Shown here: positions 1-38,230 of the stretch, in pieces | How the letters are laid out: every line of letters begins with the position of its first letter | Position numbering within the stretch: the stretch's first letter is position 1 | Source: Candidatus Aenigmatarchaeota archaeon | GTDB taxonomy: Archaea > Aenigmatarchaeota > Aenigmatarchaeia > CG10238-14 > SCSR01 | Length of the DNA stretch: 38,230 nt | Assembly (NCBI GenBank): GCA_039091335.1 | Contig: JAWCME010000004.1 | Coordinates: forward strand, 1 to 38,230 | Direction: 5' to 3' | Made by a program: the position numbers and the translations under genes | The notes under the pieces: generated by a model | Seen by the model: only the letters and a program-made list of their open reading frames with translations | Database searches by the model: none | What the model was told of the DNA's origin: nothing

Positions 1-430
1 AACCACCTCTCTCCAATTTTCTAATTAATTCTTTCATCTCTTCTATATGTTGGGTTGCTCTTGGAGTAATATGCGGCATTAAAATATTCAGCTTTTTTAT
101 GTCTTCAAAGAACACTTTTGTAAAAAATTCTGCAACCTCCCAGGCTGTTTTTCTTTCCCTTTTTGCTCCAACTTCAATCTTATCTTCTCCTGTATCCGCA
201 TCGCTTGTTAGATGGCCAACATCTGTAATATTCATCACATGCCTTACTTTAAAACCATTAAATTCTAAAATCCTTCTTAGCAAATCTTCAAAAGTGTAAG
301 CCCTAAGATTTCCTATGTGAGCAAAATCATAAACAGTAGGACCACAGGTATACATTCTTACTTCGTTTTTTCTTATTGGCTCAAAAATTTCTTTTTTTCT
401 TGTTAAGGTGTTATAAAGTTTCAATGTCAT
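1..430 (-). CDS. cysS: Cysteinyl-tRNA synthetase, N-terminal part (runs off the left edge of the window)
   Basis: Manual translation from ATG at 430 (an in-frame ATG also lies at 436): [45 protein letters not shown]...[20 protein letters not shown]. It has the CGPTVY and HIGN (HIGH-type) signatures of CysRS. Missing from the ORF track because the stop codon is outside the window. Confidence 0.97.
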
Positions 431-450
431 AATCATCTTTTATATTTAAA

Positions 451-572
451 AGCTCGGGATGGGAACTTCAGAGCAAAGCTCTTTTGAACCCATATGCGTC
501 GGTCTCAACTTATCATCAATTTTCAAAAGACCAACTGCAGCCGACTGCCTAACCAGATTCGGCCACCCGAGC
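451..572 (-). tRNA. tRNA-Cys(GCA) with two introns (37/38 at 534-504, 31 nt; 59/60 at 482-465, 18 nt); CCA not encoded
   Basis: Reverse complement: GCTCGGG TG GCCG AATCTGGTT AGGC A GTCGG CT GCA G[TTGGTCTTTTGAAAATTGATGATAAGTTGAG]A CCGAC GCAT ATGGG TTCAAA[AGAGCTTTGCTCTGAAGT]T CCCAT CCCGAGC T. The acceptor (7 bp), anticodon (5 bp) and T (5 bp) stems pair perfectly, and U73 is the Cys discriminator. Confidence 0.95.
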
Positions 573-659
573 AACTTAATATTATTTATATAATAATTTT
601 TATATCTATCACAGCTCTCACATTCTTTCGTATTTATCAAGCTTTTTAGACTTAATAAA

Positions 660-848
660 TCATCTTTCATTTTCTTCACTTAATAAAAATTTTTTTCTCC
701 TCAAATCGGAGAATAGTAAAATTTCTTTTATATAACCAGACCTTTTCAGTTTTGCAAGATAGTAAGAAATTGTCCTTTCTGGAAGTTTTGTTTTTTTCCT
801 TAACTCCTCTCTAGTTTTTGCTATCTTCAAAGCTTTTTTAATAGTCAA
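660..848 (-). CDS. Small winged helix-turn-helix protein (putative transcriptional regulator); TTG start uncertain
   Basis: KTREELRKKTKLPERTISYYLAKLKRSGYIKE...SDLRRKKF fits the archaeal small wHTH pattern (T.xEL..xT.LPERTI.Y.L..L...G.I, DxRR wing). There is no in-frame ATG upstream. Confidence 0.65.
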   Translation of the reverse strand: MTIKKALKIAKTREELRKKTKLPERTISYYLAKLKRSGYIKEILLFSDLRRKKFLLSEENER

Positions 849-927
849 AAAGGCAAAGGCTATCGCCCATATTAACCCTATATAAAATTGAGAGGAAAAA
901 TACTAAAAACTTTCGAAAGTGGCAAAT

Positions 928-1356
928 TTATTTTTTCATATGGGTTATGAAAAGGTTGTATGTTGGAAGTGTTATCTTACTTTTAAACTCGGGCTCAAGC
1001 TTTGAAATTTCATCAAATGTTTTGCACTCTAAAACCTTTTTTATTATTTTTTTACCATTAAAAACTATTTCTTCAGTCATTTTCAGGTCAACTTGTGAAT
1101 ATCTGGATCGAACAAGCCCAACAATATTATCTATAAGACTAATTATCACTGCTTTATATCCCTCTAAAAATTTGACATCTCCAAGACTTGAACCCAACTC
1201 CCTTTTTAAATCAAGTAATATTGGAGAAAGCTTGTCGTCTAAAATTCTTAATAGCAAATTATCACAAAAATTTAGCCTAAACCTTTTTGCGTCCAATATG
1301 TCCTGGGTTGCTATGCACAATGCTATTGGTGTAATGTCAGCAAGTGTTATAGACAT
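928..1356 (-). CDS. Hypothetical protein (142 aa, predicted helical)
   Basis: ATG-initiated ORF with protein-like composition, divergent from IF2. No recognisable motif. Confidence 0.75.
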   Translation of the reverse strand: MSITLADITPIALCIATQDILDAKRFRLNFCDNLLLRILDDKLSPILLDLKRELGSSLGDVKFLEGYKAVIISLIDNIVGLVRSRYSQVDLKMTEEIVFNGKKIIKKVLECKTFDEISKLEPEFKSKITLPTYNLFITHMKK

Positions 1357-1439
1357 AATAATTATTTCTCATTTTAAATCTAAAGATTTAACATCTTGAA
1401 CAATTAAATACCATAAACAAAAATTAATTTGTGGTTGAA

Positions 1440-3164
1440 ATGAAAATAAGAGCTCCTATAGTTATAACATGTGGTCATGTAGATGCAGGAAAAACGACTC
1501 TATTAGACAAGATTAGGGGAACTGCTGTAACAAAAATGGAGCCAGGCGAATTAACACAATATATATCATGTAGCTTCATACCACTTAACACAATAAAAAA
1601 ACTTTGTGGAAGATTAATAGAAAAATTAAAAGTTGAGATTGAAATTCCTGGTATTTTATTAATAGACACGCCAGGACATGCGAGTTTTCTTAGCTTAAGG
1701 AAGAGGGGTGGTTCTGCCTCCGATATAGCAATTTTAGTTGTTGACATTAACGAGGGATTTCAAGAACAAACAGATGAAAGTCTTTCTGTGTTGAAAGAAT
1801 TTAAAATTCCATTTGTTGTTGCTGCAACAAAAATAGACAAAATCCAAGGATGGCAGTCTTATGCTAATTCTTGCTTCCTTGAAAGTTTTGAAAAACAGAC
1901 AGAAAGCTCCAAGAACGAATTAGAGAAAAAAATATATAGAATAGCTTCTCAACTCTATGAAAGAGGGTTTGATTCAGAAAGATTCGATAGAGTAGAGGAT
2001 TTTAGAAAAAAGGTAGTTATAGTTCCTGTAAGTGGAATATCAGGAGAAGGTATTCCAGAACTTTTAATGGTATTGGCAGGAATTGCTCAACAATTCTTAA
2101 AAGAGAGGTTAATACTTTCAAACTTTACTCGTGGCATTGTGCTGGAGGTCAAGGAAACAGTTGGGTTTGGTATTACCATAGATGTTATACTTTACGACGG
2201 AAGCCTAAAAAGAGGTGACTACATCGTAATAGGAGGAAAAGAACCTGTAATTACAAAAATAAGGGCCCTCCTTCTTCCAAGGGCTCTTCAGGATATAAGA
2301 GTAGAAAAGCAGTTTGAGTCTGTTGAAGAAGTTTTTGCAGCTGCAGGAATAAAAATAGCTGCACCAAAATTAAACGAAGTTATAGCAGGTTCACCTTTGA
2401 TTGGTGTAAAAAATGAAGATGGAATAGAAGAAGCTAAGATAATGGTTCAAAAAGAGGTTGAAGAAATTGAATTTAATAAGCAAATAGATGGTATAGTTTT
2501 AAAGGCTGACACGCTAGGTAGCTTAGAAGCAATGATTAAACTATTGAAGGAGGAAGAAATTCCGATAAGAAAAGCCGAAGTCGGAAACGTAACCAAGGAA
2601 GACATAATTGAATTGCAAAATGTTAAGGAAGAGATTAATAAGGTTGTGCTTGCATTTAATGTTAAGGCCTCTGAGGAAGTAAAGAATCTAGCAAAAGATT
2701 TAAAAATAGAAATCTTTCAGAACAATGTTGTTTATAGGTTAATTGAAGATTACAAACAATGGTGCCTCAAAAAGAAGGAGAGGAAAATAGAAGAAAAACT
2801 TGAAAAGGTTATTCGTCCTGTAAAAATAAAATTGCTTGAAGGATTTGTTTTTCGTGCAAGCAATCCAGCAATATTTGGTGTTGAGGTTTTAGCTGGGCTA
2901 CTCAAGCCCGGAGCATTGATGAAAAGAGAAGATGGAAAGATTGTTGGAAGGGTAAAGGAAATTCAGAAGGAAGGGAAGACCATAAAAGAAGCTAAAATTG
3001 GAGAAAGGGTTGCAATTAGTATGGAGGAGCCAACGATAGGAAGAACTATTAATGAGGGAGATGTTCTAACTTCTGCCTTATCAGAAGAGGATATTAAAAT
3101 CTTGAGAGAGGTGTGGGATAGGCTAAGCGAAGACGAAAGAGAGATAATTAATATAAATTTTTAA
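1440..3164 (+). CDS. infB: Translation initiation factor aIF5B / IF-2
   Basis: IRAPIV..GHVDAGKTTLLDKIRGT (G1), DTPGHASF (G3), KADTLGSLEA and FRASNPAIFGV motifs. ATG at 1440 is preferred over GTG at 1431. Confidence 0.97.
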   Translation: MKIRAPIVITCGHVDAGKTTLLDKIRGTAVTKMEPGELTQYISCSFIPLNTIKKLCGRLIEKLKVEIEIPGILLIDTPGHASFLSLRKRGGSASDIAILVVDINEGFQEQTDESLSVLKEFKIPFVVAATKIDKIQGWQSYANSCFLESFEKQTESSKNELEKKIYRIASQLYERGFDSERFDRVEDFRKKVVIVPVSGISGEGIPELLMVLAGIAQQFLKERLILSNFTRGIVLEVKETVGFGITIDVILYDGSLKRGDYIVIGGKEPVITKIRALLLPRALQDIRVEKQFESVEEVFAAAGIKIAAPKLNEVIAGSPLIGVKNEDGIEEAKIMVQKEVEEIEFNKQIDGIVLKADTLGSLEAMIKLLKEEEIPIRKAEVGNVTKEDIIELQNVKEEINKVVLAFNVKASEEVKNLAKDLKIEIFQNNVVYRLIEDYKQWCLKKKERKIEEKLEKVIRPVKIKLLEGFVFRASNPAIFGVEVLAGLLKPGALMKREDGKIVGRVKEIQKEGKTIKEAKIGERVAISMEEPTIGRTINEGDVLTSALSEEDIKILREVWDRLSEDEREIININF

Positions 3165-3179
3165 AAAAAATATAAAATT

Positions 3180-3905
3180 ATGAATTTAAGGAAAATTATA
3201 TTTGCGATTGTTTTTGTTTTAGTTATTAACTCTGTTGTAGCAGAAGAATTTCCACAAGCAGGAATAACACCAGACAGCTTCCTTTATAATCTAGAGAGAA
3301 TTTGGGAAAGAATTCAACTAAGACTTACTTTTAACCCCACAAACAGAGTAAGGCTTCGCTTGCTTTTTGCTGAGGAAAGAATGTTAGAACTAGATGAAAT
3401 GATAAGAAGGGAGAAATTAGAATTTGTTGAAAATTTGCTCAAAGATAAGGAAGGGGAGCTAGACGAAGCTGATGTAGAAATAGAAAAGTTGAAAATTGCT
3501 GGAATTGATACCACATCCCTACTGGAACACCTATCAAACATGACTTATAAACATGTTGAGGTTTTGGAGAGGGTATTAGAGAGGGTTCCTGAAAGTGCAA
3601 GGCCTGCCATAGAAAAAGCAATAAATCTTTCTGTAGCAAGACATGAAAATTGCATAGAAAGACTGTTGGAAAAAATAAATAAAACAATAGAGAATGTAAG
3701 AAAATTTAACTGTACTATAAATACAGACTGTATGCGTCTATTATGTCCAATGGTAATAGGATATGACACACCACTATGCGAAGATGGAAAATGTACATGT
3801 GGACCAAAATGGAAAATAGCGAATGTTACTAGGTGGAGAGAAAGATTTCAGGAAGAAATAAGAGCAAGAATAGAAGAAAAGATTAGAATCGGATATGGGA
3901 AGTGA
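3180..3905 (+). CDS. Secreted DUF5667-like helical protein with a C-terminal 6-Cys module
   Basis: N-terminal signal peptide, then AGITPDSFLYNLERIWERIQLRLTFNP...LLFAEERMLE, which resembles the DUF5667 pattern. C-terminal CTINTDCMRLLCPMVIGYDTPLCEDGKCTC. Confidence 0.75.
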   Translation: MNLRKIIFAIVFVLVINSVVAEEFPQAGITPDSFLYNLERIWERIQLRLTFNPTNRVRLRLLFAEERMLELDEMIRREKLEFVENLLKDKEGELDEADVEIEKLKIAGIDTTSLLEHLSNMTYKHVEVLERVLERVPESARPAIEKAINLSVARHENCIERLLEKINKTIENVRKFNCTINTDCMRLLCPMVIGYDTPLCEDGKCTCGPKWKIANVTRWRERFQEEIRARIEEKIRIGYGK

Positions 3906-3924
3906 AATGAGAATAAGAAAAACT

Positions 3925-4683
3925 TTAAGCCCTTAGTTTTTTTACAATATCAATGTAAGTTCCGTCTAACAAATATAACTTACAACTATTGATATCTAAA
4001 AACTTATTTTTAAGAATAGGGCCTATTAAATCTTCTTCTATAGTAGTATTTATTGCCAGCCCTCCCAAAAGTTTGTTAAACGTTGGTAAAATTATGATTT
4101 TTAGCCCACCTGTTTTTTTAATTTTATACCTTTTTTTTACAAGTTCCTTATTAATTGCCCCACTTACCCAAACTTGTTCTATGATTTTATAACCAAGCCT
4201 GTCTCTAAATTCTACACATGGATGAATGTGCGACATAAAAAGCAAATCGCATTTCATTAAATTTTTAGATGGCCATGCATGGCCGTGAAAAAAACCATAT
4301 TTCCCAAGCCTAAACCCCCTACTTCCATAAATTTTTATTCTTTTTGGTATAATCTCTTCAACTCCAGCATCGTGATTCCCTTTAACAAGAATTACTCTAA
4401 ACTTTTCTTCTAAAAATTCTAAAAGTTTTGGAATTTCTGTCTCTTCTCTTATGGTTATACCAGGGACTTTGTGTTTTATATCACCTAAGATTATCAATAT
4501 TTTGGCCTTTGTCATTTTAGAAATTATATTTAAAGTTTCTTGAAATTTTATTCTTTGTGGAGGAATGATTATTCCTTTCTTAAAAAGTTCATGTTCTAAT
4601 CCAAGATGAAGCTCAGCTATAACCAAAGCCCTTTCTTCTGGAATAAAAGCTACTGGCTCGTTTGTTATAAACTTTATTGTCAT
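3925..4683 (-). CDS. Calcineurin-like metallophosphoesterase (COG1407-type)
   Basis: ELHLG (variant DxH), LGDIKH, KGNHD, HGH, SHIHP and PTFN motifs. Confidence 0.9.
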   Translation of the reverse strand: MTIKFITNEPVAFIPEERALVIAELHLGLEHELFKKGIIIPPQRIKFQETLNIISKMTKAKILIILGDIKHKVPGITIREETEIPKLLEFLEEKFRVILVKGNHDAGVEEIIPKRIKIYGSRGFRLGKYGFFHGHAWPSKNLMKCDLLFMSHIHPCVEFRDRLGYKIIEQVWVSGAINKELVKKRYKIKKTGGLKIIILPTFNKLLGGLAINTTIEEDLIGPILKNKFLDINSCKLYLLDGTYIDIVKKLRA

Positions 4684-4752
4684 ATTTTTATATTGTGGAA
4701 GAAAAAAATATACTGATTTAATTTTATATTCTTGACAATCAATTTAAAATCT

Positions 4753-6261
4753 ATGAAAGAAATTGGTACTGTAATCTCAAGTTTACAGGACCCAAACAGC
4801 AGTGAATTCTCTTTTGTCATAAATGAAGATAAGGAGAAAATTCCTGTGAAGAAGAATGAATACATACAGCTCAAGACAGAGCAAGGACTGTTAATAGCAA
4901 GAGTTGCTGAAATTTTTAGAATGAACAGATATTTCATGAGAGCTGAATCTGTAAGAGAATATGAAAGGGGTGGAAGTAATTTGAGAGAGATTTTTCCTGC
5001 AGACAGATGGGAATTTCTTGTTGCCTCTGCCCTACCTTTAGGTATTTTTGAAAACGGTAAGCAGTTTAGAGTTTCTTTTCCTCCTTCCCCCGGAGAAAAG
5101 GTTTATAAAGCTGATGAAAAATTGCTTTCAGAATTTTTGGGTTTGGACGAAAACGGCTTAGCTATTGGCAAGATGGAAGCACATGAAGTTGAAGTAAAGT
5201 TAAATTTGACCAAGCTTTTCCAAAAACATTTAGCAATTCTTGCAATAAGTGGTGCTGGCAAGAGCTACCTTGCCTCAGTATTAATAGAAGAAATTTTAGA
5301 TAGAAAAAATAAAATAAAACCTGCTATAATAGTTTTCGACCCGCACGGTGAATATATTGGGTTTAGTGAAGATGAAAATTATGCTACTAAAACAAAAGTT
5401 TATGGGAAGAATAAAATTTCTATAGCTACTAACAAGATTTCGGTAAACCTAATGAATGAATTAATACCACAGATATCTTCTGTTCAAAGAAGAGAACTAT
5501 CACCAATAATTAAAAAATTACAAGAAGAGAAGAAAGTTTATGATTTTGACGACTTGATTGAAACTATAGAGAAGAGCGAAATAAATCCGAAAACAAAAAC
5601 TGCCTTAATCTCTTGGATTTCTGAATTAAACTTAACAGGATTGTTTAGCAAAGTAGATTCTCCTTATTTGGAAGAAATTGCAAAGCTTGGTCAGCTTACT
5701 GTGTTTGATCTCTCAGATTTTGTTCATTTAAAAGAGAGACAAATCATCTTAACATACTTTGCAAGAAAGCTTTTTGATTTAAGGAGGCAAGGAAGGGTTC
5801 CTCCTTTTATCCTTTTTGTCGAAGAAAGTCACCAATTCTGCCCAGAAGGCGAAGAAGCTTCCTCTGCAATTTCAAGAAATATTATAGAGCAAATAGCAAG
5901 AGAAGGAAGAAAGTTTGGGGCCTGTTTAGTACTTATAACCCAAAGACCCATAAGGCTTGCAACAACAGCCCTAAGCCAGTGTAATACTCACATCATCATG
6001 AGAATAAACAATCCTTATGATATAAGGCATATAGGCGAGAGTTCAGAAGGTGTAACAAAAGATGTTTTAGATATGCTTCCTGGTTTGAAAGTTGGCGAGG
6101 CTTTGATTGTTGGAGAAGCTGTTAATTATCCGATACTTTTAAGAGTTAGAGAAAGGAGGAGTAAAAAATCCGAGAAAGGAATGAAGTTGGAGGACGCGAT
6201 AGAAAAATTTAAGGAAATGGAAGAAATAAAGGAAAGTGATTTGGAGGTTTTTAAAAAATAG
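4753..6261 (+). CDS. herA: HerA-family bipolar DNA helicase/ATPase (HAS barrel + P-loop)
   Basis: HLAILAISGAGKS (Walker A), FDPHGEY, FVEESHQFCP (Walker B), IAREGRKFG, ITQRP and SQCNT motifs. ATG at 4753 is preferred over TTG at 4732. Confidence 0.93.
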   Translation: MKEIGTVISSLQDPNSSEFSFVINEDKEKIPVKKNEYIQLKTEQGLLIARVAEIFRMNRYFMRAESVREYERGGSNLREIFPADRWEFLVASALPLGIFENGKQFRVSFPPSPGEKVYKADEKLLSEFLGLDENGLAIGKMEAHEVEVKLNLTKLFQKHLAILAISGAGKSYLASVLIEEILDRKNKIKPAIIVFDPHGEYIGFSEDENYATKTKVYGKNKISIATNKISVNLMNELIPQISSVQRRELSPIIKKLQEEKKVYDFDDLIETIEKSEINPKTKTALISWISELNLTGLFSKVDSPYLEEIAKLGQLTVFDLSDFVHLKERQIILTYFARKLFDLRRQGRVPPFILFVEESHQFCPEGEEASSAISRNIIEQIAREGRKFGACLVLITQRPIRLATTALSQCNTHIIMRINNPYDIRHIGESSEGVTKDVLDMLPGLKVGEALIVGEAVNYPILLRVRERRSKKSEKGMKLEDAIEKFKEMEEIKESDLEVFKK

Positions 6262-6402
6262 TGGTGCTGAATTGAAAAAATAAAGTTAATTTTGCTCACA
6301 AAAAATTCAATAATTCTCTTTATATGTTCCAGTATCTCATAATGTTATAACTTATAGCTTAGTTCAAGATTAAAGATTTATCCCAATTTTATGATATTTT
6401 AA

Positions 6403-7122
6403 ATGATGTTTAAATGGCTATTAAGTTTGTTTAAACCAAAAAGGAGAAGGAAGAGAAAGGTAAAAAAAATTGCAAAAATAAAGAAAAAGAAGTTTAAAAT
6501 AAAGAAAGTGTTCTTGGTTTCTGACCTAATGAGCAGAAATATAATCTCAGTCTCTCCAAACTTTACGTTAGAGAAAACGATGCAGATTTTTCTTGAAAAC
6601 AACATATCTGGAGCCCCTGTCTTGGAAAAAAATAGTCTTGTCGGAGAAATAAGTAAAACCGACATATTAAACTTTATTAAAAAGAGGGAGTTTGAAGAAT
6701 TAACAGAAGAAATAAAAAATAAAATTAGAAACACAAGGGTATTTGAACTTATGAAAAAGCCAATATGCATCCAAGAAAAAAGAAAAGTTGAAGAAGCAAA
6801 AAGGAAAATGGAAAAATATGGGATAAGCAGACTTCTTGTCATAAACAAGAAGGGGAAGCTTGTTGGTATAATAACAAAAACTGATTTGTTGAGAGGAATA
6901 TCAAAAGAAGAGATAAAAGAAAATATTTTTACAAAAATTGACGAGATGGTAAAAATGTTGGAGGGGGGACCAAAAACTTTTTCAAAAATTTCCTCTTACT
7001 TAAGAATACCAGAAAGTCTTGTAGAAGAGTGGGCAAAAATTTTAGAAGAGCATGATTTGGTTGAAATCCATTATCCCCCGATTGGTAATCCTGTTGTTAA
7101 ACTGAAAAAATTGGAAGTTTAG
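6403..7122 (+). CDS. CBS-pair protein with a polybasic N-terminus and a C-terminal winged-helix domain
   Basis: Two CBS motifs (VSDLMSRN...ISGAPV...VGEISKTDIL; VFELMKKP...ISRLLV...LVGIITKTDLL), followed by TKIDEMVKML...VEEWAKILEEHDLVEIHYP. Confidence 0.88.
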   Translation: MMFKWLLSLFKPKRRRKRKVKKIAKIKKKKFKIKKVFLVSDLMSRNIISVSPNFTLEKTMQIFLENNISGAPVLEKNSLVGEISKTDILNFIKKREFEELTEEIKNKIRNTRVFELMKKPICIQEKRKVEEAKRKMEKYGISRLLVINKKGKLVGIITKTDLLRGISKEEIKENIFTKIDEMVKMLEGGPKTFSKISSYLRIPESLVEEWAKILEEHDLVEIHYPPIGNPVVKLKKLEV

Positions 7123-7152
7123 CTTATTTTTTAAAAAACAGAATTTATATTG

Positions 7153-8664
7153 ATGAAAAACATAATAGAAGAGTATAAAGTTAAGTCTGAGGAAATTGAA
7201 GCTGAAGTTGAAATAAAAAGAACAGAAGACTTTGTTCTTTTTTATGAATTAAAATTTCCAAGGATAGCAGAAGGTACGATGATGCTCTTAAATAAAGTTA
7301 GAGCAATACTGTTAACAGAAATTCCAATTAAGCCATCTGAGCTTGTAGATTTAACCTCTATAGAAAGTTTGAAGAAGAGGTTTTTTGAAAGGGGGGTTGA
7401 GGTGCTAAAAAAAGAAATGCCTTTTATCGGAATAAACATTCAAAAGTATTTGATTGGATCGCTGATGCAAGAAATGTTTGGCTTAGGAAAGATAGAATTC
7501 TTGTTAGCAGATCCAAACCTTGAGGAAATAGTGATAAATGGCTCAAAAAATCCTGTTTGGGTCTACCATAAAAAGTTGGGATGGCTAAAAACAAATGTTT
7601 TTGTTGAATCCGAATCTGAGATACTAAATTATGCTAACAACATAGGAAGAAAGGTTGGAAGACAAATAACACTTCTTAACCCTTTGATGGATGCTCATCT
7701 ACCAACAGGTGACAGGGTTAATGCAACTTTGTTTCCAATTTCAACCCATGGCAACACAATAACAATAAGAAAATTCAGAAGGTCTCCTTGGACGATAACA
7801 GATTTCATAGAGAATAAAACTTTGAACTATGAAGTTGCTGCCCTGATTTGGCTTGCAATTCAATATGAGATGAATATGATAGTAGCTGGCGGTACCGCTA
7901 GCGGGAAAACTTCTCTACTAAATGTTTTCATGAGTTTCATTCCACCAAACCAAAGAATTGTTAGCATAGAGGACACAAGAGAATTGCAGCTTGCTAATTT
8001 TCTACACTGGGTTCCGTTGACAACGAGAGAACCAAACCCAGAAGGATTGGGAGAGGTAAGCATGTTAAGCTTATTGGTAAATAGCTTAAGGATGAGGCCT
8101 GATAGAATAATTGTCGGTGAGATAAGAAGGGCAAGGGAAGCTGAAGTCCTTTTTGAGGCAATGCATACAGGCCATAGTGTTTATGCAACTTTACATGCTG
8201 ATACAGCAGAACAGGCATTGAAAAGACTAATTAACCCACCAATAGATGTTCCAGAAAGTGTTATAGAGGCTCTTCACCTTTTTGCTGTCGCGTTCAGGGA
8301 TAGAAGGCTTGGAATAAGAAGAATGTTACAATTAAGTGAAATTTTGCCTGGGACTGAAAGGAGCGGACCTCAGCTAAACACTTTATACAGATGGAAACCT
8401 GTAAAAGATGAAATAATAAAGGAAAACGATAGTTTAAGGTTGGTTGAAGAGATAAGGATGCATACAGGAATGACCGACGATGAAATAAAAAAAGATATAG
8501 AAGAAAAAATAGATATTTTGAAATGGTTTGTCAAAAATCAAATAAAAGACCTGGAACAACTTGGACATTTAATTGCAATATATTATTCAGATTCAGAGGG
8601 GATGTTAAAGAGTTTGTATGCAGGAGAACCTCCTGAAAAAATAATTAAAAGCTGGTTTAAATGA
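7153..8664 (+). CDS. Type IV pilus / Tad assembly ATPase (TadA/CpaF/VirB11 family), locus 1
   Basis: GGTASGKT (Walker A), SIEDTRE (Asp box), LRMRPDRIIVGEIR (Walker B), MHTGH and TLHA (His box). Confidence 0.95.
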   Translation: MKNIIEEYKVKSEEIEAEVEIKRTEDFVLFYELKFPRIAEGTMMLLNKVRAILLTEIPIKPSELVDLTSIESLKKRFFERGVEVLKKEMPFIGINIQKYLIGSLMQEMFGLGKIEFLLADPNLEEIVINGSKNPVWVYHKKLGWLKTNVFVESESEILNYANNIGRKVGRQITLLNPLMDAHLPTGDRVNATLFPISTHGNTITIRKFRRSPWTITDFIENKTLNYEVAALIWLAIQYEMNMIVAGGTASGKTSLLNVFMSFIPPNQRIVSIEDTRELQLANFLHWVPLTTREPNPEGLGEVSMLSLLVNSLRMRPDRIIVGEIRRAREAEVLFEAMHTGHSVYATLHADTAEQALKRLINPPIDVPESVIEALHLFAVAFRDRRLGIRRMLQLSEILPGTERSGPQLNTLYRWKPVKDEIIKENDSLRLVEEIRMHTGMTDDEIKKDIEEKIDILKWFVKNQIKDLEQLGHLIAIYYSDSEGMLKSLYAGEPPEKIIKSWFK

Positions 8665-9539
8665 AAAGAATACCTTTTGTTCCTTTTAATCTTAAAATTG
8701 CCAACAAACTATCAAGGCCATTTCTATGGGTATCTAGCAAGGTAGTTAAATTCAACCCGTTTCTCTCTCAAAAAATTATACAGGCTGGAATAGAATTAAA
8801 AGACAGGGAATATCTTTCAATTGCAATGTTGTCATCATCATTTTGGTTCTTTGTTACACTTATTCTATTCTCTTCTATGGGGTTTTTGATCTTTAAAACA
8901 TTTGTTACTGTTTCTCTGTTTTTTTCTGTTCTTATATTCATCGTTTCTTTTGCTTATATAACATTCTATCCAAGCCTAATTGTTTCGAGAAAAAATAGGG
9001 ATATAGAAAGAAACTTACTTTTTGCGATAAGACATTTGTTCATTCAAGTTCGTTCAGGCGTTTCCCTCTTTGACTCTCTTGTGTCAGTTTCAAAAGGAAA
9101 CTATGGTACAATATCAGAGGAATTTTCAAGATGCACAAAAGAGATAGCTACTGGAAAAGAAGAGATAGCTGCACTAGAAGAGCTTGCATTTAGAAACCCG
9201 AATGTGGCATTTAAAAGAGTTATTTGGCAGATAGTTAATAGCTTAAGGGCAGGGGGGGATATAGGAAATACCTTAAAAATTATGGCTGAAAATTTGTCAG
9301 AGGAACAAAAGGTAAAGATAAGAAAGTATGGTTCTAGACTAAGTCCAATGGCCCTGATGTATTTAATGTTTACTGTAATTTTACCAACGCTTGGAATAAC
9401 TTTCCTTATAATATTCTCTACTTTCTCTGGAATACAAATACCAACAACCTTTTTCTACCTCATACTTTTTGTGATCATAGTTTTTCAGTTTATGTTCATA
9501 GGCATGGTGAAGAACAGTAGGCCTGGTGTTGAGATATGA
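8661..9539 (+). CDS. TadB/TadC-like (T2SSF) pilus platform membrane protein
   Basis: Four hydrophobic segments flanking IERNLLFAIRHL...SGVSLFDSL...YGTISEEF...GGDI. Its start overlaps the ATPase stop (ATGA-type overlap). Confidence 0.9.
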   Translation: MKRIPFVPFNLKIANKLSRPFLWVSSKVVKFNPFLSQKIIQAGIELKDREYLSIAMLSSSFWFFVTLILFSSMGFLIFKTFVTVSLFFSVLIFIVSFAYITFYPSLIVSRKNRDIERNLLFAIRHLFIQVRSGVSLFDSLVSVSKGNYGTISEEFSRCTKEIATGKEEIAALEELAFRNPNVAFKRVIWQIVNSLRAGGDIGNTLKIMAENLSEEQKVKIRKYGSRLSPMALMYLMFTVILPTLGITFLIIFSTFSGIQIPTTFFYLILFVIIVFQFMFIGMVKNSRPGVEI

Positions 9540-10549
9540 TTGAAAGAATGTATAGAAGGATAAGGTGGGCATACCCAAAGTGGTATGTAAAATGGATAGA
9601 AAAGAATATTGTATATGCTGGAATGGAAATTAAAGTTGAAAGGTTTATTACACTTTCTTTTTTATATTCGCTTTCCTTCTCCTTCTTCATTTTCTCAGTT
9701 TTATTACTATTCAACCATTTAATAATAGCACTTATAAGCCTTCCAATTCTTTTCATTCTATTTCAACTAATTTTTGACTTGATAGTTATTTTTATCGGAG
9801 ATAATAGGGGGGGATTTGCAGAGCTTGTTTTACCAGACGCATTGCAGCTAATGTCTGCAAACATAAAGTCAGGGCTTACTCCGGATAAGGCATTGCTTTT
9901 TGCTGCAAGGCCAGAATTTGGAATTCTAGAAAAAGAGATTAAGTTAGCAGCAAGCAAGGCCGTTGCTGGTGAGCCAATAGAAGATGCTTTAATTGAACTT
10001 GGAAGCAGAATAAAATCAAGAATTATTAACAGAACATTCGCCCTTATAGTTGAAGGAATGAAAAAAGGAGGGGAAATAGCAAGTCTGCTAGAACAAACCG
10101 CAGAGGATGTTAGGGATTTGAAACTTTTAAAAAAGGAAATTTCTGCTCAAGTTAGCATGTACTCAATTTTTATACTCATCGCTGTTGGTTTTGCTTCCCC
10201 GCTTTTGTTTGCGTTTTCTTCCTATCTGGTTGAAACAATGAGCATAGTTGGAAGTAGTTTGAAACTAGAAGAAGCATCTAGATATGCTGTGGTTGGATCT
10301 ATAAGGCTTGGTGTAATAAACATTCCTCCGAATTTTTTGAAATTCTACTCTCTACTACTCCTATCTTCTTCTTCCATATTCGGAAGTTTGCTTGTTGGTT
10401 TATTACAGGAAGGTAAAGAAAGCGCTGGAATAAAGTACATACCAATACTCCTATCATTAAACATATCGATATTCTTTTTTGTAAGAAGCATTCTTTCAGT
10501 TGCCATTGGGTTTTTTGTACCTACTGGGGGATTACAAGGTTTGGTTTAA
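9536..10549 (+). CDS. TadC-like (T2SSF) pilus platform membrane protein
   Basis: LPDALQLMSANIKSGLTPDKAL...ARPEFGILEKE...GGEIASLLE, with multiple TM segments. Confidence 0.92.
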   Translation: MIERMYRRIRWAYPKWYVKWIEKNIVYAGMEIKVERFITLSFLYSLSFSFFIFSVLLLFNHLIIALISLPILFILFQLIFDLIVIFIGDNRGGFAELVLPDALQLMSANIKSGLTPDKALLFAARPEFGILEKEIKLAASKAVAGEPIEDALIELGSRIKSRIINRTFALIVEGMKKGGEIASLLEQTAEDVRDLKLLKKEISAQVSMYSIFILIAVGFASPLLFAFSSYLVETMSIVGSSLKLEEASRYAVVGSIRLGVINIPPNFLKFYSLLLLSSSSIFGSLLVGLLQEGKESAGIKYIPILLSLNISIFFFVRSILSVAIGFFVPTGGLQGLV

Positions 10550-10591
10550 GAATATTTAAGAACAAAAAAGTAAATTTAAATAAGTGATGGA

Positions 10592-10993
10592 ATGAAAGGA
10601 CAGGCTGCAATGGAATTCTTGATGACATACGGTTGGGCAATTTTAATAGTTATAGCAGTAGTTGCAGCATTGTATGCTATGGGTGTTTTCAAGCTACCAA
10701 CAGGTGGATTGGGAAAGTGTAGCCCGTGTTTTCCACCAGGATCCGCAGTAGCTTATGTTGACCACAACAAAGACAACTTGGTTGTAAGGGTTGGACCATA
10801 TTCGATTAATGAAACAAGAGCTGTGGTTGGAGGAACGGGTACAACTATTCAAGATGGGCCGTTCTCAGAAGGTGCACTAATAACTTACAGTTCTGTAGGA
10901 CTTTTTGCTGGGGACGTTGAAGTTACGATTGAATACAAAGACGCACGAACCGGTTTATCACATACGGCAAAAGCAACGCTACATGGAGCCTAA
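10592..10993 (+). CDS. Type IV pilin, probable major pilin (class III signal peptide)
   Basis: MKG|QAAMEFLMTYGWAILIVIAVVAALYAMGVF is the classic archaeal Q+1/E+5 pilin N-terminus. It lies directly after the tadC genes. Confidence 0.92.
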   Translation: MKGQAAMEFLMTYGWAILIVIAVVAALYAMGVFKLPTGGLGKCSPCFPPGSAVAYVDHNKDNLVVRVGPYSINETRAVVGGTGTTIQDGPFSEGALITYSSVGLFAGDVEVTIEYKDARTGLSHTAKATLHGA

Positions 10994-11004
10994 TTTTTCT
11001 TTTT

Positions 11005-11730
11005 TTATTTTTTAATTGAAAACCAAAGGCTGCCCAAATAATAAATTTCTTTACTCGTTTCCATATAAACTCTTATTTCACTCCAGTTTTCTATAGAAAT
11101 GTTTTCTTTTACGTACAAAGGTAATATTGCCATAATTTTTGAAATTTTCAGTATCCCACTTTCATCAGACATCCAAACTATCTGAGTTTCTGGGTCCCCA
11201 AAATAAAAGCTTGATTCTCCCCATAAATAAAATTTTTTTGGTTCTTCAACATTTCTAAGATCTTCAACAAATAAGAAGAAAATTGGTTTGCTTTCGTTCA
11301 GCTCGTAAGTTTCATAAAACCCAGTAACATTGTAAAAACTTGTTTGTATATGGGTAGAATTCTTCTCCAAAATTATAAAATATGGTTGCATTATGTTTAA
11401 ACACTGTCTTACGCCCTCTGAAACAGTAAAAACCATATCCAACTTACCCGAACATATGTCTACAATTTTCACATTAATTCTCTTATATTCTTGCTCTTCA
11501 CTTTCCTTTCCTTTCTCTTCCATTTTTTCTTCAACAGGCTTTTCCGTTTCACTGCTTTTGTTTTCTTGTTTTACCTCGGTAAATGTTTTAGGAATTGCTT
11601 CTCTCTCTTCTTTTTGACTAAAAATTTCTTTTATACTTTTATACCCATTTTCCAATTTCGATTTGTTAAGAAATATTAACACAATTATTACAACCATAAA
11701 AAAGATGATTATTGGTTTAAATTTTTTCAT
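11005..11730 (-). CDS. Membrane-anchored extracellular hypothetical protein
   Basis: N-terminal TM/signal segment, an E/K-rich linker and a beta-rich domain. Last gene of the minor-pilin operon. Confidence 0.75.
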   Translation of the reverse strand: MKKFKPIIIFFMVVIIVLIFLNKSKLENGYKSIKEIFSQKEEREAIPKTFTEVKQENKSSETEKPVEEKMEEKGKESEEQEYKRINVKIVDICSGKLDMVFTVSEGVRQCLNIMQPYFIILEKNSTHIQTSFYNVTGFYETYELNESKPIFFLFVEDLRNVEEPKKFYLWGESSFYFGDPETQIVWMSDESGILKISKIMAILPLYVKENISIENWSEIRVYMETSKEIYYLGSLWFSIKK

Positions 11731-12692
11731 TCAATCACACTGACATTGTAAATTTGAAGGTGGCCCTTACTTTCTATTGAAGTTTCATTGTCTAATCTAA
11801 AATTCTGTGGCATACCAGAAACACTATAAGCTAAAACACCAGTTCTTGAAAAATAGAGGTAATCTATGTTAGTTTCACTTATATTTATCGGAAGGCCTGA
11901 TAAAAGTATTTTATCTTTATTTACAAAACTTTCGAGGCCAACAGGATTTTCTTTTGCATACTTTTCTTGAAGAAAATATTTTCCTTCAAGTCTGTCTAAA
12001 AAGCTTGCACCGTATAAGCTTGGATGATAATAAGATTTTTCCAAATCATCAATCAAATTACTTAAATCCTCGCTAGAATAGTTCATCCAATGTGGGCTCT
12101 TCCTTATAACATTCACTACTCTTCCATAAGTACTTAAAGGATAAATAGGATCTTCAAGATTTTCTATGCTTAATAGCGATTGTTCTCTAGAACTCTTGCT
12201 AATATTTGTTTGAGTTATTGTGTCTGAAATATTGACAAAAATGGAATAGGATATCAATAAATAGAAACTATCTGACTGTTGCACAAACATATCTTCAATC
12301 GAAACATCTGTTTTAAAACCTTGCAAACCTCCTAAGTATTCAATTGTATTTTTCCAGTCCCTTATCGTAGAACTTTCCATAAGACCTTGCTCAACACCAT
12401 CAAGAGTGCCTTCTAACATCAATTCTACTATCGTGTTATTAGAAGAATTCAGTGGCTGGCCATTTGAAATTATGTAGTTTATTGCGGCAGAAATGGCTCT
12501 CCTACCTATTATCTCCATGGATTTTTTTGAATCAAAAACTATGCTCTCATAAAAACCGATCATAGAATTTATTCTATTTTCTACAGACTTTTGAGAAGAA
12601 TAAAAGGAAATCAACATTCTTTGGGAAGAAATAAACATCACTAAGAATATTGTGAAAAAAAACAATATCGTGCTAAAAAAAATTCCCTTCAT
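11727..12692 (-). CDS. Pilin-like protein (class III signal peptide), minor pilin
   Basis: MKG|IFFSTILFFFTIFLVMFI; LEDPIY and GASFLDRLEG motifs. The ATG at 12692 overlaps the upstream stop (ATGA). Confidence 0.8.
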   Translation of the reverse strand: MKGIFFSTILFFFTIFLVMFISSQRMLISFYSSQKSVENRINSMIGFYESIVFDSKKSMEIIGRRAISAAINYIISNGQPLNSSNNTIVELMLEGTLDGVEQGLMESSTIRDWKNTIEYLGGLQGFKTDVSIEDMFVQQSDSFYLLISYSIFVNISDTITQTNISKSSREQSLLSIENLEDPIYPLSTYGRVVNVIRKSPHWMNYSSEDLSNLIDDLEKSYYHPSLYGASFLDRLEGKYFLQEKYAKENPVGLESFVNKDKILLSGLPINISETNIDYLYFSRTGVLAYSVSGMPQNFRLDNETSIESKGHLQIYNVSVIE

Positions 12693-14632
12693 TTTCTCTC
12701 CCAACTCAAAATTTTAAAAATGGCAGGACCCCAAAGCCATTGAATTCCTTGTACAGACTGAGAATCTGTTTTTATTGATTCTGCCTGTATTCCTTCGGCC
12801 CCAATTTGATTAACAAGCCTTTGTTTAGCATCTTCTATTGCTAATTGAGAACTATTAAAAACATTACCATAACCTACTAGACCTTTAACTATGTAGGTAT
12901 ATTCAAATGAAGACCACGGTAGTATGTAGTTTGTGTCTGATACGCTTCCCCCCGGTTGAACATCAACAAGTTCTATGTTATTTTCTCCAACAGACCATAT
13001 TGAAGGGTCGATATAAACACTTTCTGGAACGGTTCTTACTGAAGGAGAAACAAAAATTAAATTTTTAGTAAAGCCGTTAAACCAAGCGTATGCCTTAATC
13101 ATAGAACTAAATCCTTGGGCTATGTGTGTAAAAGTTTCGATTAGATTACTTTCACTAGCTGATAAGTTAAACTTAAAGTTTTTTGGGTTGCTCTCATTTC
13201 CTCCAAAAAGTTTCTCTTTTGTTATATCTATCTCCCCATATTTAATTTGTGGTTTTTCAAGGATATAGGAAACTTCAACATAGCTTGAGTTGTTTGGGTC
13301 GTTAACGGGGTCTGAATATATAATTGCCTCTTCATCACCCCAATGGTTATCACCATAGCAATTCAAATAAATAGAAACAACGTTTGTACCGTTTATTAGG
13401 TTGTCCGTTATGTTTAAATATAACCTAGGGTTCATTTCTCCAACTATGGTTCTTTTGCAATAGTAGCTATCAGTATAATAATAGCAATTTTCAGTGACAC
13501 CATCTTTATATATTGGAACATCTGAATTTACATAAACTTTAATGTCAGTAGCATTAAGCATAAAATATTTCGTATCATCAACATTCTTTGCGTTTAAGTT
13601 TAAAAAAGCAGAAATATTCTTTGCGTTTTCAGGAATATAAAAAGATATCATCGACCATGCCCCTGTCTCTCCCTTAACACTATCAAAATAGAATCTTTTA
13701 TTGAAGCTTGTGTTTGCAGTAAACATTTCTTGAGAAATGCTATGGGTAAGAATCAACCTCATACCTGGATGAATATGGGAATGATAAAATGGGGTTTTAA
13801 TTTCAAATTCAATTGTGTTCTGACTGTTTGGAATTAGGTCTTCAGTAACATCCAAAAAACCATATGCCGCTGTTGTGATTTCACCAAAGCCAATGCTCTG
13901 TTGCAGATATAACCAATTTATGTCGTTCTTCCTTTGTTTACCATTGACTAAAAACTTTACAATCCCAGCACCAGACTCAACATCATTCTTATCGCATCCG
14001 AAGTGAAGAGAAACATAAAGTTTTGCTTCATATATAGTGATATTTGAAAGATAAAAATTTTTCTTTACAGTTAAAGACTTGCTTGGTCTCCAACCAGATC
14101 CTTCTGGATAAAAAGGAATTATTTGTGTAGTGTTTTTTAATACTTTTGTTGCCCAGGCTCTTGCTATATAACCGAAAACAGGCTTTCCAATCTCATAACC
14201 AGAAGCCATTCTGTAAGCTACTGCAATCGTGTTTGAAGTGTAGTTGCAAGAGGAATATATTGTTTCATTTTGTACTTGCAAACTGAAGCAATTATTGGTT
14301 AAATTTTGCAAAATGTCTTTTGTTATGTTTGAAGCTATACTTTTATTTCCAGAATACCAAAAACTGCCGATTAAATCTAACACCGTTCTGTTTAAATCTT
14401 TTTCATCCAAGATTTTTCTTGATATCAACTCTGAAATTGTAGGTGTTTGGGAGAATGAAATTACCTTAAGGTTTGTAAGTAAATTAATTAAATCTTCTGA
14501 TTGATAGCTCAAATACTCAAAGGATATTTCTCTATTTTCTATGTTAGTTGGACGTAAAAAGAAAAAAAGCATAGCGGCCAAACCTAAAGCAATTAGAACG
14601 TCTATGGTGTAAGCAATTCCCTTCAATCCCAT
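12689..14632 (-). CDS. Large pilin-like protein / putative adhesin (647 aa)
   Basis: LKG|IAYTIDVLIALGLAAMLFFF class III-like N-terminus, a long beta-rich body and many NxS/T sequons. Confidence 0.8.
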   Translation of the reverse strand: MGLKGIAYTIDVLIALGLAAMLFFFLRPTNIENREISFEYLSYQSEDLINLLTNLKVISFSQTPTISELISRKILDEKDLNRTVLDLIGSFWYSGNKSIASNITKDILQNLTNNCFSLQVQNETIYSSCNYTSNTIAVAYRMASGYEIGKPVFGYIARAWATKVLKNTTQIIPFYPEGSGWRPSKSLTVKKNFYLSNITIYEAKLYVSLHFGCDKNDVESGAGIVKFLVNGKQRKNDINWLYLQQSIGFGEITTAAYGFLDVTEDLIPNSQNTIEFEIKTPFYHSHIHPGMRLILTHSISQEMFTANTSFNKRFYFDSVKGETGAWSMISFYIPENAKNISAFLNLNAKNVDDTKYFMLNATDIKVYVNSDVPIYKDGVTENCYYYTDSYYCKRTIVGEMNPRLYLNITDNLINGTNVVSIYLNCYGDNHWGDEEAIIYSDPVNDPNNSSYVEVSYILEKPQIKYGEIDITKEKLFGGNESNPKNFKFNLSASESNLIETFTHIAQGFSSMIKAYAWFNGFTKNLIFVSPSVRTVPESVYIDPSIWSVGENNIELVDVQPGGSVSDTNYILPWSSFEYTYIVKGLVGYGNVFNSSQLAIEDAKQRLVNQIGAEGIQAESIKTDSQSVQGIQWLWGPAIFKILSWERK

Positions 14633-15102
14633 ATTATCGTCCTTATTTTAACTATTTTATTATCCAAAATTCCAATTCTCTCTATCTTGTAAATATTTTT
14701 TGAAGAATTCAAATCTATCCTTTCTGGAAATTGAAAAATTATGTTTGTTTCGTTGTATAAAGTGTACTGAAGGTTGTATTTCCCTGTATTTAGAAGGGAT
14801 ATTAATTTTTGATAACCAATTTGTGGAAGCATTTCCATTTTTGTTCTGTTTATCATATTCTCGTTGGTTAAGCCCAGCTCTAATACATTTTCTAATCCCC
14901 AGTGTTTTGGATAACCTTCTTTAAACCATACTTGAGAGGCTTGGATTAAAGTTGAAATCGCAAAATTTTTTTCTTTGACCTCTTGCATTTGAACGACAGA
15001 ATAAAACCAATATCCAAACATTATTGTCAAAATTGCAAAAAAAATTGTTATGGCTATAAAGAAGTCGTATGTTAATGTCTGAGATTTTTTATTTATTAAC
15101 AT
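14623..15102 (-). CDS. Pilin-like protein (minor pilin)
   Basis: MLINKKS|QTLTYDFFIAITIFFAIL; GYPKHW..GL motif shared with ORF 26596-27120 (GEPIDW...IGL). Alternative start at 15114. Confidence 0.8.
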   Translation of the reverse strand: MLINKKSQTLTYDFFIAITIFFAILTIMFGYWFYSVVQMQEVKEKNFAISTLIQASQVWFKEGYPKHWGLENVLELGLTNENMINRTKMEMLPQIGYQKLISLLNTGKYNLQYTLYNETNIIFQFPERIDLNSSKNIYKIERIGILDNKIVKIRTIIWD

Positions 15103-15478
15103 ATATAACCCCATCTATATTTTTGATCAAGTTATTTCCTTTGACAAAATCTCCTGTTACATTTATTGTTAAAATTGGGGATTGGACAAAACCATTGTGC
15201 CATGTTAAAACAACAAAGTAGTTGTTTATGGTTATGTTATAATCTAAAACATTTAATATCCTTTCAGAAATGTAAAATATTCTGGAATATCCACTACCAG
15301 CCTTCAACGCCAAGTTTATCTCAAAAGCAATTTGGTCGCATATCTTTTGAGCGTCATCGTATATTTTTATTGAATATATTTGTCTATTAAACGAGATGTT
15401 ATTGTAAAGGACCAACAAAAGGATTATGATTAGAATTAAAGTAAGTGAAATAAATTCCATACTAACCTGTGCTAACAT
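15089..15478 (-). CDS. Pilin-like protein (minor pilin)
   Basis: MLA|QVSMEFISLTLILIIILLLVL has Q+1/E+5 followed by a hydrophobic helix. Confidence 0.85.
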   Translation of the reverse strand: MLAQVSMEFISLTLILIIILLLVLYNNISFNRQIYSIKIYDDAQKICDQIAFEINLALKAGSGYSRIFYISERILNVLDYNITINNYFVVLTWHNGFVQSPILTINVTGDFVKGNNLIKNIDGVIYVNK

Positions 15479-15872
15479 TTATTTTCACTCCTCCGTAAAT
15501 CGCTTGAATCAAAATGTTATAGTAGCCAGGAGTTAATGGCAAGCTTCCTGTTAAGTTTGCGACAGAATTATAATAAATATCTGAACTCCCGCTTCTTGTT
15601 CTAACCTTCCATTTTATTGTTTTGTTTATAAGAGATATTTCTTCAACATTTTTTGGAATTAATATTAAAATATTGATTTTTGCCGGTTCTCCTTGAGAAT
15701 ATACCCAATCTGCAGATTGGCCAATTCTTCTCAAAGAATCTGACGCTATGGACAAGTTATTATCCTCATCAAACTCCTGTAGTAAGTTATTAAGATATAG
15801 TGCATAAGGAAGCAATACCATAAGGGCAAATGAAAGAATAATCAAATACTCTGTGGCTATCTGAGCTTTCAT
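15462..15872 (-). CDS. Pilin-like protein (minor pilin)
   Basis: MKA|QIATEYLIILSFALMVLLPY; ADWVYSQGEPAK motif. Confidence 0.87.
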   Translation of the reverse strand: MKAQIATEYLIILSFALMVLLPYALYLNNLLQEFDEDNNLSIASDSLRRIGQSADWVYSQGEPAKINILILIPKNVEEISLINKTIKWKVRTRSGSSDIYYNSVANLTGSLPLTPGYYNILIQAIYGGVKINVSTG

Positions 15873-15894
15873 AATTAAATTTACTATTTGAGAA

Positions 15895-16245
15895 TTAAGA
15901 CTTTAATATTTTTTTCAGTTTTTCAGGAATTTCTTCTGACGCAAAACCAAAAACTTTTGAAAGCCTATAAATTTCATAAGATGCAATGAAATAAAGTGTT
16001 AGTGCACTTAACATAAAAACATACTTTATGAAATCTATTGGTGTCCTTGCAAGGTTAAAAAACTCAACCTGGAATTGTGATACTATTGCACCGAACATAA
16101 AAATTGTTCCCCAAATAAAGTTATCAACTATTCTTTGTATTTCTCCTCTTGTGAATTTTAAGCTTGACTTTAAAAGCACTGAGACGCTTAACAAACTAAC
16201 AAAAAGGCATATTAGTGAAAGAGAGGAAAACAATATATAAATCAT
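15895..16245 (-). CDS. Small 3-TM membrane protein
   Basis: Three hydrophobic segments. Its start overlaps the stop of the inactive KaiC-like gene. Confidence 0.8.
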   Translation of the reverse strand: MIYILFSSLSLICLFVSLLSVSVLLKSSLKFTRGEIQRIVDNFIWGTIFMFGAIVSQFQVEFFNLARTPIDFIKYVFMLSALTLYFIASYEIYRLSKVFGFASEEIPEKLKKILKS

Positions 16246-16829
16246 TTTACTTCAACCACCCCATCGCACATCTCTATTAAAATATTTATCATCTTTTCAT
16301 CTATTTGTTTTTCTATAGATATAAGCAATCCTACCAGTCCAAAAAGTCTAAGCCTTGATATTATGAAGTGTACAAATTTTGCTACAACCTCAAATGGGTT
16401 ATAAACCAATAGGGTTGAAACTGAATCAAGAAAGATGAACTTTTTTTCCTTGCGCTTCATTCCTTCTAGTGCTTGAGAAAGGGCGATTGCCAAATCAGTT
16501 AGTTGAGAAGGGGAAGGGATGAACAAACAATCTTCTGTCATCTTTATTTCTTCTGCAACCATTTTTGATATTGCGTCTATGAAAAATATTCCATCTGTCC
16601 TTATGTCGTTTTCTTTTAAATATCTCAATAAAACTTCATAAGGTTTATTTACTGTAATGTATATTCCAGCAAAGCTTTTTTCCCTTATTATTGTTTTTAA
16701 CAGTTTTGGATGTATCTTATGATATTTTTTAGCGTCTATGATGAATAGTATAACACTCTTTGGTTTAATTTTACGAATATAGTCTTTTAATTTTCTCTCC
16801 CCAATTATCTTTTCTATTCCATTTCCCAT
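16242..16829 (-). CDS. Inactivated KaiC/RecA-fold protein (no Walker A)
   Basis: GIYITVNKPY, FFIDAIS, SPSQLTDL and IFLDSVSTLLVYN motifs typical of degenerate archaeal KaiC-like domains. No GxxGxGKT. Confidence 0.8.
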   Translation of the reverse strand: MGNGIEKIIGERKLKDYIRKIKPKSVILFIIDAKKYHKIHPKLLKTIIREKSFAGIYITVNKPYEVLLRYLKENDIRTDGIFFIDAISKMVAEEIKMTEDCLFIPSPSQLTDLAIALSQALEGMKRKEKKFIFLDSVSTLLVYNPFEVVAKFVHFIISRLRLFGLVGLLISIEKQIDEKMINILIEMCDGVVEVK

Positions 16830-16864
16830 ATGTATTCTTATAGTTTTTAAAATAAAGTTTATTT

Positions 16865-17563
16865 ATGCGAGAGAACGATGGAATAGAAAGGGTTGAGTCA
16901 GGAATAGATGGTATGGATACTTTGCTTAGGGGGGGGTTTCCAAAATGGTCCACTATACTTGTTTCTGGTACCCCAGGCACAGGAAAAACGATTCTTTCCT
17001 TGCAGTTTCTTGTTAACGGGGTTCTTAAATGCAAGGAGAAGGGGGTATATATTTCGCTTGAAGAAGATGTTGGAAGAATTAAGAAATATATGTATACAAC
17101 TTTTGGATGGCCACTTGAAAAACTGGAAAAAGAGAGGAAACTTTTACTTATAAAATCTGACATCTACGATTTTGAGAAATTTAAATCCCTAATCGAAACA
17201 AACATTGAAAAAATTGATGCAAAAAGGGTTGTGATAGACCCTCTGACAGTAATAAGTCTTTTTTTTGAAAGACCGCTTGAAATAAGAAGGAGTTTGCTAG
17301 ACCTAGACAAACTTTTGAAAAGGCTAAATTGTACTGCGATGCTCACATGTGAAATACCAGAAGGCTCCTCTTCCATATCATCTTTTGGAATAGAAGAGTT
17401 TACCTCTGATGGAATAATTTTACTTTCCTATTCTCCTGGATCTCCAAGAGGGATAACGATAAGAAAAATGAGGGCAACAAACCATGACGTGAACACACAC
17501 CCGTTTGAGATAAAATCGGGGAAGGGAATAGTGGTATATCCGTATGAAAAGCTTTTCAAATAA
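16865..17563 (+). CDS. Single-domain KaiC-like (RAD55/GvpD-type) ATPase
   Basis: SGIDGMDTLLRGG, GTPGTGKT (Walker A), SLEE, VVID (Walker B), EEFTSDGII and RKMR motifs. Confidence 0.93.
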   Translation: MRENDGIERVESGIDGMDTLLRGGFPKWSTILVSGTPGTGKTILSLQFLVNGVLKCKEKGVYISLEEDVGRIKKYMYTTFGWPLEKLEKERKLLLIKSDIYDFEKFKSLIETNIEKIDAKRVVIDPLTVISLFFERPLEIRRSLLDLDKLLKRLNCTAMLTCEIPEGSSSISSFGIEEFTSDGIILLSYSPGSPRGITIRKMRATNHDVNTHPFEIKSGKGIVVYPYEKLFK

Positions 17564-17564
17564 A

Positions 17565-19934
17565 TTATAATTTTATTACCTTCGTTGGTTCATCCAACCT
17601 TTTTTCCCTTTCAAGCAAGTACGCACATCCGGTAATCGCGTCCTGTATTTTTTGGTCGTGACTTATTATAAAAAGCTGGTCGATGAATTGAGGTGTCCTT
17701 TCTTTAAGTGTTTTTATCAAACTCTCTACGCTTTTTTCGTCCAAATTGTGCGTTGGCTCGTCCAAAACCAAAATTTTTAAGTGGGGGGCCAGCACAAGAG
17801 AAAGTGCAATCCTAAGCGCCAGGCAAGCTATGCTTCTTTCGCCACCACTGGCTACCCCCTCAACATTAACCCATTCTGCTGTTCTTGACTGCAACTGCAA
17901 AACATAATCTCCGCCCTCTATGTTAAGCCTCACTCCAACAAAATCTTGATAGGGATAAAGTGTTTCCCATAGTTCATTCATCATATAATTAACACCTTCT
18001 ACGAATTCGTCCCTTAATTGAACTTGTGTGCTTTCTAGAGCCTTCTCAAAAACCTTTAGTTCAGAAATCAGTTTTTCAAGCCCCTTGACCTCTTCTTTCT
18101 GTTTCTCAAAAATTTTTAGCCTTTCTTCAAATTTTTTTATTATTTCTTCCTTTTCTTTTTTCAATTTTTCAAACGCAGAAATATTGCTCTCAAGCCTTCC
18201 TTTTTCTGTATTAAGTTCTATTAAATTTTTCTTCATCTCCTCCAGGTTTTTTCCAAAAATTTTTTTATTTATTTCTAATATTTTTTCTTCAATCTCTCTT
18301 TCTTTCTTTTTAAATTCAATCAGCCTACTACTCTTTTTCTCATATTCCTCCAATTTTAAAATCAAATCTTCAATTGATTGTTTCTCTTCATTTCCCTCTC
18401 TTATCTTACTCTCTAAGTTTTCAATTTCTTTTTTCATATGTATCAAATTTGACTCTGCCTCTGAAGCCAGTTTAGACAAGTCTTTAAATGCTATTTTAGA
18501 TTCTTCTAACTCAATTGTTTTTTCGTTTAAGTCCCTTATTTCCAAATGCATCTCATTCAATTTTTTTACAATCTCCTCAAATTCTTTGAATTCTTTTTCA
18601 CTCAAAACCTTTTTCTTTTCGGATTCTTCTAGTCTTTTTTTCAAATCTTCAATCTGTTTCTGCCTTTCCTTTATCAACAATTCCCTTTTCTCAAAGCTAA
18701 GTTCAGAATCGCATACAGGACATCTTCCCTCTACTTTTAAAAGTTTGGATATTAGTTCATTGAGTTCAAAAAGTTTTGAGTTAATTATCTCAACTTCTGT
18801 ACTAATTTTCTCCAAAGCCTTTCTTTTCTCCTCTTTTTTAGTATCAAAATCCTCTCCGACTTCCTTTATTATGTCATCCATTTCTTTTTTAATTTTTATC
18901 TTTTTTTCAACCTCTTTTTTCAGCATTTCTATCTTCTCTTTCTTCAAAATTTCAAGCTTTGTCCTTGTCTCAGAAAAGAAGTTTGAAAGCCTTTCATAGT
19001 CATCCTTTCTTTTCCTGATCTTTTCATCAATCTGATTTATCATATTTTTCAAATCTTCAAGTCTTTTGTCTAATTCTGCCTTTGTCTTACCTTCAACGAG
19101 TTTTTGAATTGACTGGAGAAAGCCAGAAATCTCTTCTATCGCACTTTTTATTCCTGCCTCCTCTCTTTTAAAGGAGTTAAGAGATTTTTCTATTTCTTCA
19201 AGTTCAGAAACCTCTTTATCTATTTTTTCAGCCTTTTCTTTTATTTCCTTAAATCTTTTTTCTGTCTCTTCCTTTTCTTCTGAAATTTTTTTCAGAGATA
19301 CCTTCAAATCAGAAATGTTTTTATTTATGTTTTCTATTTCAGACTCATCAATTATGCTTTGAATTGTTGTCTTTCTTTCAAAAATCTTGTTAATCACGGT
19401 AACCAGGGTTGATTTTGCCTTCTCAAATTTATCTATTGCTAGTAACTCATCAAGCTTCTTCATCCTTTGTCCTCTTTGTATCGTTAAAAAATAATCCAAT
19501 GCATTTTGTTCAGAATATATTGCCTTGCTGAATAAATCGTAATCAACTTTGATTATTTTTTCCAAAATCCTGGTAACATTTTGCGAACTTGGTGCTTCGA
19601 TTAGCCTTCCGTTTTCCCTTATTTCAGAGTAGGTTGTTCCCTTTCCCCTTTCTATAACCCTTTTAATAAAATATTCTTTGCCATCAACCTCAAACTCAAC
19701 ATTTACTTCTGCCATATTCTTCTCGATAGGTCTTTTCATTATCACGTCATCCAACTTAAGTTTTTTTACCTGAAGGTTTGGGAATGTACCAAAAAAAGCA
19801 AAGCATATTGCATCTAAAACAGAAGTTTTTCCTGATCCGAGTCTTCCTAAAAGTGCATTTGTACCAGAATAAAACTCTAAGCTTGAATCAAGATGTGAAC
19901 GCCAATTTTTCATACCAACTCTTTTTACTATCAT
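17565..19934 (-). CDS. rad50: DNA double-strand break repair ATPase Rad50
   Basis: GRLGSGKT, YSEQ (Q-loop), long coiled coils with a central CPVC zinc hook, ASGGE signature, LDEPTHNLD and ISHD. Confidence 0.95.
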   Translation of the reverse strand: MIVKRVGMKNWRSHLDSSLEFYSGTNALLGRLGSGKTSVLDAICFAFFGTFPNLQVKKLKLDDVIMKRPIEKNMAEVNVEFEVDGKEYFIKRVIERGKGTTYSEIRENGRLIEAPSSQNVTRILEKIIKVDYDLFSKAIYSEQNALDYFLTIQRGQRMKKLDELLAIDKFEKAKSTLVTVINKIFERKTTIQSIIDESEIENINKNISDLKVSLKKISEEKEETEKRFKEIKEKAEKIDKEVSELEEIEKSLNSFKREEAGIKSAIEEISGFLQSIQKLVEGKTKAELDKRLEDLKNMINQIDEKIRKRKDDYERLSNFFSETRTKLEILKKEKIEMLKKEVEKKIKIKKEMDDIIKEVGEDFDTKKEEKRKALEKISTEVEIINSKLFELNELISKLLKVEGRCPVCDSELSFEKRELLIKERQKQIEDLKKRLEESEKKKVLSEKEFKEFEEIVKKLNEMHLEIRDLNEKTIELEESKIAFKDLSKLASEAESNLIHMKKEIENLESKIREGNEEKQSIEDLILKLEEYEKKSSRLIEFKKKEREIEEKILEINKKIFGKNLEEMKKNLIELNTEKGRLESNISAFEKLKKEKEEIIKKFEERLKIFEKQKEEVKGLEKLISELKVFEKALESTQVQLRDEFVEGVNYMMNELWETLYPYQDFVGVRLNIEGGDYVLQLQSRTAEWVNVEGVASGGERSIACLALRIALSLVLAPHLKILVLDEPTHNLDEKSVESLIKTLKERTPQFIDQLFIISHDQKIQDAITGCAYLLEREKRLDEPTKVIKL

Positions 19935-19938
19935 AACA

Positions 19939-21165
19939 TCACTTTTTAAAATTTTCTAGCGTTTTTTGTTCGCCTGTTAAAATTTTTATTATTTTATCAA
20001 CATCACCTTCGGCCAATACCTCAAAAAGATATTCATAGTCAATGAAAAAAGAATAATTAAGCTCCTCTAAATTCTTTTTAAAAATCTCTAGTCCAATCTC
20101 TTCTATTGAATGTTTCTGCTCTTTTATATTTCTCAAAAGTTCTATCTTTTTTGTTATCGCTGGTGATTCGACCTCCTTTGAAAAAATTAATATTGCCCTT
20201 TCAGAATACTTTTTCTCCAAATTTCTTAGTTCTTTGTCGATGGTATTGCTCTCTTTACCAAAAACTTTTATTTTTATCAGAGGTTTTTTATCAAACTCCT
20301 TTTCCAAAATTTTTTCGACCGTTTTTTCAATTTCTTCTCTAACAGAACCATTCAAGAAAACCTCCTCGTAAAATATTTTTCTATTTTTTTCAAGTGGTAT
20401 GAATTTTACTTTTATTTCTTTTCCAAATTCTAACATGTAAAATCCTTTTTCATTCATTTCCTCTTTTTTAATTTGTGTTACTATCGTGCTTCCAGGAAAA
20501 AGAAGCTTGGTATGACCCAAATCAATTAATTGCCTTTCATGCACATGACCATCTATTATCATATCAAACCCACTTGGAAGTGTTGAGACAGAAATTGTTG
20601 GTGGTTCAAGAGAATAAACATATGGTTCAATGTTCTGGTGTAATAATAATAAATTAAAACAATCCTTAATAGGAGTTGGGTTCCACTTTTTAATCATATC
20701 CCCAGCAAACCTTTCAGGAACTCCAGACATTCCATGAATTGCAACCTTAATTCCATTCTTTTCAAAAACAAGAGAGTTACAGTGAAGATGAATTAATAAG
20801 CCTGCATTTTCTAAAACTTCAATGATATTCATTTCCCCTCCCTCTTTTCTTTCATGTGTTCCATGGAGAGCTATTACTGGCAAGTGTTCTAGCGTTCTTC
20901 TCAATATTTTTTTCAACTCTTTTGTTGAGCCCAAAAGTCTAACCCCTGTACTTTCTTTTTGCAGGGGCTTTACCAAAATTTTTATCGCTTTTCCAAGCAC
21001 TTGTGTTTTTGGTAATTTGGAATCAAAAATATCGCCAAGAATTAAAATTAGGTCAGAATCAATTGCTTTTTCGATTGCCTCTTCAGCATTATCAAAAGCG
21101 TCCTCTTCTGTCTCCGGTGAATGAGAGAAACCAAGGTGAAGGTCTGAAAGCACTGCTATCCTCAT
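19939..21165 (-). CDS. mre11: DNA repair nuclease Mre11
   Basis: SDLHLG, GDIFD, HGTHE (variant GNHD), LLHQ, GHVH and PGS motifs. Directly upstream of rad50. Confidence 0.92.
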   Translation of the reverse strand: MRIAVLSDLHLGFSHSPETEEDAFDNAEEAIEKAIDSDLILILGDIFDSKLPKTQVLGKAIKILVKPLQKESTGVRLLGSTKELKKILRRTLEHLPVIALHGTHERKEGGEMNIIEVLENAGLLIHLHCNSLVFEKNGIKVAIHGMSGVPERFAGDMIKKWNPTPIKDCFNLLLLHQNIEPYVYSLEPPTISVSTLPSGFDMIIDGHVHERQLIDLGHTKLLFPGSTIVTQIKKEEMNEKGFYMLEFGKEIKVKFIPLEKNRKIFYEEVFLNGSVREEIEKTVEKILEKEFDKKPLIKIKVFGKESNTIDKELRNLEKKYSERAILIFSKEVESPAITKKIELLRNIKEQKHSIEEIGLEIFKKNLEELNYSFFIDYEYLFEVLAEGDVDKIIKILTGEQKTLENFKK

Positions 21166-21255
21166 ACAATCCTACTTAACTATAGAACTAAACTTATTTA
21201 AATTGATTTTTCATATTCAAAACCCATTTATTTAAAACTTTTTATATTTTTATTG

Positions 21256-22707
21256 ATGAATACCGAGAAAAAGTTGAAAAAAACGGATTTTTCTGAATGG
21301 TACAATAGAATAATTTATGAAGCGGACCTAGTTGATATAAGAGTAAACATAAAGGGTTTTCTTGTTCATAAACCATGGTCTATGCTTTGCATACGTGAAA
21401 TTTATAGGCTGTACGAGAAGGAGTTAGAAAAAACAGGACATATGCCAACTCTATTCCCAATAGTTATTCCAGAATCCAATATTAAAAAAGAATCAGAACA
21501 CATAAAAGGGTTTCAGGATGAAGTTTTTTGGATAACGCATCAGGGGAAAGAAAGGATGGAAGAAAAACTTTGCTTAAGACCAACTTCAGAAACAATAATA
21601 TATCCAATGTTTTCTTTGTGGATAAGAAGTTACAAAGATTTGCCATTAAAAATCTATCAAAGTTGTGCTGTATATAGAGCAGAGACAAAAGCAACAAAAC
21701 CTTTAATTAGGGGGAGAGAATTCCTTTGGATAGAAGCGCACGATGCATTTGCCTCAATGGAAGATTCGGAAAAACAAATAATTGAAGATATGGAAATAGC
21801 AGAAAGGGTAATTCATCAAGAACTTTGCATACCTTTTATTTTATTGAGAAGGCCAGAATGGGATAAGTTTCCCGGAGCAGAATCAACCTTTGCCTTTGAC
21901 ACAATAATGCCCGATGGAAAAATATTACAAATAGCTACAACCCACTTACTTGCACAAAACTTTTCCAAGCCATTTGATATAAAATTTACCAAAGAAGATG
22001 GAAAGGAAGAATATGTTTATCAAACATGCTATGGACCTGGAATATGGAGGATATTTGCAGCACTAATTTCTTTGCATGGCGATGATAGAGGACTTATATT
22101 TCCATTTAAAGTAGCACCAATCCAAGTTATCATCGTTCCCATATTTTATTCAGAGGAAGAAAAAAGTATTGTTGAAAAAAAATGTAAAAACATTGAAAAG
22201 GTTTTGAAGGAAAACGGGATAAGAGTAATGGTCGATACAACTGAAAAAACCCCGGGAGAAAAATTTTATTACTGGGAGATGAGGGGTGTCCCCATAAGAA
22301 TTGAGATAGGAATGAAGGAAATTAAATCAAATACACTAACCATTCACAGAAGGGAAAAAAACAAAAGGGAAAGGATTGAAGAAGATTCTATACTTAAAAG
22401 AATTGAAGCTATAGAAATAGAAATTAAAGAAAAACTAAGGAACGAGGCTGAAAAATTCTTTAAAAGCATGATCTCTGTTGCAAAAACAAAAGAAAAATTA
22501 AAAGAAATAATTGAAAAAAAGGGGGGATTGGTTAAGGTCGGTTTTTGTGGAAGTAAAAGGTGTGCTCAAGAAATAAAGTCTGAAACAACAGCAGAAGTTA
22601 GAGGCTATGAATTTGCAAGTTTTGAAAGGGATAAAGAAGATTTTTGCAGGTGTGTTTGGTGTGGAAAGAAATCAAAAGAAGTTGTTTATATAGGAAAAAG
22701 CTATTAA
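21256..22707 (+). CDS. proS: Prolyl-tRNA synthetase (archaeal/eukaryotic type)
   Basis: FSEWY, LRPTSET, PLIRGREFLWIEAH, HGDDRGL, a C-terminal Zn-binding Cys cluster and a terminal Tyr. Confidence 0.97.
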   Translation: MNTEKKLKKTDFSEWYNRIIYEADLVDIRVNIKGFLVHKPWSMLCIREIYRLYEKELEKTGHMPTLFPIVIPESNIKKESEHIKGFQDEVFWITHQGKERMEEKLCLRPTSETIIYPMFSLWIRSYKDLPLKIYQSCAVYRAETKATKPLIRGREFLWIEAHDAFASMEDSEKQIIEDMEIAERVIHQELCIPFILLRRPEWDKFPGAESTFAFDTIMPDGKILQIATTHLLAQNFSKPFDIKFTKEDGKEEYVYQTCYGPGIWRIFAALISLHGDDRGLIFPFKVAPIQVIIVPIFYSEEEKSIVEKKCKNIEKVLKENGIRVMVDTTEKTPGEKFYYWEMRGVPIRIEIGMKEIKSNTLTIHRREKNKRERIEEDSILKRIEAIEIEIKEKLRNEAEKFFKSMISVAKTKEKLKEIIEKKGGLVKVGFCGSKRCAQEIKSETTAEVRGYEFASFERDKEDFCRCVWCGKKSKEVVYIGKSY

Positions 22708-22760
22708 ATACCAAAAGATATTTAAATATGAATGAATAATTTGAATTATCTTACTTCTGG

Positions 22761-23396
22761 GTGAAGAAAGTGATAGACGAAAAAAACATAAGAAAGACAG
22801 GTACTACTACTGTTGGGATTGTTTGCAAAGATGGGGTTGTACTTGCTGCAGAGAAAAGAAGTACAATGGGATATCTTGTTGCAAGTAAAGAAAGTACAAA
22901 AATTTTCCCCATAGACGATCACATCGCAATAACAATAGCAGGAGCAAGCGGTGATGCTCAGGCTATTGTAAGATATATAAGAGCGGAATGCAAGCTTTTT
23001 CAAATCCAAAATAAGAGAAAAATCTCTGTAAAGGGAGCTGCAACTCTATTGGCAAACATTTTGCAATCTGGAAGATGGAGCTTCATACCATACATGGTAC
23101 AACTTATAATTGCTGGTTTTGATGATTCTGGTCCATCAATATATAGTTTAGACCCAATAGGAAGTGTTGAGGAAGAGAAGAAGTTTTTCTCTTCTGGTTC
23201 AGGCTCACCAATAGCTCTTGGTGTTTTAGAGGATAAATATAAAGATGGAATATCAACACAAGACGGAATAAAGATTGCAATTCAGGCGATAAAAGCCGCT
23301 GTTGAGCGTGACATTGCATCGGGTGGAAAAGGCATTGACGTTGCCGTTGTAACAAAAGAAGGATTTAAATTAATTGAAAAGGTAGAGAGCGCTTAA
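22761..23396 (+). CDS. psmB: Proteasome beta subunit
   Basis: Propeptide followed by G|TTTVGIVCKDGVVLAAEKR, SGSG and RDIASG. Confidence 0.97.
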   Translation: MKKVIDEKNIRKTGTTTVGIVCKDGVVLAAEKRSTMGYLVASKESTKIFPIDDHIAITIAGASGDAQAIVRYIRAECKLFQIQNKRKISVKGAATLLANILQSGRWSFIPYMVQLIIAGFDDSGPSIYSLDPIGSVEEEKKFFSSGSGSPIALGVLEDKYKDGISTQDGIKIAIQAIKAAVERDIASGGKGIDVAVVTKEGFKLIEKVESA

Positions 23397-23416
23397 ATAA
23401 AAATTCTGTGGTTAGA

Positions 23417-25282
23417 ATGGAGATTCTCGATAGAGTAAAATCTTTACTTCCAAATATTGTAAGCAGGATTGAGCTTGAAGGTTCTGAGATAATAATATAT
23501 ACAAAAGACAAAGACTTTTTTCTTAGTTGTGAAGATGTTATTAGAAAGACCGTTGATGAACTAAAGAAAAGGATAGAGGTCAGGCCCGAAAAAAACCTTT
23601 GTCTAAGTGAAGATTATGTTATTGAAAAAATAAAGGAAATAGTTCCACCGGAGGCAAACATAAAAAACATATACTTTGAACCAGAAAGAAGCGTTGTAAC
23701 AATAGGCGCTGAAAAACCCGGATTAGTAATAGGAAAGGGAGGAGAAACTATAAAAAGAATTAAGTCAGAGACGCTTTGGATTCCTAAGATTGAGAGGGAA
23801 CCATCAATTAAATCAGATGTAATTAATGGAATAAGGAAAATGCTTCATAAAGAGACTAAATTTAGGAAGGAATTCTTAAACAAGATAGGAGAAAACATAT
23901 TTGGAAAAAGGGAAGCAAGTAGAGATTGGATAAGGATAATACCTTTGGGTGGTTTTAGGGAAGTTGGAAGAAGTTGTTTACTAATTGAAACCCCAAAATC
24001 AAAAGTTTTGGTAGATTGTGGTATAAATGTTGGTGGAACCAATTCTGGAGTATTCCCTTACTTGAATACAAAGGAGTTTGACTATTCTGAGATTGACGCA
24101 ATAATAGCATCTCATGCACATCTTGACCACATTGGTTTTATTCCAGTACTTTATGAAAGAGGATACGATGGACCATTATACCTAACAACACCAACTGTTG
24201 ATTTTGCAACTCTTCTGTGGCTAGATTACATAGATGTGATGCAAAAAAGTTTAAACTCCCCTCTTTTTACTGCAAGGGGTGTAAAAGAGGCAATCAAACA
24301 CACAATACCTCTAGAATACGGAGAAGTTTCTGATGTTGCTCCAGATGTTAGATTAACTTTCCAAAACGCCGGACACATACTTGGAAGTGGGCTTATTCAT
24401 TTACACATAGGTGAAGGACTACATAATGTTGTTTATGCATGCGATATTAAGTACGGAAAAACAACATTACTTGAACCGGCCTTTACAGATTTCCAAAGAG
24501 TAGAAACACTAGTAATTGAATCGACCTATGGTGGAATTGATGATATAATGCCACCAAGAGATGAAGCTGAAAAACAGCTTGTTGAAATAATAAATAGAAC
24601 GATGGAAAGAAATGGTATAGTATTAATCCCTTCCTTTGCAGTTGAGAGGGCCCAAGATGTTATGACAATACTAACAGAAAATAACTTTCAATATCCTGTA
24701 TTCATAGATGGAATGATATGGGACGCTACTGGAATATTTACGGCGTACCCAGAATATATGTCACGCTCCATCCAGAAAAAAATATTTAATAACCAAAATC
24801 CATTCTTAAGTGAAAATTTCAAAAGAGTTTCTTCACAACAAGAAAGAGAGAAGGTGTTGGAACAAAGGCCTTGTGTAATAATATCAACAAGTGGAATGTT
24901 GGTTGGTGGTCCAGTAATAACATATCTACAAAACTTGGCAGAAGACCCAAGAAACACAATAATTTTCATTGCCTATCAAGCAGAGGGTACATGGGGCAGA
25001 AGAATTCAAAAGGGATGGAAGGAAATACCGTTTAAGACAGAAGATGGTAAACAAGTGACACTAAACCTAAAAATGGAAGTTAATACCGTTGATGGGATGA
25101 GCGGGCATAGCGATAGAAATCAATTGCTAAGCTTCATACATCGCCTTCCAACAAAACCAGACAAAATAATTGTTTGTCACGGTGAACATCAAAAAACAAT
25201 AGAACTTTGTAGAACTATACATAAGCTTTTCAGGGTTGAAACAAATGCTCCAAAGAATTTAGAAAGTATAAGACTAAAATGA
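23417..25282 (+). CDS. fttA: KH-domain beta-CASP ribonuclease aCPSF1 (FttA)
   Basis: KPGLVIGKGG (KH), LGGFREVGRSC, SHAHLDH, NAGHILGS, ESTYG and SGHSDR. Follows psmB, a widely conserved archaeal gene pair. Confidence 0.96.
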   Translation: MEILDRVKSLLPNIVSRIELEGSEIIIYTKDKDFFLSCEDVIRKTVDELKKRIEVRPEKNLCLSEDYVIEKIKEIVPPEANIKNIYFEPERSVVTIGAEKPGLVIGKGGETIKRIKSETLWIPKIEREPSIKSDVINGIRKMLHKETKFRKEFLNKIGENIFGKREASRDWIRIIPLGGFREVGRSCLLIETPKSKVLVDCGINVGGTNSGVFPYLNTKEFDYSEIDAIIASHAHLDHIGFIPVLYERGYDGPLYLTTPTVDFATLLWLDYIDVMQKSLNSPLFTARGVKEAIKHTIPLEYGEVSDVAPDVRLTFQNAGHILGSGLIHLHIGEGLHNVVYACDIKYGKTTLLEPAFTDFQRVETLVIESTYGGIDDIMPPRDEAEKQLVEIINRTMERNGIVLIPSFAVERAQDVMTILTENNFQYPVFIDGMIWDATGIFTAYPEYMSRSIQKKIFNNQNPFLSENFKRVSSQQEREKVLEQRPCVIISTSGMLVGGPVITYLQNLAEDPRNTIIFIAYQAEGTWGRRIQKGWKEIPFKTEDGKQVTLNLKMEVNTVDGMSGHSDRNQLLSFIHRLPTKPDKIIVCHGEHQKTIELCRTIHKLFRVETNAPKNLESIRLK

Positions 25283-25283
25283 A

Positions 25284-26594
25284 TTAATAGAATGGATATC
25301 CTAGACCAAAATCAAACTTGTAAACCTCAAACATATCATAATTAACAACATTTACATAAGAAGTAACATAACCTGTTTTTATTTCATAAGCAGGGACACT
25401 CAATTGTTTGTTTGAAGTTGATAATATTGCTGAAATTAAAATTTTTTTTTGGTCGTCCTCAACTTTTTCCAGCCCGCTCCTACTAAAATCAGAAATCCAA
25501 ATAGTTTTTCCTGTAGAGTTTAGTACTGAACAAAATCCTTTCAATTCTTCAGAAGAACCAATTCTTTTTACAGCTTTTATAATTCCTCTTTGAAATTCAT
25601 TGCCTGCTGGTAGAATTCTTGACTTTGTTGGAACTGAACAGAAATCTGAAAAGTTGTATGATGGTCTAAATGAAAGACCAACTTTATCTTCTATGTAATT
25701 AAGGAAAAACCTATAATTAGTTAAATTAAATTCTTCCCTTATTTTAACAATTTTGTCAGCCAAACCATTGGCATTCGAATCAAAAAAAACATGGGTTGAA
25801 TTGCAAACCCAAAAATTGAATTTTGTTGAGTTAAATGTAATATTACCAAACCTTATGTTTGTACATGGTTGTGAAGGAATTTCAAGTTGCATAAAAGGTG
25901 TTGGAGTTGTGTCTAAAAAAATTGGGAAATAGTAGAAAATCTTGTAATTGTAATATCTTACATCATTACTTCCTGGTTTTTCTATAAAATCAAAATCTGT
26001 CTCTTCCCAATTGCCAGCCCCCTCTATTCCAAAAATTTCGGTTTGAGCATTATCCACATAATCAAAATCCATCAATTCAACTATCCCCTTTCCCTTTCTT
26101 AGGTATTCTAGTAGTGTGTCTTTGTATGGAGTAATGTTTTTATACCCCCAGATTAAAAGTGAATCAGACCTAACAATACACGGATTTATAACCCCAAGCT
26201 CTGTATAACAAATCAAAAAATCAATGTTCCTACCATTTACCTTCATTCCTTCTGACCATTTTTCAAGTGCAATTATTTGCTCGTTTGTACAATTGCACGC
26301 AACAACAACCATATTCTTTATAGTTCCTTCTATCTCAGACCAATAAAGCATTCCAGTCAATCCTGCTGGAATTAATCTTTCTAAAAAATCTTGAAATCTT
26401 GAAGTATTAGAAAGAAAGTAATGAAGCTTTCCTATTCTATCCATCGTCAAAACAACGTCCCTACCATTTATCAAAAGAATTGCTTCGTCCCATTTGCTCT
26501 TATAAGAAAATCCTGGAAAAAGTACGTTGAATGCGATAAAAAGAGCCACTATCACAAGAATTGCCTCCATTATGTTAACAAATCCGTTTTTCAT
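25284..26594 (-). CDS. Large pilin-like protein, locus 2
   Basis: MKNG|FVNIMEAILVIVALFIAF class III-like N-terminus and an extracellular body with Cys pairs and NxS/T sequons. Confidence 0.8.
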   Translation of the reverse strand: MKNGFVNIMEAILVIVALFIAFNVLFPGFSYKSKWDEAILLINGRDVVLTMDRIGKLHYFLSNTSRFQDFLERLIPAGLTGMLYWSEIEGTIKNMVVVACNCTNEQIIALEKWSEGMKVNGRNIDFLICYTELGVINPCIVRSDSLLIWGYKNITPYKDTLLEYLRKGKGIVELMDFDYVDNAQTEIFGIEGAGNWEETDFDFIEKPGSNDVRYYNYKIFYYFPIFLDTTPTPFMQLEIPSQPCTNIRFGNITFNSTKFNFWVCNSTHVFFDSNANGLADKIVKIREEFNLTNYRFFLNYIEDKVGLSFRPSYNFSDFCSVPTKSRILPAGNEFQRGIIKAVKRIGSSEELKGFCSVLNSTGKTIWISDFSRSGLEKVEDDQKKILISAILSTSNKQLSVPAYEIKTGYVTSYVNVVNYDMFEVYKFDFGLGYPFY

Positions 26595-26595
26595 T

Positions 26596-27120
26596 CTACC
26601 ACATTTGAATTAAAATTTCTCCATATTTTGAACCAAAAGCTATCTGTCTTTTTATGGAAACATTTACATTTCTTGTTATAAAAATGTTTGGTTTACATAT
26701 AACTGGCTCTATAGGATTTTCTGACCTGTCAACAAGAATTATAGAAAATTGAGAGGTTGCCCCAATCCATCTGCTCACATCATCATACCCATTTGCTTGA
26801 TTGCATTTTGTTCGAAGTGCATTTATTTTATCCAACGATAAAAAATTTGTTAGGTTAAACCTTTCATCAGAAAGGCCTATTCTTTTTATTTTGTTCTCGT
26901 TTGGTGTTCCTATCAAAGCGTTCCAATCTATCGGCTCTCCAAGGTCATTTATTAAGATTTCCGAAATTTGATAAGCTTCTGACCTTACGATCTCATTTCT
27001 TGCTTCATTAGAGTAAGTCCTCATAAAACTTAATACTTGTAGGAAAAGAATTGAGGAAAAAGAAATAAACAAAGAAAAGGCAACGATGTATTCAACAAAG
27101 CTTATTTGTGCTTTCATCAA
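26596..27120 (-). CDS. Pilin-like protein, locus 2
   Basis: MKA|QISFVEYIVAFSLFISF; GEPIDW...IGL motif. Confidence 0.85.
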   Translation of the reverse strand: MMKAQISFVEYIVAFSLFISFSSILFLQVLSFMRTYSNEARNEIVRSEAYQISEILINDLGEPIDWNALIGTPNENKIKRIGLSDERFNLTNFLSLDKINALRTKCNQANGYDDVSRWIGATSQFSIILVDRSENPIEPVICKPNIFITRNVNVSIKRQIAFGSKYGEILIQMW

Positions 27121-28052
27121 ACCCCCATTACCCCAAGTCTTACAACTATACTAAAAGCACCAAACACGAGAATCAACATTATGATGCTATGTTTTATTCC
27201 TGAGACTAGTGAATTCTCGCTTATTTCACCAGCAACCAAACCGCAACAAAATGCCTGAACTATTGACATGAAGAAGAAAAGAGAAGTATAGTAACATTTT
27301 ATTGTTTCTTTTTCTATTGCAAAAATGTTGCAAGTTGAATAAAAAATACTACAAATTGAGCAAGAGGCTCCAACACAATTTTCACAAGGGTTTGATATAC
27401 CAACTGCTTCCGAGGCACCTGGCATTGCAGCAACCTGAAATATTGGAACCATTAGCCTGTTTATAGCGACAACTACCCCAAGAAATAAAAAACATATTGC
27501 ATACATCAAAACAACATACTGTCTTAACAAGCTTCTTCTTTCCTTTTCTGTCTCGTCAAGCATTACAGCAGCTTCTGCAATAGATTCAATTATTGATATT
27601 ATATCACCACCGGAAAAATATGATTCTCTTATAATTTTCATTGCACTGTTTATCCTCTTGCTTTTTTTTGTTCTTTGAATGAATTGATCTATAACCTTAT
27701 CAATCGGCATTCCCCATGATATTTGGTTTGCCATCTTTTTAATTTCTGGTGAAAGCTTACCATACTCTACTTTGCTACATCCAACTATGGCCTGATGAAA
27801 AGACATTCCAGACCTTAAAGATTCTACAATATCCCTTAAAAAAATCGGCAGTCTCTCTTCCATCTCTTTTAATGCCCTATATTTTTCAAACCTGAGAAAA
27901 AACTGAGGTGTCGCAACAACAAAAGTTGAGAGTATGAGTGAATTACCAAGAACTCCCAGGTCTGAGCTTAATATTCCAATTATTATAAGAACTGAGGATA
28001 TTAAAAAAGAGATTAACAAAACTCTTATCTCAAACCCGAGCTCAATCCTCAC
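27117..28052 (-). CDS. TadC-like (T2SSF) platform protein with a Cys-rich loop
   Basis: EERLPIFLRDIVESLRSGMSFHQAI...YGKLSPEI...SWG...SGGDI...GLVAGEISE. Confidence 0.92.
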   Translation of the reverse strand: MRIELGFEIRVLLISFLISSVLIIIGILSSDLGVLGNSLILSTFVVATPQFFLRFEKYRALKEMEERLPIFLRDIVESLRSGMSFHQAIVGCSKVEYGKLSPEIKKMANQISWGMPIDKVIDQFIQRTKKSKRINSAMKIIRESYFSGGDIISIIESIAEAAVMLDETEKERRSLLRQYVVLMYAICFLFLGVVVAINRLMVPIFQVAAMPGASEAVGISNPCENCVGASCSICSIFYSTCNIFAIEKETIKCYYTSLFFFMSIVQAFCCGLVAGEISENSLVSGIKHSIIMLILVFGAFSIVVRLGVMGV

Positions 28053-28921
28053 TATTCACCACCTGGAGATATGGATTTTACTAATATTATGAATGCAAAG
28101 GAAACAATGGGAAGGAAGACGAATATCAGAAAGGATTGGATTGCTATTATATTTCCTGCTGCCCCAGCTATACCCGACATTATTGCTGTTAAAATCACAA
28201 AAAATATTGCACCAAGAACAACTGCAGTTATATAAACTTCTATGAACATCGTTAATTGATGGGAAAATTCAAAAAGCTTTCTTCTGTACTCTTCCATAAA
28301 ACTCTTAGATTTCTCCTTCAAAAAAGAGGTTAAGTCACCTCCTGTTCTTGTTATGGAAAGAATTCCCCAAAGTAGCTCTTTCATTTTTTTTGATGAAGAC
28401 CTTTCAACGGCCCTTTCTATTGCTGTATTAACATCAATACCAAAGGCCTCTATGTCGTTTGTTATTCCAGCAATTTCTTCTGTTATTTCTCCATATTCGC
28501 TAAATCTTGTAAAAATGTTGAAAACTGTATGAATTGGTAGTTTTGAGCTTGCTATTGTTGCAATGTATAGAGAGGCAAACGGAAGATTTTTTTCAATGTT
28601 ACCTGCCTTTTGTTTTATTAAAACTCTTGGATAATGTATGTAAAGAAGAAAAAGAAGTAGGGTTAAAAAAAATGAGACTGTAAAAGATGTTATAAAACCA
28701 AATAAAAAACTTTGAAGAAAAAATGAGAAAAGGAAGGAGAGAAAAGGAAGAGTTATCAAGAAAAAGATGAAGGAAAGAAACATGCCCTTGCTCAAATGCT
28801 CTTGAACTGACATTTTAAGCCTTGCCCTTCTTAAATCGTTCCTTAAATCAGGAAAGTAAAAAGAAACTTTATCACTTAAATCTCCAAAAAACTTTATTGA
28901 GGCCTTTGTATAAAAACTCAT
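28052..28921 (-). CDS. TadC/TadB-like (T2SSF) platform protein
   Basis: IEKNLPFASLYIAT...YGEITEE...TGGDLTSFL with four TM segments. Confidence 0.92.
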   Translation of the reverse strand: MSFYTKASIKFFGDLSDKVSFYFPDLRNDLRRARLKMSVQEHLSKGMFLSFIFFLITLPFLSFLFSFFLQSFLFGFITSFTVSFFLTLLLFLLYIHYPRVLIKQKAGNIEKNLPFASLYIATIASSKLPIHTVFNIFTRFSEYGEITEEIAGITNDIEAFGIDVNTAIERAVERSSSKKMKELLWGILSITRTGGDLTSFLKEKSKSFMEEYRRKLFEFSHQLTMFIEVYITAVVLGAIFFVILTAIMSGIAGAAGNIIAIQSFLIFVFLPIVSFAFIILVKSISPGGE

Positions 28922-30649
28922 TCAAGCGCCTCCGATTGCAGATATAATCCTTTCAGGATAATTGTAATAAGCATTCAATACCTTGAAAACTTGCTTATAC
29001 TCTATGATATTATTCTCTTTCATCCAATTTAGAAGGAGCATCCTCCTTTCTATTTCTTCTTTTATTTGATTTTCTCTTATTCCTGTACTTTCTGATATCT
29101 TTTTTAGCACCACACTTTTTCCTGTTATTTCAAACTTGTCACCAATTGGATTCCATTTAAATACCCTATTAACTATTGGTCTGTTTGTTTCTTTTTCTAT
29201 TCCAACAACCTCAACAACCTCAACAACCTTCCTTATAGGTCTTTCTTTATGTCTCACAACAGATAGAAAAACCACAATATCAAGACTTGCAACAAGACCT
29301 GGTGGCAAGGAAATTGGCGGGGTTGTAAGCCTGTCAACAAGCTTTGGAAGGTTTTCTGCATGTATGGTTGCCATGCTTGCATGCCCTGTTGCCATTTCCT
29401 GGAAAAGAACGAATGCTTCTTTACCCCTTACTTCTCCGACAATTATATAGTCTGGCCTCATCCTAAGGCTTTCTTTTAACAAATCAAAAAGGTCAACTTC
29501 TCCTCCTTTTCTCTCTTCTAAAACCATTGGTACCCTTGCAACTGTTGGAACCCAGTGAGAGTGTGGAAGTCGAAGCTCTGGTGTGTCTTCTATACTAACA
29601 ATCTTCTTTTCTGGTCTGATGAATAAAGACAATACATTAAGTAAAGACGTCTTTCCTGTTGCTGTACCTCCTGAGATTAATACACTCTTTCCATAATCAA
29701 CTGCAAACCAGAGATATGCTAAAATTTTTGGGTCAAGTGTATTATAGGAGAGTAGATGAATTGGTGTTAATGGTTCCTCTGTGAATTTTCTTATGGTAAA
29801 GCTGCTTCCTCTTCTAGCTATGTCTGTAGCAAGTGTTGCCTGAACCCTTGATCCATCTCTTAAGCTTCCTTCAACCAAAGGAGTTGCAACTGAAATCGCC
29901 TTACCACAAAGCTGAGAAAGCCTTATCACAAAAGAATCTAGCTCTTCAGATGAATCAAATTGAATGTTTGTGGCAAGAGAAGCAAACTTTGGGTCTCTAT
30001 GAAATACAAAAATTGGTATTCCAACACCATCACAACTTATGTCCTCTATGTTTGGGTCTTGCATCAATGGCTCTATTTTTCCAAGCCCGATAAAATCCCT
30101 ATCAACATAATAATTTAAAATTTTTTTCTCCTCTTCTGTAAGTTTAAATCCATAATATTTCAATATCTCATCAACGTTTCTCTTCAAATATTCCTTTGCC
30201 TCAAAAATTTTTAACTTAGAAAAATCAACATCGAGTTTCTGTTCTAAAAGGTCTTTAACCCTTTCTATAATATTCCTCAACTTTTCCGTGAATTCGGGTT
30301 CAACAACCTCATATCTATATCTATCCAACTCTTCATCCCAATATATTCTTGCATACGCAAATATAGGTTCGTTTTTAGCTGGATTTCTTGGAATCAAGGG
30401 ATATGAAATTTTTAATTTAACCTCTTCTTCTGGTTTTATCGCACCAATCTTAACTTTTGAAGGGAACTCTGGGATTTCTATTCCCTCTATTTTTATTTCC
30501 TCTTCTGCCTTTACTTTCCCTCCTATTGGAGAAATTTCCTCCGTTGTTATTTTAACCTCCTCTACTTTTATTGGTATTTCCTCTTTTTTCTTTTGAGAAA
30601 TATTTTTATATCCTCTTACAAGTCTGACGAAAAATTTTTTAAACGTCAT
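28922..30649 (-). CDS. Type IV pilus assembly ATPase (VirB11/ArlI-like), locus 2
   Basis: DPNIEDISCDG, GGTATGKT, SIEDTPEL, LRMRPDYIIVGEVRG, ATGH and TIHA. Confidence 0.95.
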   Translation of the reverse strand: MTFKKFFVRLVRGYKNISQKKKEEIPIKVEEVKITTEEISPIGGKVKAEEEIKIEGIEIPEFPSKVKIGAIKPEEEVKLKISYPLIPRNPAKNEPIFAYARIYWDEELDRYRYEVVEPEFTEKLRNIIERVKDLLEQKLDVDFSKLKIFEAKEYLKRNVDEILKYYGFKLTEEEKKILNYYVDRDFIGLGKIEPLMQDPNIEDISCDGVGIPIFVFHRDPKFASLATNIQFDSSEELDSFVIRLSQLCGKAISVATPLVEGSLRDGSRVQATLATDIARRGSSFTIRKFTEEPLTPIHLLSYNTLDPKILAYLWFAVDYGKSVLISGGTATGKTSLLNVLSLFIRPEKKIVSIEDTPELRLPHSHWVPTVARVPMVLEERKGGEVDLFDLLKESLRMRPDYIIVGEVRGKEAFVLFQEMATGHASMATIHAENLPKLVDRLTTPPISLPPGLVASLDIVVFLSVVRHKERPIRKVVEVVEVVGIEKETNRPIVNRVFKWNPIGDKFEITGKSVVLKKISESTGIRENQIKEEIERRMLLLNWMKENNIIEYKQVFKVLNAYYNYPERIISAIGGA

Positions 30650-31077
30650 TCTATCCTTAATTCATTTTTTGTTTTATCAAATGTTAAAGTTATTGTCTTC
30701 AAAGAAATGCTTTTTCCTGAAAGTAGAAGGGACGAATTTAGGTTGTGAATAGAAGAGATATGATATTTTCCTCCGGGAAGTGCTAGAACCCTTAATCCTT
30801 TTCCTGCGTTTAAAAACTCAAGCTCAAAAAAATATCCTGCTGTTACATTTTCAATTCTAAAGCTTGTTCTTACAAAATCACACTGCTTACAATAGTCGAA
30901 AAGGTTTATTGCAAGGGAAGACACATAGCTACTTACACCAACCATCCCATAATTAAGGGTCTCTTCTCTAAAAATGTCTGACCTTGCCTTCAAAAATGTA
31001 CCTATTGTCAAAAACAATGTAAAACCAATCATGAAGAAAATTACAAACTGAATTATTAGAGACTGGGCTTTTTTCAT
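30646..31077 (-). CDS. Pilin-like protein, locus 2
   Basis: MKKA|QSLIIQFVIFFMIGFTLF; CKQC. Confidence 0.8.
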   Translation of the reverse strand: MKKAQSLIIQFVIFFMIGFTLFLTIGTFLKARSDIFREETLNYGMVGVSSYVSSLAINLFDYCKQCDFVRTSFRIENVTAGYFFELEFLNAGKGLRVLALPGGKYHISSIHNLNSSLLLSGKSISLKTITLTFDKTKNELRIE

Positions 31078-31709
31078 ATAAGAAGAATTTTGATTTCTGT
31101 GATAATTAATGTTTTACTTCCTTCGACCTGAGAATATACGCTGCCCCTTGAAATTCTTACAGATTTTCCCGAAGATGTGAATGGACCAGAAGGGCTTTTT
31201 GAAAGCAAAACATATCTATAGCCCTTGGTTGGGGATTCCTCCAATTCCCTAAGCCAGACTTTATATGTTATGTTAAATCCATCTGCTGTTTTATCTGCTC
31301 TTCCAAAAACAACTATTGGTTCATCTATACCAACATTTCCTATTTGTTGTGTATTGCTTGTGCTCAGAGGAATCCATCCAACATCGTTCGCAATATTTGT
31401 TGTTTTGCTGAAAAAAGTGAATTGGATTGAGTTTTTTTCTTGGCTTGGGCTGTCGTAAACATACAAAAACCATATTCCATCTATATCCGATTGAAAGTTT
31501 TGTTCACCGCCATACTTTGCAACATATCCAATAATTCCAGGAAGAGAGTTTACATTGTTTATATCAAAGTATTTGTATGCTCTTTCTATCATTGCTTGAT
31601 GCTGACTTTTCTGGATTAAAGGGATTCCCCAAAAATAGGCAGAAGAAACAAGACTCATCGCAATAATAACAATTACTACTGCTGAAATTATATCTGATTG
31701 AGATTTCAT
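31074..31709 (-). CDS. Pilin-like protein, locus 2
   Basis: MKS|QSDIISAVVIVIIAMSLVSSAYFWGIPLI is an archaeal pilin N-terminus with the YxWGxP motif. Confidence 0.85.
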   Translation of the reverse strand: MKSQSDIISAVVIVIIAMSLVSSAYFWGIPLIQKSQHQAMIERAYKYFDINNVNSLPGIIGYVAKYGGEQNFQSDIDGIWFLYVYDSPSQEKNSIQFTFFSKTTNIANDVGWIPLSTSNTQQIGNVGIDEPIVVFGRADKTADGFNITYKVWLRELEESPTKGYRYVLLSKSPSGPFTSSGKSVRISRGSVYSQVEGSKTLIITEIKILLI

Positions 31710-31715
31710 ACCAAT

Positions 31716-32186
31716 CTATTTTTGTATCGGTCTTATTGGAGGTATCCTTGGTGGCGGAAGCGCTGGCCTCTTAAGTTTTTTATCGATTTCTTCAAGTGTA
31801 CTCAACATTGATTGGTTGTTCTCCACAATCTTCTTATTCTCTTCTATTAGCTGATCAAGTTTTTCTACTAATGGCTTAAAAGAAATTCCCGAAGTTATTT
31901 CCTCTGTGGCTGCTGCCTTAACATAAGATAAAAGTTCATCTATCTTTCCAATTAAATCTTCTATTCTTCCAGGAAGCTTTGAGATTTCAATTCTTAGTGC
32001 ATCATCAGCCTTTGCTAGTTGGTCAACCAGTTGCTGGTTCATCCTTATTATATCCAAAACTTCTTTCAAAAACTCCTTTGTATCGACAATCGAAGAAGCC
32101 TCTATTTGTTCAATTCTCTTCTCCAACTTTCTTAAAGGCGAAATTGGAATTAATTCAAACTCTTCTTGATATTTTTCTATTGCCAT
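31716..32186 (-). CDS. Coiled-coil hypothetical protein with a Pro-rich C-terminal tail
   Basis: Heptad-rich 156-aa ORF ending KRPALPPPRIPPIRPIQK, with an AGGTGA Shine-Dalgarno upstream. Confidence 0.85.
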   Translation of the reverse strand: MAIEKYQEEFELIPISPLRKLEKRIEQIEASSIVDTKEFLKEVLDIIRMNQQLVDQLAKADDALRIEISKLPGRIEDLIGKIDELLSYVKAAATEEITSGISFKPLVEKLDQLIEENKKIVENNQSMLSTLEEIDKKLKRPALPPPRIPPIRPIQK

Positions 32187-32246
32187 ATATCACCTAACTA
32201 TAATTTCTTTTTAAAAATAATAAAGTTTGTTAAAAAAAAGAAAAGA

Positions 32247-33896
32247 TTAAACTTCGGCCTCTTCTTCTGGTCTTGGTGGTGAAGGAGTTTTTTCAAGCTT
32301 GCCTGCTGATATAACATCATCTATTCTCAATATCATCTCTGCGGCCTCAGCAGCAGATTTTATTGCCTGGGTCTTTACCTTCAATGGCTCAACTACTCCC
32401 ATCTCCTCTGCATTAACTATTTTTCCTTCAAATAAGTCTATTCCGTGATATGTGTTTCCTTGTTCATGGGCTGCTCTCAATTCAACCAATATATCAATTG
32501 GGTCCAAGCCAGCATTTTCTGCCAAGCTTCTTGGAACAATTTCCAATGCATCTGCAAAAGCCTGTATTGCTAGTTGCTCTCTGCCAGAGAACTTTTCTGC
32601 AAACTTTTTAAGTCTTCTTGAAACTTCTATTTCAGGAGCTCCTGCACCAGGGACTATTTTTCCAACCTCTATTGCAGAAGATACCGCACCGACAGCATCT
32701 TCTATGCTTCTATCAACTTCGTCAACAACATGCTCTGTGCTTCCTCTTACAAGTATTGTTACTGCCTTTGGGTCTTTACACTCTCTGACAAAAGTCATTG
32801 CTTCTCCAGCTATTTTTTTCTCCTCTACAATTTTTGCAAATCCTAGATCTTCTGGTGAAAGGTCGTCTAGGTTTGTAACTATCCTACCTCCTGTCGCTTT
32901 TGCAAGAGCTTCCATGTCCGACTTCTTTACCCTTCTGCATGCTAGTATTCCTTTTTTAGCGAGATAATGCTGAGCTAAATCATCGATTCCCTTTTGACAT
33001 AAAACAACATTTGCTCCTGAATCAGCAATTTTTTCTACCATTTCCTTTAGCATTTTTTGTTCTTGCTCTATGAATGCCTGCATTTGCTCCGGAGATGTTA
33101 TCCTTATTTCAGCATCAGTCTCAGTTTCCTTTATTTCAAGTGCAACATCAAGCAATGCTATCTTTGCGTTTTTAACAGTTTTTGGCATTCCTGGATGCAC
33201 CACTTCTTTGTCTATAACTATTCCTTTAACAAGTTCCGTCTCTTCTGCAGAAGCCCCATGTTTTTTCTCTCTTTTTATGTTGTCTGTATCAACAACTATT
33301 TTTCCGTTCTCCTTTGTTGCAACCATCTTTACTGCCTCTACTACTTTATTTGCAAGTAAAGGAGACGCCCTTTCAACAGACTTTCCACTCATAGCAGTTA
33401 TTGCAATTTTTGTTAAAAGCTCCTCATCATCAAGAGAAATTGGCTTTGCTATATCCTCAAGAATTTTTAAAGCTTCTTCTTTAGCAATCCTAAACCCCTT
33501 TGTTATTACTGTTGGATGCACTTCTTGGTCAAGTAGTTCTTCTGCTTTTTTCAAAAGCTCTCCTGCAATTATCACTGAAGTTGTTGTCCCATCCCCCACT
33601 TCTTGGTTTTGTGTTTTTGCAACTTCAACCATCATTTTTGCAGATGGGTGTTCTATCTCCATTTCCTCTAATATTGTTACGCCATCGTTTGTTATCACAA
33701 TGTCTCCTATGGAATCAACAAGCATCTTGTCCATTCCCTTTGGACCCAGGGTTGTTCTTACAGCATCTGCTACTGCTCTTGCCGCTGCTATGTTATTTCT
33801 TTGCGCGTCTCTTCCAACCTGTCTTAGTGTTCCTTCTGGAAGTATTAAAACAGGCTGACCCCCAAGTTGTCCTATCATTGCCTTGCCATTTGGCAT
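32247..33896 (-). CDS. ths: Thermosome subunit (group II chaperonin)
   Basis: [32 protein letters not shown] and ILRIDDVI. Confidence 0.98.
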
Positions 33897-33900
33897 CTTT

Positions 33901-33908
33901 CCACCTCC
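33901..33908 (-). promoter_or_regulatory. Strong Shine-Dalgarno site for the thermosome gene
   Basis: ccacctcc on + reads GGAGGTGG on -, ending 4 nt upstream of the ATG at 33896. Confidence 0.75.
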
Positions 33909-33942
33909 TTTTTATTAATATACTTACATGCACATTTAAATT

Positions 33943-34848
33943 TTATGATGTTTTTTCTTGAATTAGTTTGCTAAACTCTTTAGCAGACTCGATCTCAAAA
34001 AGCTCAGGCTCTGATATAACAGGCACTCCTTCTATGTTTTTTTCCTCAAACTCTTTTGCGAAAAATATAAACTTAGAAGAAAACATTGAAGAGAGGGTTC
34101 TAAATTTATAGACTTCCCTTTTAATTCCATGCATGTTTTTCAAAAGATTCGCAATAAGCGAAAATTTTTCCTTACCTACAATTCTAAACGGTGCAGAGTA
34201 TACTGGTGTGTTGTCAAAACCTATTCTGTAAAGCTCTTCTGAAACAGTTTTTTCAAACCCATTTCTTGCTTTAAGATGGATTGGACTAACTTCTCTAAGC
34301 TTGTATGGTTTTCTAATGTTTTCATTAACTAACATCTCTATTTTTTCTACTGTTTTTAATGTTGGGTTCACCCTTTTTTTCTCAATTTCATACAAAGCCT
34401 TTTTTGTTATTCCTATAAGTTTTGAAAATTGTTCAAGTGTTAGGTTTAGTTCTTTTCTCTTTTTCCTTAGTTTAATGTTGTCTATTTCAATAGTATGCCT
34501 TCCTTTTGCAGAATTCAAACAAAAAATCTCTCCTTCTATAAACTCTTCAAAAGCCTTTGGTGTCATCACAGGAATTTCAAACCTAGAATATACTATTCTC
34601 TCATTTAAAAATTCCCTATTGTTTTTCATCGAAACAACAAAAGGGAAGGCAGACAAAAAGTAGGATATTGCTTTTAGACTTTTTGCCTGTTCTTGGTCTA
34701 ATCCGTCAACATTTATTAGAACTTTTATCAAAAGCAATAAATCGTTTCTTGCTGCAATATCAAAACAGCCATCACAAACAAATGTTCTGTAATTCCTTTT
34801 TATCAAGAAATTTACAATCCTGTTTATCAAAAATTCCTTGTTCATCAT
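33943..34848 (-). CDS. Archaeal XRE-HTH transcriptional regulator (COG1395 family)
   Basis: CFDIAAR..LLLLIKVLINVDGL N-terminus, IVYSRFEIPV, a central XRE HTH (LRKKRKELNLTLEQFSKLIGITKKALYEIE) and an APF motif. Confidence 0.88.
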   Translation of the reverse strand: MMNKEFLINRIVNFLIKRNYRTFVCDGCFDIAARNDLLLLIKVLINVDGLDQEQAKSLKAISYFLSAFPFVVSMKNNREFLNERIVYSRFEIPVMTPKAFEEFIEGEIFCLNSAKGRHTIEIDNIKLRKKRKELNLTLEQFSKLIGITKKALYEIEKKRVNPTLKTVEKIEMLVNENIRKPYKLREVSPIHLKARNGFEKTVSEELYRIGFDNTPVYSAPFRIVGKEKFSLIANLLKNMHGIKREVYKFRTLSSMFSSKFIFFAKEFEEKNIEGVPVISEPELFEIESAKEFSKLIQEKTS

Positions 34849-34930
34849 ACTTATTATTTAACTTAAAAAATAAAAATGTGTTTGTGGGTATATAAATAAG
34901 AAATTTATTGAGAGTAAAAATAATATATAA

Positions 34931-35058
34931 GGGCCATTAGCTCAGTCTGGTTAGAAACACTTTTAAAGTGTTAACATGCAATCGCCTTATAAACGGCACA
35001 GACTGAGAAAGCGATAGAAATCCGCTAAAGGTCGCCGGTTCGAATCCGGCATGGCCCA
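34931..35058 (+). tRNA. tRNA-Ile(UAU) with three introns (23/24 at 34956-34977; 37/38 at 34992-35009; 43/44 at 35016-35028); CCA not encoded
   Basis: GGGCCAT TA GCTC AGTCTGGTTA GA[AACACTTTTAAAGTGTTAACAT]GC A ATCGC CT TAT A[AACGGCACAGACTGAGAA]A GCGAT[AGAAATCCGCTAA]AGGTC GCCGG TTCGAAT CCGGC ATGGCCC A. Removing the three inserts gives a perfect cloverleaf with A73. Each insert has a 4-bp central helix in BHB/BHL register. Confidence 0.9.
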
Positions 35059-35100
35059 CTTTAATTAAAGGATTTATTTCTTTCTTAATTAAAATCATTT

Positions 35101-35487
35101 ATGAAATTGGGTTATATAGACGAAGAAAAACCATGGGGAATAATAAGAAAATATACTTCACCTTGCGATGAATTAAGTGTCGTAGGAATAATTGCTACTT
35201 CTACCTCTGAAAAAATAACGCGTTCGGGCTTTGATTTATACGTACAACAAAAGGGGAGTACAACGCTACTATGTGGCGGAGCAAAATTAGAGATTTCTGA
35301 AAAGGAAATTGGAACAAACTATGGTATTCCAGCAGAAATTGTTGTTAATAAAGAGAGTGTTCTAATAATATTAGAAATATTGGAGAAAGGTAAACCTTTA
35401 TTATTAGAAAAAATAGAAGGTTTTGAAAAGTCACAATTTTTTAAAAAACCATTAATAGAAAGGATTGGATATTTAAAATTGTTTTAA
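35101..35487 (+). CDS. Hypothetical protein (128 aa)
   Basis: ATG-initiated ORF filling the gap between tRNA-Ile and lysS. No recognisable motif. Confidence 0.7.
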   Translation: MKLGYIDEEKPWGIIRKYTSPCDELSVVGIIATSTSEKITRSGFDLYVQQKGSTTLLCGGAKLEISEKEIGTNYGIPAEIVVNKESVLIILEILEKGKPLLLEKIEGFEKSQFFKKPLIERIGYLKLF

Positions 35488-35505
35488 AAACAGTTAGGTA
35501 ATATA

Positions 35506-37161
35506 ATGGAGAACAAATATATTTATTGGACTGACAGAATAGCAGAAGAGGTAAGAAAAAGGTTGGAAAATTTTCCCATTTTAAAAAAAACAGTTGAGGA
35601 GAAGGGAGCGGTTATAGTATACGATGAAAAAACTCCTTCTGGAAAAATTCATGTTGGATCTGCAAGGGGTTGGATAATACATGACATAATCACAAAATCT
35701 TTGAATGACAACGGAATTAGAGCTAAGTTTATACTTTCAAGCGATGACATGGACCCACTCGATACTGTGCCAATATACCTTGATAAGCAGAGGTTTCAAC
35801 CATTTCTTGGAATTCCTCTAAGAAATGTTCCGTCTCCGAACAAAAATTATGATAGCTATGCTGACTATTTCTTTTTTTCTTGCGTGGAAAGGTTTGAGGA
35901 ATTGGGAATAGAGGCTGAAATAGAAAGAACTGGTGATAGATATAAAAGGGGGGATTTTAACTGGGCAATCAAAAAGGTTCTTGATAATGCTGAAAAAATT
36001 CATGAAATTTACAGAAAGGTTTATGGAAAAACTTTGAGAGAGAAGCTCCCTTTTTCTCCGATTTGCGAAAAATGTGAAAGGATTGGCACTACATTAGCAT
36101 ATGAATGGGATGCTGAAAATGAGATTTTAAAGTATGTATGCAAAAAGGATTTGGTTAAATGGGCAGAAGGATGTGGTTATGAAGGAGAGATTTCTCCTTA
36201 TAATGGTAGTGGAAAGCTTCCATGGAAGGTAGAATGGGCAGCAAAATGGCCAACTGTTGGAGTAATAATAGAAACTGCTGGAAAAGACCATTTTACTAAA
36301 GGAGGGGCAAGAGAAATTGCTGTTCTTATATCAACAAAAATTTTTGAATATCCTCCTCCATGGCCTTCAAGCCCAGAAAAAATAGGAAAGGGATACGAAT
36401 TCTTTTTGGTAGAAGGAAAGAAAATGTCAACTTCAAAAGGAATTGGAGTAGCATTTACAGAAATTTTAGATTTTATACAACCAGAAATTCTTAGATTTTT
36501 AATGGTAAAAACAAGACCGGAGAGTGCGATAGATTTTAAAGAAGAGCACATACCAAGGTTTTACGAAGAATTTGAAAGATATGAGAGAATTTATTTTGGA
36601 GTTGAGAAGGCGAGTGAAAGGGAAGAGGTGAATGCAAGGAGGGTTTATGAACTTTCTTGTATAAGAATTCCAAAAGAAAGACCTTTCAGGATTCCTTTTG
36701 AGTTTGCATGCATTCTTTCCCAAATTCTCCCAAAAAAAGATAGGGAGGAGAAAGCAATGGAAATTTTGAAAAAAAATTACAGAAGGGAATTTAGCAGCTT
36801 TGAGAAAGAGCTTATAGAAAAAACATTAAGGTATGCAGAAGTTTGGACTAGGGAGTTTGCACCTGAAAGGTTGAGGATAAAAATATTAGAAGAATTGAGA
36901 GAAGAAGAATTAAACGAACTTTCAGTCGAACAGAAAAATTCTCTTTTTGAATTGAGCAGGTTTTTGGAGAAGGAGAGAGAAGAGACTGAAATTTGGGATA
37001 AAATCAGGGAAATTTCTGAAAATTTAAAAATTGATGTTGGAAAAATATTTGAGGCTGCCTACATTGTACTACTAGGGAAAAAATTTGGACCAAGATTAAT
37101 ACCCCTAATTCAAACTCTTGAAAGGGATTTTGTGATAAAAAGGTTTAGGCTTGAGGAATAA
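35506..37161 (+). CDS. lysS: Class I lysyl-tRNA synthetase
   Basis: YWTD, TPSGKIHVGS (HIGH-like), DDMDPL, CEKC, KLPWKVEWAAKW, GKDH, KMSTSKG and GPRL. Confidence 0.96.
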   Translation: MENKYIYWTDRIAEEVRKRLENFPILKKTVEEKGAVIVYDEKTPSGKIHVGSARGWIIHDIITKSLNDNGIRAKFILSSDDMDPLDTVPIYLDKQRFQPFLGIPLRNVPSPNKNYDSYADYFFFSCVERFEELGIEAEIERTGDRYKRGDFNWAIKKVLDNAEKIHEIYRKVYGKTLREKLPFSPICEKCERIGTTLAYEWDAENEILKYVCKKDLVKWAEGCGYEGEISPYNGSGKLPWKVEWAAKWPTVGVIIETAGKDHFTKGGAREIAVLISTKIFEYPPPWPSSPEKIGKGYEFFLVEGKKMSTSKGIGVAFTEILDFIQPEILRFLMVKTRPESAIDFKEEHIPRFYEEFERYERIYFGVEKASEREEVNARRVYELSCIRIPKERPFRIPFEFACILSQILPKKDREEKAMEILKKNYRREFSSFEKELIEKTLRYAEVWTREFAPERLRIKILEELREEELNELSVEQKNSLFELSRFLEKEREETEIWDKIREISENLKIDVGKIFEAAYIVLLGKKFGPRLIPLIQTLERDFVIKRFRLEE

Positions 37162-37216
37162 CCACTTACAAGGTAAATTATATTTTTATAATTCTCAAAC
37201 CAAAGGTTATTTGGGT

Positions 37217-38230
37217 ATGTTTGAGTCAAAAATTTTTAAGAATGAAGAGGTGCTTTTCCCAGATTATTTGCCAGAGTTCTTGCCATATAGAGAGGAACAA
37301 ATAAAGGAAGTAGCAAAAAATCTAATTCCAGCATCAGAGTTTAGGAAGCCACAAAACACATTTATCTTCGGACCAAGCGGAATAGGAAAAACGGCAGTAG
37401 CAAAATTTATTTTTCGAGAATTTGAGCAGTATTCTGGAATAAAAACAATATACATAAACTGTTGGGACTATAAAACCTCAATCTCAATACTTTCAAAAAT
37501 AGCAATTGAGCTTGGGGCATTCATTCAAAGAAGAGGGGTGGGAAAAGATGAAATATTTGAAAGGATGATAGAAGCATGCAAAAAATCTGGGAGGGCAGTT
37601 ATAGTTTGTTTGGATGAGGTTGACCAAGTGGTTTTTAAAGACCAAGAAATTTTATACGATTTGCTTAGAATAGACCAATACATAAAAAATCCATTTGGTC
37701 TAATATTTATTTCAAACACCCCAAACATATTCATAAACCTAGACCAAAGGATAAAAAGCTCTTTAAACTTAGAGGAAATAGAGTTCAAACCTTATAGATT
37801 AGAGGAAATGAAGAAAATATTGGAGGAGAGAATAAAGTTTGCGTTTCATTCTGTTGAGGAAGGGGTAGCATTAATTGCCGCAAACCATGCTGTTAATCTT
37901 GGTGGTGATGTTAGGATTGGGTTAGAGTGCCTTTTAAAGGCTGGGAGGCTTGCTGAGATGAAAAACTCTGAAAAGCTTAAGGTTGAACATATAAAAGAAG
38001 TACTTCCAAGTGTTGGAAAATTCAAACCAAGACTTATTGAAGAATGGATAAGCGATGCTGAAAGAAAGATACTAGAAATTGTTTCTAGGAAGAAAAGTTT
38101 TTTCTCAGGGGAGCTTTATTCCACTTACAGAAAAGAGGTTGAAAATCCTGTAAGTGAAAGGATGTTTAGAGAGTATGTTAATCACCTTTCCAGCCTTGGC
38201 CTTATAAAAGTAATAGAAAGAAGGGGCGGG
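37217..38230 (+). CDS. cdc6: Cdc6/Orc1-family AAA+ ATPase (runs off the right edge of the window)
   Basis: Manual translation: MFESKIFKNEEVLFPDYLPEFLPYREEQIKE...GPSGIGKT...YINCW...VCLDEVD...LDQRIKSSL...FKPY...GGDVRIG. Missing from the ORF track because the stop codon is outside the window. Confidence 0.93.
   Translation, partial: MFESKIFKNEEVLFPDYLPEFLPYREEQIKEVAKNLIPASEFRKPQNTFIFGPSGIGKTAVAKFIFREFEQYSGIKTIYINCWDYKTSISILSKIAIELGAFIQRRGVGKDEIFERMIEACKKSGRAVIVCLDEVDQVVFKDQEILYDLLRIDQYIKNPFGLIFISNTPNIFINLDQRIKSSLNLEEIEFKPYRLEEMKKILEERIKFAFHSVEEGVALIAANHAVNLGGDVRIGLECLLKAGRLAEMKNSEKLKVEHIKEVLPSVGKFKPRLIEEWISDAERKILEIVSRKKSFFSGELYSTYRKEVENPVSERMFREYVNHLSSLGLIKVIERRGG

Follow-up and report, generated by a model that had tools for sequence, protein, structure and literature searches.

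A short tRNA-Cys intron of an Aenigmatarchaeota archaeon as a putative one-K-loop box C'/D' self-guide aimed at C39

The introns of euryarchaeal tRNA-Trp genes are roughly 60-105 nt long and carry the boxes C, D', C' and D together with two guides. As described for Haloferax volcanii and for Pyrococcus (sR50), these RNAs reside at the canonical 37/38 position of the tRNA that they target, direct ribose methylation to its nt 34 and 39 according to the N+5 rule, and form a guide pairing that competes with the splice-competent fold (PMC7994747, PMC4033218). In the account of Randau 2012 (PMC3491384), tRNA-Trp had until then been the only known intron-borne case, to which the elongator tRNA-Met of Nanoarchaeum equitans, a DPANN archaeon, was added as a proposal; its 66-nt intron has box C/D signals and is drawn with box C and box D. 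Cm34 of tRNA-Leu(CAA) and tRNA-Met is also reported as a known or predicted target of free-standing C/D sRNAs (PMC7994747, PMC4033218, PMC7668247), and the trans-acting RNAs described for Pyrococcus (Leu(CAA), Leu(UAA), Met, Trp) and Haloferax (sR-tMet) are bipartite and not intron-borne (PMC7994747, PMC4033218).

On whether half a C/D guide can function, published findings diverge. The pseudo-symmetric C/D build has been called "absolutely conserved" in nature, with archaeal C/D RNAs described as always bipartite, and a single-site C/D complex was reported as active but site-unspecific (Hardin and Batey, PMC1635284). A single-domain guide is reported to work in Xenopus oocytes (PMC6770171), half-mer C/D RNAs are described as functional, and the synthetic monopartite K-loop guide MMG5, together with L7Ae, Nop5 and fibrillarin, is described as an efficient and specific modifier of position 5 in 8-11-bp substrates (Wang, Yang and Ye 2022, PMC9670817). 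Archaeal guides are given as 10-12 nt (PMC7994747). In the main texts of the literature consulted we found neither a published tRNA-Cys intron guide nor a natural guide with one K-loop, and the passages on archaeal tRNA modification that were consulted hold no mention of Cm39 in tRNA-Cys.

Here we describe a candidate of this kind in the tRNA-Cys(GCA) gene of a Candidatus Aenigmatarchaeota archaeon. The window, by which we mean the whole stretch of DNA analysed, comprises 38,230 nt of contig JAWCME010000004.1 (assembly GCA_039091335.1), and the gene lies on its minus strand at 451-572 (122 nt including the discriminator base); it is the only tRNA-Cys gene of the assembly. Read by eye, the acceptor (GCUCGGG/CCCGAGC), D, anticodon (GUCGG/CCGAC) and T (AUGGG/CCCAU) stems are all paired, and the anticodon loop reads CUGCAG...A. 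Our own tRNA-Cys covariance model scores the gene at 71.3 bits; the model is generic, matching all tRNAs, and served only to choose candidate tRNA-Cys loci. The 5' exon (535-572) holds tRNA nt 1-37, with the anticodon GCA at 538-536 and G37 at 535. It is followed by the anticodon-loop intron UUGGUCUUUUGAAAAUUGAUGAUAAGUUGAG (504-534, 31 nt), placed at the canonical 37/38 position; cuts at 35/36 or 36/37 can be drawn equally well because the AG ending the exon equals the AG ending the intron. A second, 18-nt intron interrupts the T loop near 59/60 (approximately 465-482, ambiguous by a base or two in a run of A). This T-loop intron is absent from five orthologues, which read TTCAAAT there, and a similar hairpin insertion occurs in six other genomes. 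The double interruption explains why ARAGORN with default settings reported no tRNA in the window (with introns allowed it mis-parsed multi-intron genes) and why the only Rfam match in the window at gathering score was another tRNA, at 34931-35058. No contig from the one metatranscriptome run of the same study matched 300-900, a result that carries no weight either way.

The arrangement inside the 37/38 intron had been proposed from the letters of the window in an initial annotation, and the positions given there (G37, the 31-nt intron, both boxes, the five-base loop, G531 and C39) all proved exact on the minus strand. The guide GUUGGUCU (528-535) runs from N+9 to N+2 and includes G37. As had been claimed, it is complementary over 8 bp, one of them a G-U, to AGACCGAC (498-505), which consists of the last two intron bases, A38 (503) and C39 to C43 (C43 at 498). 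Its fifth position, N+5, is intron base G4 (531), which faces the predicted methylation site C39 (502). Downstream of the guide follow a D'-like box UUGA (523-526), a variable loop AAAU (519-522), which with U518 makes five bases between the sheared pairs, and a C'-like box UGAUGA (513-518). The competing splice helix is weak, again as had been proposed: the 3' strand of the bulge-helix-bulge (BHB) central helix, GUUG (506-509), faces CUGC of C32-C35 (540-537) through C-G, U.U, G.U and C-G, and thus through only two Watson-Crick pairs. In its geometry the arrangement would suit a BHB, with A36 G37 U1 and A30 G31 A38 as candidate 3-nt bulges, and the outer helix h' has 1-2 bp.

Compared with the tRNA-Trp introns, the tRNA-Cys intron and its homologues share the 37/38 position and the predicted self-targeting, and differ in being 28-42 nt long with one putative K-loop, one guide and the terminal C/D absent. 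The initial annotation had noted this absence, and box C and box D are indeed both wanting at 451-572: no box C precedes the guide, and CUGA is missing at the expected distance of about 12 nt beyond the C' box. In place of a complete set of C, D', C' and D with two guides, only D', C' and one guide were found, and a permissive Rfam search of 430-600 returned C/D (snoRNA) families at chance level only (E 1.9-9.6). A putative second guide, CUUUUGAAA, directed at the T loop with C56 at N+5, was dropped, the UUGA that it needs being absent from the orthologues. The intron of N. equitans tRNA-Met, as published, is about twice as long as the introns considered here. The closest parallel in layout is the engineered MMG5, which likewise has a 5' guide followed by a single K-loop; it is synthetic, carries a 12-nt guide and was described with trans substrates, Saccharolobus proteins and a temperature of 70 C (PMC9670817), whereas the natural module would have as its substrate the precursor that carries it. 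The tRNA-Cys duplex of 8-9 bp (N+2 to N+9 or N+10, with G.U at N+7) is short, as had been cautioned, falling below the 10-12 nt given for archaeal guides, and lies inside the range described for MMG5.

A BLAST search with exons and intron across 70 genomes of the family found full-length matches in 12 of them, the window's own included (88-100% identity, six genera), so that homologous introns of 28-33 nt are present in 11 other family genomes. Outside the tRNA-Cys gene, no sequence aligned among these 12 genomes. Within the family, intron bases 1-12 are invariant except for U2-to-C (two genomes), U8-to-C (one) and U10-to-C (two), and the last six intron bases are almost invariant, with the stretch between the boxes freely variable. 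Since the intron is as conserved as the anticodon arm and the flanks are saturated with change, the tRNA-Cys intron is under selection. Related versions stand on other anticodon stems, namely a 29-nt one on ACCGG/CCGGU in three genomes of a sister family and a 42-nt one on GCCGG/CCGGC in one genome of another genus. The remaining tRNA-Cys genes of the order have no 37/38 intron or one of a different type, and many sister genomes carry a tRNA-Cys without the module, which is therefore dispensable. When 28 distinct arms were parsed, with one group that the script had wrongly scored as intron-less restored to the module-bearing C39 class, all module-bearing arms had C39, and the 15 arms without the module comprised 12 with G39 and three with C39, an association for which we make no statistical claim since the genomes are interrelated.

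A pattern scan over one genome per prokaryote species (GGCTGCAG, 1-7 free bases, TGGT, four free bases, TGA, 3-9 free bases, GATGA) extended this range. Of the 99 stretches retrieved, 17 were tRNA-Cys genes, seven duplicating sequences already in hand and ten being new: one record from Woesearchaeota, two from Micrarchaeota (Micrarchaeia), four from Bathyarchaeota (Bathyarchaeia), one each from Thermoprotei and Nanoarchaeia, and one from an uncultured archaeon. Six further stretches were inspected and found not to be tRNA genes, and the remainder, nearly all bacterial, failed a T-loop filter, as expected for a pattern with 20 fixed bases. The Bathyarchaeia copies carry the textbook boxes CUGA and UGAUGA. 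Named public records in which a tRNA-Cys gene of this type occurs go under Candidatus Aenigmatarchaeota archaeon or uncultured archaeon.

In total, 25 distinct tRNA-Cys introns, taken from records of DPANN, Micrarchaeota, Bathyarchaeia and Thermoprotei, were compared, each anchored on its xUGA box and A38. Fifteen had been found through their exons alone and ten through the pattern, which fixes TGGT, TGA and GATGA and thereby N+4 to N+7 and the box letters; box conservation and register in these ten rows are therefore not independent evidence, and the pattern left N+2, N+3, N+8, N+9 and the entire 3' strand unconstrained in them. Every position from N+2 to N+9 is paired in 23 to 25 of the 25 introns. 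Pairing is complete (25/25) for N+4, N+5 and N+6 with A38, C39 and C40, and changes in composition further out: N+7 with nt 41 is UG in 22, CG in two and UA in one; N+8 with nt 42 is UA in 13 and CG in 12; N+9 with nt 43 is GC in 19 and AU in six; N+3 with the last intron base is CG in 15, GC in four, UA in two, AU in two and unpaired in two; and N+2 is paired with the penultimate intron base in 24 of 25. N+1, which has no consistent partner, is paired in 16 of 25, as expected for C/D guides, which usually leave this position free. N+5 lies opposite C39 in all 25 introns, though the guide is preceded by anything between 0 and 6 nt of intron; the register is pattern-fixed in ten rows and free in the 15 exon-found ones. 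The facing of C39 by the fifth nucleotide upstream of D', which the initial annotation had described for the window's copy, is thus found throughout.

The covariation of guide and target that had been proposed as a check also emerged. On the MAFFT alignment of the 25 sequences, 98.4% of 182 guide-helix cells are paired, four of the eight pairs change on both sides, and the covariation score is 0.300 against 0.129 +/- 0.019 in shuffles, with none of 500 shuffles reaching it (because of their relatedness, the sequences are less independent than shuffle counts suggest). A shift of the partner by 1-3 columns reduces guide pairing to 18-50%. The covariation shows that the predicted guide pairs within the unspliced precursor, since N+3 and N+2 co-vary with intron bases, and not with G37 and A36. 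Over the same 25 sequences the anticodon stem is 100% paired and the BHB central helix 78%, with its outer pairs C32-G and C35-G kept in 22/25 and 25/25, respectively. The guide hairpin and the anticodon stem, which had been read as mutually exclusive in the window's copy, are therefore both maintained across the alignment, as two folds that exclude each other.

The boxes are conserved in those features that a K-loop would need. All 25 distinct introns have xUGA or UCGA as D' box (letters pattern-fixed in ten), and the GA of D' together with the GA of C' is kept in 24 of 25, or in 14 of the 15 exon-found rows. The non-Watson-Crick partners are conserved as D' A opposite C' G, G opposite A, U opposite U, and U or C opposite G, around a loop of 4 to 9 bases whose sequence is not fixed. 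Invariant non-canonical partners around a free loop are predicted by a K-loop and not by a plain stem-loop, and the D'/C' pair would accordingly, as judged from these letters, be able to form one. It had been suggested that conservation of the boxes be examined in orthologous introns: the GA dinucleotides stand, and UGAUGA itself does not, the common form being (A/U)GAUGA and the orthologues reading GAUGA, GAUAG or GAAAG. Exceptions are UCGA in two genomes and AAUGA in a single one (G006), where the first sheared pair needs a G. A further reservation, that D' is UUGA and not CUGA, falls away: D' usually reads UUGA in this clade, so that the letters are no defect.

We estimated how readily such an arrangement arises by chance by shuffling the tRNA-Cys intron 40,000 times. 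A box pair of this form appeared in 2.7% of shuffles, and a box pair with an upstream guide placing N+5 on nt 34 or 39 in 0.0025%, the motif having been defined post hoc. Minimum free energies point in two directions. For the whole precursor, the guide helix (-51.3 kcal/mol) is favored over an enforced anticodon stem (-44.0 kcal/mol), and for the isolated arm ViennaRNA prefers the anticodon stem with a hairpin of U5-A22, C6-G21 and U8-A19; the two calculations disagree, and folding energies therefore do not settle which fold prevails.

The host genome (569,737 bases in 29 contigs, 33% G+C, 87% complete) encodes all three core C/D proteins, whose presence had been named as a point to confirm: profile scores are 249 bits for fibrillarin, 170.5 bits for Nop and 100.5 bits for L7Ae, and the genes for Nop5 and fibrillarin are adjacent. 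The Nop5 reading frame has 339 aa, of which residues 4-310 align with Saccharolobus Nop5 (3id5_A); this full-length alignment indicates an ordinary build and rules out a shortened Nop5 adapted to half-guides. RtcB is encoded as well. A splicing endonuclease Pfam domain was not found in this 87%-complete assembly, and since 20 of 20 relatives searched have it, its absence is taken as an assembly gap. Strict and relaxed regular expressions recovered no free-standing bipartite C/D sRNAs from the genome, and a looser C...D search outside long open reading frames gave four candidates. One of the four, at C1:92982-93049, is antisense within the rRNA region and probably spurious. An intron of the 16S rRNA gene, read by eye, contains a bipartite C/D-like RNA in the order AUGAGA, 13-nt spacer, CUGA, UUA, AUGAUGA, 12-nt spacer, UUGA, in which UUGA seems to serve as a D box too.

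The module is not confined to tRNA-Cys. Four more intron-bearing tRNA genes of the genome contain it, with N+5 on the wobble base in each: tRNA-Leu(CAA) (C27:403-515) with UUGAGCU CUGA AUC GAUGA aimed at C34, tRNA-Met(CAU) (C1:95264-95388) with UAUGAGCU UUGA ... AUGAAA aimed at C34, and two genes for tRNA-Glu(UUC) (C23:24121-24257 and C18:587-710) with UUCGAAAGGU UUGA ... GAUGA aimed at U34. Four introns, shuffled 40,000 times each, yielded a module with N+5 on nt 34 or 39 at frequencies of 2.5e-5 to 1.75e-4, a figure that is generous, as the motif was defined post hoc, but with a large margin. An order-wide BLAST survey of 118 genomes, from which 30 loci per tRNA were taken for Leu(CAA) and Met, placed N+5 opposite nt 34 in 20 of 21 distinct tRNA-Leu(CAA) arms and in 27 of 28 distinct tRNA-Met(CAU) arms, the 28th being no tRNA. 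In tRNA-Leu(CAA) the N+2 to nt 31 pair is CG in 15 and UA in five, so that G31-to-A31 is matched by C-to-U at N+2. One tRNA-Leu intron of the order (G014) has lost the boxes and retained the antisense stretch. In a sister family, tRNA-Thr(UGU) of four genomes carries a module that, read by eye, is aimed at nt 39. The C34 aimed at by the Met and Leu(CAA) introns is the position known or predicted to be served in trans by the free-standing sRNAs cited above. The tRNA-Met introns of this order, which resemble that of N. equitans in their box C/D signals, carry a stretch antisense to C34. The duplexes in both tRNA-Met and tRNA-Leu are only 6-7 bp, below the range described for MMG5, and pairing in cis should help them. 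The tRNA-Cys intron thus belongs to a broader group of tRNA introns that share this module.

We read the 37/38 intron as a minimal monopartite box C'/D' self-guide within pre-tRNA-Cys with C39 as its predicted target, a reading that is well supported in silico and to which we assign a probability of roughly 0.6. The nascent precursor would fold so that the guide covers its 3' junction, the first seven intron bases and G37 pairing with nt 38-43 and the two bases that end the intron, and thereby opening the anticodon stem. Directly 3' of this duplex, UUGA and (U)GAUGA would form a K-loop with tandem sheared G.A/A.G pairs, U.U and U.G, which L7Ae would bind before recruiting Nop5-fibrillarin, and fibrillarin would 2'-O-methylate C39, the base opposite the fifth guide position. 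Once the RNP had departed, the cloverleaf anticodon stem and the relaxed BHB could form, and the endonuclease and RtcB would complete splicing, methylation thus preceding it. Against this reading stand the short duplex, a K-loop read from the letters, the many sister genomes whose tRNA-Cys lacks the module, and the absence of a terminal C/D K-turn and of a second guide; the worry that half a guide might not work is eased, by analogy, by the reported activity and specificity of engineered monopartite K-loop guides with L7Ae (PMC9670817). The published intron-borne guides that we found in the literature consulted are those of tRNA-Trp and the proposed one of Nanoarchaeum tRNA-Met.

The main rival accepts the K-loop and the competing helix as real and gives them a role in the control or timing of splicing, or in a check of tRNA-Cys maturation, in place of methylation; an L7Ae-bound intron or the guide helix would block endonuclease cutting, or aid folding. 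The mutual exclusion of guide helix and anticodon stem plus BHB would suit such a role, as would the weak BHB central helix, 78% paired overall and with U.U and G.U in the window's copy, and a covariation partner that lies in the unspliced precursor. There is also a reported precedent in mammalian intronic kink-loop RNAs with 15.5K, which are compact K-loops acting on their host intron and suppress its excision, although they lie in spliceosomal introns and are described as orphans without guide function (bioRxiv 10.64898/2026.08.03.742641). However, a function in splicing does not predict that N+5 should fall on nt 39 in tRNA-Cys and tRNA-Thr and on nt 34 in tRNA-Met, tRNA-Leu and tRNA-Glu, which are known guided sites, and any sequestering helix would suffice for it, with no need of a K-loop. 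We hold this explanation, on its own, to be rather unlikely; it is compatible with methylation and does not exclude it.

Two further explanations would dispense with a present guide function altogether. The module could be the footprint of a mobile or decaying C/D element in tRNA introns, of which the host needs no more than a hairpin, as might be suggested by the patchy distribution (12 of 70 family genomes), by the similar box sequences in introns of different tRNAs, by the tRNA-Leu intron of G014 that has its antisense stretch without boxes, and by the mobility proposed for C/D sRNAs (PMC3491384). Yet guide, GA dinucleotides and register persist between saturated flanks in different families and phyla, and changes in the pairing are compensated, which is the mark of purifying selection on the pairing and not of decay, and we consider this account improbable. 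Least probable is an ordinary BHB intron, in which the 5' part pairs with the UGAUGA region as outer hairpin h' and the boxes are chance products of A+U-rich sequence. The pairs U5-A22, C6-G21, U8-A19 and U9.G18 can be drawn in the window's copy and are used in the isolated-arm fold, and the genome holds 450 copies of TGATGA, both strands counted. Over the 25 sequences, though, this hairpin is only 65.6% paired, its score is reached by 124 of 500 shuffles, N+3 changes although the G of GAUGA with which it should pair stays constant, and the whole arrangement has a chance of 2.5e-5 per shuffle; the hairpin was rejected, there being no covariation for it across the alignment.

Taken together with the introns of the other tRNAs, the self-guide reading opens onto a broader one, which we regard as an even call: that natural monopartite C/D guides of about 25 nt (one K-loop and a 7-9-nt antisense) are widespread in the mini-introns of five or more tRNA species, work in cis within a bistable precursor with methylation before splicing, and are ancient, possibly ancestral to bipartite C/D RNAs. 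If true, intron-borne self-guides, until now textbook oddities of tRNA-Trp and one proposed Nanoarchaeum tRNA-Met case, would be a general archaeal device of tRNA maturation, used in several tRNAs and phyla, and their occurrence in records of DPANN, Micrarchaeota, Bathyarchaeia and Thermoprotei would mean that the design is ancient. It would likewise follow that one K-loop is enough in nature, a point that matters to the long debate over why C/D RNAs are bipartite, and no RNA-guided modification device smaller than these modules would be known. A 122-nt transcript and three recombinant proteins make a simple test system. For the archaea themselves, some tRNA introns would owe their retention to the guide that they supply to their host tRNA, and genome-reduced DPANN archaea would obtain anticodon-arm methylations without dedicated enzymes or free-standing sRNA genes.

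The arrangement of an antisense guide, a YUGA-type D' box, a variable loop and a GAUGA-type C' box is also found in four other tRNA genes of the window's own genome (G000), all on the minus strand and all carrying it in the 37/38 intron with the N+5 base on nt 34, namely tRNA-Leu(CAA) (contig C27:403-515), tRNA-Met(CAU) (C1:95264-95388), and the first and second genes for tRNA-Glu(UUC) (C23:24121-24257 and C18:587-710, respectively). The module is conserved order-wide in 20 of 21 distinct tRNA-Leu and 27 of 28 distinct tRNA-Met sequences. Judged from its sequence, the tRNA-Leu(CAA) of one relative (G014, locus L124) seems to represent a lineage with loss of the K-loop, its intron keeping the antisense UUGAGCU and carrying CAGAGAGAAG in place of the boxes. 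A further variant occurs in tRNA-Thr(UGU) of a sister family (loci L080, L081, L082 and L095), where the 5' end of the intron UCGCUAGUUUGAUUGAUGAUAGCAAGCU pairs with the final intron bases and nt 38-42, placing G39 opposite N+5. The partners of the sheared pairs lie two bases apart in three of these four introns, a spacing that perhaps leaves too little room for a K-loop, and are separated by a longer loop in the remaining one.

Inspection by eye also identified a bipartite C/D-like RNA in a 16S rRNA intron of G000 (C1, minus strand), directly 3' of the 16S ACACACCGCCCGTC motif, which reads AUGAGA, 13 nt, CUGA, UUA, AUGAUGA, 12 nt and UUGA, the last occupying the place of the D box. Within the window, the sole tRNA reported by Rfam (37.3 bits) is an intron-bearing gene at 34931-35058 (plus strand), in which we read by eye three insertions (D stem, after nt 38, and variable region) and an anticodon loop, CUUAUAA, giving the anticodon UAU (Ile). 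Its anticodon intron contains CUGA and no convincing guide, the best complement being 6/9.

A search for PF01974, the catalytic domain of the tRNA splicing endonuclease, succeeded in 20/20 relatives and gave no match in the G000 assembly, which is nevertheless rich in introns of the bulge-helix-bulge (BHB) type; since the assembly is 87% complete, the gene is probably located in its unassembled part. The Nop5 gene (L002 1087-2106, C28) translates with XXXX near residue 315, reflecting a brief stretch of N in its nucleotide sequence.

The tRNA-Cys gene carries a second, 18-nt intron in the T-loop (window 465-482, minus strand), folding as the hairpin AGAGC-UUU-GCUCU followed by UGAAGU. This intron is absent from five orthologues, and a similar one, ending 3' in CUGAAAU or UUGAAAU, occurs in six relatives (G092, G062, G014, G015, G083 and G063), where this end and the T-loop UUCA can be drawn as a possible BHB central helix. 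The guide GUUGG... (528-535) almost duplicates GUCGG, the anticodon stem's 5' strand (541-545), with U replacing C, so that the guide helix has a G.U where the anticodon stem has G-C. This exchange, seen in 22 of the 25 tRNA-Cys sequences (in 10 of these the pattern used for the search imposed it), may tilt the equilibrium to the cloverleaf once the RNP departs.
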